Positions 1-64,000 of a DNA stretch of 64,000 bases are shown one piece after another. Source of the stretch: an uncultured Chloroflexia bacterium. Its GTDB lineage: Bacteria > Chloroflexota > Limnocylindria > Limnocylindrales > CSP1-4. The position numbers and the translations under genes are program-made. Under the pieces are notes generated by a model that ran no database searches, was not told where the DNA came from, and was given only the letters and a program-made list of their open reading frames with translations. Each line of letters opens with the position of its first letter. The stretch's first letter is position 1. The stretch covers positions 679,020-743,019 of the forward strand of contig CAWBGT010000027.1 in NCBI GenBank assembly GCA_963788375.1, written 5' to 3'.

Positions 1-132
1 GATCTCGCCGCGGCCGGACGAGTACCGGGTCGAGAGGTACCGCTGGGTCATGTCCGTGCGCCGGGGACCCTCCATAGCATCCGGAACAGGACGTCGGCGA
101 TCATGGCCGGCGCCACCGGAGAAGCGCCACCG

Positions 133-387
133 ATGTCGGGCCTGCGAGATCGCTGCCCCGGATGCAGCCGTCGCCTCATCATCACGCGCTTCGACGCCAC
201 GTTCCGGCTGTCGGACCGGACCGAGCGGCTGTGCTTCGGCATCCCCGGTGGGCTGTGCGAGGACTGCCACCAGCTGTATATCGACCCGGAGCTGATCGAG
301 CTCCTGGACCTTGGCGATGGCCGGTGCGTGTTCGCGATCGAGAGCGACATCGTGATGCAGGAAGAGGCCTGGTCCTCCGCGGACTGA
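133..387 (+). CDS. YgiT-type (MqsA N-domain-like) zinc-finger protein, about 85 aa. The upstream context is cut off at the window edge.
   Basis: ORF 103..387; internal Met at 133 is preceded by a GGAGAA-like RBS. Cys pairs 'CPGCSRRL...CEDCHQLY' with a 'FGIPGGLCEDC' spacer match the YgiT-type zinc-ribbon pattern. Confidence 0.4.
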   Translation: MSGLRDRCPGCSRRLIITRFDATFRLSDRTERLCFGIPGGLCEDCHQLYIDPELIELLDLGDGRCVFAIESDIVMQEEAWSSAD

Positions 388-399
388 CGTCCCGAGGGT

Positions 400-1506
400 C
401 TACCTCGCGCGTCCGGCGCTTCCCGACGCCCGTGCGGCCCGATCCCGTGCGGCCGAAGTGCCATCCGAACCCGTCCTCCTGATTGCGACCCGGTCCTGCA
501 CCCAGAGCGTGAACGCCAGCCGGACCTGGCGCTCCGTGGACCCGGCATCAGCCGCACCCTTGATCCGTGCGTCGAGCTCGAGCACGCCCTCGAGCGCGTC
601 CTCGAGCTCCGGGAGCGCCCAGTGGCGGGCCTGGTCCACCAGCTTCTGGGCCCGGAACGGATGCCCGCCGATCGCCTTGACGATGTCCGGCGGCCGGCTG
701 CCGGCGGCGATGTGGTCCGCGGCGATCAGCAGCTCCCGGAGGCGGCGGTGGAGCTGGACGATGATGACCGGCAGCGGGGTGGTCTCCAGCAGCCGGTCCA
801 GCAGCGGCGCAGCGATGTCCGCCCGGCGCTCCGCGAGCGCGTCGAGCATCGCCCACGTGGAGTCGGGGACGACCTCAGGGACGAGCGCGCGGACGTCCGC
901 GATCGTGATCGGTGCCGCCTGGCGGTAGAGCGCCAGCTTCTCCAGCTCGGCGGCCGCCAGGGTGCCCTGCCGCTGGCGGTCCACGTCACCCTCGCTCACG
1001 AAGCCGCCGACGCGACGCGCAAGCTCATCCGCCGCGTCACGATCGAGCTCGAGGCCGCGTTCCGTGGCCAGGTTGCGCAGCCAGCCGGAGAGCTCGCCGG
1101 CCCTCGGCGCCGCGAAGGCCCTGGCCTCGCCACCGGCCCTGAGCACCGACGCCTCCAGCCCCTGGAGCATCGCGGCCCGCTTGGTCCCCGTGTCGCCCTG
1201 CTCCACGAACACGAGGGCGTTGCCCGGGGCGACCGTGCCGAGAGCCCGGTCCAGCGCCTCACGAGCGTCCTTGGACCGGACCAGCGCTCCCGGGTCCGTG
1301 ACCACGGCAACGCATCCGCCGCCGAACATCGGGGCCGTCCCGACGCGCTCGGCGATCTGGGCCGCGTTCGTCTCGACGCCCGTCACGCGCCAGCGGTCCG
1401 GCGCGGCACCGGTCTCCTCCTCCAGGCGCCGGGCCACCTTCGCCACTGCCTTGTCCAGCGCGTACCCGTCGCCGCCACGGTAGTAGGCGATGACCGGTGC
1501 CGTCAC
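400..1506 (-). CDS. holA: DNA polymerase III delta subunit (HolA).
   Basis: Translation 'VTAPVIAYYRGGDGYALDKAV...ELDARIKGAADAGSTERQVRLAFTLW' is typical of HolA. GTG start at 1506 is preceded by GGGAGG. A 4-nt overlap with the upstream HD gene indicates an operon. Confidence 0.8.
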   Translation of the reverse strand: MTAPVIAYYRGGDGYALDKAVAKVARRLEEETGAAPDRWRVTGVETNAAQIAERVGTAPMFGGGCVAVVTDPGALVRSKDAREALDRALGTVAPGNALVFVEQGDTGTKRAAMLQGLEASVLRAGGEARAFAAPRAGELSGWLRNLATERGLELDRDAADELARRVGGFVSEGDVDRQRQGTLAAAELEKLALYRQAAPITIADVRALVPEVVPDSTWAMLDALAERRADIAAPLLDRLLETTPLPVIIVQLHRRLRELLIAADHIAAGSRPPDIVKAIGGHPFRAQKLVDQARHWALPELEDALEGVLELDARIKGAADAGSTERQVRLAFTLWVQDRVAIRRTGSDGTSAARDRAARASGSAGRAR

Positions 1507-2126
1507 GCGGAGGCCTCCCGGATGGCCCGTCTCGACCAGCGGAGTCGGCGCACCTCGGAGGGGTCGACGCCGGCGGCCGCGCAGACCTCCCACTCGAGCG
1601 CAATGGCTCGCGCCTCCGTGCGGGCAAACGTCTCCTCGTCCCACGCCGTTCCGCCAGTCCGCTTGACCCGCACGCCCGATCCCGGCGGATAGCGGCGGTG
1701 CCACGAGGCGAAGCGCTCGGCCATGGACTCGAGCTGCTGGCCGGCCCGCTTGTCGGCGTAGGCGACGACCTTGGCCTCGATCGGTGCAGCCGCCAGGCGG
1801 GCGGCATCCGTGTCGTCGGCGAGGCGCGTCACGGGATGGTCGCGCACCAGCACAGCCAGCTCGCCGTGGCCACGAGTCTCGAGCCAAGCGGCCGAGCCGT
1901 CACCGTGGCGGATCCCTTCCTGGCGGCCAGCCGACAGCTTGTCGACGTCGTGGAGCAGGGCCGCGGTCTCGACGGCCAGGACGTCCATGGGGTGTCCCGC
2001 CCGCGCGATCGCGTGCGCCAGCCAGGACGCCACGTCGGCGACGGCGCACGCGTGGCGGAGGGACCATTCTGGCGGGTCCAGCGAGAGCAGCAGGCTGGCG
2101 GCCTCGCGGCGCGCCGGGATGGTCAT
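1503..2126 (-). CDS. HD-domain phosphohydrolase (YqeK-like).
   Basis: HD motif 'AALLHDVDK' with an upstream His (RHACAV). ATG at 2126 (M29 of the ORF); start could instead be at 2210. Translationally coupled to holA. Confidence 0.65.
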   Translation of the reverse strand: MTIPARREAASLLLSLDPPEWSLRHACAVADVASWLAHAIARAGHPMDVLAVETAALLHDVDKLSAGRQEGIRHGDGSAAWLETRGHGELAVLVRDHPVTRLADDTDAARLAAAPIEAKVVAYADKRAGQQLESMAERFASWHRRYPPGSGVRVKRTGGTAWDEETFARTEARAIALEWEVCAAAGVDPSEVRRLRWSRRAIREASA

Positions 2127-4581
2127 GGCATGAATCGTAGCCGGTGTCGGCGGCGCGGGCGATCCGGCGGCCCTCGAATGCCCGACGTCGGGCGCCTGAC
2201 GTCGTGACACCCAACCCGTCGGGACGGAGGTCTACCTCGATGCTGCCCTCGAGGTCCGTCCGATGGACCTGGGCACCCGCCTCACGGAGTCGCTCGAGCG
2301 TGGATGGGGCGGGGTGCCCGTAGTCGTTGTCCGCGCCGACCGAGATGAGGGCGAGGGCCGGCTGGGTCGCCGCCAGCAGGGCCGCGCTCGTCGCCGTCGC
2401 GCTCCCATGATGGGCAACCTTGAGGACGTCGAGATGCGGCAGTCCGCCCGCCACCAGCGCGGGATCGACGTCGTCCTCCGCGTCGCCGGTCAGCAGGAAC
2501 CGGCGCCCCTCGGCCTCGCCCAGGAGGATGATCGAGGTGTCGTTGATGCCGCGCCCCGTCGAGGCCGGCTGCGTGGGAACCCCGGGCGGCGGCCACAGCA
2601 CCCGGAACGCGATCTCGTCGAGGGTCACGCCGGCACCGGCGGCCAGGGTCGAGCGGGGTGGACCGTGCGCCAGGGCATCGTCCCAAGCCGCCCAGCCCGA
2701 CCCGGGACCGTGCATCCCGGGCTCGAAGACGCGGCCCACCCGGTATCGCTCCAGGACCCGCACGAGCCCCGCGACGTGGTCCTCGTGGGGGTGCGTGAGC
2801 ACGACCAGGTCGATCCGGCGATCCCACGGCGGGATGCGCGCGTCGAGCTCCACGATCAGCCGGTCCGGGTCTGGCCCGCCGTCGACCAGCATCCGGCCGC
2901 CGCCGCGGCTCTCGACCAGGATGGCGTCGCCCTGGCCGACGTCGAGCATCACGAGCCTGGTGGCGCGGCCGGTGGCATCGCCGAGGGCCAGGGTCGAGAC
3001 GGCAACGATCACGGCTGCCGCCCCGAGCACGAGCCGGTCCCGGCGCGACAGGCGCGGTGGTGCGGCCCGGCGTCCGGAGGCGCCAGGAGTGCCGTGTGCT
3101 CGTGGCCGGCTGGATCGTCGCCGCAACCGCTCCTTCGTCGCGCGCAGGAGACGCGGGGCGAGCAGCACGGCGGCCGCGGCACCGAGTGCGGCGACGCCTC
3201 CGGCCTCCGGAGGGATCGAGACGGCGGCGAAGGGCAGGCCCGCGGATGCCCGCACGACGGCCACCATCACGTGCAGGAGGAGCCACGCCGGGAGGCCCAG
3301 GAGCGTCGCGATGATGGCGGGCAACCCGAGCATCGCCGCCCCTCCGCCCGCCATGGCGAGCACGCCGGCACCCATGGCCGCGGGCACCAGGGGCACGACG
3401 GCGAGGTTGGTGACCGGAGCCACGAGCGAGAGCCGCCCGAAGGTCATCAGCACGTCTGGCAGCGTGGCGGCCTGGGCCGCGAGGGAGATCCCGAGCCCCT
3501 CGGCGAGCCACCCGGGCATGCGCCCACCGGCGAGGCCCCCGAACCAGCGGCCGAGCGGCGTGCCCCAGGCGAGCAACCCCGCCGTCGCGGCGACCGACAG
3601 GCGGAACCCGGCGTCGCCGATCATCGCCGGCTCCACGGCCGGCATGCCCACGGCGGCGAGCGCCAGCGCGGCCGGAGCCCGCGCCGCGCGCCCCGACTCA
3701 CGGGCGCCGAGCACCACCCCCGCCATGACGGCCGCCCGCACCACGGACGGCGACGCGCCCGCGGCGACGACGTAGGCCGCGATCGTGCCGGCCACCGCCA
3801 TGGCCACGACCCGCCGAGGCCGTCCGCGCATGACCGCGACCACGATCCCCGCCACGATCGCGATGTTCCAGCCCGAGATCGCGACCACGTGGCTGGTCCC
3901 CGCCGTGGCGAAGTCCGCCGCGAGCGCACGGTCCACGCGTTCGCGGAGGCCGATCAGGATCCCCGCCGCCAGCCCCGCCTCGGGCTCCGGGAGCGCGAGG
4001 CGCAGTGCGTCGCCGGCGGATTCCCGTGCCCGCTGGAGCGTGATCCCGTCGGAGGCTGTCACGATCCGGACCGAGGCCGCCCGCAGGCTGCCGGCGGCAC
4101 CCGTCCGCCGCAGGTACTCGCCGTACGGGTCGTCGTCCGGCGGTGGCCGGAGGCGGCCGCCCACCTCGATCAGGTAGCCCGATCGGACTGCCGGGAACGC
4201 TGGGAGCGTGGCCGCGACCGGCACCGGCCCAGGATCCACCTCCAGGTTCAGGCGGACGGTCTGCTGGCCGTCCAGCGGCGATCCCACGGCCACCACCTCG
4301 GCAGTCCACGGACCGGATCCCGTCGGCAGGGGTGGGGGCGGCGGCGCCGCCGGGCCGAGGAGGACGCGCATCCCGATCAGGAGCGCTCCCCCTCCGGCGG
4401 CAATCGTCGCGACCGCGGATCCGGCCCGCGGCGGACGGACCGCGAGCCCAAAGAGCAGGGCGACCAGCCCGGCCACGATGGGCACGACCGCGGGCAGGCT
4501 GAACCACGCCCAGGCTGCAGCCGCAGCGGCCCCGGCCGCCACCCAGGCGCCGCGAGGCACCCGGGCCGGCGCGCCGCTCAC
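1900..4581 (-). CDS. comEC: ComEC/Rec2 DNA-internalisation competence protein (membrane domain plus metallo-beta-lactamase domain). The 3' end is probably over-extended by a frame error.
   Basis: Multi-TM N-terminal region. MBL motif 'LVVLTHPHEDHVAGL...KVAHHGSATATS'. The last ~95 codons after '...IEVDLRPDGLGVTT' are low-complexity and overlap the HD gene in another frame. The ATG overlaps the comEA stop (ATGA). Confidence 0.8.
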   Translation of the reverse strand: MSGAPARVPRGAWVAAGAAAAAAWAWFSLPAVVPIVAGLVALLFGLAVRPPRAGSAVATIAAGGGALLIGMRVLLGPAAPPPPPLPTGSGPWTAEVVAVGSPLDGQQTVRLNLEVDPGPVPVAATLPAFPAVRSGYLIEVGGRLRPPPDDDPYGEYLRRTGAAGSLRAASVRIVTASDGITLQRARESAGDALRLALPEPEAGLAAGILIGLRERVDRALAADFATAGTSHVVAISGWNIAIVAGIVVAVMRGRPRRVVAMAVAGTIAAYVVAAGASPSVVRAAVMAGVVLGARESGRAARAPAALALAAVGMPAVEPAMIGDAGFRLSVAATAGLLAWGTPLGRWFGGLAGGRMPGWLAEGLGISLAAQAATLPDVLMTFGRLSLVAPVTNLAVVPLVPAAMGAGVLAMAGGGAAMLGLPAIIATLLGLPAWLLLHVMVAVVRASAGLPFAAVSIPPEAGGVAALGAAAAVLLAPRLLRATKERLRRRSSRPRAHGTPGASGRRAAPPRLSRRDRLVLGAAAVIVAVSTLALGDATGRATRLVMLDVGQGDAILVESRGGGRMLVDGGPDPDRLIVELDARIPPWDRRIDLVVLTHPHEDHVAGLVRVLERYRVGRVFEPGMHGPGSGWAAWDDALAHGPPRSTLAAGAGVTLDEIAFRVLWPPPGVPTQPASTGRGINDTSIILLGEAEGRRFLLTGDAEDDVDPALVAGGLPHLDVLKVAHHGSATATSAALLAATQPALALISVGADNDYGHPAPSTLERLREAGAQVHRTDLEGSIEVDLRPDGLGVTTSGARRRAFEGRRIARAADTGYDSCHDHPGAPRGRQPAALAGPARMVPPPRVRRRRRGVLAGARDRAGGTPHGRPGRRDRGPAPRRRQAVGWPPGRDPPR

Positions 4582-5285
4582 GGAACGGCAGTGGCGAGCG
4601 GGCGCACCTTCTCGAGCGTGGCTGCACCCACGATCTTGCGGGCCAGCAGGTCGTCCACGCCGGCGAACGGCTGCTCCTCGCGGGCGGCGATGATCTTCGC
4701 GACCGTCACGGGCCCAACGCCCGGCAGCGTGTCCAGGGCCTCGGCCGTGGCGTGGTTCAGATCTACCGGACCGCCCGCAGCCGGGGCGCCACCCCCATCC
4801 GATGTGCCCCCGCCTGCGGTTGTCGCCGGCGCTTCACCGCGGATGGGCACGCGGACCTTCTGGCCGTCGGTCACGGAGGCCGCCAGGTTCAACTGGCGGT
4901 CGACGAGCGCCGCGTCCACGGTCGTGCCGTAGCCGCCGGCCGCCACGATCGCATCGCCGATGCGGGAACCTGCGGGGAGGCGGTACACCCCGGGTCGCAG
5001 TACCGCGCCGCCCACATCCACCACCAGATCGGGGGCGGGTGACGCCGGATCCGCGGACCGGGTCCCCCCTAGTCCAGCAGCTCCGGCGTCAAGGCCTGCC
5101 GCGCCGTCCACGCCGATGACCGGCTCGGGTCGTGCGGTGACCAGCAAGGCCGCTCCGGCCACGACGACGGCGACGAGCGCTGCGCCGATGGCCGGCCACG
5201 GCAGGCCGCGCGACGCGGGCCCGGGCTCGGGCGGTGCGGATTCGGTTGTCTCGAGGACGCGCCACGGCGCGCTGGAGGGCTCCAC
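4578..5285 (-). CDS. comEA: ComEA, a competence DNA receptor with a helix-hairpin-helix domain.
   Basis: N-terminal TM anchor, SLBB-like region ('VVDVGGAVLRPGVYRLPAGSRIGDAI'), and a C-terminal HhH motif ('VDLNHATAEALDTLPGVGPVTVAKIIAARE'). Confidence 0.8.
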   Translation of the reverse strand: MEPSSAPWRVLETTESAPPEPGPASRGLPWPAIGAALVAVVVAGAALLVTARPEPVIGVDGAAGLDAGAAGLGGTRSADPASPAPDLVVDVGGAVLRPGVYRLPAGSRIGDAIVAAGGYGTTVDAALVDRQLNLAASVTDGQKVRVPIRGEAPATTAGGGTSDGGGAPAAGGPVDLNHATAEALDTLPGVGPVTVAKIIAAREEQPFAGVDDLLARKIVGAATLEKVRPLATAVP

Positions 5286-5479
5286 GGGTCGGACGTCTCC
5301 CCGGCGGGCCCGGCGGCGGGCAATGGGGTGACCGCCGCCCCGTAGGGGGCACGTCCTGCGGGGCGTCGGTCCGGGGCGAACGCTACGCGCGGCCGCTTAT
5401 GTGCGACTTATGCGGTGCCCGGCCCAGCGGCATGCCCGGTCGGGACGGGCTAGGATCGGGTCAGGACAGGGGAGCATCC

Positions 5480-6199
5480 ATGGCCGACGATCCGTTCCCG
5501 CGCGCACGCACCGCCGCAACGCTGCGGCGCATGCCCGCGTACCTGCGCCTGGCGTGGCGGCTCGGACGCGATCCGGTGCTCGGCCGCGTTCGTCGCGGGG
5601 CGGTTATCGCCGCTGCGGGCTATCTCGCCTCGCCCGTCGATCTCGTTCCGGGCGTGATCCCCGTCCTCGGCCAGCTGGACGACATCGCCTTCGCGCTTGC
5701 CGCCCTCAAGTTCGCCCTGGCGGGCCTGGACCCGGAGCGTCGCCGCGGCCATCTCGACGCGGTGGGCCTGGCCGACGGGGACCTGATGGAGGATCTCCGG
5801 ACGATGCTCGTCGCGACCGCTTGGGTGGTCCGGGCTGGAGTGCGCACGACAGGCAAGGCCGCGCGGGGCGGTAGCAGGCTGGCCGTCACCGGGACGAGGG
5901 TGGCCGGTCGGGCGACGCGGAAGACCGCGTCCGCTGCGGCAATCGCGGCGTCGAAGGCGGCGCCCGCCGCCAGGGTCGCCGCGGCGAAGGCGGGACCGGC
6001 CGCCCGAGATGCCGCTACAAGGGGCGGGTCCGCTGCCCGGGGGGCGGCTGGCCACCGGCCGACGGTCAGGATCACGCTCAGGCGCCCGCCGTTACTTCGT
6101 CGTGGTCGCCGGACCGGTGGAGACGCCCTCGACGTCGAGTCCGATGTGATCGCCCTCCCGGCTCCGCGGGAGGGCGGGCCAGAGGAGCCTCAGGCCTAG
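5480..6199 (+). CDS. DUF1232 (YkvA-like) membrane protein with a low-complexity Ala/Arg-rich C-terminal tail.
   Basis: Motif 'YLASPVDLVPGVIPVLGQLDDIAFALAAL'. ATG at 5480 is preceded by an AGGGGAG RBS. The tail length is uncertain. Confidence 0.55.
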   Translation: MADDPFPRARTAATLRRMPAYLRLAWRLGRDPVLGRVRRGAVIAAAGYLASPVDLVPGVIPVLGQLDDIAFALAALKFALAGLDPERRRGHLDAVGLADGDLMEDLRTMLVATAWVVRAGVRTTGKAARGGSRLAVTGTRVAGRATRKTASAAAIAASKAAPAARVAAAKAGPAARDAATRGGSAARGAAGHRPTVRITLRRPPLLRRGRRTGGDALDVESDVIALPAPREGGPEEPQA

Positions 6200-6202
6200 G
6201 GC

Positions 6203-6502
6203 TCAGGCGGCGGGTCCTCCGGCGCCCCCCGCCTCAACGGTCCGCCCGGCCCGCCCTTCGATCCTGGTGGCCGCCGCGCAGGCGGACCCGGCCAGTGATC
6301 CCGCGCCCGCCCCAACTTGCCGCAGCGTGGCCGCCAGCGCACGGCGGGGCGCCGCGATGGCCCGCATCGGCGCGAGGTCGGGGTGGGCGAGCCGCTCGGT
6401 CGCCGCGCTCTCCTCGGCGCGGCGCCACGCTGAGCGCTTCTCGGCCTCCTGCTGGCGCTCCCGCGCGAGGTCGCGCGCCATCTCGGCGTAGATCTGCCAC
6501 AT
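6203..6502 (-). CDS. Hypothetical protein, about 99 aa.
   Basis: ORF with an internal Met ('MWQIYAEMARDLARERQQEAEK...') preceded by GGAGGA. No recognisable domain. Confidence 0.3.
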   Translation of the reverse strand: MWQIYAEMARDLARERQQEAEKRSAWRRAEESAATERLAHPDLAPMRAIAAPRRALAATLRQVGAGAGSLAGSACAAATRIEGRAGRTVEAGGAGGPAA

Positions 6503-6518
6503 CGTCGTGTCCTCCGTC

Positions 6519-6638
6519 AGCGGCTGGTGGAGCCGCGGGTATCGGTTCCGTCGAATGCATCCCGGCTCTCCGCACCCGCGGCGGCGGCGACCAGGGCGAA
6601 GATCGCGAGCACGATCAGGGTGGTGATGATGGCGTCCA
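6519..6638 (-). CDS. Small single-TM peptide (40 aa: MDAIITTLIVLAIFALVAAAAGAESRDAFDGTDTRGSTSR).
   Basis: Read by hand from the reverse strand. ATG is preceded by AGGAGAC. The stop overlaps the RBS of the downstream ORF. It is below the ORF-track length cutoff. Confidence 0.3.
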
Positions 6639-6654
6639 TCGGGTGTCTCCTCGC

Positions 6655-6732
6655 GTCCGATCACGTAACCGGACCAGTACATCTAACTAGTTACGAACTC
6701 TACCCGCTTGCGCGTAACCTGTCAACAGGTTT
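6655..6732. promoter_or_regulatory. Divergent intergenic region with three GTAAC(C)...GGTTAC inverted repeats and a perfect 14-bp palindrome ACCTGTCAACAGGT.
   Basis: Palindromes read directly from the sequence. They lie between the small-peptide operon (minus) and the CGNR regulator gene (plus). Confidence 0.4.
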
Positions 6733-7399
6733 ATGGTGGTTACGACGCCAAGATGCCGAACCAAGCCCCCTCCACCCCCAGCCCACGTCCACGCCGCCAC
6801 TCTCGACGCCTGTCTCGAGTTCATCAACACGGTCGAGCTCACCGACGGCCGGCCCGAAGACCACCTGCCCACTGCCGATGATGCGGTCGCGTTCCTGGTG
6901 GACCGCGGCCTCGCACACGAGCAGGATCTCCAGCGGCAGGCAGACCGGGACGGCTCGCGCTGGCTGGCGCGGATCCAGGCGGCGCCGGCAGGCACTGCGC
7001 GACGTCTGGGACGCCCAGGTCGAGGGTCGCGCCGCCGCGGCCGAGGCGCTCGCCACGCTCAACGTGCTCCTCGATGGAGGTCCGCGGGTCGAGTTGCGGC
7101 CGGGGCCCATCGGGATCGAGGTCGCCCACCGGCACTCGGAGGACGACCCCACCGGCGAGGCACTGGCGCTGCTGGCGGCCCCGCTCGTCGAGGTGCTCGC
7201 CTCGGGCGCGACCGACCGCCTCAGGATCTGCGCCAACGACGGCTGCCGCTGGGTGTTCGAGGACACGTCGCGCGCGGGCCGCCGTCGCTGGTGCGACATG
7301 ACCACCTGCGGGAACCGCGCGAAGGCGCGGCGCTTCCGCTCGAAGGCGCGGAGCGACCACGCGGAGGAGGCGCTGCCCCCCTCGGGGGAGGGTCGGTGA
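6733..7399 (+). CDS. ABATE plus CGNR zinc-finger putative stress-responsive regulator, interrupted by a +1 frame change near 6985 (pseudogene or sequencing indel).
   Basis: The N-terminal ABATE-like part ('LDACLEFINTVELTDGRPEDHL') is in the frame of ORF 6733. The C-terminal part ('CANDGCRWVFEDTSRAGRRRWCDMTTCGNRAKARRFR') is in the frame of ORF 6527..7399. Confidence 0.6.
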
Positions 7400-7624
7400 G
7401 CCTCTCCGCGGGTCGCATCGGTGGCCAACCGATTCCAGATCACCGGCGGTGCTATCGGCGGTCAGGATCGATGGCGGCGCGGTCGATCACTGGCCGGAGA
7501 ACGGGATAATCGGCCTCGCAGCACGGCCGGTGATTTGCGGGTCGATTTCGACTCTGTGTGAGCCGCGGGAGGCGGCGATACCCGCCTGATAGCACTGCGG
7601 GTGATCCGAGGGGTGCTAGCGCCT

Positions 7625-7745
7625 CGGCCGGCGCCACGCCCGAGGCTACGGCCGGCGCCACGCCGAGGCTACGGCCGGCGCCACGCCCGAGGCTACGGCC
7701 GGCGCCAGGGGCCGCCGGCGCCACGCCCGAGGCTACGGCCGGCGC
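7625..7745. repeat. Imperfect tandem repeat of a ~24 bp unit (GGCGCCACGCCCGAGGCTACGGCC), about 4-5 copies, intergenic.
   Basis: Seen directly in the sequence. It lies between the CGNR gene and the convergent LLM oxidoreductase gene. Confidence 0.7.
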
Positions 7746-7783
7746 CGCCGCCGCCGGCGCCACGGCCGGTGCCAACCCTGGAG

Positions 7784-8728
7784 CTACACCTGGCCCTTCT
7801 CGAGCAGCGGCCTGACCTCGGTGGCGAACCGGGTCATCGACTCCTCGTCGTAGTCGGCCGGCGTGCCGGCGATCAGGTGCCGGTAGCCGATCTCCAGGTA
7901 CGGGGCGATCTTCTCGGCCACGTCCTCGGGTGTTCCGACAGGCTGGTCCTCCCACGGAACGGCCACCCGGTTGCGATCGAACGCGGCCCGGTACAGGCGC
8001 TCTGCCTCCGCCCGGTCGTCGCGGATGAACACCGTGCCCACGCCCGTCGTGCGCTCGATCTCGGACGGGTCGCGACCCACGGTCTCGCAGTGCTGGAGCA
8101 GCACCTGCTCCTTGTGCCGGACGCCGGCCACGCCGCCGCCGACGTTGTTCATGTCGCCGTACTTCGCGACCAGCTTGAGCGTGACCTTCTCGCCGCCGCC
8201 GCCGATGCAGATCGGCAGGTGGGCCTGGACGGGCCCCGGCAGATTCCGGGTATCGCGGCTCACGTAGTGGGGACCGGCGGCCGTGGGCTCCGTGCCGTCG
8301 AGCATGCCGCGCATGATCGGCAGCGCCTCGCCCAGCCAGCGCAGCCGCTCCGGGAAGCCGGACCCGAAGTCGAGCCCGAAGTCCTCGTGCTCCTCCTCGA
8401 ACCACGCCCCGCCGATGCCGAGGATGGCGCGGCCGTTGCTGATGTGGTCGAGCGTGGTCGCCATCTTGGCCGTGAGCGTGGGCGCCCGGAAGGTGTTGGC
8501 ACCGACCATCAGGCCGATCCGGATCTGCTTCGTCGCCTGGGCCCAGGCCGCCAGCGTCAGCCAGCCCTCGAAGTTGGGCCCCGTCGAGTCACCGACGATC
8601 GGATAGACGTGGTCCCAGGTCCAGAGCGTGTCGTAGCCCAGCTCGTCAGCCCGAATGCCGGCCCGCAGCAGAGCGGGCCATTCGGTGTACTGGTTCCAGC
8701 AGAGTGCGCCGATCTTGACCTGGGCCAT
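7784..8728 (-). CDS. Luciferase-like monooxygenase (LLM) class F420-dependent oxidoreductase.
   Basis: 'MAQVKIGALCWNQYTEWPALLRAGIRADELGYDTLWTWDH...LIAGTPADYDEESMTRF' is a typical LLM fold sequence. ATG at 8728 is preceded by GGAGAC. Confidence 0.75.
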   Translation of the reverse strand: MAQVKIGALCWNQYTEWPALLRAGIRADELGYDTLWTWDHVYPIVGDSTGPNFEGWLTLAAWAQATKQIRIGLMVGANTFRAPTLTAKMATTLDHISNGRAILGIGGAWFEEEHEDFGLDFGSGFPERLRWLGEALPIMRGMLDGTEPTAAGPHYVSRDTRNLPGPVQAHLPICIGGGGEKVTLKLVAKYGDMNNVGGGVAGVRHKEQVLLQHCETVGRDPSEIERTTGVGTVFIRDDRAEAERLYRAAFDRNRVAVPWEDQPVGTPEDVAEKIAPYLEIGYRHLIAGTPADYDEESMTRFATEVRPLLEKGQV

Positions 8729-8897
8729 GGGGCAGTCTCCGTGACGGGCGGGTTGGGGCGCCTCCGTCAGGGTACCCGTGAACGCCTGGGCTGGGCCCGA
8801 CGCGCCCGGTTCGCGACGAGCGCGTATCCTTCGGCCTGCTCCGGCTCTCGCCGGATAGTGGGCAGCGTTCCCGCTCGTTACCGGAGGACACCACCGC

Positions 8898-9359
8898 ATG
8901 ACCAGCAGCCAGCCAGCTCGCCCGTCCCACCGCCGCCGGTCCATCGCCGCGCTCGCGCTCGCCGTTGCGGCTGTCGCGATCATCGTGTCAGCGTGCTCGT
9001 CCTCGGGCGGCCTGACCGGCAAGACCTGGCAGCTCACCGCGATCACGGAGAAGGTGCCCGCGTTCCAGGGCGTCGTCCCGGCGGCCGACCAGCCGAACTA
9101 CACGATCGCCTTCAACGACGACGGGACGGCGACCATCCAGGCCGACTGCAACAGCGTCACCGGCACCTACACCACGACCTCGGACGGGGCCATGACAATC
9201 ACGCTCGGCGCGTCGACGATGATGGCCTGCCCGGAGGGCTCGATGGCGGACCAGTACATGGCCGGCCTGTCGGCGACCAAGAGCTACGCCGTTGACGGCG
9301 ACCAGCTCACGCTGACCCTCGCCGACGAGGGCACGCTGGAGTTCGCAGCCGCGAAATAG
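8898..9359 (+). CDS. Lipoprotein with a META/HslJ-like (DUF306) domain.
   Basis: Signal peptide with lipobox 'IVSAC'. GGAGGA RBS. '...YTIAFNDDGTATIQADCNSVTGTY...DGDQLTLTLAD' resembles the META domain. Confidence 0.55.
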   Translation: MTSSQPARPSHRRRSIAALALAVAAVAIIVSACSSSGGLTGKTWQLTAITEKVPAFQGVVPAADQPNYTIAFNDDGTATIQADCNSVTGTYTTTSDGAMTITLGASTMMACPEGSMADQYMAGLSATKSYAVDGDQLTLTLADEGTLEFAAAK

Positions 9360-9521
9360 CGTTCAACGGGGCCGCCTGGGAGCGGCCGATCACACCACTG
9401 GACGCGGCGTCACCGGGGGACCGGGCGCCGCGTCGGTGCGTCCGCTGCGTCCGCGCACCTGGCAGCCGGCCCGGGCGGGCGGCCGCGGCCCACGCCGCCC
9501 GCCAAGGGGACCGCTCGGCCG

Positions 9522-12140
9522 TCAGTCCTTGAGGACGATGTTGACGAGCCTGCCGCCGCCGGCGTGGATGATCCGCGCGGGCTTGCGGCCGCCCATCGCC
9601 GCAACGACCTTGTCGCGCTCCAGGACGATCTTCTCCAGCTTCCGCTCGGAGGTGTCGCTGGGGACGGTGACCTTGTCCCGCAGCCTGCCGTTGACCTGGA
9701 TCGGCACCTCGCGGGTCGCCTCGGCGAGGGCTCGCTCGTCCAGCTCGGGCCAGCGCTGGACGTGGATGGACTTCCACACCTCGCCCCGGGTCTCGAGCCG
9801 CCGGGCCCACAGCTCCTCGGTGATGTGCGGCGCGGCCGGTGACAGCATCAGGAGCAGCAGATCGACCGCCTCGTCCCACTCCGGCTGGCCGGCAGCTGGG
9901 GTCCCCCGGTATCGGGACAGGAGGTTGCTCAGCTCCATGAGCTTCGCCACCATCGTGTTCCAGCGGAAGCCCTCGTAGTCATCGGTGACGTCGCGCAGGG
10001 TGCGGTGGGCCGCGGCGTGCATCCGGTGGCGCGCGACCTCCTCGGTCTCACCCTCCGGCAGGGTCACACCCGATGGATCGCCGGGCTCGCGGCCGTGCGG
10101 GTCGAGCGCGATCGCCCAGACGCGGTTGAGGAACTTGCCCACGCCGCCGATGCCGGTGGGGCTCCACGGGCCACCCTGGTCCCAGGGGCCCATGAACATC
10201 AGGAACAGCCGGACGGCGTCCGCCCCATAGCGTGCGACCAGCTCGTCGGGGTCCTGGACGTTGCCGCGGCTCTTGCTCATGCGCTCGCCATCGGCGCCCA
10301 GGATCTGGCCCTGGTTGAACAGGCGGCGGAATGGCTCCTCCTCGTGGACGAGGCCCAGATCCTGCATCGCCTTGGTGAAGAAGCGGCTGTACAGCAGGTG
10401 CATCACCGCGTGCTCGGCGCCCCCGGTGTACTGGTCCACCGGCGTCCAGTCCTTGACCTTGTCGCGGTCGACCGGCCCGTCGGACTTGTGCGGGGAGAGG
10501 TATCGGAACCAGTACCACGATGAGTCGATGAACGTGTCCATCGTGTCCGTCTCGCGCCGGGCCGCGGCGCCGCACTGCGGACAGGGGACGTTGAGGAACG
10601 CCTCGTCGCGGTTGAGCGGGTTGTCCCCGGAGCCGCGGTAGTCCACGGTCTCGGGCAGCAGGACGGGCAGGTCCTGCTCGGGGACCGGGACGGCCCCGCA
10701 CTGCTCGCAGTGGATGACCGGGATCGGCGTGCCCCAGTAGCGCTGGCGGCTGATCAGCCAGTCGCGCAGGCGGTACGTGACGGCCTGGCGGCCCTTGCCC
10801 CGCTCCTCGAGCGAGGACACGATCTGGTGCCAGGCATCGACTGCCGGCCGCCCGGTGAACTCGCCGGAGTTGACCATCACGATCTGGTCGGTTGCCGTGC
10901 GCCCCCGGGTGAGGAGGTCCACCTCATCGAGGATGCCGCCCAGGAGCCCGTGGTGCTCCGGGGTGGCGGCGGCTGCGAAGTCGGCCGCCTTCTCAACGAA
11001 CGCCTCGGTCAGTGGCGCATCGGGATCGGCACCCTTGGGCATGACGACCCGCACGATCGGCAGGCCGAACTTCTGGGCGAAGGCGAAGTCGCGCTCGTCG
11101 TGGGCGGGGACGGCCATGATCGCGCCCGTGCCGTAGGTGCCCAGCACGTAGTCCGCGATGAAGATTGGGATCCGCTCCCCGTTGACCGGGTTGATGGCGT
11201 CCGCGCCGATGGGGACGCCGGACTTGTCCCTGTCGGTGGACAGGCGGTCGATCTCCGTCTTGGCGGCGGACGCCGCGACGTAGGCGTCCACGTCGGTCTT
11301 GCGCTCGGGCGCCGTCAGCGCCGCAACCAGCGGGTGCTCGGGTGCCAGGACCATGAAGGTGGCGCCGAATAGCGTGTCCGGGCGCGTGGTGAAGACCCGC
11401 AGCTCCTCGCCGCCGGCGTGGTGGGGGGAGGGGGCCGTCTCGAACACGATCTCGGCGCCGGACGAGCGCCCGATCCAGTTCGTCTGCATGATCCGGACGG
11501 GATCCGGCCAGTCGATGCCGCCGAAGTCGAGCAGGTCGTCAGCGTAGTTGGTGATGCCCAGGTACCACTGGGGCAGCTCGCGCTTCTCGACTTGCGCGCC
11601 GCATCGCCAGCAGTGCCGGTCCGTGCCCTCGACCTGCTCGCGCGCCAGCGTGCCGTCGTTGGGGCACCAGTCCACAGCGGAGACCGAGCGGTAGGCCAGC
11701 CCCTTCTCCATGAACTTGAGGAACAGCCACTGGTTCCAGCGGTAGTACTCGGGGTCGCATGTGACGACCTCGCTGGTCCAGTCGAACGACGCGCCCATCG
11801 TGCGCAGCTGGCTGCGCATCTTCTCGATATTGGCCATCGTCCAGTCGCGCGGGTTGATGTTGTTCTTGATGGCGGCGTTCTCGGCCGGCAGCCCAAAGGC
11901 GTCGAAGCCCACCGGCAGGAACACGTTGTCGCCATGCATGCGGCGGTAGCGGGCGATCGCGTCCGTGGGCGTCTTCACGTACCAGTGGCCGATGTGCAGG
12001 GACCCCGAGGGATAGTCGTACATCGTGAGCAGGTAGTAGGGGCGCTTCGAGCGGTCGTCGAGGTCGGTCTCGTACAGGCGGAGGTCGGCCCAGCGCTGCT
12101 GCCATCTGGGCTCGATGGCCGCGGGCTCGTAGCGCTCCAT
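9522..12140 (-). CDS. leuS: Leucyl-tRNA synthetase.
   Basis: '[17 protein letters not shown]...[23 protein letters not shown]...' plus a KMSKS-region equivalent ('MSKSRGN'). An alternative GTG start lies at 12203. Confidence 0.95.
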
Positions 12141-12284
12141 GCGTGAGCGCCCCACGCTGGCGTCGCCCTGACCGGTGCTGTCGGTATCGCCTGTCGTCGT
12201 CACGGTCCCGTCCCTGCTCGGTATGAAGAACGAACCCCCCGCCGGTCCCGGCGAGGGGTCAGGGTGTCGGCGTCAGCGGGGTGT

Positions 12285-12360
12285 TGGTGGAGCTAAAGGG
12301 ATTCGAACCCTTGACCTTCTGAATGCCATTCAGACGCTCTTCCAGCTGAGCTATAGCCCC
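12285..12360 (-). tRNA. tRNA-Ala (anticodon GGC), with encoded CCA.
   Basis: The cloverleaf was folded by hand: acceptor GGGGCUA with G3:U70, anticodon loop AUGGCAU, T-loop TTCGAAT. Confidence 0.9.
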
Positions 12361-12392
12361 ACGCCGGAGCGGCAGTATAGCGCCAGCCGCAG

Positions 12393-13846
12393 TCAGCCGC
12401 CTCCGATTTCGGACTGGCCGTGCTGCAGCCACTCGGCCGTCCGGGGTGCCCAGCGCCCGTCCGGTTCAAGCAGGACCGCCAGACGGCGGAGGTCCGCCAG
12501 CGTGTCGACGTCCGGCCAGGACTCGACGTCGGCCACCTGCCAGCCGGCCGACGCGAGGCCGTTCCTTGCGGAATCGAACGCGGTGGTGCCGGCGGTGGCG
12601 CCATCGGTGAAGGCTCCCCTCAGCCTGGCCGCCAGGTTGCGCCGGACCCGGCGTCGGAATGGGGCCGGGGTTGTCCGCGGAAGCTGCCGCCAGCGGGCGC
12701 CGACCAGGTGGTAGCCGCCGTCCTCGGCAGGTCCCAGGACGGCACTTCGAGGGCCACGGGCGAGCACGGCCATCGCGGCCTCGATGCGGGCCGGCGGCAA
12801 CCCGGGCGCGTCACCCGCGACGGCGATGGCACGATCCGCGCCGCGGTCGAACGCCGCGAGGAAGACATCGGCAAGCGCCGCTCCCAGCCCCGGGCCCGTC
12901 TGGATGACCGGCGTCCAGGCCGGACCGATGATCCGGGCGACCGAGTCCACATCAGCGACGGACGGGAGCATGGCCATCGGGTTCCAGCGAGCGGATCGCG
13001 CCGCCGCGAGCGCGCCATCGGCGGCATCGGCCATGCAGGCGGTCCAGAAGGCCGTCGTGGCCTCGTCGCCGATCTCGGCGGCCAGGCGCGTCTTGGCCCG
13101 GCCCGGCCCGGGAGCCTTGACCATGAGGGCGAGGAGGGGTCGCGCCGCCGTCTCCGACCAGGCACGCCCGACCATGGCCCGGCCGGCCGCCACGGACGCT
13201 CGCAATGAGCCGGAGACCTTGCTCGTGCCGCCCCGGCGTCGCCGGAAACGGACCGGCACCTCCCGGTACCGGATGGTGGGCTCGGCGAGCACCCGCGCGA
13301 CCAGCTGGGTCGTCCAGCCGTAGCCCGCATCGTCGAGGTCGAGCCGGCCGAGGACGGGAGCGCGCAGGGCCTTGAACGGCGGCAGGTCGTGGACGATGCG
13401 CCCGGTCCGGATCGACATCACGGCGGCGACCAGGTCGTTGCCGAGCCGGGCATGCCAGGGCATCGCGCCGTCCTCGACCAGGCGACCCGGTCGCCTGCCG
13501 AACGCCACGTCCGCCGACCTCAGCGCCACGACCAGGGCCGGCAGGTCCGCAGGGTCGCAAGAACCGTCGCCGTCCAGGAACGCCACCCCGTCATGGGTGT
13601 GGCCGGACGTAGTGGGATCCAGGGCATGTTCGGCGCCGGTGAGGCAGGCGCGCCCGTAGCCGCGTCGCGGCTCGTCGATGAGGATGCCGCCTGCTTCCGC
13701 CGCAGCGCGCCGCGTCCCGTCGCGCGACCCACCGTCGACCACGAAGGCACAGCACGCCCCCGATGCGCGCATGCCGCGGACGACGGCCCCGATCGCGGTC
13801 TGCTCGTCGATGACCGGGATGACGGCGGCGATGGCCGGGCTCATGG
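12393..13846 (-). CDS. GT2 glycosyltransferase (TIGR04283-like), fused or translationally contiguous with a DUF2064 / TIGR04282-like nucleotidyltransferase-like domain.
   Basis: N-terminal 'MSPAIAAVIPVIDEQTAIGAVV...DGGSRDGT' is a GT-A fold motif. C-terminal 'LLALMVKAPGPGRAKTRL...AIAVAGDAPGLP...GGYHLVG' matches DUF2064. No stop separates the two domains, so they may be two genes if a frame error exists. ATG overlaps the upstream stop (ATGA). Confidence 0.65.
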
Positions 13847-15401
13847 TGTGGCCCCATCCGGCTCGGGTGCCCAGACGATGAACTCGCCATCGTCGACCAG
13901 CACCGCGCGATCCCCGGCCAGGAGCGAGGCGAGCATCTTGTCGTGGCGGTTCCGGGCCCGAAGCGTCGGCGACCATGGCGTGCGGTCCATGACGACATAC
14001 GCATTCGCGGGAGGGACCGGGCCGGCCATCAGGCGCCGGATGTCGGTTCGCGCGGCGAGTGGCGCCACCAGCCCCTCGTCTGCCGCAAGGATCGCTTCGG
14101 CAGGCACGATGGCGGCCGCCAACTCCAGTCCATCCAGCCGGGCAGGCCGGGCGGCGAACGCTGGGTCGCTCATGTCGAACGGCGGGATTGAGCCCTGGAC
14201 CCAGGCGCCGACCGCCGCCGGGATGATCAGCAGCAAGGCCAGCAGAGGAGCGAGCCGCCGGGTCTGGGAATCGGGGGCGCCGCGACCCGGCGCGTCCCGC
14301 GGTCGGCGACGCGGGCCCCGCCGCCACCTTCGCTCGGCGACCGCCAGTACCCGTCGCCCGCCGAACCCGGCGGCAACGATCAGCGGCACCACCAGGATCA
14401 GCCCGTACTGGAGCCGCAGGTTCGCCTGGAAGTCGTTGGCGGACAGGAGTGCGGCGGCCATCGGTGGCAGGGCCAGGAGCAGCCAGCGCGGACGGACCAG
14501 GGGCAGGCCGAGGAGGGCGACGACCATCCCGGCTGCGGCAAGCCACGGCGTGGCCCGGGCGATGTGGGCAACGACCGCGGCAGTCCGCTCGAACGGCGCC
14601 AGCAGGACGGCAAGCCCGCCGCCAAGCCAGGCGTAGTAGCGGTCGGTATCGGCCCCGGCGCCGTCGCGGATGGCCGGCATCACGAGGCCGAAGGCCGCGA
14701 TCGCCCAGGCGGCGGCCACGAGCACGAGGAACCGGCCCTGGCGGCGGGTCGAGCCGCGGCCCCGGACCGCCACCGCCAGTCCGACCACGGCGACCGCGTA
14801 GCCAACGTCCTCGCGGGTCGCGAGCGCCAGCAGCGCGAGCGCCCACATCGCGCGATGGCGCTTCGTGAGCCCCGCCCATCCGGCGAGGAGCGCGAGCGCG
14901 ATGCCCGCGGTCTCGGGATGGAAGTCGGCCCGGATGACGTCCTGTATCGTGCCCCACAGCGGGATCCCAATCGCCAGGACCGCGGCGAGCACCGGCCCGA
15001 ACTCGGCCGGGACGGAGCAGCGCGCGGAGGAACAGGAAGGTGGCCGGGATCAGCGCCGCGACCGACACGGCGTGGGCCAGGTTGAGGACGCGCACGTCCG
15101 GCCCGACGAGGCGCTCGATCGCGGCCGGGACCACCAGGATCGGCGAGAAGTGGAGCCCGAGGAACGACCCCTCGTGGAAGCTCGAGACCCAGCGACCGCT
15201 GTCGGCGACGTTCCAGACGACCTGCTGGAAGAAGGCCAGGTCGTATGGCGGGGCCGCGAGACCCACGGTGCGGCTCACGAGGAGTGCGGCCACCCAGGCC
15301 GCTGTCGCGATCGTCGCCAGCCCAACGAGGCCGGCCGGGATCGCCCCGCGCCCGAGCCCAGGGTTCACCCGGCTCCCGATCAGCCGGCCGCCGGAGCGGC
15401 G
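13842..15401 (-). CDS. DUF2079-family polytopic membrane protein, with an apparent frameshift near 15005.
   Basis: 'YDLAFFQQVVWNVADSGRWVSSFHEGSFLGLHFSPILV' is in the frame of the 1344-aa ORF. The continuation 'EFGPVLAAVLAIGIPLWGTIQDV...' is in the frame of ORF 13841..14992. Confidence 0.55.
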
Positions 15402-16418
15402 TGTCCGCTCGGAACGGGTCAGGAGTGGCTTCCCCGACGCGCGATAGCCATCCGCGATCCCCCGCGCCGCGGTCTCGATGGCCTGGGCAGCGGACAGCCG
15501 CGGCTCCCAGCCAAGGGCCCGCAGCGCCGAGGTCTCGAACTCGACATAGGGCGTGTCACCCGCCCAGCCGCCGCCACCGGGGCCGCGGCCCGCGTACGTC
15601 AGCTCGACCGACGCGGGCGCGAGTCCCAGGGCCTCGATCACGATCGCGGCCACGCGCTGGACGGTGACGGTCCCCTCGGTCCCGACGTTCAGGATCGTCA
15701 TCGGGGACCGCGCCGCCGCCGCAACTCCGCGCCGGATCCCGGCGACCAGGTCGTCCACGGCGATGTAGGGCTTCGCCTGGGTGCCGTCGCCCAGCATCTC
15801 GAGGCGGGTCGGGTCCCGCAGGAGCTTGACCACGAAGTCATGGACCACGCCATGGTTCGATCGCGGGCCGACCGTGTTGCCGAAGCGGAACGCGTGCGCC
15901 CGCCAGCCGTACAGGCTTGCGAAGCCCGAGATCAGCGCCTCGCCGGCAAGCTTCGCGGCCGCGTAGTGCGACTCCGGCAGCAGCGGGCCGTCGCCTTCCC
16001 CGGTCGGGATCCGGGCCGGGCGGCCGTAAACGACCCCGGAGGAGGCGAACCAGATCTCGTCAATCCCGACCGCGTGCATCGTCTCGCACACGAGTTCGGT
16101 GCCCACGACGCCGCTCGCGAAGTCCCGCTCGGGGTGGTCGAAGCCCCCGGCGATGTCTGTTCCCGATGCGAGGTGGACCACGCGACGGTGGCCGGCCATG
16201 GCGTCCCGGAGCGCGTCGCGGTCCGTGATGTCGCCGCGGACAAAGTCCAGGAGCGGGTCTCCGTCGAACCGGGTCGCCCAGTCCGGCTCCGCGGTCGAGA
16301 GGTTGTCGAAGACGGTGACGGGTGCCCCGTCACGCAGCAGCGATGCGACCACCTCGCCGCCGATGAACCCGGCGCCGCCGGTGACGAAGGTCCGGACCGG
16401 CTCCAGGCGGTCCGTCAT
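15402..16418 (-). CDS. NAD-dependent epimerase/dehydratase (SDR family). There is no in-frame stop before the DUF2079 region, so the 3' boundary is approximate.
   Basis: 'TFVTGGAGFIGGEVVASLL' Rossmann motif and an 'YAAAK' catalytic motif. ATG at 16418 overlaps the DoxX stop (ATGA). Confidence 0.7.
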
Positions 16419-16975
16419 CCGGGCCATCGGCGACGAGCGAGCGCCAGCCGGGCGTCAAGGCCGTGCCAGCGGCCGGCGCGGAAGACGGCGAGGCACAGGA
16501 GCGGCACCCATTCCACCGAGTACTCGTAGATCCACTTGTCGTTCCACAGCGTCGCGAACTGCAGGTGGAGCGCCATGCCCGCCGCGACCAGCGCCGCGAT
16601 CGGGGTGACCAGGCCCAGGATCAGCAGGACGCCGACGATCGTCTCGACCAGTCCCACCGAGAAGCCGAAGAACCCGAAGTTGGGCAGCACGACGCCCTCG
16701 ATGAAGGAGCGGTAGGGCTCGATCGGATGCGGCTGGGTGATCACCTCGTACTTGAGGATCGACTGGGCGCTGCGACCACCCTCGGCGTTGATGACGAACC
16801 CCAGCGGCGTGTCGGGCCACAGGTTCGGGACGGCCGGCAGGATCTTGGCCAGGCCGTTGTGCAGGAAGACCACGCCGAAGAAGATCCGCAGCGTGGCCAT
16901 CGCGCGGCCGAACCACAGCCCGGTCGCGATGGCGGCGATCGCCTCGGATTGCGCGCTGCGTGCGCTGGTTTCCAC
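16415..16975 (-). CDS. DoxX-family membrane protein.
   Basis: 'LRIFFGVVFLHNGLAKIL' and four predicted TM helices. Confidence 0.65.
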   Translation of the reverse strand: METSARSAQSEAIAAIATGLWFGRAMATLRIFFGVVFLHNGLAKILPAVPNLWPDTPLGFVINAEGGRSAQSILKYEVITQPHPIEPYRSFIEGVVLPNFGFFGFSVGLVETIVGVLLILGLVTPIAALVAAGMALHLQFATLWNDKWIYEYSVEWVPLLCLAVFRAGRWHGLDARLALARRRWPG

Positions 16976-17111
16976 GGATGCCCTCCCAGGAGCCTGAATT
17001 CAGTGAGCGTGTGGCTCCGACCTTAGCCCTGCCTCGTGACGCGCGGGTGACGATCCCGGGCGCCGACCCGGGCGCCGACCCGGGCGCCGACCCGGGTGGC
17101 CGCGCCGCCGC

Positions 17112-18251
17112 TCACCCGCAGACGAACCGGTCGAGCCTGGCCGGCCCCGATGCCAGGATCTCGTCCAGGCGCCGGCGGACCGCGACCAGCGCCTCGGCCA
17201 TCGACGAATCCGCCGGCAGGTCGAGCCGCATGTCGGGATCGTTGGACAGCGGGTGCCAGAACCAGCCCAGCGCATCGCAGGTCAGCTCGGGTGCGACGTC
17301 CTGGGGCCGGATGGGCTCGCCCTCCGAAGCGGCTCCGCGCAGCGCGATCGGCCGGAAGATCCGGTCGTCGGGCCGGATGCCGAAGTCGTCCGCCAGGCGG
17401 TGGAGGTGCGGGATCTCGTCGAGCGCCTCCTCGGGCAACGATGCCGCGAGCCGGACGCGGGCCCCGGCATCGACCAGGGTCCGGATCCCGCGCAGGGCGC
17501 CGGCATGGGCACCGCGGCCACGGTGGGCGTCGTGGCGCTCCGGCGTCACGGAATCGAGGCTCACCTGGAAGGCGATCGGCCGGCCGGCATCGATCAGCGG
17601 CCGGATCCGGTCCCAGCGCGGTCCGCGGAGCAGCATCGCGTTGGTGAGCAGCGTCAGCGGCAGGCGATCGGTCACGTAGGCGATCAGGTCGGCGATGTCG
17701 GGCCGCAGCGTCGGCTCGCCGCCGGTCACGAACACTGCGTCCATGCCGGCCCCAACGGCCTCGTCCACCAGGGCGCGGATCCGAGCGTCCGACAGGCGTC
17801 GCGGGTCGGCCTTCGGACCGGCAACCACGCAGCAGTAGTCGCAGGCGAGGTTGCAGTCGTAGTTGGTGTACAGCCACAGGCGGGTGGGCATGAACGACTC
17901 GCCTTGCGACACCGCCACGACCGCCTCGGCCCCACCCTCGTGTGCGCCGTCCGCCGGCCAGTCCGTCCGCGCCGGCCCCTTGCGCAGGTAGTGGAGGGTC
18001 CACCCGGGCCGCTCGGGATCGGGGATCACCGACAGTAGCCCGTGACGGCTCACGGCCTCGAAGGTCTGGAGCTGCCCGGTGAGCCGGTCGCTGGGGCTGG
18101 CGATTCGCACGATCTGGCCGTCGCGGATGCCGAGCAGCGCCCGATGGAGCGGCAGCAGGAGCCCGGACTCCAGGTCGGCCTCCGGGTCCTCGACCATGGC
18201 ATGGACGGGCAGCGCCCGGCCGCCGCCGTAGTTGGCCGGGTCGGCGGTCAC
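17112..18251 (-). CDS. Radical SAM enzyme with a ~120-aa N-terminal extension of unknown function.
   Basis: CxxxCxxC motif 'YTNYDCNLACDYCCV'. Glycine-rich SAM motif 'VFVTGGEPTL'. Start overlaps the upstream methyltransferase stop. Confidence 0.7.
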   Translation of the reverse strand: MTADPANYGGGRALPVHAMVEDPEADLESGLLLPLHRALLGIRDGQIVRIASPSDRLTGQLQTFEAVSRHGLLSVIPDPERPGWTLHYLRKGPARTDWPADGAHEGGAEAVVAVSQGESFMPTRLWLYTNYDCNLACDYCCVVAGPKADPRRLSDARIRALVDEAVGAGMDAVFVTGGEPTLRPDIADLIAYVTDRLPLTLLTNAMLLRGPRWDRIRPLIDAGRPIAFQVSLDSVTPERHDAHRGRGAHAGALRGIRTLVDAGARVRLAASLPEEALDEIPHLHRLADDFGIRPDDRIFRPIALRGAASEGEPIRPQDVAPELTCDALGWFWHPLSNDPDMRLDLPADSSMAEALVAVRRRLDEILASGPARLDRFVCG

Positions 18252-18889
18252 GGTTCCTTCCGCTCGACGCGGCGGAAGGTCGAGTACTGGAACTGCTGGG
18301 GGATCCCCGCCGGCGTGTGGTGGAGATACCGGCGGCTGTCCACCAGCCGGAAGCCCTCGCCGAGCTCCGCCGCGAGCGCATCGGGCTCGTAGCGCTGGAC
18401 CGGCATGCCGCTGCAGCGCTCGGGACCGTCGTCCGCGAAGGTCGCGATGATGGCCGTGCCCCCGTCGGGGATCGTTCGCCGGGCCAGGTCGGCGTAGCGC
18501 CGCCGGGCGTCTGGATCCAGGAGGAAGTGGAACGCCGCACGGTCGTGCCAGATGTCAAAGGCCCCCACGTCGTCGAGGACGGATGCATCGCCCACGATCC
18601 AGGCGATCCGCCCGGCGCGGTCGCCGAGCCGGTGGCGGGCCAGCGTCAGGGCCGCCTCGGAGATGTCGAGGACCGCGATCCGGTCGAGGTCGAGCTCGAG
18701 GAGGTGGTCCACCAGCCAGGACGCACCGCCGCCGATGTCGATGATGCTGCGCGCCCCACGCTCGATGGCGGCCGCCACCAGCTCCCGCGAGTTGAACGGA
18801 TCCGGCTCGTACCAGCCGACACCGGTCATCTCGCGCGTGGCGTAGATCCAGTCCCACGCGCTCGCCGGGGCTGTGGCTTCCGAGGACAC
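18248..18889 (-). CDS. Class I SAM-dependent methyltransferase.
   Basis: Motif I 'IIDIGGGASWLVDHL'. GTG start is preceded by AGGGAG. Confidence 0.7.
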   Translation of the reverse strand: MSSEATAPASAWDWIYATREMTGVGWYEPDPFNSRELVAAAIERGARSIIDIGGGASWLVDHLLELDLDRIAVLDISEAALTLARHRLGDRAGRIAWIVGDASVLDDVGAFDIWHDRAAFHFLLDPDARRRYADLARRTIPDGGTAIIATFADDGPERCSGMPVQRYEPDALAAELGEGFRLVDSRRYLHHTPAGIPQQFQYSTFRRVERKEP

Positions 18890-18994
18890 GGGTACTCCCT
18901 TGTTGAGACGGATCGGGGCTGAGGCTAAGGATATTGGGTGACGCCTCGATGACGACGGGGTGACCGCGCCTGGCCGGAGTGCCGCCGACGCCGC

Positions 18995-19435
18995 CTAGCC
19001 CGGGTCGGACGCGGGCTCCACCGGGAGGCCCGCCGCGGCCCACGCCTCGAACCCGCCGACGACGTCCGTGGCTCGATCGAAGCCGAGGTCGCGAAGGGTG
19101 GCCGCGGCCAGGCTCGAGCTGTAGCCATGGGCGCACAGCAGGACGATCCGGGCCGCTGGATCGGAGAGGCGCGGATCGTCGTGGCCCGACGCCGGATCGA
19201 GGCGCCAGTACAGGACCGACCACGGGACGTGGATCGAACCCGGGACCACGCCGGTCTCCCGTCGCAGCTCCGCGCACCGGGTGTCGACCAGGATGGCCCC
19301 GTCGTCGGCCATCGCCTTGTGGACATCCGCCGGCTCGAGCCGGTCAAGCCGCGCCCGCGCGTCGGCCAGGAGGTCGTTCACGGTCCGCCGTCGGTTCGGT
19401 GGGCCCCCGGCTTCGGTCGGCCGGTTGTCGCTCAT
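18995..19435 (-). CDS. Single-domain rhodanese (sulfurtransferase).
   Basis: 'ILVDTRCAELRRETGVVPGSIHVP...IVLLCAHGYSSSLAA' with an active-site Cys in the CAHG loop. ATG at 19435 is preceded by GGAGGAGAGG. Confidence 0.75.
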   Translation of the reverse strand: MSDNRPTEAGGPPNRRRTVNDLLADARARLDRLEPADVHKAMADDGAILVDTRCAELRRETGVVPGSIHVPWSVLYWRLDPASGHDDPRLSDPAARIVLLCAHGYSSSLAAATLRDLGFDRATDVVGGFEAWAAAGLPVEPASDPG

Positions 19436-19691
19436 CGGTGCCTCTCCTCCAGGTTGCCCGGCATTGTGACCGCTCCGGGGATCGGTGGCCCGTCGAGGCG
19501 CACGATCGGGCGCTTGAAGAGGCCGGGGCCACCGGGATCGTCCGGGCGCGCGTGAACACCATCGGGTATTCGTGCGGACTGGAGGCGGTACTCCGGCCCG
19601 CGGATGTGGGCCGCACGGCTCCTGCCCGGCGTTCTCCGGCGTGCGAGCCTCAAGCCGCTTCTCAGGGCGTCGGCAGTCAGGAGATTCGAGC

Positions 19692-20075
19692 GTGGATGCC
19701 ATTGTCGGGCTAGCCGTGGTCGTGGGCCTCGCGGTCGTCGTGGCCTGGTTCGTGCTCTACCGGTGGAGCGGCGGCAGAGGGTCAGGCGACGTGGCCGCGG
19801 GAGCCGAGGAATGGGGCGACTTCCTCGTCCGGACCTACCGTGGGCACCAGCAGAGCGAGGCGATCGCGAGCTACGTGAAGGATGCGGAGACGCTCGCCCA
19901 GCGCGGCTATGCGCCAGCGGGCCAGAGCTGGGGCGACGGGCAGTGGGATGGTGGCACCTTCGTCATCGCGTTGATCCTCTCCTTGTTCGGGATCGGCCTC
20001 ATCGTGCTCGCCTACATGGCGATCATCAGGCCTGACGGAACGCTGTGCGTCACCTACCGGCTCGGGGCCACATAG
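19692..20075 (+). CDS. Small two-TM membrane protein (hypothetical).
   Basis: GTG start is preceded by AGGAGA. Hydrophobic helices 'IVGLAVVVGLAVVVAWFVLY' and 'FVIALILSLFGIGLIVLAYMAII'. Confidence 0.35.
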   Translation: MDAIVGLAVVVGLAVVVAWFVLYRWSGGRGSGDVAAGAEEWGDFLVRTYRGHQQSEAIASYVKDAETLAQRGYAPAGQSWGDGQWDGGTFVIALILSLFGIGLIVLAYMAIIRPDGTLCVTYRLGAT

Positions 20076-20200
20076 CCTCACGCCCATCCGACAGGCGGAG
20101 CAGCCGCTCGACGGTGCGCGCGCGCCCTTCCGGGATGGCGAGCACGACTTGGTGCCGCCCGCCGACGGCTCCTGACGTATCGGCCGCCAAGACTCGCACA

Positions 20201-20241
20201 CTGTTGTATTTCCACAACAGCACGCCTATTGTATGAATACA
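20201..20241. promoter_or_regulatory. AT-rich operator-like palindromes: CTGTTGT-N6-ACAACAG and TTGTAT-GA-ATACAA, sharing a TTGTAT half-site.
   Basis: Seen directly in the sequence. It is a local GC drop in a ~70% GC background, 45-85 bp upstream of the membrane-protein/XRE operon. Confidence 0.4.
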
Positions 20242-20284
20242 ACAGCCCACCGGGCTGATCACCCCCGCGGGGGAGGAGTGCGGC

Positions 20285-20932
20285 ATGGAGGCCTGGTTCC
20301 TCACGGCGATCTGCGTCGTCAGCCTGGTCGCGTTCGTGCGGAGCTCGGACCTTGTGCGCCGGTTCCTGCCCCGGCGCGATGCCACGGCCGAACCCGGTCG
20401 CTTCGAGCGATTCTGGTCGGGCGTGGACGGTCGGCTCCTGGCCGTCGGCTGGCTGGTGTTGTTCGCGCTCGCCATTGGCGATGCCGGCATGATCTGGAGC
20501 GAGACATGGAAGCCCGTGTTCGATGCGTTCCTCGTGCTCCAGCAGGTCGCCGCCGCCGCGCTCGTCCCGGTGACCGCCGGGCTCTACGTCTACAAGCGGG
20601 CGATCCCGCAGATTGCCCGTGAGGAGGCGGACGAGCGCGAGCGCGCGATCCAGGGCGACGTGTATCGGCGGGCCCACGGGATCGCCATCGGCGGGCTGGC
20701 GATCGGGTGCGCCCTGCTCGTCTTCAACCCGGCGATCGGCATCGGTCTGGCGCTCCACGCGGAGAGCCGTGGCGTCGAGCTCATCGACGTGCTCCTGCCG
20801 ACGTTCCTGCTGCTGTTCATGCTCCCGAGCGTCGCCTACGCCTGGATGAACCCGCAGCGCGACGACACCACGCCCGAGGCGCAGCGTGCGTCGCGCCTGA
20901 CGGGTTGGCTCGACCGAGCCACGGCGAGGTGA
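20285..20932 (+). CDS. Four-TM membrane protein (hypothetical), first gene of an operon with the XRE regulator.
   Basis: GGGGGAGGAG RBS. Hydrophobic segments. The stop overlaps the GTG of the next gene (GTGA). Confidence 0.5.
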   Translation: MEAWFLTAICVVSLVAFVRSSDLVRRFLPRRDATAEPGRFERFWSGVDGRLLAVGWLVLFALAIGDAGMIWSETWKPVFDAFLVLQQVAAAALVPVTAGLYVYKRAIPQIAREEADERERAIQGDVYRRAHGIAIGGLAIGCALLVFNPAIGIGLALHAESRGVELIDVLLPTFLLLFMLPSVAYAWMNPQRDDTTPEAQRASRLTGWLDRATAR

Positions 20933-21171
20933 CCGGCCGCAAGCCTGCGACCGAGGCACCGCTCCCGAACCGGATCGCCGACCTCCGCGAGACAGCGGGC
21001 ATGAGTCGTGTCGAGCTTGCCGAGCGGATCGGGGTCAATCCGCAGACCATCGGCTATCTCGAGCGGGGTGAGTACAACCCGAGTCTGGCGCTTGCCTTCC
21101 GCCTCGCCGAGCTCTTCGAGCTTCCGATCGAGCAGGTGTTCCTCCGGGACGGGGCACCCCACCGGACGTAG
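20929..21171 (+). CDS. XRE-family (Cro/C1-type) HTH transcriptional regulator, about 80 aa.
   Basis: 'RIADLRETAGMSRVELAERIGVNPQTIGYLERGEYNPSLALAFRLAELFELPIEQVF' is a canonical XRE HTH sequence. Confidence 0.7.
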   Translation: MTGRKPATEAPLPNRIADLRETAGMSRVELAERIGVNPQTIGYLERGEYNPSLALAFRLAELFELPIEQVFLRDGAPHRT

Positions 21172-21279
21172 CCAGACTCGCCACCGACCGGCGTCCGACG
21201 GTGCCGGGAAGTCTAGGCCGAGCGCCCTGCGCGGGCCCGTTGGTGTCTCTATGGGGCGGTTGCAGGCGCAATGACCGTG

Positions 21280-21310
21280 GCCGGGCTCCGTTGACAGCCG
21301 GGCTCCGTTA
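21280..21310. repeat. 13-bp direct repeat GCCGGGCTCCGTT x2 (4-bp spacer) abutting the truncated lepB 5' end.
   Basis: Seen directly in the sequence. Confidence 0.6.
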
Positions 21311-21317
21311 GGTCGTC

Positions 21318-21691
21318 GTGTTCCGCCCGCCCCCCGCCTGGACCGACCGGCCCGAGCCATACATCAAGCGCGTCATCGGAGTCGGCGGCGACACCGTCGA
21401 GGTCCGCGACGGCCGGGTCTCCGTGAATGGCATGGTGCTCGACGAACGCTATCTGTTCCGCAACGACGCCGGCGTGATCGAGCCGACCGAGGCCGGTGAC
21501 CAGGCCCGCTGGGTCGTGCCAGACGATGAGCTGTTCGTGATGGGTGACCATCGCCAGGTGTCGGCAGACAGTCGCTGTTCGGTTCGATCCCCGTCTCGTC
21601 CGTGATCGGGCGAGGGGTTGTCCGATACTGGCCACTCCCGGCGTTCGGGATCGCTGAGACTCCGTCCTATGCGAACGTCCCAGTCCCTTGA
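21318..21691 (+). pseudogene. lepB: Signal peptidase I (LepB) remnant. Only the C-terminal half is present, and it also carries a +1 frameshift near 21575.
   Basis: 'YIKRVIGVGGDTVEVRDGRVSVNGMVLDERYL...VPDDELFVMGDHRQVSADSR' corresponds to SPase I boxes D and E. The catalytic Ser/Lys N-terminal half is absent. The shifted frame continues 'LFGSIPVSSVIGRGVVRYWP'. Confidence 0.7.
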
Positions 21692-21990
21692 CGCGCGCCG
21701 GGGCGCTTGAACCAGCGCACAGCGGCCCCTGTCGTCGAGGCGGATCCCATCGCGCCCTTTCGGGGCGGCATCGACAGGTCGTCCCAGGGTCTCCCGCGGA
21801 TCGGCCACGTCCCACGTGACGTAAGGCACCCGTGTGCCACCAGCGCATTCTTTGAGGTACCGGGGGGAATCGCGGTGGGGCAGCCGCCGGATGGCGACAC
21901 GACGACGCGCGCCGAGGATGTGGACATCAGGAGTTGCCGGTCGCAATGGCCCCGAATGACGGGACCGAGCCGGCATCCAAGGAGGATCAG

Positions 21991-22401
21991 ATGTCCGCAG
22001 CCACCCGCACCGCACCCGCCAGCCCAGACATGCGCCGGGCCGGCGCCGCATTGGGTGCCCTCACCCTGGCGGCCGCACTCGTCATCGCCGCGGCGTTCAG
22101 CCAGGCGTCCTCGACGAAGTCCCAGGCCGCTCCCGCCGCCGGGTTGGCGGCGGGAGCTCACGACCACGGCTGGAGCACCGCGAGCTCATCCGACACCCTG
22201 GGCCGCCAGGAGCTCGTCGTCAGCGGCTCGAAGGCCGGTGGTCTCACCTACACGGGTATCCCGTACCCGGCGGCCGGCAGCGGCCAGGAGCTCGTCATCC
22301 GCGGCACCAACGGCGGCGGGCTCAAATTCACGGGCATCCCCAATCCGGCGGCCGGCAGCAGCCGTGCCGGTGGCGCGAACGGGACCCGCTTCGCCCAGTG
22401 A
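21991..22401 (+). CDS. Small secreted or membrane-anchored protein with an internal repeat (GGLxYTGIPxPAAGS).
   Basis: AAGGAGGA RBS. Signal/anchor 'LGALTLAAALVIAAAF'. Repeat 'GGLTYTGIPYPAAGSGQELVIRGTNGGGLKFTGIPNPAAGSS'. Confidence 0.45.
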   Translation: MSAATRTAPASPDMRRAGAALGALTLAAALVIAAAFSQASSTKSQAAPAAGLAAGAHDHGWSTASSSDTLGRQELVVSGSKAGGLTYTGIPYPAAGSGQELVIRGTNGGGLKFTGIPNPAAGSSRAGGANGTRFAQ

Positions 22402-22704
22402 CCAAGCGATCGGCGCCCGAGCGCCGGCGACGCGTCAACTCCAGCGACCACGTGCAGGCGCCGTCCCGGGTCGGGACGGCGCTTCGCCTTTCCCCCGCCG
22501 GCTCTGCCGGCGGTCGTGGGCGCGTCAGCCCGTGCCTGCTCGAAGTCGGTGCCCCGGCCGGCCGGAGGATCCGGGCCAAGGCGGGCACGCCATCGTGCGC
22601 CCCGATCACCCTCGCCCGGCAGGCGGCCAGCTCGCCCGCAGCCAGCCAGGCGCTGGTCTGGGCTGTCCAGGGCACCTGGACAGCCCCGGGTCCAGGGGCC
22701 GCTC

Positions 22705-24105
22705 TCAGGGTTCGACGATGACTCGCGCGTAGTACGGCACGCTGAACCGGTCACCATCCTTCGTGCCGGTGAGGTTCAAGCGCACGCTCCAATCGCCGGC
22801 GTCCGGCACATCGAAGGTGAACCCCTTGGCGGTCCGGCGGATTGCCAATGGCTGGCTTTCCGGGTTCCGGCCGCTGGGCAGCACATGGTCCTGCGCGGCA
22901 AGGGCACCGTTCACGCCATCGATCGTCCAGCCTTCGGTCAGCGACAGCGACACCGTCGATCCCGGCGCCGCGCGCAGCGCGCCGGCCACGGGCTGCCAGG
23001 AAGGCCCGCAGTCGTCGAAGAACCCGCCTCCCACCGCGGGTTGCCAGCCCAGGCCGCAGCCCGCATACGCCGACTGCTTGGACCCGGCACCCTTGCCCGC
23101 AGGCCCCTCGAGGGTCAGTTTCGGTGGGATCCAGGCGACGCCATCGGCGCGCTCCAGATCGCGTGCGATCACCTGGCCAGCCACCAGGGCCGAGCCCGTC
23201 GTCCAGGCGCGGATGTCGAGCCAGGTGTTGTCGGGCACGAACACCTCCGGGCCGAAGTCGGCGCAGGGATACACCGCACGCACCCCATCGATCTCGATCG
23301 TCACCTCACCATCGCCGGCGCACTGGCCGCTGACAAGGATGTCGTCGGTGCCTTCGGGCACGGCCACTCCCGTGTCAACCGGCCTGCTGGCGTCGCTCTC
23401 GAACCGCACCAGCGGTCTCTCGCCGGAGCCGGGCGAGGGCATCACGATTCCTGGCCCGGTGAAGCCTGAGGCATCCGGGGACGCGCCGTCTGCAAAGGGA
23501 TCCGCGATCACGATGCGCCACCGCATCCCCTTGGCGGCGATGACCACGACCTGCGCCTCGGCTGGTGGCGTCGCCGCAAACGGGTCGATCTGGGATGTGG
23601 AGGGGCCCTGCGCGGAGCAGGCGATGTGGTGGGTCCCCACCTCGGCGCCGTCGGCGCGCAGCATGACGATCAGGTCGCCACCCAGGCAGGAGGTGGACAG
23701 CTTCACCGACGGCGTGACCAGGACCGAACCCAGGTCAGTCTCAACGGCCTCGGCCGCGTCGCCGGGCGTCTCGCCCTCACCCTGGAGGGTCGCCGAGTCG
23801 ACCGGGCCGATCGCGGCGAGGAGGTCCTCATACGATGCCAGCGGGCGCTCTGACGGAGGTGATGACGGAGATCCACCGACCTCGATCGACTGGCTCGCCC
23901 GCCAGGCCCCGCCGACGATCACGAGAATGGCCAGCACCGCCGCCAGGCCCACGAGTGATGCCGGCAAGGCAAGACGCCTGCCCCCGCGCCGGCGCCTGGC
24001 CCGTTCGATGTCGTCCCAGCGGACGAGCAGCGGCAGCTGGCCGGCCTCGGCATGGAGGGCATCCCGTAGCCGTGCCTCCAGCCGCGGATCGAGCTCGTCA
24101 GCCAT
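22705..24105 (-). CDS. Anti-sigma factor-like membrane protein (short cytoplasmic N-terminus, one TM, large extracytoplasmic domain).
   Basis: It lies immediately downstream of, and overlapping, the ECF sigma gene. 'LALPASLVGLAAVLAILVIVGGAW' is the TM helix. GGGAGG RBS. Confidence 0.5.
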   Translation of the reverse strand: MADELDPRLEARLRDALHAEAGQLPLLVRWDDIERARRRRGGRRLALPASLVGLAAVLAILVIVGGAWRASQSIEVGGSPSSPPSERPLASYEDLLAAIGPVDSATLQGEGETPGDAAEAVETDLGSVLVTPSVKLSTSCLGGDLIVMLRADGAEVGTHHIACSAQGPSTSQIDPFAATPPAEAQVVVIAAKGMRWRIVIADPFADGASPDASGFTGPGIVMPSPGSGERPLVRFESDASRPVDTGVAVPEGTDDILVSGQCAGDGEVTIEIDGVRAVYPCADFGPEVFVPDNTWLDIRAWTTGSALVAGQVIARDLERADGVAWIPPKLTLEGPAGKGAGSKQSAYAGCGLGWQPAVGGGFFDDCGPSWQPVAGALRAAPGSTVSLSLTEGWTIDGVNGALAAQDHVLPSGRNPESQPLAIRRTAKGFTFDVPDAGDWSVRLNLTGTKDGDRFSVPYYARVIVEP

Positions 24106-24630
24106 GGGAGGCCTCCCGCGTCTCGCCGGCATCGCCGTTCCCGCCCATCGCCCGGCGCATGTGCGCCAGCGCCTCGCGGAGCTGGGTCTTCACGGTGTTC
24201 TCGCTGATCCCAAGCGCCTCGGCCACGTCACGTACTGACAGGTCAGCGTAGTAGCGCAGTACCACGGCAGCACGCATGCGCGGCGCGAGCCGGTCCACGC
24301 AGGACAGCAGGGTGAGGCGCTCGTCCTCGTCGGTCGGGCGCCCGGACGGTCCGGTACCACGCGGAGCTGGACGACGCGGGACGATGATCGCCGCACGCCG
24401 AGTGCCCGGTTGGTCGCGATGCGCAGGAGCCACGCCCGCAGCTTCTCCGGTTCCCGGAGCTGGTCGCCGCGATCGAGCGCGGTCAGCAAGGTGTCCACCA
24501 CCACGTCCTCCGCCGCCGCCCGATCCCGGAGGATCAGGTAGGCCACGCCCTGGATCTCGCGTCCGTACCGTGCCAGGAGGTCGTCGAGGACCTCGGGGCG
24601 GTGCTTGCGCAGGGCTTCCACGGTCATTGC
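24100..24630 (-). CDS. ECF (sigma-70 family) sigma factor with an apparent frameshift between region 2 and region 4 (~24330-24370).
   Basis: Region 2: 'DVVVDTLLTALDRG...LLRIATNRALGVRR' (frame of ORF 24190..24675). Region 4: 'ERLTLLSCVDRLAPRMRAAVVLRYYADLSVRDVAEALGISENTVKTQLREAL' (frame of ORF 24098..25066). Confidence 0.6.
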
Positions 24631-24797
24631 GTGCTGTTCCCCAGCAGGATCGGCGGCATTGGGCGACCGCCTCACAGGGTAGATGCACGGGCGCGACGAA
24701 TTGGGTGACCCGCGCCACCGCTACGATCCATCGCATGGCAACTGACGTCTCGACCGGCGCGTGAACCCGCGGACAGTGGCCCCAATCGTCGAGACGG

Positions 24798-25556
24798 ATG
24801 CCGTCGCGCACCTGCCTGGCGGCGTGCGTCCGGTACACGCTGCGCCAGTCACCGAGGGCGACGCGCCTGCGCGTGACCATCCACCCGGCGCGCGGGGTCG
24901 TCGTCACCGTGCCCGAGGCCGCCCGTCGTGGCTGGCGGCGTCCGGAGTCCCAGGTCCACGCGTTCCTGACGGATCGCGAGCCGTGGATCCGCCGCCACCT
25001 CGCCCGCCAGGCCGCGACGAGAGACCGGCTCGAGGGACGCGCACCGCTCGACGCCGGCAGGGTCATCCCGTACCGGGGGGCGCCTCATGTCGTGCGCGTC
25101 GTCCTGGCCCCGCCCAGTACGCGGTCCAGCCGGATATCGCGCGTGGGCGGCGACGATGGCGACGAGCTGCTGGTGGAGCGCACGTTCCGCGACCGGCGTC
25201 CGACGGCCGTGATCCTGGAGGCCTGGCTGCGTGAACGGGCACGCGCCGACCTCGCCCTCGCGATCGAGCGCCATGCACCCGCATTGGCCGTGACGCCCGC
25301 GAGCATCACCATCCGCGACACCACCACGCGCTGGGGCAGCTGTTCCCGCAAGGGCGCGCTGTCCTTCTCATGGCGCCTCGTTCTGGCGCCGCCCGAAGCC
25401 CTGGAGGCCGTCGCCGCGCACGAGCTGTGCCATCTGCGGGTCTTCGGCCACAGCGAGCGGTTCTGGGCGCTCCTCGCGACGCGCGTCCCGGACCACGCGG
25501 AGTGGCGCCGCTGGCTTCGTCGCCACGCCCCGGAGTTCCACGGCGCCCTCGACTGA
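24798..25556 (+). CDS. M48-family / DUF45 (YgjP-like) metal-dependent hydrolase.
   Basis: 'WGSCSRKGALSFSWRLVLAPPEALEAVAAHELCHLRVFGHSERFWALL' contains the HExxH-like motif typical of YgjP/SprT-like proteins. Confidence 0.7.
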   Translation: MPSRTCLAACVRYTLRQSPRATRLRVTIHPARGVVVTVPEAARRGWRRPESQVHAFLTDREPWIRRHLARQAATRDRLEGRAPLDAGRVIPYRGAPHVVRVVLAPPSTRSSRISRVGGDDGDELLVERTFRDRRPTAVILEAWLRERARADLALAIERHAPALAVTPASITIRDTTTRWGSCSRKGALSFSWRLVLAPPEALEAVAAHELCHLRVFGHSERFWALLATRVPDHAEWRRWLRRHAPEFHGALD

Positions 25557-25650
25557 AATCGAGGGCCCCGGGAGGGAACCATTTCGGGCGGCTCGCGCGT
25601 CACAGGGGCGCACACAACGCAGCTGCCCACATTGATCCATTCGAGGTTCC

Positions 25651-26307
25651 ATGGCCCCGCGCTTGTTCCTGATCATCGCCACCGCCGCGCTTGTCGCCGC
25701 AGGCTGTGGCAGCGCAACCGGCTCGCCTGTTCCGCCGGCGTCGTCCGCCCCGAGCGTGCCGGTTCCCACCCTGACGCCGGTCCCCGTGCCGTCCCTGCCG
25801 GCCGTCGAGGGCCCGAAGGCTTCGCCCGTGATGGGCGACGTGGATGGAGCCGCCAAGGGCCCGCAACTGACCATCGAGACCGTCGATGCGTCCACCATTC
25901 AGGCCACCATCCAGGACCCTGGGGCCAAGGCCTGGCGCCTGGTGGTCTCGGGCACGGGTGAGCAGGGCGGGGACCGCTGGGAGATCGTCGTGGAGACCGG
26001 CGACGTGGCCCCGGACATCACGGCCACCGAGGTCCGCGACGGCCAGGTCGTGGACGTGATGGACCTGTCGGGCTTCTACGACGGGACCGCGGTGGCGGGC
26101 GGCTGCCACTCCTCGTTGCCCGTGTGCCTGGACTCGGCCGGGTTCGTGCTCCCGCACGACGGCAACGGCCTGTTCTCGGCCCGGCTGGAGCTGCCCGAGG
26201 CGCAGGTGCCGCTCGTGATCCGCGGCGGAACCGCCGGGTGGGAGTCGGAGCCATTCATCCTGGGGCCGTGGCACGACACCGACCCGTTCCCGTGGGGCGA
26301 GGGCTGA
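25651..26307 (+). CDS. Lipoprotein (hypothetical).
   Basis: Signal peptide with lipobox 'LVAAGC', followed by a Pro/Ser/Thr linker. Confidence 0.5.
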   Translation: MAPRLFLIIATAALVAAGCGSATGSPVPPASSAPSVPVPTLTPVPVPSLPAVEGPKASPVMGDVDGAAKGPQLTIETVDASTIQATIQDPGAKAWRLVVSGTGEQGGDRWEIVVETGDVAPDITATEVRDGQVVDVMDLSGFYDGTAVAGGCHSSLPVCLDSAGFVLPHDGNGLFSARLELPEAQVPLVIRGGTAGWESEPFILGPWHDTDPFPWGEG

Positions 26308-26383
26308 GGGCCCGAACCCGTCGGCACCTCCCGGACACGACGACGCCCGTCGCAAGCGCGACGGGCGTTTCGATTGGCGTTGT

Positions 26384-26468
26384 TGGTGGGCCGGGGCGGA
26401 ATCGAACCGCCAAAGTCGAAGACGAGGGTTTTACAGACCCTTGGGCTCACCACCTGCCCGACCGACCC
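26384..26468 (-). tRNA. tRNA-Tyr (anticodon GTA), type II with a long variable arm, CCA encoded.
   Basis: Hand-folded: acceptor GGGTCGG/CCGGCCC, anticodon loop CTGTAAA, variable arm CGTCTTCGACTTT, T-loop TTCGATT. Confidence 0.85.
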
Positions 26469-26472
26469 ACGA

Positions 26473-26548
26473 TGGTGGAGATGAGGGGACTCGAACCCCT
26501 GGCCTCCGCGATGCGAACGCGGCGCTCTTCCAGCTGAGCTACATCCCC
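26473..26548 (-). tRNA. tRNA-Ala (anticodon CGC), CCA encoded.
   Basis: Hand-folded: acceptor GGGGAUG with G3:U70, anticodon loop TTCGCAT, T-loop TTCGAGT. It is 4 nt from tRNA-Tyr. Confidence 0.9.
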
Positions 26549-26640
26549 ACGGAGCCACACCCGACGGATCGGGTTGACGGCCGGGAAGTGTAGCACGCGA
26601 CACCCCTCCCTCCGGCTCGGCGGGTGGCTAGACTCGCGCG

Positions 26641-27540
26641 ATGCCCACCGGTCTTGCGCTCGGCCTGTTCGCCTCGTTCGCGTGGGGAATTGTGGACGTG
26701 ACCGCCGCCGTCTCCACCCGGCTGATCGGGAGCCTGCGGGTGCTGGTGGGGGCACAGCTGGTGAGCCTCGCCGCGCTCGCGCTGATCGCCTTCGCCCAAC
26801 CGGAGCTCCTCGGCGCGGCACCCATCGAGGGCATCGTGGCTGGGTTCCCGCTCGGCATCCTGGCGGCCGCTGCCTATCTCGCCTACTTCACGGCGCTGCG
26901 GATCGGCCCGGTGAGCATCGTCAGCCCGGTGATCATGGCCTACGGCGGCGCAACGGTGATCCTGGCGGTGCTGGTGCGGGGCGAGACGCTGTCGACGCAG
27001 CAGGCTGCCGGAGCCATCCTGGCCACGGCGGGCGTGGTGCTGGCGGGCGTGACCTTCGAGGCAGGTGCGCTGCGGGGGATGCGGGTCGTGGGGCCGGGCG
27101 TGGTCGCGGCGGTGCTGACGCTGGTCGGGTTCGCGGTGCTGACGGTGGGCCTCGCGTCACCTATCCGGGATCACGGCTGGCTGCCGGTGGTGATCGGCTC
27201 GCGGATCGGGAACAACGTCGGTTCGCTGGCGCTGCTGGCCGTGGCCCTGGTGTCGGGTTCGAGGCGGTTCCAGCCGCTCCTGGAGCCGTCGGGCGGGTGG
27301 TCGCGCACCGCGCTGGCGCTGGTCGTGGCCTGCGGTGCATTCGATATCGCGGCCTTCGTGGCCTACGCGATCGGGCTGAGCATCGCGCCGGTGTGGCTGG
27401 TTGGGCTGTCGAGCTCGTTCGGGCCGGTCCTTGCGGTGGCCTACGCGGTGACACGGCTGGGCGAGCGTCCGCACCGGACGCAGTGGGCCGGTCTCGCGCT
27501 GATCGGCGCGGGCGTCGTGGTCCTTGCCGTGGCCTGGTAG
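26641..27540 (+). CDS. EamA/DMT-family transporter (10 TM).
   Basis: Two EamA-like halves. Hydrophobic profile of the ORF 26641..27540 translation. Confidence 0.75.
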   Translation: MPTGLALGLFASFAWGIVDVTAAVSTRLIGSLRVLVGAQLVSLAALALIAFAQPELLGAAPIEGIVAGFPLGILAAAAYLAYFTALRIGPVSIVSPVIMAYGGATVILAVLVRGETLSTQQAAGAILATAGVVLAGVTFEAGALRGMRVVGPGVVAAVLTLVGFAVLTVGLASPIRDHGWLPVVIGSRIGNNVGSLALLAVALVSGSRRFQPLLEPSGGWSRTALALVVACGAFDIAAFVAYAIGLSIAPVWLVGLSSSFGPVLAVAYAVTRLGERPHRTQWAGLALIGAGVVVLAVAW

Positions 27541-27589
27541 CGGCGGACCCGGCGCAGCAGATGATGGGCCCGCGGCCACCATTTCGACC

Positions 27590-27617
27590 TTGACGGATAG
27601 AACAGACGTTCTATTAT
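27590..27617 (+). promoter_or_regulatory. SOS promoter with a LexA box (GATAGAAC-AGAC-GTTCTATT) between a -35 TTGACG and a -10 TATTAT, 11 nt upstream of the imuA' ATG (likely leaderless or short-leader mRNA).
   Basis: GAAC-N4-GTTC palindrome of the Gram-positive/actinobacterial LexA type. Nearly identical to the box upstream of dnaE2. Confidence 0.7.
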
Positions 27618-27627
27618 TGGACGTCCG

Positions 27628-28914
27628 ATGGCTCGCACATCCGACGTCTCCGAGGCTCTCGCAACGCTCCAGGCTCGCTGGGGAGCGGCTGCTCCACGAC
27701 GTGGCGGCGACATGGGGCTCGTGGTCGAGGGCGCGCTGGCCAGGGCGCCGATGCCGGAGCCGGACTCGGAGTCGGATCGGGCCCCGGATCCGCTTGCGCC
27801 AACGCCACTCATGCCGGCCATCCGGCACCGTCCGGGGGTACCGGTCCCGGACGCGGACGGACGGATCGTTTCCACGGGGTTCGCGGAGCTGGACGCCATC
27901 CTGGGCATGGGCGGGCTGCCGCGCTCGGCCACGGTCGCGCTGCGTGGGGACGCGTCGTCGGGCAGGACCACGGTCGCGCTGCGGGTGGCGGCGGAGGCGC
28001 AGGCCGGCGGGGCGATCGTCGCGTGGCTGGACCTGGCCCGCGCCTTCGACCCCGTGGAGGCCGTCGCGCGTGGCATCCGGCCGGAGTGGCTGGTGGTGCT
28101 GACGCCCGTGGACCTGGAGGAGGCGCTCGCCATGGCGGGAGCCCTGCTGGCCGCCCGGACCGTGGACCTGCTGGTGATGGACCTGCCGGACGGCCGTGCC
28201 CCGGCGCTCGCCGGGAAGCGGGTGGGGGACCGGCTGAACCGGCTTGCCGCGCTGGCGAGACGGGCCGGGACGCTGCTCGTCGTCCTGGAGCCCGCGTCCC
28301 TCGGGCGGGGCCTGGCGGCCGCCGTGGAGGCGGCGAGCGGCCTGCGCCTGGAGCTTCGCCGGTCGGGCTGGATCCGCCTGGGCCGGGACGTCGTCGGGCA
28401 GCGAAGCGCCGTGGAGGTGGCCCGCAACCGGTACGGCCCGCCCGGCCGCCGCACCGTCCTCGAGATCCTGTACGCGGAGGGCGGTCCACGGGATGCATGC
28501 CTGCTCCGCCCGGAGCTGCTGGCCGGGCTTGCCGCCCCGGTCGCGCCTCCGGGGACAAGGACTGCGGCTGGCCCGCCGGCAACCGCCGTGCCACCGGCAC
28601 TCACCGATCTGAAAGGCCCCCCGGCATCGATCGATACCCATGCGCCTGCTGCACCTGCTCTGGCCACACCTGCCCCTGCTCCTGGCGAGGACACGGATGG
28701 AGGCACCGACCCCGGGGAGCCACGGCTCCTTGTCGGACGGCACCTCCGGCTCGTGGCCGCCCGGCCCGATCGTCCTCGGCGGCCAACCCTGGATGGACGG
28801 GACCGTGGTGGACGCGGATCCCCTCGCCCGGGCCCTCGGCGTGCGCCGGGGGATCCCGCTCGGGAGCGCCCACCGGCTCGCGCCCGAGGCGACCTTCCTG
28901 GACCTCGCGCCTGA
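27628..28914 (+). CDS. imuA: ImuA' (RecA-fold SOS mutasome accessory protein) with a low-complexity C-terminal tail.
   Basis: RecA/KaiC-like core 'STGFAELDAILGMGGLPRSATVALRGDASSGRTTVALRVAAEAQAGGAIVAWLD'. LexA box upstream. imuB and dnaE2 downstream. Confidence 0.65.
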   Translation: MARTSDVSEALATLQARWGAAAPRRGGDMGLVVEGALARAPMPEPDSESDRAPDPLAPTPLMPAIRHRPGVPVPDADGRIVSTGFAELDAILGMGGLPRSATVALRGDASSGRTTVALRVAAEAQAGGAIVAWLDLARAFDPVEAVARGIRPEWLVVLTPVDLEEALAMAGALLAARTVDLLVMDLPDGRAPALAGKRVGDRLNRLAALARRAGTLLVVLEPASLGRGLAAAVEAASGLRLELRRSGWIRLGRDVVGQRSAVEVARNRYGPPGRRTVLEILYAEGGPRDACLLRPELLAGLAAPVAPPGTRTAAGPPATAVPPALTDLKGPPASIDTHAPAAPALATPAPAPGEDTDGGTDPGEPRLLVGRHLRLVAARPDRPRRPTLDGRDRGGRGSPRPGPRRAPGDPARERPPARARGDLPGPRA

Positions 28915-29953
28915 CGCGGACCGGGACGCGGTCGAAGCCGCCTGCGAGCGGCTTGCCACGTTCAGTCCCGGGATTGCCGGCACGAGCGACGTCACGGATC
29001 CCTCGTTCGGTCGGATCGCCGTCCACGTCGACGGCCTGACGCGCCTGTGGGGCGTGGAGGAGACGCTGGTCGCGCGGATGACGGCGGCGCTTGCCCCGGT
29101 CCTCCCGGGCCGGCCCCGTGCCGGCATCGCTGGGACAGCCTTCGCCGCCTCCGTGGCCGCCGCGCACGCGCAGGAGGGCGGCCCCCCGCTCCTGGTCCCG
29201 CCCGGCGACGACGACCGGTTCCTCGCACCCTACCCGGCGGGGCTGCTCACGCGGGACCCGGACGTGCGGGCGCGACTCGCCCGCTTCGGGCTCCGGTCGA
29301 TCGGGGCCGTGGCGGAGCTCTCGCGCTCCGCGCTGGTGGCGCGCTTCGGCGAGGAGGGAGCGAGGATCCACGCGCATGCCCGCGGGGAGGAGACGGAGCG
29401 GTTCCAGCCGCGCAGGGCCCCGGAGCGGATGGTCCTCGGCCTCTCGCTGGAGCCGTCGGCAGAGGGCCTCGAGGCGGTCCGGTTCGTGCTCCGCCGGCTC
29501 GCGGCGGCATTGGCGGAGCAGCTCGCGACGCGCGGGCGCGCGGCGGGGCTGGCGCGACTCGTCGTCACCCACGACCTGGCCTTCGCGCGTCGCGGGACGC
29601 CGCCGGAGCTCCGCCTCGAGCAGCGGTTCCCGGAGCCAACGGCGGATGCCGAGGCCATCGAGCGCCTCCTCGTCGCCCGTCTCGAGCAGATCCCGCCGCC
29701 GGCCGCCGTGGCGCGTCTCGAGCTGGAGCTGGCGCTGGTGGAGCCTGCCCGGGGCCAGCAGCTCCCGCTGTTCACCCCGCAGGCGGCACGGGACGCACGT
29801 CTCGGCTGGCAGCTGGCGCGCCTGGCGATCGCGTTCGGGTCGGACCGGGTGCGGAGGGTGGAGCTGGCCGACACCGAGGCCCCGCTCGCCGAGGCCCGCT
29901 GGCGCTGGCATGCCGTTGCCGGGGCGGCGGTGGTGGGCGAGGAACGGCGATGA
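28640..29953 (+). CDS. imuB: ImuB, a catalytically inactive Y-family polymerase paralog of the SOS mutasome.
   Basis: DinB-like fold regions ('IAVHVDGLTRLWGVEETLVARM...', 'FGLRSIGAVAELSRSALVARFG'). Position between imuA' and dnaE2. Start is uncertain and overlaps the imuA' 3' tail. Confidence 0.75.
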   Translation: MRLLHLLWPHLPLLLARTRMEAPTPGSHGSLSDGTSGSWPPGPIVLGGQPWMDGTVVDADPLARALGVRRGIPLGSAHRLAPEATFLDLAPDADRDAVEAACERLATFSPGIAGTSDVTDPSFGRIAVHVDGLTRLWGVEETLVARMTAALAPVLPGRPRAGIAGTAFAASVAAAHAQEGGPPLLVPPGDDDRFLAPYPAGLLTRDPDVRARLARFGLRSIGAVAELSRSALVARFGEEGARIHAHARGEETERFQPRRAPERMVLGLSLEPSAEGLEAVRFVLRRLAAALAEQLATRGRAAGLARLVVTHDLAFARRGTPPELRLEQRFPEPTADAEAIERLLVARLEQIPPPAAVARLELELALVEPARGQQLPLFTPQAARDARLGWQLARLAIAFGSDRVRRVELADTEAPLAEARWRWHAVAGAAVVGEERR

Positions 29954-30190
29954 CCCGTCTGCTGCACGAGCATCCGCTGGTCGACGCGGAGCTGGACCCG
30001 GGAGGACGCCTTGTGGCGATCCGCTGGAACGGCCGGCGGGAGCCCGTCGAGGTCTGCAACCGCTGGCGGGTGGAGGAGTCCTGGTGGCGGGAGCCGATCG
30101 CCCGGGACTACTTCAAGGTGGTCGGGGACGTCGTGGCTGGCACTCGTCTACCTGGACCGGACGGCCGGGACGTGGCACCTGGAGCGGCTC
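29950..30190 (+). CDS. Small conserved-looking ORF (~80 aa) translationally coupled to imuB (ATGA overlap), with an apparent frameshift in a G-run near 30130.
   Basis: 'MTRLLHEHPLVDAELDPGGRLVAIRWNGRREPVEVCNRWRVEESWWREPIARDYFKVVGD' continues in the +1 frame as '...SWLALVYLDRTAGTWHLERLYD*'. Confidence 0.4.
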
Positions 30191-30265
30191 TACGATTGAC
30201 CCGGCCCAGGATGGTCAGGCAGGAGTCGGAGCGTGGCGGCGACCGGTCGGACGACGGTCGGGAAC

Positions 30266-30374
30266 GTCAGCGGAGCGCCGGCGACCCGAACGCGATCGAG
30301 ACCACGAGCAGCACGAGGAACAGCCCCACGACCAGGGCGAGGGCGCCGAGGTCACGCGGTCGTGTCGTCTGCAT
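30266..30374 (-). CDS. Single-TM micro-peptide (35 aa: MQTTRPRDLGALALVVGLFLVLLVVSIAFGSPALR).
   Basis: Read by hand from the reverse strand. Below the ORF-track cutoff. In tandem with a second, similar peptide. Confidence 0.3.
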
Positions 30375-30478
30375 TCGTTCCCATTCCCCCAAAGTTCGGA
30401 CCGGTTCCCGGCCGGTCGCCGGCGTATGGACGCCGGGCCCCCGCCAGATGTTGCGGCAGCCAGACGCTCCCGCGCCGG

Positions 30479-30578
30479 ATCAGGCCGGCATTCCCGCGAA
30501 GACCACCAACACCACGAGCACGGCCAGCAGAAGCACCAGCAGGCCGGCGCTCACGAACTCGCGCGTCTTGGGTTCCAT
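30479..30578 (-). CDS. Single-TM micro-peptide (32 aa: MEPKTREFVSAGLLVLLLAVLVVLVVFAGMPA).
   Basis: Read by hand from the reverse strand. Strong AGGAGG RBS 7 nt upstream of the ATG. Below the ORF-track cutoff. Confidence 0.35.
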
Positions 30579-30603
30579 GCGGTCGCGCCTCCTCTTGTCC
30601 GGT

Positions 30604-31206
30604 TCAGCCCTCGCCGCCGGCACAGCCGGCGCCGTAGAGCACGATGATCATCGTCGATTCGCCCGCCGGGCGGAAGGTCGTCTGGATCCGGCACTCCGGG
30701 AGGTCCGAGACCGTGTCAAGGACACGGCTCCCGTCCTCGAGCGCGGACGACAGGTTGTCGGTCGTGAAGCCCAGCTCCTCGAGCGTGTCGCGGTACCAGC
30801 GGGCGACCGCGCTCACGTCGTCGCCAGTCAGCCAGGCACCACTCGCCGGGCCGCCGGACGGCTCCACGGCACTGGCCCCCGGGTAGACCGGGAACCCCTC
30901 GGGGACGGCGTCCAGGATGGTGCCCCAGTCGGTTGCCGTCGTGGACGTTGCGGCCGGCTCCTCGGGTGGGACGTCCGACGGACCGCCCGGGACGATGGTC
31001 GGCGGCGGTGCCTGCGTCAGGACCGGGGTGGGCTCGATCACACCGGGCGTCGATGCCGGGCCGGCCACCGACGGCGCTGCCGTTGTGGATGGCCCGGGTC
31101 CTCCGCATGCGGCCAGGCCGGCGACCATGCCGGCCAGTGCCAGTGTCCACATGAGGAGGACAGGAGTGGAGGTCGGGCGGCAAGGCTCGATGCGCATCGG
31201 CCTCAT
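30604..31206 (-). CDS. Lipoprotein (hypothetical); start is uncertain.
   Basis: 'MWTLALAGMVAGLAACGGPGPS' signal peptide with lipobox, then a Pro/Thr linker and a ~110-aa domain. Confidence 0.45.
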   Translation of the reverse strand: MRPMRIEPCRPTSTPVLLMWTLALAGMVAGLAACGGPGPSTTAAPSVAGPASTPGVIEPTPVLTQAPPPTIVPGGPSDVPPEEPAATSTTATDWGTILDAVPEGFPVYPGASAVEPSGGPASGAWLTGDDVSAVARWYRDTLEELGFTTDNLSSALEDGSRVLDTVSDLPECRIQTTFRPAGESTMIIVLYGAGCAGGEG

Positions 31207-31700
31207 GGTAGCGGCCACCCGGCGACGACACGCCCGGGCGAGCAAGGACCCTCGCCGCCCCAGCGGCGAGGGTCCTTTCGGCGGTCTCCGGGCTGCCCAA
31301 GCTCCGGGGACAGGTCGGCGGTCGCGATGGCGCGACCGCCGCCGGTGCGCTAGACGGCCGCCTCCGCGATTGCGGGAAGGAGGCCGAAGATTGCGATCGC
31401 GACCAGCGCGGCCGCCGCCAGCCGCAGGAGGAGCTCGCGGGCGACGCGGTGGTCGGGGCGGTGGCCCAGGTTCGTGATCACGCGCATCAGACGCGCGACC
31501 GGCTGGTTTGGTTGCGCTCCGGGACAGGCAATTTCCGGCGACGAGCAAGCTCCGGCGACGCGCAAGCTCCGGCTGCGCCTGGTTCGCAGCCTACAATTCC
31601 CCGGCCCGCCGCCGCCCAGCTCCGCACCGCCCCGCCGAGGACCTCGTTGACCCTGCGCCCGCTCCAGCCCACTGCCCCACCGTCCAAGTCGACGCTCGTC

Positions 31701-32333
31701 CTGCCGGGACGCTTTCGGGCCGCGGTGTTCGACATGGACGGGCTCCTCCTGGACACGGAGCCGCTGTGGCACGACGCCGAGCGCGAGCTGCTCGAGCGGC
31801 ACGGCGACACGTTCTCGCCCGCCGACATGGAGGCGTCCCACGGCCGGGCGGTGTCCGAGACCGCGACGGCCTACTCGGGGCGGCTCGGGCTGCCCCCGGA
31901 GGTCATCGAGCGCGAGATCGTCGAGATCATGCTCGCCCACTACGCGGCCGGCGCCACACCGTGCGCCGGAGCGCGGGAGCTGGTCGATGCCCTCGATGGA
32001 CGGCTGGCGCTCGCCGTCGCGTCCAACACCTCGGCGGGGCTGGTGCGCCGGGCGCTGGACACCTCGGGCCTGGCGATGCTGCAGGTGGTGGTCTCGGGGG
32101 CGGACATGGGCCGGCCCAAGCCCCTGCCGGACGTCTACCTGGCGGCCTGTCGGGCGCTGGGCGTGGCGCCTGGCGATGCGGTCGCCTTCGAGGATTTGCC
32201 GATGGGCGTCCGCTCTGCCGTCGATGCCGGCCTGTTCGTGGTCGGGGTTCCGGATCGCGACGACGTGGACCTCGCGACTGCCGGGGCACACGTCGTGCTG
32301 AGGTCGCTGGTGGAGGTCGTCGTCAGCGCCTGA
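31701..32333 (+). CDS. HAD-superfamily hydrolase (beta-phosphoglucomutase / phosphatase-like); start is approximate.
   Basis: Motif I 'AAVFDMDGLLLDTEPLW'. Motif III/IV 'VVSGADMGRPKPLPDVYL...VAFEDLPMGVRSAVDAGLFVVGV'. Confidence 0.7.
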   Translation: MPGRFRAAVFDMDGLLLDTEPLWHDAERELLERHGDTFSPADMEASHGRAVSETATAYSGRLGLPPEVIEREIVEIMLAHYAAGATPCAGARELVDALDGRLALAVASNTSAGLVRRALDTSGLAMLQVVVSGADMGRPKPLPDVYLAACRALGVAPGDAVAFEDLPMGVRSAVDAGLFVVGVPDRDDVDLATAGAHVVLRSLVEVVVSA

Positions 32334-32353
32334 CGCCCGGAGGGACTGGTATC

Positions 32354-32373
32354 GATAGAACAGATGTTCTATC
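32354..32373 (+). promoter_or_regulatory. LexA box GATAGAAC-AGAT-GTTCTATC (perfect palindrome), 30 nt upstream of the dnaE2 start.
   Basis: Differs at only 2 positions from the imuA' box. Confidence 0.7.
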
Positions 32374-32403
32374 ATTCCGATCCGCCCCCCGGAGACCGTC
32401 GCC

Positions 32404-35400
32404 GTGGCCCCTCCTCCCTACGCCGAGCTGCACTGCCACAGCCACTTCTCGTTCCTGGACGGGGCGTCCGCTCCCGACGATCTCGTTGCCCAAGCCGTGG
32501 AGCTGGGGCTGGCCGGTCTCGCCATCACGGACCACCAGGGCCTGTACGGGGCCGTCCGGTTCTCCGCCGCCGCGGAGGCCGCGGGGCTGCGCCCGGTGAT
32601 CGGGATCGAGGTGGAGCTCGTCGATGCGGCGGTGCCGGACCCTGCCGGGATCGTGGTGCCGGCGAGGCGTGCATGGAAGCCGGGGCGTCGAGCGCCCGTC
32701 CAGCCCGAGGCACCCCGGGTGATCGACGGCCGTCCTGTCCGCCCTCGCCCCGAGCGCGCCCGGCTGCCGGGCCATCGGCAGGTGGTCAAGGAGGATCACC
32801 GGGGAGTCGGCGAGGCGCAGCGTGGCCCGCACCTGGTCCTGCTGGCGCGCGACGCGACGGGCTGGCGGAGCCTGTGCCGGCTGGTGTCGCGGGCGAACCT
32901 AGCCGGCACGAAGGCGGTCCCCGGGTTCAGCCAGGCTCTCCTGGCCGAGCACGCCGAGGGGCTGATCGCGCTGTCTGGCTGCCGCCACGGGGAGGTGGCG
33001 AGACGCCTTCGGGCGGGGGATCGCGAGGGGGCGCGGGCCGTGGCGGAGCGGTACGCGGTGCTGTACGGGCCGCGCGGCACGGGCGGTGGAAGGGGCACGA
33101 GCGGTGGAATGGGCGCGGCCGGGGGCGCGGCGGGGGGGCCGGCCGCCGCCGGCTTCGTCCTGGAGCTCACGCACCACCTGCTGCCCGACGACGACTGGCT
33201 CGCATCCGAGACCGCGCGCCTGGCCGAGGAGCTGGGGCTGCCGGTGGTGGTCACCAACGACGTCCACTACGCCCTCCCCGAGGGCCGCGAGCTGCAGGAC
33301 GTCCTGACCGCGATCCGGCACGGACGGTCCCTGTCGGACCTGGCGGACCTGCGCCGGCCGGACGGGGAGTCGTATATCAAGGGTGCGCCGGAGCTCCTTG
33401 CCCTGCCACCCGGGGAGCCGGCCACCGAGGCCGCCGACCCGGTGCTGGCCCGGGCATGGCGGGCAGGGATCGCGGCATCGGTCGAGATCGCCGCGGCCTG
33501 CCGGGTCGAGCTGGCGTTCGAGCGCTACCGCTTCCCGGGCTTCGCCGTACCGAAGGGGCAGACGCCGTTCAGCCACCTGTCTGAGCTGTGCTGGGAGGGC
33601 GCCCGGCGCCGGTATCACCCGCTCACGCCGGCCGTGCTCCGGCAGCTGGCCCACGAGCTGGACGTCATCGAGCGGACCGGCCTCGCGGAGTTCTTCCTCA
33701 TCTGCTGGGACCTGATGCAGTTCGCGAAGTCGCGTGGCATCCCGGCGCAGGGACGGGGGAGCGCGGCGGGTTCGATCGTGACCTACGTGCTGGGTATCGC
33801 GCGGGTGGACCCGATCCGTCACGAGCTGCTGTTCGAGCGGTTCATCAACGAGGGGCGGACGGCCTACCCGGACGTCGACATCGACTTCTCCTCCGAGCGG
33901 CGGGAGGAGGTGATCCAGTACGTCTACGAGAAGTACGGCCCCGAGCACACCGGGATGGTCTGCAACCTCGTCACGTACCGGGCCCGGTCGGCGGTCCGCG
34001 AGGTGGGGCGCGCGCTGGGGTTCCCGGGACCGCTGGTGGACCGGGTGGCGAAGGCGCTCGAGACGTACGACTCGGTGATGGTGCGGCGGGACCTGGAGGC
34101 CGAGGGCGGGTTTGGGGCGTTCTTCGCGCAGCCGGGCGAGGGCACGGGCGGGGGCACGGGCGGGGGACCCTCGGACGCCGTGCGGGGCTCGCGACGGGTC
34201 GTGGCCGAGCTGGAGGTGGCCCGCGCGGCCGCCCTGACCGGCGAGCGCGGGCTCACGGACTCGATGGGGCAGCTCAACCACGCGCGTGGCGGGCGGCTCG
34301 GGATGGACCTCGCGGCGGCCAGCGGGACCTGGGCGGGCGCTCCAGGCTCAGCACCTGCGATCCGGCCCGGTGGGCGGGCTGACGACGAGGGCGGTCCGGG
34401 TGACACCCCGGCCAGCGTCGCCTGGCTGCGGGCGGGCCGTGGGACCGGATCCAGCGTCGCCCGCATCGGGCCGGAGCCCGTGAAGGTCCCGGACCCGGCC
34501 CCGGACTCGGTCCCGGACCCGGCACGCCACGAGGGATCCGTCGCGGGCCTCTCGGACTGGGAGCGCTGGCTGGAGCTGTGCGCCCGCATCGACGGCTTCC
34601 CTCGCCACCTCTCGATCCACAGCGGCGGCATGCTGGTGACCGCAGCCCCCCTCATCGACATCGCCCCCATCGAGCGGGCGACCATGCCGGGGAGGGTCGT
34701 CGTCCAGTTCGACAAGCGCGACGTCGAGACGATGAAGCTGATCAAGCTCGACCTGCTCGGCCTCGGCATGCTCGCCGCCATCGACGAGACGGTCCAGCTC
34801 ATCGAGCACGACTGCGCCGTCTGCCTGGACCTCGACCGCCTGCCGGAAGAGGTCCCCGAGGTCTTCGCCATGCTCCAGGCGGCGGACACCGTGGGCGTGT
34901 TCCAGGTCGAGAGCCGGGCGCAGATGCAGACCCTGCCCAAGTCGCGTCCGGCCAGCCTCGACGACCTGGTGGTGGAGGTGGCGATCATCCGGCCGGGCCC
35001 GATCCAGGGGAACGCTGTCCACCCGTACCTGCGTCGCAAACAGGGCCTGGAGCCGGTCACGTACCTCCATCCCAGCCTGGAGCCGATCCTCCACGACACC
35101 CTGGGCGTGATCCTCTATCAGGAGCAGGTGATGAAGATCGCGATCGACGTCGCGGGGTTCACGCCTGCGGGCTCCGACGGGTTCCGGCGGGCGATGGGGA
35201 CGTATCGCTCCGCCGGCGAGATGGAGCGGCTCCACGTGGAGTTCGTCGAGGGTTGCCGACGCGTCCATGGGATCCCGCCCGACGACGCCGAGGAGCTGTT
35301 CCGCCGCTGTGCCGCATTCGCCTCGTTCGGGTTCGCGAAGAGTCACGCCGCGGCGTTCGCCCGGACCGCGTACGAGTCCAGCTTCCTCAAGCTGTTCTAC

Positions 35401-36531
35401 CCGGCGCAGTTCACCGTCGGGCTGGTCAATGCGCAGCCGATGGGCTTCTACCCCGTCGAGGTGCTGGTCAACGACGCGAAGCGCCACGGGGTCGCGGTCC
35501 TCCCGGTGGACGTCAACCGGAGCTCGTATCGCACGACGACCGAGTGGGTCGGCCGCCCCGGCTGGGCGCTGGCGGGGCCCGCAGGCGATGACGGCTCGTC
35601 CGACCGGGATGCCGGCGAGGCACTGCCCGACGGGTGCGGGATCGACGCCCGCCCGACCCCGGTGCGCTCGAGCGCGTGCGTGATCCCCGGCGCGGCGGCG
35701 CGGGAACGCTGGGCCGCCGAGAGCATGACCGGCTGGGGGGTCCGCATCGGGCTGCACCTGGTCAAGGGGATCGGCGAGGAGCACCAGGCGCGCCTGGACG
35801 CGGAGCTGGCTCGCGGGCCCTACACGGACCTGGCCGACTTGGTCGAGCGGACGGGCCTCGCCGAGGACGTTGTGGAGCGCCTGATCCGGGCGGGTGCACT
35901 GGATTCGCTGGGACGTCCTCGCCGGGAGCTGCTGTGGCAGCTGCGCGAGGTGGCCGGGGCGGCGAAGGGACGCGTGGACGGGAAGAGGCGGGGCCCGAGA
36001 GGGATCACGCGAGCCGCGGGCCGGCCGGTGGACCTGCGCCTGCCCGCCACGGAGGCGCCGGCGCTCCCGGCGTTCACGGAGCCAGAGCGCTTGGGAGATG
36101 CCTACGCCGTGGTGGGGCTGGACGCCCGGCGCCAGGTCGTGGCGCTGTTCAGGGGTGCGCTGGACCGGATGGGCGCCGTGCCCAACGCGGCGCTGGCGGA
36201 CCGGCGCCCGGGAAGGGTCCTTCTCGGCGGACTCGTGGTCACGCGGCAGCACCCGATGACGGCACGAGGCACCGTGTTCCTTGCGCTGGAGGACGAGACG
36301 GGCATGGTCAACGTCACGCTCTGGCCCAATACATGGCAGCGGCTTCGCTCCGTCGTCCGGCGCCACGCGCTGCTGCTGGTGGACGGGGACCTGCAACGGG
36401 AGGGCGAGGTCGTGAACGTCGTGGCGCGGGAGGTGCGACCGCTGGTCGAGGCCGCCTCGGAGGCAGGCGGGCCCTCCTCACCGGCAGGGGTCCGCCAGAT
36501 GGGCCAGGCGGGGATGCGGCGCCTCGGCTAG
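32404..36531 (+). CDS. dnaE2: Error-prone DNA polymerase III alpha-like subunit DnaE2 (ImuC), with long low-complexity insertions.
   Basis: PHP domain 'ELHCHSHFSFLDGAS'. Pol III alpha core ('IERTGLAEFFLICWDLMQFAKSRGI', 'PDVDIDF'). OB-fold C-terminus. LexA box upstream. Confidence 0.9.
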   Translation: MAPPPYAELHCHSHFSFLDGASAPDDLVAQAVELGLAGLAITDHQGLYGAVRFSAAAEAAGLRPVIGIEVELVDAAVPDPAGIVVPARRAWKPGRRAPVQPEAPRVIDGRPVRPRPERARLPGHRQVVKEDHRGVGEAQRGPHLVLLARDATGWRSLCRLVSRANLAGTKAVPGFSQALLAEHAEGLIALSGCRHGEVARRLRAGDREGARAVAERYAVLYGPRGTGGGRGTSGGMGAAGGAAGGPAAAGFVLELTHHLLPDDDWLASETARLAEELGLPVVVTNDVHYALPEGRELQDVLTAIRHGRSLSDLADLRRPDGESYIKGAPELLALPPGEPATEAADPVLARAWRAGIAASVEIAAACRVELAFERYRFPGFAVPKGQTPFSHLSELCWEGARRRYHPLTPAVLRQLAHELDVIERTGLAEFFLICWDLMQFAKSRGIPAQGRGSAAGSIVTYVLGIARVDPIRHELLFERFINEGRTAYPDVDIDFSSERREEVIQYVYEKYGPEHTGMVCNLVTYRARSAVREVGRALGFPGPLVDRVAKALETYDSVMVRRDLEAEGGFGAFFAQPGEGTGGGTGGGPSDAVRGSRRVVAELEVARAAALTGERGLTDSMGQLNHARGGRLGMDLAAASGTWAGAPGSAPAIRPGGRADDEGGPGDTPASVAWLRAGRGTGSSVARIGPEPVKVPDPAPDSVPDPARHEGSVAGLSDWERWLELCARIDGFPRHLSIHSGGMLVTAAPLIDIAPIERATMPGRVVVQFDKRDVETMKLIKLDLLGLGMLAAIDETVQLIEHDCAVCLDLDRLPEEVPEVFAMLQAADTVGVFQVESRAQMQTLPKSRPASLDDLVVEVAIIRPGPIQGNAVHPYLRRKQGLEPVTYLHPSLEPILHDTLGVILYQEQVMKIAIDVAGFTPAGSDGFRRAMGTYRSAGEMERLHVEFVEGCRRVHGIPPDDAEELFRRCAAFASFGFAKSHAAAFARTAYESSFLKLFYPAQFTVGLVNAQPMGFYPVEVLVNDAKRHGVAVLPVDVNRSSYRTTTEWVGRPGWALAGPAGDDGSSDRDAGEALPDGCGIDARPTPVRSSACVIPGAAARERWAAESMTGWGVRIGLHLVKGIGEEHQARLDAELARGPYTDLADLVERTGLAEDVVERLIRAGALDSLGRPRRELLWQLREVAGAAKGRVDGKRRGPRGITRAAGRPVDLRLPATEAPALPAFTEPERLGDAYAVVGLDARRQVVALFRGALDRMGAVPNAALADRRPGRVLLGGLVVTRQHPMTARGTVFLALEDETGMVNVTLWPNTWQRLRSVVRRHALLLVDGDLQREGEVVNVVAREVRPLVEAASEAGGPSSPAGVRQMGQAGMRRLG

Positions 36532-36995
36532 GGCCCGAACCCCACATCTCCGGCCGCTTGATGCGGCACCGGTTCAGCCAGGGCCCGAACCGCGCATCCC
36601 TTGCCGCCTGATGCGGCACCGGTTCAGCTAGGGCCCGAACCGCGCATCTCCGGCCGCTTGATGCGGCACCGGCTCAGGAGCGCATCCCTTGCCGCCTGAT
36701 GCGGCACCGGTTCAGCCAGGGCCCGAACCGCGCATCCCTTGCCGCCTGATGCGGCACCGGTTCAGCCAGGGCCCGAACCGCGCATCCCTTGCCGCCTGAT
36801 GCGGCACCGGTTCAGGAGCGTATCCCTTGGACGCCTGATGCGGCACCGGTTCAGCCAGGGCCCGAACCGCGCATCCCTTGCCGCCTGATGCGGCACCGGT
36901 TCAGGAGCGTATCCCTTGCCGCCTGATGCGGCACCGGTTCAGGAGCGCCCGAACCGCGCATCCCTTGCCGCCTGATGCGGCACCGGCTCAGGAGC
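36531..36995. repeat. Tandem array of ~11 copies of a 38-nt hairpin-containing repeat (GCGCATCCCTTGCCGCCTGATGCGGCACCGGTTCAG; stem TGCCGC/GCGGCA). Copies are joined alternately by a 12-16-nt connector (CCAGGGCCCGAACC) or a short GAGC connector.
   Basis: Seen directly in the sequence. The array starts at the dnaE2 stop codon and lies between convergent genes. Stop codons occur in all frames. Confidence 0.85.
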
Positions 36996-37118
36996 GCATC
37001 CCGCAAGCGTGGCTGGACCCGGGAAAGGGCACCTCGTGCCCGCGCTCACGCTCGCCGGTTGCCGTGCTGAGTCAGGCGCGCATCCGCGCATCAGCGGCCA
37101 CGGCCACGTCCGCGGCAT

Positions 37119-37196
37119 CAGCGGCAGCGGCCACGGCCACGTCCGCGGCCACGTCCGCGGCCACGTCCGCGGCCACGTCCGCGGCCACGGCCACGG
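37119..37196. repeat. 12-bp microsatellite (GCCACGTCCGCG) x ~5 with a GGCCAC-rich flank.
   Basis: Seen directly in the sequence. Intergenic, downstream of the minus-strand membrane-protein gene. Confidence 0.7.
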
Positions 37197-37247
37197 TCGC
37201 GGGGTCCAGCCCGTCTCGTATGCGTGCCGGACCGCCCCGCGGACCGA

Positions 37248-37994
37248 TCAGCGGACGCTCTTGGCCTTCGTCGTCTTGGACTTGCCCTGCTGGGCCTTGC
37301 CGCGCTGGCCACGGTTCGGGTTGGCGAGATCCAGGAACCGGCGATACCAGGCGGCCGCCGATGCGAACAGCATTGCGCCCACCGGCGACCAGGCCGCGTG
37401 ACCAACCAGGACGGCGTCTGCCGAGCCATCGCCCGTCAGCAGGCGACCGGCAGGCGTCTGGAGCACAACGATGGCGAGGATCGTGACGAAGATCCCGTAG
37501 ATGAATCCACCCAGCCAGCTCGCGCGCTTGGCCGCGAAACCGATCAAGAACGCTCCGATTGCCGGCGGCGGCTGCAGCGCCATCGTCCCCAGGAAGTACG
37601 GGATCGTGTTGGTCCCGACGACGGCCTCGAGCTGGGCGGTCGTCGCCGTGCCAACCGGGATCTCGGAGAGCCCGGGCGAGTAAGCGATGACGAACCACAC
37701 GGCGGCAGCAAGGGTGACGCCCATCGCCGCAAGGAAGCCCCAGTTCGTGAGCACCTTGGGCAGGGCGCGGAGGTCGCCCGGGAGATCGAGCGGCGTGACC
37801 GCCCCCCTGAACGAGCTCATGATGCCCGGGCGCGGCGCAGGGGTGGACTGGCCCGCCTTGACACTCGGCTTGCGGACCGCGGTCGCCGTCCCGTCCGCGG
37901 TGTCGTCGCCGGGCTCGGTCTCGGCCAGCACGGCCTGCTCCGCCCGGTAGCGGCGACGGGCGTCGGTGCGATCAGTGCGCTTGGCGCGGGCCAC
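37248..37994 (-). CDS. Polytopic membrane protein with a Lys-rich C-terminal tail (hypothetical).
   Basis: GTG start is preceded by AGGAGGAG. TM segments 'WGFLAAMGVTLAAAVWFVIAY', 'GAFLIGFAAKRASWLGGFIYGIFVTILAIVVL'. Tail 'NRGQRGKAQQGKSKTTKAKSVR'. Confidence 0.45.
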   Translation of the reverse strand: MARAKRTDRTDARRRYRAEQAVLAETEPGDDTADGTATAVRKPSVKAGQSTPAPRPGIMSSFRGAVTPLDLPGDLRALPKVLTNWGFLAAMGVTLAAAVWFVIAYSPGLSEIPVGTATTAQLEAVVGTNTIPYFLGTMALQPPPAIGAFLIGFAAKRASWLGGFIYGIFVTILAIVVLQTPAGRLLTGDGSADAVLVGHAAWSPVGAMLFASAAAWYRRFLDLANPNRGQRGKAQQGKSKTTKAKSVR

Positions 37995-38154
37995 GAGCTC
38001 CTCCTGTCGGAAACGGGGCCGCACGAGTTGGGCGCGGCCGCAGCATGGTACCGGCTTGCTGCCGGGATGGAGTTGAGCGGCGCGTAAGTGGCGCCGCGTA
38101 GCCTGTCGCTCGCTCTCCCGTCCCCGCCGTCGAACCCCGCCCCGGAGGTCCTCG

Positions 38155-41100
38155 ATGGCGCGTGTCCGTCTCGCGGCGTTTGCCGCCTTCCTCGTCGTCC
38201 TGCTGTTTGGCGCGGCCGCGTGGCCCTCGGCGCCCCGGGTTCGCCTGGTTCCACTGGCGCCGGTGGCCGCCGTGGGATGGCCACCGTCGGGGGGCCTCGT
38301 GGTCGCCGAGGTCGTGACGGGTGGCGCATCCGCATCGGACGAGTTCGTCGAGCTCGCCAACATCGGGCCGGGCGTCGTCGACCTCGCCGGCCTCGAGGTC
38401 GCGTACGTCACCAGCTCCGGTGCGACCGTCACGCGCAAGGCCGCGTGGACGACCACGATCGTCGTGGATCCGGGTCGTCGCGTCCTGCTCGCGAACGGCG
38501 CCGGGCTCTATGCGGCCGTTGCCGATGCCACCTACTCGGGTGGGCTCGCGGCCACGGGCGGGGCGATCGTCCTGCGGCCCACCGGCGGGACCGCCATCGA
38601 TGCCGTGGGCTGGGGTGACGCAGGCAATGCCTATGTCGAGGGAGCGCCAGCACCGGCCCCGGGTGCGGGTCAATCGATCGAGCGTGGTCATGCTGACACG
38701 AACGACAACGCGGCCGACTTCGTCATCAACGCTGCCCCGGCGGCTCAGGGGCTGTCCTGGGTCCCCACGCCGACGCCGACCACTGCTCCGACGCCCACGC
38801 CTGCCCCGACACCGACAGCGGTCCCCACGCCGACGCCCACGCCTGCCCCGACACCGACAGCGGTCCCCACGCCGACGCCGACCACTGCTCCGACGCCCAC
38901 GCCTGCCCCGACACCGACAGCGGTCCCCACGCCGACGCCGACCACTGCTCCGACGCCCACGCCTGCCCCGACACCGACAGCGGTCCCCACGCCGACGCCC
39001 ACGCCTGCCCCGACACCGACAGCGGTCCCCACGCCGACGCCCACGCCTGCCCCGACACCGACTCCAACCCCGTTGCTCCCCATCTCTGCGGCTCGTGCGC
39101 TGCCCGATGGGTCGCTCGCGCTCGTCGAGGGGATCCTCACCACGGCCCTTGGCACCATCGAGTCGGGGCACGTCGGCTTCGTGCAGGACGGAACCGGCGG
39201 TATCGCGGTCTACCTTGACTCGGCCCTCGGCGAGCCAGTCCCCGCCGGAACCCTGGTGCGCCTCGTCGGAACGCTCGACTCGCGGTACGCGCTGCGAACG
39301 ATCCGCGTCTCATCGGCCGACGTGACCGTTGTCGGCCCCGACAGCCTGCCCACGCCCGTGGCAATTCCAACCCGTGATGCTGCAGAGCAGTACGAGGGGC
39401 TCCGGATCACGCTCCGGGGCACGGTGACAGAGGCGCCATCGGCGCTGAGCGACGGCCTGGGATTGATGATCGATGACGGTTCCGGGTCCGTCCGCGTGAT
39501 CGTCGGTCCAGACGCGCTGGGCGATGTGACCCCGTCGACGGGCGCGGTAGTGACCGCAGTTGGTCCCCTCGGCCAGCGTGACAGCGGCGGGACGGGTCTC
39601 GCCGGCTACCGCCTGCACGCGACCCTGCCGGGAGAGCTCGCGGTCGATCCGCCGGCCCCAAGCCCGACGCCCAGCCCGACGGCGAGCGCATCGCCAGGCG
39701 CCAGCTCGAGCCCGACGCCCAGCCCGACGGCGAGCGCATCGCCAGGCCCCAGCTCGAGCCCGACGCCCAGCCCGACGGCGAGCGCATCGCCAGGCCCCAG
39801 CTCGAGCCCGACGCCCAGCCCGACGGCGAGCGCATCGCCGGCCCCGAGCCCCACGGCGTCGCCATCCGCCACCGACGGTCCTCCCGCCACTGCCTCTCCG
39901 AGCCCTGAGCCGTCGACGGCTCCGCTTGCGATCGGCGCTGCCCGCCGCGAGGCCGAGGGAGCGGTCGTTCTCACTCGAGGCGTCGTGATCGCCGAGGCCG
40001 GCCGCCTCGGCACGCCACCCCTGCTTGCGATCGGTGACGCGACGGGCGGGCTGCCGGTGAGGCTCACTGATGGTCAGGCGCCTCCGGCCCGCGGCACGCT
40101 CGTCGAGGTCCGCGGCAAGCTCGCAGCGCCGTACGGCCAGACCGAGCTTCGGCCGTCAACCGGCGGTCTGGTCGCACTCGGGACGGCGCCGGTTCCGGCG
40201 CCCGTCGCACTCGAAGCCCGCGCGGTCGGGGAGGCAACGGAGGGTCTGCTGGCCACGGTCAAGGGCACGATCTCGTCGGGCGCGACGAAGGCCACGAGCG
40301 GGGACCTGTCGTTCTCGATCACTGGCACCGACGGCGGCATCTTGCGGATCCATGCCGACGCCTCCGCGGGACTGGATCGGAGCATGCTCGGCAAGGGCGC
40401 CACGGTGACGCTGACCGGGATCGTGGGCCAGCGCGCCACACGGAAGGGAGCGCTCGATGGCTACCGCCTGTGGGTCCGCGACGGCGCCGACGTCGTGGCG
40501 AAGCCAGGACCGTCGTCCTCCCCCGGGCCGTCGGCGTCCCCAACGGCGTCCGCTGGGACGGTGCCGCTCCTCACCATCGCCGCAGCTCGTCTGAGGGATG
40601 GCAGGCGCGTGACGGTCGAGGGGACGGTGACGGTGGAACGCTCGCTCCTTGACTCGTCCGGCCGCCGGACCATCCTCGAGGACGGCACCGCGGCAGTCGA
40701 GCTGTACCTGGACAGGCCGGACGCTGCGATCAGGACCGGCGCCAGGGTCCGCGCCACCGGTGTGATCGGCCGTGCATGGGGCGCGCCGCGTCTGCGCGTC
40801 GATGCGATCCGCGTGCTCGGCAAGCGGGAACCTGTCGTGCACGACCTCAAGGTGGCCCCGACCGCGGCAACGGAGTGGCGCCTGATCCGCATGCGGGGGA
40901 CGCTGGCCGAAGTCCACCGGTCCGGCGACCGCTGGACGGCTGAACTCGTGACCGGTAACGGCCGCGTGCCGCTGGTGGGCCTCTCGGGCAGTGCCGTGAA
41001 GGTGGATAAGGTGATCGAGGGCCGCACGGCGACGGTGACCGGGATCGTGAAGCGGGCCTACCCCACCGCCAAGGACCAGCGCTTCGGCATCGTGCCAAGG

Positions 41101-41787
41101 GTAGCGGCGGACCTGGCCCTCGGCCCGGCGACGGCGACAGCCTCCGGCGCGCCAGCCCACGGCGAAGGAGCGCCCGGTTCCCCCGTGCCGGGTGTCACCG
41201 GGTCCGCGTCATCCGACGCCCCCGCCCCCGCCGGTCCGGACATTCCGCTCTCCGATCTCGGCGGGCACCTCGGCACGACCGTGCGCGTTGGAGGTCTGGT
41301 CACGGCCGTCGAGGTGGGGTCAGTCCGGCTGGACGACGGTACGGCGACCGCCGCGATCATCCTCGAGGCTGACGCTGCGGACCTGCTCGCCCTGCTGCAG
41401 CCTGGCGACGCGCTCAACGCCACCGGCACCCCGGAGGCCCGTGACGGCGTCGTGCTCGTGGTCACGGACCCCGCCGGTGTCGTCCTCCTTGGCGACCTGG
41501 AGGGCGGTGGGGAGGAGCCATCGGGCGAACCGGGGCTCCTCCTCGCCACCACGACGGCCAACGAAGACGACCGCCCGGACGCGGGCCTGCTCGGGGCAGC
41601 CATGGTCGCCCGTCGCGGTTCCGACCCACTGCCCGCGATCGTGGCCGCGTTGGTCCTCGCCGTCCTCATCGCCGCCGGGGTGCTGGCCCAGCGTTCCGTG
41701 CGAACCCGTCGTGCGCTGCGCGCGCGGATCGAGGCCCGCGTGGCCGCAATCGCGGACCCCGTGCCGGGCCCATCTGGCGGGTCCTGA
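38155..41787 (+). CDS. Large cell-surface protein: signal peptide, lamin-tail domain (LTD), Pro/Thr linker repeats, about four OB-fold-like ~180-aa domains, acidic stretch, and a C-terminal TM anchor.
   Basis: LTD: '[32 protein letters not shown]...[20 protein letters not shown]'. ([14 protein letters not shown])n and ([16 protein letters not shown])n linkers. C-terminal '[28 protein letters not shown]'. Confidence 0.65.
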
Positions 41788-41820
41788 CCGGCGGATCCTG
41801 GCCCCGAGGCGGGCGCAAGC

Positions 41821-41850
41821 GTGGTCCTGCACACGGCCGTGCAGGACCAC
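41821..41850 (+). terminator. Perfect 12-bp-stem hairpin (GTGGTCCTGCAC-ACGGCC-GTGCAGGACCAC) 34 nt after the surface-protein stop. No U-tract.
   Basis: Seen directly in the sequence. Confidence 0.5.
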
Positions 41851-41877
41851 GCACGCGGCCGGCGTTCGCGGAACGGC

Positions 41878-41907
41878 TTGACGCTCACGGAATCGCACCC
41901 CTATCCT
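41878..41907 (+). promoter_or_regulatory. Sigma-70-like promoter (TTGACG - 18 nt - TATCCT) upstream of the nucleoside phosphorylase gene.
   Basis: Hexamer match and spacing read from the sequence. Confidence 0.4.
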
Positions 41908-41957
41908 CGGGCGAACCGCACGCCACCTGAGCGTGAGCCAAGCATGGGAGCGAGTAC

Positions 41958-42803
41958 TTGCCGAACGAGGACGTACGCGTCGCGGTCCCCACCGGCGAGC
42001 GGCAGTACCACATCGGGCTCGGGCCCGGTGAGCTGGCCGACTACATCCTCCTCCCCGGCGACCAGGACAGGGTTGAACGAGTCGCGGACCGCTTCGACTC
42101 CGTCGAGCGGACCCACCGGCATCGCGAGTTCGCGAGCGCGACCGGTATCTACAAGGGGTTGCGCGTCTCGTGTGTGTCCACCGGCATCGGCACGGACAAC
42201 GTCGAGATCGTCATCGCCGAGATCCTGGCCCTGGTCGAGCGTCCCACATTCATCCGTATCGGCTCCTGCGGCGCCCTCCAGCCCGGGATGGAGCTGGGCG
42301 ACCTGGTCATCTCCACGGGCTCCGTCCGCCTGGAGACGACGACCAGCTGGTTCGTCCACGAGGGGTATCCGGCAGTCGCCCACTACGAGGCGGTCCTCGC
42401 CCTCGTGGAGGCCGCCGAGGGGCTCGGGCACCCGCACCACCTTGGGATCACGGCCACGGCGCCGGGCTTCTACGGTGCGCAGGGTCGAACGATCCCGCAA
42501 CTGCCCATCCGCTACCCTGACCTCGCGGACGAGATGACACGCCAGGGCGTCCTGAACTTCGAGATGGAAGCCTCGGCCGTGCTCGTCCTCGCCGGGCTCG
42601 GTGGCTGTCGTGCGGGCGTCGTGTGCGCCGTGTACGCGAACCGCCGGACCGGAGCGTTCGTCGAGGGCGATATCAAGCACCGGGCGGAAGCCGCCGCGAT
42701 CGATACGGGGCTGGAGAGCCTCCGGATCCTCGCGCAGCTCGACCGCCAGAAATCGATGGCCGGGGCGGCGCGATGGCGCCCGTCGCTCTGGACCCCGTCA
42801 TGA
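41958..42803 (+). CDS. PNP/UDP-family nucleoside phosphorylase (uridine phosphorylase-like).
   Basis: 'VSCVSTGIGTDNVEIVIAEIL...IGSCGAL...VLNFEMEASAVLVLA' is the PNP_UDP_1 fold. TTG start. Confidence 0.7.
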   Translation: MPNEDVRVAVPTGERQYHIGLGPGELADYILLPGDQDRVERVADRFDSVERTHRHREFASATGIYKGLRVSCVSTGIGTDNVEIVIAEILALVERPTFIRIGSCGALQPGMELGDLVISTGSVRLETTTSWFVHEGYPAVAHYEAVLALVEAAEGLGHPHHLGITATAPGFYGAQGRTIPQLPIRYPDLADEMTRQGVLNFEMEASAVLVLAGLGGCRAGVVCAVYANRRTGAFVEGDIKHRAEAAAIDTGLESLRILAQLDRQKSMAGAARWRPSLWTPS

Positions 42804-42878
42804 GCGCCAGCACGACGTGTTTCCGCGGATACGAGGGGCGTCCCCTCGTGACGTGGCTTGCGTGAGGAGGAGCGAACC

Positions 42879-43019
42879 ATGGCTCAGGCCTACTGCGTCA
42901 AGGACAAGGAAAAGGTCGAGGTCCAGAACCCCGAGCAGATCACGATGAAGAACGGCAAGCCCGCGCTCAAGGGCACGTGCCCGAAGTGCGGCGGCAAGGT
43001 GTTCCGCATCGGCGGCTGA
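42879..43019 (+). CDS. 46-aa zinc-ribbon protein (MAQAYCVKDKEKVEVQNPEQITMKNGKPALKGTCPKCGGKVFRIGG), resembling the DUF5679 family.
   Basis: Read by hand; below the ORF-track cutoff. GAGGAGG RBS 8 nt upstream. CxxD...CPKC motif. GC-rich hairpin after the stop. Confidence 0.55.
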   Translation: MAQAYCVKDKEKVEVQNPEQITMKNGKPALKGTCPKCGGKVFRIGG

Positions 43020-43349
43020 CCGCCAACATCGTTCGCGATGACCACGAGCCCCCTCCGGCCCGGCCGGCGGGGGCTCAATGGTGTTCCGGCAGGGTTCCTG
43101 TGGCCCGTGCCAACCGGGCCGGCCGTCGGCAGTGGCCAATTCGACCTTTGCTAAGATTCAGGGCGAACGCTCGAACCAGCCCCGAGGTCACGCCCTGTCC
43201 GCTCCCACGGTCCTCGCTCCCGGCCTCGGCTTGGATTCCCGTCGCACGGGAACGGACCCCAGCCATCACCGATCCCCCGACCGGCGCGACCGCGTGGCCG
43301 TGCTGCTCGTCTTCGGGGTCGCCGCCGCAGCCGCTCGCCCGGCGGCTGA

Positions 43350-44501
<1,152 letters not shown>

Positions 44502-44535
44502 CCCGGAGCCCACAGGGCTCACGGAGGAACAGAAC

Positions 44536-47063
<2,528 letters not shown>

Positions 47064-47115
47064 TCCTGGCCGGTCCGCGTCCCAGCTCACGGCGCGCGCT
47101 CTCCGGAGTCGCGCA

Positions 47116-47856
47116 GTGAGGCGCTTCGTGGACCCCGGCGCCGTGATGGCTGCCTGGGTCGGCCTCGGCATGGCCGTGACGATCGGGGTCTCGTTCCTGC
47201 TGGTGATCCCGATCGAGCCCGTCTACTGGTACCTCGCCCTGCCGGCGGGCCTGCTAATCGGCTACTACGCCAACGCGCGCTCCGAGCGGGCGGGCGGGCC
47301 GTGGAAGCGCATCCTGGCGAACGCCCTGTTCGCGGGCCTGGTCACGGGCGTCACCTACGCCGTCCTGCTGCTCGGCGTGAAGGCGCTGTTCTTCAATGTC
47401 GACGGCGGCTACCGGGACGCCTCGTCGGGCGGGCCGCTGACCTGCACGACCGGCGCCGACTGTGTCTACCAGCGGTACATCGCCGCGGGCCAGGGAGAAG
47501 CGTTCGAGGAGGCCGGCATCACCGACGTGGAGGCGTTCACCTCGTTCTACTGGGGCCAGCAGCTCTCGAACGCGGGCCTGACGTTCGTCCTCTCGACGGG
47601 CGGGGCGCTCCTCGGCGGCGTGATGTATGGCTTCACGAACCGGCGCAAGCCGGAACGACGCCGACGGGGATCGAGCCCACGGGCGTCCCCCAGGGCTGAG
47701 CCGGGTCCGGGCCTCGGCGTGGCCCGTCGCGACCCACCGGGCCCATCCCGGCCTGCCCGGATCCTGGCCCAGCACGCTGCCCTGCCGGAGAGCGGAATCC
47801 ACCCGGCCCACCGCTCTCCCCGGGCCATGCCCGGATCACCCGCGATCCGACCCTGA
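47116..47856 (+). CDS. Membrane protein (hypothetical); the 3' end is uncertain (low-complexity tail after ~47650).
   Basis: TM segments 'MAAWVGLGMAVTIGVSFLLVI', 'LLIGYYAN', 'ALFAGLVTGVTYAVLLLGV', 'LTFVLSTGGALLGGVMYGF'. Confidence 0.35.
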   Translation: MRRFVDPGAVMAAWVGLGMAVTIGVSFLLVIPIEPVYWYLALPAGLLIGYYANARSERAGGPWKRILANALFAGLVTGVTYAVLLLGVKALFFNVDGGYRDASSGGPLTCTTGADCVYQRYIAAGQGEAFEEAGITDVEAFTSFYWGQQLSNAGLTFVLSTGGALLGGVMYGFTNRRKPERRRRGSSPRASPRAEPGPGLGVARRDPPGPSRPARILAQHAALPESGIHPAHRSPRAMPGSPAIRP

Positions 47857-48064
47857 CCGGGTCGCTCCTTGCTACCTGATAGCACCACTGGTGATCGGAG
47901 GCGGCACCAACAGCCGGTGCCCGTGGAAGGTCACGCGCTGGCCTTTCCTCCCGCTGGGCCGAACCGGGCCAACCCGCTGGGGCACTACTCCGCGGGCTGG
48001 GACCCCACTCCCCAAGCCGGCGGGCGACGAATCCAGGGCCCTGATGACCGCTGCCATGTCTGCT

Positions 48065-48097
48065 GAATTGAAAACGCCCCGGCCGATGACCGGGGCG
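48065..48097 (-). terminator. Rho-independent terminator of rpsT (hairpin CGCCCCGG-N8-CCGGGGCG followed by TTTTCAATTC on the minus strand).
   Basis: Seen directly in the sequence; it sits 25 nt after the rpsT stop. Confidence 0.65.
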
Positions 48098-48122
48098 CTC
48101 GGGTGACCGATGGGAATGCGGG

Positions 48123-48848
48123 CTACGCGTCCTTCTTGGCCTTGGTCGTCTTCGGCGCAGCCTTCGCGGCCGCCGGCTTGGCGGTCGCGGCCATGGTCGT
48201 CGTCTTCGCGGCCGCCTTGGTTGCGGTCGCCTTCGGCGCAGCCTTGGTTGCGGTCTTGGCGGTCGAGGTCTTGGCGGTCGCGGTCTTGGCGGTCGCCTTG
48301 CTCGCAGTCTTCGCGGCGGCCTTCGGCGTGGCCCTGGTGGTCTTCGCGGCGGGTGCATCCGCGGCCGACGCGGCGGCCGGAGCGGACTCGGCTCGGGTGG
48401 TCTTGCTCAGCGCGGCGCGGGCCTTGCCGGCGGCGGTCTGGGCGCCCTTGGCCTTGACGGCCTTGCCGGCGGCGATGCGGGCTTTCGCGGCCTTCGCGGC
48501 GGCGGCCTTGCCGGTGGACTTGGTGACGTGGCCGGTGCCGGCAGCGGTCGCGCCGGCGGTGGCTGCGTTCACCTTGATCACGAGGCGGCTCTTGCGGCGG
48601 GCGGCCGCGTTGGGATGGATCGCGCCGGCCTTCGCGGCGCGGTCGAGGGCCGAGATGGCCGCGCTCAGCGAGGTCGCGATGTCCGCGCTCTCGGGCTGGG
48701 CGGTGGCGACCGTGACGGCCTTGGCAACGAGGGTCTTCGCCGCGGACCGACGGGGCTGCAGGATCGCGTGCCGGCGCTCAGCCTGGCGGACGCGCTTCAG
48801 CCCGGACGGGTTGCGAGCGCCCTGCCATTTCCGGGGCGTTCTAGCCAA
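48123..48848 (-). CDS. rpsT: 30S ribosomal protein S20 fused to a ~150-aa Ala/Lys/Thr-rich C-terminal extension.
   Basis: 'LKRVRQAERRHAILQPRRSAAKTLVAKA...AAKAGAIHPNAAARRKSRLVIKVNAA' aligns with bacterial S20. The frame remains open through (A/K/T)-rich repeats to a stop at 48123, followed by a terminator. Confidence 0.75.
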   Translation of the reverse strand: MARTPRKWQGARNPSGLKRVRQAERRHAILQPRRSAAKTLVAKAVTVATAQPESADIATSLSAAISALDRAAKAGAIHPNAAARRKSRLVIKVNAATAGATAAGTGHVTKSTGKAAAAKAAKARIAAGKAVKAKGAQTAAGKARAALSKTTRAESAPAAASAADAPAAKTTRATPKAAAKTASKATAKTATAKTSTAKTATKAAPKATATKAAAKTTTMAATAKPAAAKAAPKTTKAKKDA

Positions 48849-49040
48849 GGTGGCTGATCTCCGTTCCGTGTGTGTGCGAGTGAATCACGACGCGCGCGAG
48901 CGAAGCCTGCCCGAGGCGCGACGGCGAATGGTAGCAGAGCCGCCCCGAATCGGGCCAGCCGTGATTTAGGGTTGGGACGGTGGCAGCGCCGATCGGCTAA
49001 CCTCGGGTCCGAGTTGGCCGAAGGGGAGATCGCGGGCCCG

Positions 49041-52000
49041 ATGAGCTGCACGGTGTGTGGAACGATCAGCCCGGCGGGACGCAAGTTCTGCGGGGAATGC
49101 GGAGCACGGCTTGCGGTCGCCTGCCCGGCGTGCGGCGCCACGCTCGAGGCCGGTCAGAAGTTCTGCGGGGAGTGCGGGGCCCCGGTTTCCGTGAGCGACC
49201 TGGGTCACACCGACGCCTCGACATCGGTGGTCCCGGCTTCGGGCCCGGTCGCGGAACGCCGTCTGGTGTCGGTGCTCTTCGCCGACCTTGTCGGGTTCAC
49301 GCCCTTCAGCGAGGAGCGCGATGCGGAGGAAGTCCGCGAGACGCTCACCCGGTACTTCGACATCGCCCGCGACGCGATCGGGCAGCACGGCGGGACGGTC
49401 GAGAAGTTCATCGGCGATGCGGTGATGGCGGTGTGGGGCACACCCACGGCTCGCGAGGACGACGCGGAACGGGCCGTGCGGGCGGCACTGGAGCTGCTGG
49501 ACGCCGTCCGCGCCCTCGGTCCGGGCATCGAGGCGCGCGCGGGCGTGCTCACCGGCGAAGCCGCGGTGACCCTGGGGGCGACGGATCAGGGCATGGTCGC
49601 GGGCGACCTGGTCAATACGGCGGCGCGACTCCAGGCCGCCGCGGCGCCCGGCACCGTCCTGGTGGGGGAGGCGACATATCGCGCTGCATCGGCCGCGATC
49701 GCGTTCGAGGAAGCCGGCGACCAGCTGATGAAGGGCAAGAGCGCCCCCGTCGCAGCGTGGCGCGCGCTCCGGGTGGTGGCCGAGCGTGGCGGCCGGGGAA
49801 GGGCGGACCTGCTGGAGGCGCCGTTCACCGGCCGGGACGAGGAGCTGCGCCTCCTCAAGTCACTGTTCCACGGCACGGCTCGCGAGGAGCGGGCCCGGCT
49901 GGTGTCCGTCACGGGTCCGGCGGGCATCGGCAAGAGCCGTCTTGCCTGGGAGTTCGAGAAGTACCTCGACGGCGTGGTCGAGCCCGTGTGGTGGCATCAC
50001 GGCCGATCGCCGTCCTACGGCCAGGGCATGACGTTCTGGGCGCTCGGCGAGATGGTCCGGGCCCGGTGTGGTCTGGCGGAGATCGCGGACGAGCCCACGA
50101 CCCGAGCCGCCGTGTCAGAGATGCTTGCCGGCCACGTGCCGGATCCATCCGAACGAGCCTGGATCGAGCCGGCGATCCTGGCGCTGTTGGGCGTCCAGGC
50201 GGCCCCGGTGGCCACGGACGAGCTGTTCGCCCGGTGGCGCCTGCTGTTCGAGCGGCTTGCCGCCACCGGCGCCGTCGTGATGGTGTTCGAGGACCTGCAC
50301 TGGGCGGACGGCGCGACGCTCGACTTCATCGACCACCTGCTTGACTGGGCCAAGGGCATCCCGTTGCTGATCGTCACCCTGGCTCGCCCGGAGCTGCTGG
50401 ACCACCGCCCGGACTGGGGCCTTGGACGCCGCAGCTTCGTCGCCGTCGCCCTCGATCCGCTGCCCGAGCCGGCGATGAGGGCGCTGCTCGCGGGTCTCGT
50501 CCCCGACCTGCCCGAGGACGCGATCCGGCAGGTCGTCGCGCGAGCGGAGGGGATGCCGCTGTACGCGGTCGAGACCGTGCGCATGCTCGTGTCCGACAGG
50601 CGGCTCGTGCAGGAGGGTGGCGTCTACGTCGTCGCCGGCGACATCTCCTCGCTTGCGGTGCCGGAGACGCTCACGGCCCTGATTGCCGCCCGCCTCGACG
50701 CACTCGCCCCATCCGACCGGTCGCTGGTCATGGACGCGGCCGTCCTGGGCCAGCAGTTCACCGTGGAGGGGCTGGCCGCCGTCTCGGGCTCCACGGTCAC
50801 CAGCCTCGAGCCAAGGCTTCACGGCCTCGTGCGGCGCGAGCTGTTCACGCTCCAGGCCGATCCCAGGTCCCCGGAACGCGGACAGTACGGCTTCGTCCAG
50901 GGGCTGATCCGCGAGGTTGCCTACAACACGCTCGCCCGACGTGATCGGAAGGACCGCCACCTTGCCGCCGCCCGCTACTTCGAGAGCATCGGCTCGGACG
51001 AGCTGGCAGGTGCGCTGGCGGGGCACTACCTCGCCGCGCACGCAAACGCGGCAGAGGGCCCCGAGGCGAACGCGCTGGCGACCCAGGCCCGGCTCGCACT
51101 CCGCGGCGCGGCCGAACGTGCCGCAGCGCTGGGATCCTATGCGCAGGCGGCGGAGCTGCTCGGCCAGGCCCTCACCGTCGCCTCCGAACCTGCCGACCGG
51201 GGTGACCTCCTCGAGCGACGGGGACTGGCGCTGTCCGCGATGGGCCGGTATTCGGACGCCCTGGTGGCGCTCGACGAGGCCGGAGCGACGCAGCGCGCGC
51301 TTGGTGACCGGCCCGCCGCCGCCCGCGTCAGCCGAGCTCTCGGCGAGTGCACGATCAACTCCAAGCAGCTCGAGGACGCACAACGCATGCTCGAGGATGC
51401 GGCGATCGAGTTCGCCGATCTCGAGGGCGATCCCAGCCTGCTTGGCATCAAGTCCCAGCTGGTCCGCGCGCACGTGCTCCAGGACCACAACGCCGCCGCC
51501 ATCGCCGTCGCCGACGAGGTCCTCGAGGCGGCCGAGCATGCCGCGCTGACGCCGATCATCGCGGACACCCTGATCTCGAAGGGCACGGCTCTCGCCAGTG
51601 TCGGCCGCACGCTCGAGGGGAGTGCCCTGATCGACCTGGGCGGCCGGCTGGCCGAGGAGAGCGGCCTGATCGTCGCCCGCTTCCGGGCCCTCAACAACAT
51701 GTCCGTGGTCATCAACGACGTGGACCCCGCGGAAGCCCTCCGCGTGACCCGGGAGGGACTGGCGCTGGCGCGCAAGGTCGGCAACACGGGGTGGGAGCGG
51801 AACTTCGTCGGCAACCTCGGCTATGGGGCGTTCCGACTCGGCGAGTGGGACCTGGGCGAGCGCGAGCTTCTGGGCGCCCTCGAGGAGGGACTGGAGCCGG
51901 GGGACGCCCTGCTGATCCTCAACAACCTGATCTCGATCGTCGGCTGCCGCGGCGACGACACGAGCGAGCTGATGGCCCGGCTCGAGCAGGTCTGCGAAGG

Positions 52001-52595
52001 GTTCCCGCCGGCTGCGGTGGCCCCGGTGCTGTTCGAGAGTCGCGCGTTCACCGCCTTCGTGGACGGCCGGTACGGCGAGGCCGCCGACCTGTGGCGCGAA
52101 TCCTCGACGGACACTGCCGCGGGCGCAGGCTCGCTGCTGATCGCGGCGATCGTCCACCTGTGGGCCGGGCGGCCGGACGACGCGCGCTCCGATCTCGCGG
52201 CACTCGACGCGCTCCACCTCCACCTCCCTGCGCTGCAGGCCGGACGCGACGCGATCATCGCGGGGTTCGCGGCGCTCGAGGGTCGGCGAGCCGAGGCGAT
52301 CCGAGGCTTTGGCGACGCGCACGGGAGGCTCACGGAGCTGCAGCTGCCCGAAGAGGCAGGACGCGTCGCGATGACCGCAGGGCTCCTGCTCGGTGCGACC
52401 GATCCAGAGGTCGTGTCCATGCTGCGCAGCGCGAGGGCGTTCTACGTCCGTGTGCGCGCCGTGCCGCTGCAGGCCCAGGTCGACGGTCTCCTCGGCGATA
52501 AGGAATTGGGCGGCACTCGGCCGGCCGGAGAGCCAGCCGAGGGGCGCCTGCTCGTTGGACCGGTGGCAGAGGGTCTCGACGCCGGCCCTGGCTGA
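49041..52595 (+). CDS. Multidomain signalling protein: double zinc-ribbon, class III adenylate/guanylate cyclase, AAA/NB-ARC ATPase, and TPR repeats.
   Basis: 'CTVCGTISPAGRKFCGECG...CPACGATLEAGQKFCGECG'. Cyclase 'LVSVLFADLVGFT...KFIGDAVMAVWG'. P-loop 'VTGPAGIGKSRLAWEF'. ATG at 49041 is preceded by GGGGAG. Confidence 0.8.
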   Translation: MSCTVCGTISPAGRKFCGECGARLAVACPACGATLEAGQKFCGECGAPVSVSDLGHTDASTSVVPASGPVAERRLVSVLFADLVGFTPFSEERDAEEVRETLTRYFDIARDAIGQHGGTVEKFIGDAVMAVWGTPTAREDDAERAVRAALELLDAVRALGPGIEARAGVLTGEAAVTLGATDQGMVAGDLVNTAARLQAAAAPGTVLVGEATYRAASAAIAFEEAGDQLMKGKSAPVAAWRALRVVAERGGRGRADLLEAPFTGRDEELRLLKSLFHGTAREERARLVSVTGPAGIGKSRLAWEFEKYLDGVVEPVWWHHGRSPSYGQGMTFWALGEMVRARCGLAEIADEPTTRAAVSEMLAGHVPDPSERAWIEPAILALLGVQAAPVATDELFARWRLLFERLAATGAVVMVFEDLHWADGATLDFIDHLLDWAKGIPLLIVTLARPELLDHRPDWGLGRRSFVAVALDPLPEPAMRALLAGLVPDLPEDAIRQVVARAEGMPLYAVETVRMLVSDRRLVQEGGVYVVAGDISSLAVPETLTALIAARLDALAPSDRSLVMDAAVLGQQFTVEGLAAVSGSTVTSLEPRLHGLVRRELFTLQADPRSPERGQYGFVQGLIREVAYNTLARRDRKDRHLAAARYFESIGSDELAGALAGHYLAAHANAAEGPEANALATQARLALRGAAERAAALGSYAQAAELLGQALTVASEPADRGDLLERRGLALSAMGRYSDALVALDEAGATQRALGDRPAAARVSRALGECTINSKQLEDAQRMLEDAAIEFADLEGDPSLLGIKSQLVRAHVLQDHNAAAIAVADEVLEAAEHAALTPIIADTLISKGTALASVGRTLEGSALIDLGGRLAEESGLIVARFRALNNMSVVINDVDPAEALRVTREGLALARKVGNTGWERNFVGNLGYGAFRLGEWDLGERELLGALEEGLEPGDALLILNNLISIVGCRGDDTSELMARLEQVCEGFPPAAVAPVLFESRAFTAFVDGRYGEAADLWRESSTDTAAGAGSLLIAAIVHLWAGRPDDARSDLAALDALHLHLPALQAGRDAIIAGFAALEGRRAEAIRGFGDAHGRLTELQLPEEAGRVAMTAGLLLGATDPEVVSMLRSARAFYVRVRAVPLQAQVDGLLGDKELGGTRPAGEPAEGRLLVGPVAEGLDAGPG

Positions 52596-52613
52596 GCCTG
52601 GTCGGCCGATCGG

Positions 52614-54272
52614 TCAGCCCTGTCGCATGCGCCCCCTGCGGTAGCGCCGGATCAGGGCCGCCGTCGACGGGTCGTGGACAAGCTCCGGATCCGCCCCGTC
52701 ATCCGCCAGCTCTGGGGCGATTCGCGTCGCGAGGGCCTTGCCCAGCTCCACGCCCCACTGGTCGAACGAATCGATCCCCCAGATCACGCCCTGGACGAAC
52801 ACCTTGTGCTCGTACAGCGCGACGAGCGAGCCAAGCATCCGTGGCGTCAGCCGGGCGGCGAGGAGCACGGACGTCGGCCGGTTGCCCTCGAACACGCGGG
52901 CGTCCACCTGGTGCGCGGGGACGCCGTCGGCGATGACCTCGGCGCGGGTCTTGCCGAACGCGAGGGCCTCGGCCTGGGCGAATAGGTTGGCGTTGAGCAG
53001 GTCGTGGTGGTCGCCGACCTCCGTGGTCGGGTTCACGAAGCCGATGAGGTCCGCCGGGACGATGCGCGTTCCCTGGTGGAGCAGCTGGTAGTAGGCATGC
53101 TGGCCGTTGGTTCCGGCCGTGCCCCACACGATCGGACCGCTGTCGCAGGTCAGCCGGGTACCGTCGAGGCGCACCGACTTCCCGTTCGATTCCATGTCCA
53201 GCTGCTGGAGATAGGCGGGGAAGCGCGACAGCTCCTGGCTGTAGGGCAGGACGGCGTGCGTCTCGAACCCGAACGCGTTTCCGTACCAGATGCCAAGCAG
53301 GGCCATGAGCACGGGCAGGTTCTGGCCCAGCGGCGCCTCGAGGAAGTGCTCGTCCATGTCCCGGAAGCCGGCGAGCATCTCGCGGAAGTCGTCCGGCCCG
53401 ATGGCCAGCATCAGCGAGAGGCCGACGGCCGAGTCCATCGAGTACCGGCCGCCGACCCAGTCCCAGAAGCCGAACATGTTGACGTTGTCGATGCCGAACT
53501 CGGCCACCTTGGTGGCATTGGTGCTGACGGCCACGAAGTGCCGCGCGACCGCGGCCTGGTCGCCCAACCCGGCCAGGAGCCAGTCTCGCGCCGTGCGGGC
53601 GTTGGTCAGCGTCTCGAGCGTGGTGAAGGTCTTGCTGGCGACCACGAACAGTGTTTCGGCGGGGTCGAGGTCCAGCGTCGCGTCGCGGATGTCGGTGCCA
53701 TCGATGTTGGACACGAACCGGAAGCGCATGGACCGGTCCGTGTAGTGGCGCAGCGCCTCGGTCGCCATCGCCGGCCCCAGGTCAGACCCGCCGATGCCGA
53801 TGTTGACGATGTTGCGGATGGGCTTGCCGGTGAACCCCTTCCACTCGCCCCCGCGGACCCGCAGGGCGAACGCCGCCATCCGATCCAGCACCTCGTGAAC
53901 GTCCGGGACGACATCGTGGCCATCGACGACGACGTGCCGGTCCGCCGGCGTGCGCAGGGCCGTATGGAGAACGGCCCGGTCCTCGGTCTCGTTGATGTGG
54001 GCGCCGGCATACATGTCGGCCCGGCGCTCCTCCACGCGCGCAGCCCTCGCCAGCGCGAGCAGGCCGGCGATGGTCTCGTCCGTGATCCGGTGCTTGCTGT
54101 AGTCGAGGAAGAGGTGCGCGCCCTCGGCAGTGAACCGGGTGGCACGGTCCGGGTCCTCCGCGAACAGGTCCCGCAGGTGGCGGTCGCGCATCGCGGCGTG
54201 GTGCGCGAGGAGGGCCGTCCATTCCGGGGTCTGGTCGAAGGGGGTCGTGGTCGTCGTCTCGTCCGCACTCAT
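52614..54272 (-). CDS. pgi: Glucose-6-phosphate isomerase.
   Basis: '[13 protein letters not shown]', '[13 protein letters not shown]', '[11 protein letters not shown]'. Start could be M1 (54302) or M11 (54272). Confidence 0.9.
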
Positions 54273-54341
54273 GGGGTCATCGTAGACCCCGCGGCGTGGC
54301 ATCGCCCGAGCCCGGCATCGTGTTCCTGCCCGCGGGTCGCC

Positions 54342-54992
54342 CTACCTGCCCGGGACGGCGGCCCAGCCGTCGGTATCCATTGCGTGGAGCTCGCCCAGCC
54401 CGATGTCGAACCAGCAGCCGGCGAGCGACAGGGTCCCAGCCTGCTCGCGGGACCGGATCCAGGGGAAGGTGCGGAGGTTGACGATCGATTGCTCCACCGA
54501 TCGCAGCTCCAGGTCGCGACGGCCCTGCGCCGGATCCCCGGTGCTCCCCGGGCCGCCCGGGTCCAGCTCCCCGACCAGGTCACGCAGGCCTCCGACCCAG
54601 TTGCCCAGAAAGTCCGTTGCGGTGAGTGGAGCCGCATCGTCGAAGGCGACGCCGACCCCTCCGCATCGGCCATGGCCCATCACCACGATCGAACCCACCC
54701 CGAGCTTGAGCACCGCGAACTCCAGCGCCGCGCTGGCCGCATGGCTCCGGGCGTCCGGGGCGTAGACCGGCACCAGCGCGGCCACGTTGCGGATCACGAA
54801 CAGCTCGCCCGGGTTGGCGTCGAAGATCGTCTCCGGCCCCGACCGCGAATCCGAGCAGGCGATGACCATGGTGGACGGGCTCTGCCCCTCCTCGGCCATC
54901 TGCCGGTAGCGCTCGTGCTCGGTCGCGAAGCGCGTGCTGCGGAACCTCCGGAAGCCGGCAACGAGGTGGGCGGGCAGGGCTGGGTCGGGCAC
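54342..54992 (-). CDS. can: Beta-class carbonic anhydrase.
   Basis: 'VIACSDSRSGPETIF', 'GELFVIRNVAALVP', 'VMGHGRCGGV'. Confidence 0.85.
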   Translation of the reverse strand: MPDPALPAHLVAGFRRFRSTRFATEHERYRQMAEEGQSPSTMVIACSDSRSGPETIFDANPGELFVIRNVAALVPVYAPDARSHAASAALEFAVLKLGVGSIVVMGHGRCGGVGVAFDDAAPLTATDFLGNWVGGLRDLVGELDPGGPGSTGDPAQGRRDLELRSVEQSIVNLRTFPWIRSREQAGTLSLAGCWFDIGLGELHAMDTDGWAAVPGR

Positions 54993-55119
54993 GAGGTGAT
55001 GGTAGCGGTCCGATGCGGGTCCGACGCTCCGCCCACGGTTGACGGCTCCCCGACTACGATGGGGATGCTCCTGCTGCCGCTCGATGACGCAGGAACGGCG
55101 CAGGAGGTCTCACGCGACG

Positions 55120-55464
55120 ATGCCCGCTGTCCCCGCGCCGATCATGGTCCGGCGCCTCCTGCTGGGCGTCGTCTGGCTGGGCATCGCGCTTGCGTTCCTC
55201 CGCCTGTTCCTGGGCTCCACGCGGCCGCACGCCGTGGACCTGCATCCGCTCCTCGCCGCGGCCTCGCTCGGCGCACTGGTCCTGGCCCTCGCGGTCGGCG
55301 CGTGGCCGCGTACGGCCCGCCCCTACGGCTTTGCCGGCCTGCTGATCGTGGCCGCTGCGGCCGTGCTGCTGCTGGCCGGGACGGCGCACGAGACGGGCCT
55401 TGTGCTGGGGGTGCTGGGTGCCCTGGCCGCTCTCGTCGCGCTTCGCCAGCCACCCCGCGGGTGA
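55120..55464 (+). CDS. Small 3-4-TM membrane protein (hypothetical); start is uncertain.
   Basis: Hydrophobic segments. AGGAGG lies 13 nt upstream of the ATG at 55120. Confidence 0.35.
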   Translation: MPAVPAPIMVRRLLLGVVWLGIALAFLRLFLGSTRPHAVDLHPLLAAASLGALVLALAVGAWPRTARPYGFAGLLIVAAAAVLLLAGTAHETGLVLGVLGALAALVALRQPPRG

Positions 55465-55546
55465 CGCCCCCCACGACACACCCGCGCGGGGGGGTTGACT
55501 GACCGGCATCGCGGACTAGACTCCAGATCGGCCACGTGGAAGGATC

Positions 55547-56332
55547 ATGTTCGAGCGTCCCGCGATCATGAAGCTCGTGAACGGCCACCCGGCGCTGCTG
55601 CTGGCAGTTGCGCTCGTCGTCGGGGCGTGTTCCGGCTCGGCGCCGGCCCCGGTGTCGGGCGAACCATCCCCGTCCGCGTCGCTCCCGCCCGCGTCGTCCC
55701 CGGCAACGGCCGTCACCACCCCTGGCGCCCCGGCCTCGTCGCCGCCCGCCGCGCCGGGTCCATCGGAATCCCCTGAACCTCCGGCGCCGTCGGCGACCGC
55801 GCTGGCCTGGCCGTCGGGAGTTCCCGTCCTCAACCCGGAGCGCTGCCCCGACGTCCTGCCGGCCGATGCCCATCAGACTGCCGACGGCGTGCAGATCGAC
55901 GGGGACGCCGGCTTCATCGCCCACGTCGAGAAGGCGCTCGCGGTGCTCAAGGCCAAGGCCGCGGATGCCTACGCCGACGTGCGCACCGCGGTCGTGATGA
56001 TCCGGCAGGTCGATGCCTTCTCGGGCATGTGCTACAACAACGGCGCCTACCGCGTCGGCGAGGAGACGGCGCACGCTCCCGGATACGCGGAGGCAGCCCA
56101 GGTCGTCTGGCTTGCGGGAACCATCGTCCACGACGCCTGCCACCGGGCGCGCTTCGTCGCCGGAGAGGCCCCGAGCGGCAAGGACGCCGAGCTGGCCTGC
56201 CTCAAGCTGCAGGCTGCGGCGCTGCGCAAGATCGAGAAGGGCACGGCCTTCGCCAAGTATGTGCAGGGCCTGATCGACGGCGCGGACGATCCCGCCAACC
56301 AGTACTGGACAAACGCGAACCGCCACTGGTAG
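55547..56332 (+). CDS. Lipoprotein (hypothetical) with a Pro/Ser-rich linker.
   Basis: Lipobox 'LVVGAC'. GGAAGGA RBS. Confidence 0.5.
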   Translation: MFERPAIMKLVNGHPALLLAVALVVGACSGSAPAPVSGEPSPSASLPPASSPATAVTTPGAPASSPPAAPGPSESPEPPAPSATALAWPSGVPVLNPERCPDVLPADAHQTADGVQIDGDAGFIAHVEKALAVLKAKAADAYADVRTAVVMIRQVDAFSGMCYNNGAYRVGEETAHAPGYAEAAQVVWLAGTIVHDACHRARFVAGEAPSGKDAELACLKLQAAALRKIEKGTAFAKYVQGLIDGADDPANQYWTNANRHW

Positions 56333-56380
56333 CCGTCCCGGCAACGGTGGCGCAGACACGAACCGCTACACTCCCGCCTC

Positions 56381-58192
56381 GTGACCATCCCCCAGTCCCG
56401 CCTGCGCAACTTCTCGATCATCGCGCACATCGATCACGGCAAGTCCACGCTCGCCGACCGCCTGCTGGAGCTGACCCACACGATCGAGGGCCGGCAGATG
56501 ATGAGCCAGGTCCTGGACTCCATGGACCTGGAGCGCGAGAAGGGGATCACGATCAAGGCCCGCGCCGTCCGGCTGGAGTACACCGCCGATGACGGCCTCG
56601 TCTACGGGCTCAACCTGATCGACACCCCCGGGCACGTTGACTTCGCCTACGAGGTCAGCCGCAGCCTGCAGGCCTGCGAGGGCGCGATCCTCGTGGTGGA
56701 TGCCGCCCAGGGCATCGAGGCCCAGACGCTGGCCAACGTCCACCTCGCCCTGCGCGAGGGGCTGACGATCATCCCGGTCCTCAACAAGATCGACCTCCCG
56801 TCGGCCCAGCCGGATGTCGTGATGGAGGAGCTGGAGAACGTCCTCGCCATCCCCCGCGAGGAGGTCATCCTCGCCTCGGCCAAGGAGGGCACCGGCGTCC
56901 CGGAGATCCTGGAGGCGATCGTCGCCCGGATTCCGCCGCCCAGGGGCGATCCCGCGGCTCCCGTGCAGGGGCTCGTGTTCGACAGCCACTACGACCCCTA
57001 CAAGGGCGTGGTCTGCTACGTGCGGCTCGCGGGCGGCACGCTCCACGACCACGACGTCATCCGCCTGATGGCCAGCGGCGCCGAGGCAGAGCTCCTGGAG
57101 CTGGGTGTGTTCCGCCCGCAGCTCGTGCCGGTGAACAGCCTGGTCGCGGGAGAGGTCGGTTACGTGGCCACCGGCCTCAAGAACGTCCGCGAGGCACAGG
57201 TGGGCGACACCGTGACCACCGTCGTGAAACCGGCCAGGGAACCGCTGCCCGGGTACCAGGAGGCCAAGAGCCTCGTGTTCGCGGGCCTCTATCCGCTCAG
57301 CGGACCGGACTACCCGCTACTCCGGGACGCGATGGAGAAGCTTCACCTCAACGATGCCTCGTTCACCTACGAGCCCGAGAGTTCCGTCGCCCTTGGCTTC
57401 GGGTTCCGGTGCGGCTTCCTTGGGCTGCTCCACATGGAGATCGTCCAGGAGCGGCTGGAGCGGGAGTTCAACCTCGACCTGATCGCGAGCGCGCCGTCCG
57501 TGGAGTACCGGGTCGAGCTGACGATGGGCCGGGGCGTGGTGGCCGTGGACAACCCGGCGAAGTTCCCGGACGTCGGCGAGATCGAGGCGATCGAGGAGCC
57601 CTGGGTGAAGCTGGGCATCGTGACCCCGGATCGCTACATCGGCTCGCTCATGGAGCTCACGACGGGCCGCCGCGGCAGCTTCGAGAACATGGAGTACCTG
57701 GACCCCCAGCGGGTCCACATGCACTTCGAGCTGCCGCTGGCCGAGCTGATCGTGGACTACTACGACCAGCTCAAGAGCCGCACGCAGGGCTACGCGTCAA
57801 TGGACTACGAGGAGACGGGGTACCGCGCGGCCAACCTGGTCAAGCTCGACGTCCTCGTCAACGGGGAGCCGGTCGACGCCCTGAGCCTGATCGTCCATCG
57901 CGATCGAGCCCAGGTCACGGGGCGCCAGCTGGCGGCCAAGCTCAAGCAGCTGATCCCGCGCCAGATGTTCGAGGTGCCCGTCCAGGCGGCGGTCGGCAGC
58001 CACGTCGTCGCGCGCGAGACCATCCGGGCCATGCGCAAGAACGTCCTCGCGAAGTGTTACGGTGGCGATATCACCCGCAAGCGGAAGCTGCTCGAGAAAC
58101 AGAAGGAAGGGAAGCAGCGGATGAAGCGCGTGGGATCCGTGGAGATCCCGCAGGAGGCGTTCCTCGCGATCCTGCGCATGGGCGAGGAATGA
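56381..58192 (+). CDS. lepA: Elongation factor 4 (LepA).
   Basis: '[20 protein letters not shown]', 'DTPGHVDF', 'LNKID'. C-terminal '[23 protein letters not shown]'. Confidence 0.95.
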
Positions 58193-58223
58193 TCGCCCAT
58201 CGTGCCCCGGTGACGCGCGCCTG

Positions 58224-59039
58224 ATGCCGGACCTGCCGATCCCGGACCTCCCGATCCCGGATGTCCTGGGGATGCTCAACGAGATCCCTGACACCCTCCG
58301 GATCCTGATGGTCCTGGGGCTGACCCTGCTGCTGTTCATCCTGCGGCTCGACGCGGAGCGGTTCAACGCCGCCGAGTACGACGACATCGACCGCTGGGGT
58401 CGCCCGCCATCCCTGACTCGGCGCCTCGCCTGGTACCTGCTGGGCATCGGCGGCATCCTGGCCGTGATGAAGATCCACCCCAACCCGGCGGTGGACCTGT
58501 ACCTGAGCCTCGGCGACCGCCTGGGCACCGTCATCCTCGGCCTCGCCTACGGTGCGATCGGGGCCGCGGTCGCGGTGGGCATCGCGCTGATCCGCTACGG
58601 CTACGTGCGCTTCCCTCCCATCGCCTCGTACCCCGCCAAGTTCCTCAACGCGATCGCCACGGCGTTCGTGGACGAAGCGGTCTTCCGCGGCATCCTGTTC
58701 GGGTTCCTGATCGGAACCGGCATGGATCCCAACCTGGCCAACCTGATCCAGGCGCTGCTGTACGCGCTGGCGACACGCCTGGGGGCCCCGGGCCGGCCGT
58801 GGTACATGCTGTTGACGGCCCTCGTGATGGGCCTCGCCGGCGGCTGGCTGACCGCGATCACCGGCGGGATCGGGGCGGCGTTCCTGGGCCACTCGATCAC
58901 CCGCATCGCGATCTTCCTGACCACCGGCCACGCCGCGATCCCCAAGAAGAAGGGGACCGAGGTCGAGGAGGTCGAGCGCCGGCGCCAGACCCCGGAGGGC
59001 TGGCAGATCCTGGGTCCGCGCGACGGCACGGAGCGCTGA
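58224..59039 (+). CDS. CPBP-family (CAAX-type) intramembrane metalloprotease.
   Basis: Motif 1 'FVDEAVFRG'. Downstream His motifs 'FLGHSI'. Multiple TM helices. Confidence 0.65.
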   Translation: MPDLPIPDLPIPDVLGMLNEIPDTLRILMVLGLTLLLFILRLDAERFNAAEYDDIDRWGRPPSLTRRLAWYLLGIGGILAVMKIHPNPAVDLYLSLGDRLGTVILGLAYGAIGAAVAVGIALIRYGYVRFPPIASYPAKFLNAIATAFVDEAVFRGILFGFLIGTGMDPNLANLIQALLYALATRLGAPGRPWYMLLTALVMGLAGGWLTAITGGIGAAFLGHSITRIAIFLTTGHAAIPKKKGTEVEEVERRRQTPEGWQILGPRDGTER

Positions 59040-59098
59040 GCACGCGGTCACCGGACAGCCTCCCGGCCGATGGTCTGCCCGGTCCCGGTCCCGGTCAC

Positions 59099-60322
59099 GT
59101 GGCCCGCCCGCCCGTCGCGCTCTACGTCCACATCCCGTTCTGCATCTCGCTCTGCCCGTACTGCGACTTCGTGGTCTACGCGGGGGCGGCGGCGCGAGGA
59201 CCCGCCGCGCGCGTCGACGCGTTCGTCCACGCCCTGCTCGCTGAGCTGGACCTCCGGGCCGATGCGGCCGACGCCGCGTTCGGGCCGGACCGCCCGCCCC
59301 TGCGTACCGTCTACCTGGGTGGCGGGACGCCGACGCTGCTGTCGGCCGCGTCGGTCGCGGCCATTCTGGACGCCGCCCGACGCCGCTTCGGGGTCGCGCC
59401 CGGCGCGGAGGTCACGATCGAGGCCAATCCCGGCCCGGACGAGCGTGGCGACCTTGCGGCGCTGGCCGCGGCTGGCGTCAACCGCCTGTCGCTGGGCGCC
59501 CAGGCGATGGACGCACCCTCGCTGCGGCGCCTGGGTCGCCGCCACCGGCCCGCGGACGTCGCGGATGCCGTGGCCCGGGCGCGGGCAGCCGGGATCGGGT
59601 CCGTGTCACTGGACCTGCTGTACGACACGCCGGGCCAGACGGTCGCGGCCTGGGCGGCGACGCTGGACGCGGCACTCGATCTGGGACCGGACCACATCTC
59701 GGCCTACGCCCTCACCCTGGACGACCCGGACGAGGAGGGGTTGACCGGCCCGCTGGGCGACCACCTGCCGACGACCGCCGGGGCCCGCCGGTGGCGGACG
59801 ACGGCTGCCGGCGAGCAGGACGAGGACCGGGCGGCGGCGCAGTACCGCCTCGCGTCGGACCGGCTCGTCGCCGCCGGGTTCCGCGGCTACGAGATCTCCA
59901 ACTGGGCCCGGCCCGGGCACGAGAGCCGGCACAACCTCGCCTACTGGCGGCGCGAGCCCTACGAGGCCGTGGGGCCGGGGGCCCACGCGTTCGATGGAGC
60001 GGTCCGGCGCTGGAACGCCGCGCGCATCGACGGCTACCTGGGGGCGCTCGCACCGGCCGACGGATCGGCGCCGGATCTGCCGCCCGGAGGCTCGGAGACC
60101 GTGGATGACGGTTCCGCCAGGACCGAGGCCGTGATCCTGGGCCTGCGCCTGGACGACGGCCTGGCGGTCGCGGACGCCGAGACGGGACCGCTGGGCCCGC
60201 ACCTGGTCTGGGCGCTCGGCGCCGGCCTGCTGGAGGTCGTCGGGACGCCGGTCGGGGACCGGGTCCGCCTCACCACGGAGGGCCGGCTGCTCTCGAACGA
60301 GGTGTTCGCCCGGGTTCTCTGA
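59099..60322 (+). CDS. hemW: Radical SAM heme chaperone HemW (HemN-like, oxygen-independent coproporphyrinogen oxidase family).
   Basis: 'ALYVHIPFCISLCPYCDF' CxxxCxxC. 'YLGGGTPTLL'. Position downstream of lepA. Start is uncertain (GTG 59099). Confidence 0.8.
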   Translation: MARPPVALYVHIPFCISLCPYCDFVVYAGAAARGPAARVDAFVHALLAELDLRADAADAAFGPDRPPLRTVYLGGGTPTLLSAASVAAILDAARRRFGVAPGAEVTIEANPGPDERGDLAALAAAGVNRLSLGAQAMDAPSLRRLGRRHRPADVADAVARARAAGIGSVSLDLLYDTPGQTVAAWAATLDAALDLGPDHISAYALTLDDPDEEGLTGPLGDHLPTTAGARRWRTTAAGEQDEDRAAAQYRLASDRLVAAGFRGYEISNWARPGHESRHNLAYWRREPYEAVGPGAHAFDGAVRRWNAARIDGYLGALAPADGSAPDLPPGGSETVDDGSARTEAVILGLRLDDGLAVADAETGPLGPHLVWALGAGLLEVVGTPVGDRVRLTTEGRLLSNEVFARVL

Positions 60323-60399
60323 ACGCCCCGCCCGCCGATCCACAACAATGGTCGCGGCCGCAGCGCCCCATCGGCTCGTGAGCGGAGGTTCGGACAGGC

Positions 60400-62139
60400 A
60401 TGGCAGGGACCGAGAATCGGCGGCTCGCCGGTGTCGCGGCGGCACCGGGCGTTGCGCGGGGACCATGGGTGCAGGTGCGACGGCAGTCCCTGCCCACGGG
60501 CGGCCGCGTTGCCCCTGACGCGGTGGGGGCCGAGCAGGCGCGACTGCGAGCCGCCGCCACCCGGGCCTCCGACGACCTCATGGACCTCTCCGAGCGCGTG
60601 GGTGCCGCCGGCCACGACGACGAGGCCGCGATCTTCATGGCCCATGGGGCGATGGCCATGGATCCGGCGTTGATCGACGCCGCCGCTGCGCGGATCAGCG
60701 ACGAGCACGAGGACGGCGTGGCCGCGATCCTGGCCGCTGGTGCCGCCGTCGCCGCGATGCTCGCGGCGCTCGACGACGAGATCCTCTCGGCACGCGCCGC
60801 GGACGTGACCGACGTGGCCGACCGGATCGCACGGCTCCTGGCGGGGCTGGCCCCGGAGGGCGACCTGCTGCCATCGCCCGCGATCATCGTGGCCGAGGAC
60901 CTCTCGCCGTCGCTCACGGCGACGCTGCCGCGCGAGCACATCCTGGGCATCGTCCTCGAGGGCGGGTCCCCGACAGCGCATGCGGCGATCCTCGCCCGCG
61001 CCTACGGGATCCCGGCCGTCGTCGGGACGCGCGGGATCCTGGACGCGCTCGGGGCGGCCGGCCATGACGCCGAGGTGGCGATGGACGGGAGCACCGGCGA
61101 GGTGCTGATCGCGCCCGACGGGGCCGCGGTGGCCGACCTCAATGCCCGTGCCGCGCGGTTTGCAGAGGCGCGCTCGGCTGACCTGGCCGAGGTCTCGCTG
61201 CCGTGCGTGACGCGGGACGGCGTCGAGGTCACGCTGCTCGCGAACATCGGCACACCCGGCGACGCGGCGCCGGCCCGTGCGCTGGGGGCGCGGGGCGTTG
61301 GGCTGTTCCGCACCGAGTTCCTGTTCCTGGAGCGCTCCACGCCGCCCGGTGAGGACGAGCAGGCGGCGGCGTACCGCCAGGCTGTCGAGGCGTTCGACGG
61401 CGACCCGGTCACGATCCGCCTGCTCGACATCGGCGGCGACAAGCCGATCCCGTACCTGCCGCTGCCGGCGGAGGACAACCCGTTCCTTGGGGTTCGGGCA
61501 CTGCGCCTGGCCGCGGACCGGCCCGAGGTGTTCATCACGCAGCTGCGGGCCTGTTATCGCGCCGCGGCCGCGGGTCCGGTCAAGGTGATGGCGCCGATGG
61601 TTGCGGACGCCGGAGACGCCGCGTTGCTCCTCGAGCTCGCGGCCCGGGCCCGTGACGGCCTGCTGGCCGAGGGCATCACGATCGGCGACGTGGACCTGGG
61701 CGTGATGCTCGAGATCCCGTCCGCAGTGCTGTCGGCCGACGCCTGGTTCGGCGATGTCGCCTTCGCGAGTCTCGGGACCAACGACCTCACGCAGTACACG
61801 CTGGCGGTGGACCGTGGCAACCCGGCGCTGGAGCGCTACCGCGACGCGATGCACCCGGCCGTGCTCCGGCTGATCGCGATGGCAGCGGGGAGCGCGGAGC
61901 GGGCCCGGATCCCGCTCTCGGTCTGCGGCGAGATGGGCGGCGACCCGGCAGCGGCGCTGGCCCTCGTGGGCCTGGGGGTCCGGCAGCTCTCGATGGGGGC
62001 ATCGTCGCTGCCGGCCGTCCGGCGCGCGATCCGCTCGGCAGATGCGACCGAGCTGCGGGCCCTGGCCCTCGCGGCCCTGGGGGACGCGTCGGCGGCGGCG
62101 GCGCGGGCGAGGTTCGAGGCCATCGTGAGCAAGGCGTGA
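60400..62139 (+). CDS. ptsI: Phosphoenolpyruvate-protein phosphotransferase (PTS enzyme I).
   Basis: 'TAHAAILARAYGIPAVVGT' around the phospho-His. 'GLFRTEFLFLER'. 'SLGTNDLTQYTLAVDRGN'. 'SVCGEMGGDP'. Confidence 0.85.
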   Translation: MAGTENRRLAGVAAAPGVARGPWVQVRRQSLPTGGRVAPDAVGAEQARLRAAATRASDDLMDLSERVGAAGHDDEAAIFMAHGAMAMDPALIDAAAARISDEHEDGVAAILAAGAAVAAMLAALDDEILSARAADVTDVADRIARLLAGLAPEGDLLPSPAIIVAEDLSPSLTATLPREHILGIVLEGGSPTAHAAILARAYGIPAVVGTRGILDALGAAGHDAEVAMDGSTGEVLIAPDGAAVADLNARAARFAEARSADLAEVSLPCVTRDGVEVTLLANIGTPGDAAPARALGARGVGLFRTEFLFLERSTPPGEDEQAAAYRQAVEAFDGDPVTIRLLDIGGDKPIPYLPLPAEDNPFLGVRALRLAADRPEVFITQLRACYRAAAAGPVKVMAPMVADAGDAALLLELAARARDGLLAEGITIGDVDLGVMLEIPSAVLSADAWFGDVAFASLGTNDLTQYTLAVDRGNPALERYRDAMHPAVLRLIAMAAGSAERARIPLSVCGEMGGDPAAALALVGLGVRQLSMGASSLPAVRRAIRSADATELRALALAALGDASAAAARARFEAIVSKA

Positions 62140-62146
62140 GCCGGCC

Positions 62147-62539
62147 ATGACCGCGACGGGGATCGCGACGGCGGTCTACGTCCTGGCGACGGCCGTCGTC
62201 GTCGCGTTCCAGGTGGCGCTGGCGCTTGGCGCGCCGTGGGGCGAGCTCGCAATGGGTGGCCGTTTCCCGGGCCGGTTCCCGCCGCGGATGCGTGTCGCAG
62301 CCGTCCTCCAGGCGACGGTCCTGGTGCTGCTGGCGCTCGTCGTCCTCGACGCGGCCGGCGTCATCTCGCTCGGCTGGACGGCCTCCCTCCCGTTGGCGGT
62401 GTGGTTCCCCGTCGTGTTCTCGGGGATCAGCGTCGCTGTCAACGCGATCTCGCCCAGTCCCCGGGAGCGCCGTCTGTGGGTGCCCGTCGGACTGGTGCTG
62501 CTCGTGAGCAGCATCATCGTCGCGCTGTCTGCCGGCTGA
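62147..62539 (+). CDS. Four-TM membrane protein (hypothetical).
   Basis: Hydrophobic ORF immediately after ptsI. Confidence 0.4.
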   Translation: MTATGIATAVYVLATAVVVAFQVALALGAPWGELAMGGRFPGRFPPRMRVAAVLQATVLVLLALVVLDAAGVISLGWTASLPLAVWFPVVFSGISVAVNAISPSPRERRLWVPVGLVLLVSSIIVALSAG

Positions 62540-62576
62540 GTTCCGCGCTGCGGCCTGCGCTCCGCGCTTCGGCGCG

Positions 62577-62647
62577 TTGACACCCCCGCGGGGCGATTGC
62601 TAGACTGCCAGCAATCTTCGTTAGCACTCTCATGGTGCGAGTGCTAA
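62577..62647 (+). promoter_or_regulatory. hrcA promoter (-35 TTGACA, 18-nt spacer, -10 TAGACT) with an inverted repeat GATTGCT-N8-AGCAATC overlapping the -10, followed by a perfect CIRCE element TTAGCACTC-N9-GAGTGCTAA (62621-62647).
   Basis: Seen directly in the sequence. The CIRCE consensus is matched 9/9 on both arms. Confidence 0.85.
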
Positions 62648-62665
62648 CCAATGCAGGAGAGCCCC

Positions 62666-63730
62666 ATGGCGCGTCGCGTGCGTCGCTCCAGCGGCCCCCT
62701 TGACCTTCGCTCCCAGGCGATCCTCCGGGCCGTCATCGAGGAATACGTCACCAGCGCAACGCCCGTGGGCAGCCATGCCCTGGTGGAGCGCTACCGGCTG
62801 GGCGTGTCCAGCGCCACTGTTCGCGCCGTGCTGGCGGAGCTCGAGGCGGCCGGGCTGCTGATGCATCCGCACACGTCGGCGGGCCGCGTCCCCACCGAGC
62901 AGGGCTACCGCTACTTCGTCGAGTCGATCGTGGAATCCGTGCCGCTGCCACCCGTGGAGCAGCTGATGATCCGCCACCAGTTCGGACAGGTGGAGTACGC
63001 GAGCGAGCACTGGTTCCGGCTGGCCGCCACCACGCTGGCGTCCGTCACGCGGGCCGCCGGGCTGGCGACCCCGGCCAAGCCGAGCGCTGCCCACCTGCGC
63101 CGCCTGGATCTGGTGAGCATCAGTGACCGCCTCGCGAGCCTGATCCTGGTCCTGCGCGAGGGCGCCCTCAAGCAGGTGCTGATCACGTTGGATCGCCCGA
63201 CGGAGCAGGACGAGCTGTCCGCCGTCGCGAACCTTCTCAACGTCCTGCTCGATGGCCTGACCGCCACCGAGGCGGCCGGCGTCCTGGCCGCGCTGGACAC
63301 CGCGGATCCCACCGCCGATCTTCCCCGCCGGGTGGGCGAGCGCGTCGTCCGGGCCCTGGAGGAGTTCGACGGGGCCGCCATCGAGGAGCTGTTCAGCGAC
63401 GGCCTGCTCAACGTCATGGCCGCTCCCGAGTTCGCCCAGAGCGAGAAGCTCCGGCGCGTGTTCGCGGCCCTCGAGAACCGCGCCTACCTGGCCCAGCTGA
63501 TCGACGGCGTCGCCGGCTCCGGCCGGGTGTGCGTCTTCATCGGAAGCGAGAACCCGGCCGAGGAGATGGCCGACGTGTCCCTCGTGCTCGCCCCGTACGG
63601 GCGGCCCGGCCGCGCGGTCGGCGTCGTCGGCGTGCTGGGGCCCACCCGGATGGCCTACCCGCAGGCCATCGGCACCGTGCGCTTCGTGTCCGGGCTCCTC
63701 AACGAGCTGACGGATCACCTCTATGCCTGA
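62666..63730 (+). CDS. hrcA: Heat-inducible transcription repressor HrcA.
   Basis: 'ILRAVIEEYVTSATPVGSHALVERY...VSSATVRAVLAELEAAGLL'. AGGAGA RBS. CIRCE upstream. Confidence 0.9.
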   Translation: MARRVRRSSGPLDLRSQAILRAVIEEYVTSATPVGSHALVERYRLGVSSATVRAVLAELEAAGLLMHPHTSAGRVPTEQGYRYFVESIVESVPLPPVEQLMIRHQFGQVEYASEHWFRLAATTLASVTRAAGLATPAKPSAAHLRRLDLVSISDRLASLILVLREGALKQVLITLDRPTEQDELSAVANLLNVLLDGLTATEAAGVLAALDTADPTADLPRRVGERVVRALEEFDGAAIEELFSDGLLNVMAAPEFAQSEKLRRVFAALENRAYLAQLIDGVAGSGRVCVFIGSENPAEEMADVSLVLAPYGRPGRAVGVVGVLGPTRMAYPQAIGTVRFVSGLLNELTDHLYA

Positions 63731-63757
63731 CCACGCCACCCCTGCGACCCGGAGATC

Positions 63758-64000
63758 CATGAACCGCAAGACCCGCGCCCAGGAGCGCATCGATGAGCTC
63801 GACGTCTCCCCGGCAGCCCTCACCGAGCAGCTCGACACCCTGCGAGCCGAGCGCGATGCCGCGACCGCCCAGTCGGAGGAGTACCTCGTCGCGCTCCAGC
63901 GCGAGCGCGCGGAGTTCACCAACTTCAAGCGCCGCACCGCCGAGGAGCGCCAGCGCGACCTCGGGCTCGCCGGGGTGGACCTGATCGCCAAGGTCCTCAA
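63758..64000 (+). CDS. grpE: GrpE nucleotide exchange factor (5' partial; runs off the window).
   Basis: Hand translation 'MNRKTRAQERIDELDVSPAALTEQLDTLRAERDAATAQSEEYLVALQRERAEFTNFKRRTAEERQRD'. GGAGA RBS. Confidence 0.75.

Follow-up and report, generated by a model that had tools for sequence, protein, structure and literature searches.

An enlarged bS20 gene with a conserved basic module and a low-complexity tail in Limnocylindria

Is the long reading frame that begins as ribosomal protein bS20 a single genuine protein, and what might its added sequence do? The architecture of bacterial ribosomal proteins is usually regarded as nearly invariant, and most known examples of lineage-specific additions to these proteins come from organelles, eukaryotes, mycobacteria and CPR bacteria. 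The rpsT frame studied here lies on the minus strand of a 64 kb stretch of DNA (hereafter, the window) from a member of the Limnocylindria and encodes 241 amino acids, against the usual bS20 size of about 80-105.

The gene, its S20 core and its reading frame

The original prediction, an S20 that continues in frame into a long C-terminal extension rich in Ala, Lys and Thr, was borne out by S20 profile matches, the open frame and the composition of the tail. Residues 11-94 matched Pfam PF01649 (Ribosomal_S20p) over its whole length (E 3.6e-16; 60 bits vs a cut-off of 29.5; profile positions 1-83 of 83) and, over the same span, NCBIfam TIGR00029 (58.8 bits vs a cut-off of 33; positions 2-84 of 84). 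Residues 6-100 of T. thermophilus S20 aligned to the same part of the window protein in phmmer. Past the S20 domain there are 146 in-frame residues, including 60 Ala, 27 Thr and 26 Lys. The bacterial S20 chains in the PDB list all have 76-106 residues, none with such a tail. The size of the window protein is a departure from the single-domain bS20 norm, but its homology to bS20 is intact. An exact look-up, with either L or M as residue 1, returned no identical copy of the 241-residue protein.

Based on two alignments, A1 (20 sequences) and A2 (101 sequences), and on 78 coding sequences from the window and 80 retrieved loci, the protein was divided into six parts, which are listed here below the complete gene.

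48123..48848, minus strand: complete rpsT (bS20) coding sequence, 241 codons plus a TAG stop at 48123-48125, with a TTG start at 48846-48848 (open reading frame list and S20 HMMs)
48819..48848, minus strand: N-terminal extension, residues 1-10 (M/L-ARTPRKWQG), before the first S20-profile position; invariant in A1 and A2
48567..48818, minus strand: canonical bS20 domain, residues 11-94, predicted three-helix bundle (PF01649, TIGR00029, phmmer, AlphaFold2, Foldseek)
48528..48566, minus strand: variable linker, residues 95-107, the least conserved part (mean majority-residue frequency 0.64), with a dip in pLDDT
48393..48527, minus strand: nearly invariant basic module, residues 108-152 (VTKSTGKAAAAKAAKARIAAGKAVKAKGAQTAAGKARAALSKTTR; alignments, AlphaFold2, phmmer)
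48165..48392, minus strand: low-complexity A/K/T/P region of variable length, residues 153-228 (tandem repeats, pLDDT ~30)
48126..48164, minus strand: conserved C-terminal motif, residues 229-241 (KAAPKTTKAKKDA; family consensus KAAPKTT[KR]AKKAE)

The S20 core was strongly conserved in both alignments, including the family-invariant AIHPN/ARRKSR segment. The invariant 10-residue N-terminal extension had escaped the earlier reader; in a more distant subclade (~72% identity) it reads LAKTPRTWTG. In an AlphaFold2 model built with the 101-sequence alignment (pTM 0.43), the core was predicted with pLDDT >90 as a three-helix bundle. Foldseek matched the model to solved bS20 chains only (target-normalised TM 0.8-0.89, rmsd 1.3-1.8 Å, 80-98 columns), so the predicted core has the bS20 fold. 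Compared with canonical bS20 (T. thermophilus, 106 aa; E. coli, 87 aa), residues 11-94 match the same family HMMs and superpose in fold, and the window form adds the 10-residue N-terminal extension, the 45-residue module and a tail of ~90 disordered residues.

The signals around the gene are consistent with a separate transcription unit.

48859..48862, minus strand: Shine-Dalgarno-like GGAG, 10 nt upstream of the TTG start (read from the sequence)
48928..48936, minus strand: promoter-like extended -10 element TGCTACCAT, 80-88 nt before the start codon (comparative alignment)
48070..48098, minus strand: intrinsic-terminator-like hairpin followed by UUUU, 25 nt past the stop codon (RNA fold)

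The TTG start, which had been overlooked earlier, is kept in nearly all family members; an in-frame TGA lies upstream, with no other start codon between the two, and E. coli rpsT likewise uses a weak TTG start. The leader adjoining the start is partly conserved among orthologues. In an alignment of the 200 nt upstream of rpsT (80 sequences), TGCTACCAT was the best-conserved block and is a putative promoter -10 element. Past the stop codon, the hairpin GCGCCCCGGUC-AUC-GGCCGGGGCG has a GC-rich stem of 10-11 bp and a 3-nt loop, followed by UUUUC, and the minimum free energy of the RNA fold of 48040-48135 (minus strand) was -36.4 kcal/mol. A strict scan of 47700-49200 for sigma-70 promoters and consensus terminators called nothing, in the case of the terminator because its U-tract is too short for a scan that needs at least five U. 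In substance, the intrinsic terminator proposed to follow the frame is thus supported by the fold. An Rfam scan of the window found three tRNAs only and no ribosomal-protein leader. With its own promoter-like element and terminator, and lying convergent with one neighbour and divergent from the other, rpsT looks monocistronic.

The tail could still be an artefact, from a missed stop or frameshift, a misassembled S20 fusion, or the reading of sequence that belongs to an overlapping or antisense gene. GC3 was 0.92 across the tail. An antisense shadow frame of 288 codons (48103..48969, plus strand) lies opposite rpsT, and GC3 alone is no arbiter between the two because both frames share third-codon positions. 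Public relatives with frameshifted or truncated tails also occur (L005, L006, L017, L036, L041, P0019, P0028, P0032, P0077 and P0109), so the GC-rich repeat is prone to frameshift and truncation in assemblies. Measured against the nearby enolase gene and a 1184-aa ATPase gene, however, synonymous-codon preference was best in the S20 frame (-0.81 vs -1.21 for the antisense frame), and the antisense frame would need TTG for 84% of its Leu codons, compared with 2% in these neighbouring genes. The window frame also keeps to the consensus frame throughout the module and as far as the family C-terminal motif, with the terminator beyond it, and the same architecture recurs in hundreds of independent assemblies. 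The indels relative to the closest orthologues (L001 and L002) were multiples of three only. Nucleotide alignments of the repeat region were clean only for these closest pairs; against more distant orthologues they contained compensating non-triplet gaps, which we take to be alignment ambiguity. For the frame of the tail, we regard the comparative evidence as stronger than codon preference. An artefact is therefore scarcely credible, and the extension is almost certainly real, translated and clade-wide.

Distribution of the long form

A search of 5.8 billion proteins gave 3526 matches at E<=1e-3. The best 120 of these all carried PF01649 and were all 196-324 aa in length; where named, they came almost entirely from Chloroflexota or Candidatus Limnocylindrales MAGs. 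Among 185,579 species genomes (one genome per GTDB species), relatives were detected in at least 418, and 80 loci were retrieved. Nearly all of the 80 had titles naming Chloroflexi, Chloroflexota, Chloroflexia or Limnocylindrales MAGs, and two under other names were probably mis-binned. The enolase gene flanked rpsT in 71 of the 80 loci and an unannotated membrane-protein gene in 69. This shared synteny indicates vertically inherited orthologues and excludes a stop lost by assembly error. The comparison with orthologues that had been suggested along with the original prediction likewise excludes an undetected indel or stop where a canonical S20 would end, as the extension is kept across the species genomes counted above.

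When only the S20 domain was used as the query, the entries named Limnocylindrales were long, or were truncated at contig ends. Intact named S20s of ~86-94 aa instead carried Anaerolineae or generic Chloroflexota/Chloroflexi labels, at 50-57% identity. The occurrence of short S20s under these other Chloroflexota names shows that the extension is derived within Limnocylindria, where the long bS20 is the rule. The tail had been called unusual for an S20; this is so in comparison with other bacteria, given the sizes of the bacterial S20 chains in the PDB, but not within Limnocylindria, where hundreds of orthologues share it.

The same data bear on whether the long protein is a diverged, non-ribosomal paralogue, while the ribosome is served by a short, canonical rpsT at another place in the genome. 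Copy number was viewed over 64 kb of the source genome and relatives' loci of up to 8.7 kb. Against a paralogue stand the highly conserved S20 core with its AIHPN/ARRKSR segment, the syntenic locus across the clade, and the finding that S20s named Limnocylindrales are long or truncated, with intact ~90 aa forms only under other names. We consider this reading very unlikely. The long protein is most likely the lineage's own bS20, and an orthologous bS20 gene of a Limnocylindria member with a fixed extension is, with somewhat better than even confidence, the best overall explanation of the locus.

Other S20s with tails, intermediate in form, were also found, and their tails are much shorter and lack the KAKGAQTAAGKARAAL module. 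P0300 and P0301, 116-117 aa long and named Chloroflexota/Dehalococcoidia, end in a short A/P/K tail. An abundant form of 143-152 aa (P0244, P0250 and P0260; up to 189 member sequences) shares the N-terminal extension (as GKTPRKYKGAR) and has a KKPAA-repeat tail. Because this related lineage has a K-rich tail without the module, the module is not indispensable to this type of S20. In the source annotations, some orthologues of the window protein were mislabeled as 'DNA-binding protein HU-beta' (P0021 and P0075) and sometimes as an autotransporter adhesin.

The module and the distal tail

The extension had been described as a low-complexity tail of ~150 residues. That description fits the distal ~90 residues, but not its first third, residues 108-152, which are nearly invariant, non-repetitive and under purifying selection. 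The family consensus of this module is KSTGKAAAxKAAKARIAAGKAVKAKGAQTAAGKARAALSKTTR, and its KAKGAQTAAGKARAAL stretch is almost unaltered even in the distant subclade. The mean majority-residue frequency was higher in the module (0.914) than in the S20 domain (0.849), while synonymous codon diversity was similar (0.31 vs 0.35). High residue conservation combined with ordinary synonymous diversity means that the protein is constrained rather than the DNA or RNA, and the module is thus under protein-level purifying selection.

An exhaustive phmmer search with residues 105-155 against 1.84 billion representative proteins gave 65 matches at E<=0.001, which were products of rpsT (intact, truncated or frameshifted) with two exceptions. 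The more distant rpsT variants among them included KAKGEQTAAGKARAAL, with N-termini MAHSSRTWTGAR or MANTPSAIKR. Both exceptions were singletons on short contigs, joined to the module at a shared AAKAAKA-type stretch: P0159, with an IF2-like N-terminus (1133 bp contig), and P0166, with an MscL-like N-terminus (956 bp contig). They are probably assembly chimeras, and were rejected as carriers of the module outside S20; apart from them, every protein with the module in the exhaustive search was rpsT-derived and Limnocylindria-like. A word-index search with the module alone had given 15 candidates and one uninformative match, presumably due to the low-complexity query, and the exhaustive search was used instead. 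No match at E<=10 was obtained with module or tail sequences in Pfam, or with the module profile among PDB sequences. The module was also considered as an internal duplicate of the S20 domain, and this was rejected (hhalign probability 0.2%).

In the AlphaFold2 model, pLDDT fell below 50 at residues 106-109 and the module formed one long predicted helix (residues 114-153, pLDDT 65-79), followed by residues 155-241 with pLDDT ~30. The model showed no packing of the module on the S20 core. Basic residues lie all round the predicted helix, an arrangement that fits burial in RNA but also a free single alpha-helix. The moderate confidence of the helix is typical of segments that order on a partner.

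In the distal tail, some 15 residues of K-poor A/P/E spacer come first and are followed by A/K/T/P repeats (AKTAT pentapeptides and 9-residue units). At the nucleotide level these are tandem repeats with periods of 15 nt (AKTAT) and 27 nt, and they account for the variation in tail length. In 181 apparently intact homologues, the region past the module, including the C-terminal motif of ~13 residues, ranged from 44 to 129 aa (median 81). Its composition was A 42%, K 20%, T 18% and P 9%, with a net charge of +0.10 to +0.22 per residue, a K-K spacing peak at 4-5, and essentially no hydrophobic or aromatic residues. In the C-terminal motif, the nearly invariant columns of alignment A2 are K229, A230, A231, P232, K233, T234, T235 and A237. 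Overall, the distal ~90 residues have the character of a disordered tail whose composition is constrained.

The 15- and 27-nt repeats, the threefold length variation, the absence of positional sequence conservation and the predicted disorder are also what would be seen if residues ~153-228 were a neutral slippage product of GC-rich repeats, tolerated in solvent, with only the module and core of any importance. Neutral slippage is, however, hard to reconcile with the retention of at least 44 residues past the module in all 181 homologues, with the narrow range of charge and the near absence of hydrophobic and aromatic residues, with the conserved motif that always closes the tail, and with the K-rich tail of the related lineage that has no module. 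We consider a neutral tail unlikely.

Comparison with known systems and possible roles

Lys/Ala-rich low-complexity tails are known from Hlp/HupB and the histone H1 C-terminal domain, and the original prediction had likened the S20 tail to those of HU/Hlp-like proteins. The lysine density of Hlp/H1-type tails exceeds that of the S20 tail. Mycobacterial Ku has a lysine-rich tail of PAKKA repeats (PMC3553676). The tails of Ku, Hlp and H1 share with the window tail that they are disordered, A/K/P-rich, generated by repeats, regularly spaced in Lys and variable in length. They sit on DNA-binding folds, whereas the window tail sits on an rRNA-binding ribosomal protein, is Thr-rich (18%) and is preceded by a unique, conserved, non-repetitive module. 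The likeness to HU/Hlp tails thus holds for the composition (A/K-rich, disordered, built from repeats) and does not extend to a DNA-binding fold, as none was found.

The protein might be imagined as a moonlighting histone-like protein, in which the K/A/T tail, and perhaps the module, would bind DNA, either in the nucleoid or as a tether between ribosome and nucleoid. The composition (A 42%, K 20%, P 9%, K spacing 4-5, no hydrophobic residues) is in line with this, as are the HU-beta labels on P0021 and P0075, read as a resemblance of tails, and the modulation of DNA binding by PAKKA-type tails in mycobacterial Ku (PMC3553676). Yet S20 was the sole domain detected, with HU/IHF, H1 or another DNA-binding domain absent, and the best-conserved part is the unique module rather than the repeat region. 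The charge density of H1 and Hlp tails exceeds the +0.17 per residue of this tail, with its K of 20% and T of 18%. No other open reading frame in the 64 kb window has such a tail. A histone-like role is accordingly improbable, and somewhat more so than a neutral tail.

Two further groups have an enlarged or altered bS20. In CPR bacteria, bS20 has a lineage-specific extra carboxy-terminal region and lacks a central region (Tsurumaki et al. 2022, PMC9297842), and CPR is sister to Chloroflexi in one phylogeny (PMC9297842). The Limnocylindria bS20 likewise has a lineage-specific C-terminal addition, but its core is complete. Chloroplast bS20c (PDB chains of 102-202 residues) is also an enlarged bS20 in a bacterial-type ribosome. 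In its longest chains, however, the S20 match begins at residue 44-88 and the extra sequence is N-terminal, presumably largely transit peptide and N-terminal extension, with no sequence similarity to the module or tail. A literature search found no description of the Limnocylindria form of S20.

As a primary binder, canonical bS20 connects helix 44 with the 16S 5' domain; when it is lost, mRNA associates more slowly and 70S initiation complexes also assemble more slowly (PMC10931766). With the long protein taken as the lineage's own bS20, its S20 core would sit where bS20 normally does, at the base of the 30S body, and span the 5' domain of 16S rRNA and helix 44. The module is nearly invariant, basic and rich in small residues (conserved Gly and Ala), and forms a helix of moderate confidence that is unpacked on the core, and for these reasons it is best explained as ordering on a partner. 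Since the protein that anchors it is embedded in rRNA, the most economical partner would be 16S rRNA or else an adjacent protein at the foot of the 30S body. The module may thus fold on binding as an extra helix that contacts rRNA or a neighbouring protein next to the S20 site, much as if bS20 carried an extra small ribosomal protein as a fusion. We give about even chances to the module being an rRNA-binding element on the 30S subunit.

For the distal tail, composition and charge stay within narrow limits despite the threefold variation in length. It may remain exposed to solvent and be selected for charge and composition rather than for sequence, and its effect on nucleic acid would then be electrostatic, such as the stabilisation of rRNA or help in capturing mRNA or subunits. 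This role, suggested by sequence features, is tentative and rather less than an even chance. A bolder combination is conceivable but slightly more doubtful still: the module would in effect be a new small ribosomal protein, permanently joined to bS20, and would remodel the 30S foot, possibly compensating for a lineage-specific change in 16S rRNA near h6-h13/h44, while the Thr/Lys-rich tail would serve as a polycationic arm like that of H1, capturing nucleic acid or responding to Ser/Thr phosphorylation. Protein-for-RNA and tail-based elaboration are seen in organellar and eukaryotic ribosomes; if the combination is true, Limnocylindria would provide a bacterial example of both.

S20 is in use as a single-copy marker, and tail frameshifts, truncations and mislabels matter for this reason. 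More broadly, the locus documents a bS20 of nearly three times the normal size in an abundant class of uncultured bacteria from soil and fresh water. For a bacterial ribosomal protein, the elaboration is unusually large and in part very highly conserved, and it occurs in a group that has no cultured, tractable members. That part of it is more conserved than the ancient core points to a specific contact on the 30S body, near the site from which bS20 affects mRNA binding and the joining of subunits, and where it ties the 5' domain to helix 44.

Start codon and upstream region of rpsT

The start codon of rpsT and the sequence 5' of it were compared with 80 rpsT loci retrieved from related genomes (L001-L080). 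Two features are concerned:

48846-48848 (-), rpsT start codon TTG, a weak start
48928-48936 (-), extended -10-like element TGCTACCAT

Among these loci, 58 orthologues have an ARTPRKW-type N-terminus, and all but three of them start with TTG, the remaining three (3/58) using GTG. The E. coli rpsT gene resembles the window gene in this respect, as it also starts with UUG (PMC10931766). Autoregulation has been tied to the UUG start in E. coli, so far without proof, and according to the same review rpsT genes with a UUG start are not widespread (PMC10931766).

Conservation was also seen immediately 5' of the gene (window 48849-48940, - strand). In the 80 sequences, the best-conserved block was the -10-like element together with the next ~15 nt, and the leader adjoining GGAG and the start codon was partially conserved. 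No Rfam family matched this upstream region, which could represent a promoter and a regulatory leader.

Genes beside rpsT and an ORF across it

The following features flank or overlap rpsT, or were detected elsewhere in the window by Rfam:

12288-12360 (-), tRNA gene
26387-26468 (-), tRNA gene
26476-26548 (-), tRNA gene
47146-47700 (+), small predicted membrane protein gene, flanked by the enolase gene on one side and on the other by rpsT, on which it converges
48103-48969 (+), hydrophobic antisense shadow ORF of 288 codons, spanning the entire rpsT
49041-52595 (+), gene for a 1184-aa protein, divergent from rpsT

The position of the small membrane protein gene, whose product had no Pfam match, is kept in 69 of the 80 loci. 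The product of the divergent gene combines a double zinc ribbon at its N-terminus with adenylate/guanylate cyclase and AAA_16 ATPase domains and TPR repeats, and the gene adjoins rpsT in only 4/80. The antisense ORF shares its third-codon positions with rpsT, and its codon usage, with TTG for 84% of the Leu codons, speaks against its being a gene. The Rfam scan of the 64 kb window found no match beyond the three tRNA genes.

Probable sequence errors and related S20 forms

In a number of public MAGs, the sequence of the GC-rich repeat tail of rpsT shows frameshifts, contains Ns or breaks off at a contig end. The labels 'DNA-binding protein HU-beta' and 'trimeric autotransporter adhesin' have been given to a few orthologues. 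These observations concern loci L005, L006, L017, L036, L038 and L041, database proteins P0019, P0028, P0032, P0077 and P0109, and many 'partial' entries. The locus appears prone to errors of both assembly and annotation.

In two metagenome proteins (P0159 and P0166, from contigs of 1133 and 956 bp), the conserved basic module of this S20 (residues 108-152) lies behind an IF2-like or MscL-like N-terminus, the junction being a short Ala/Lys stretch common to both partners. These are probably chimeric assemblies seeded by low-complexity sequence.

A related S20 form of 143-152 aa is abundant (P0244, P0250, P0260, P0264 and P0265), with clusters of up to 189 sequences. It resembles the window protein in having an N-terminal extension, here GKTPRKYKGAR, and has KKPAA repeats in its tail. 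The conserved module is absent from this form, which may be a streamlined relative.
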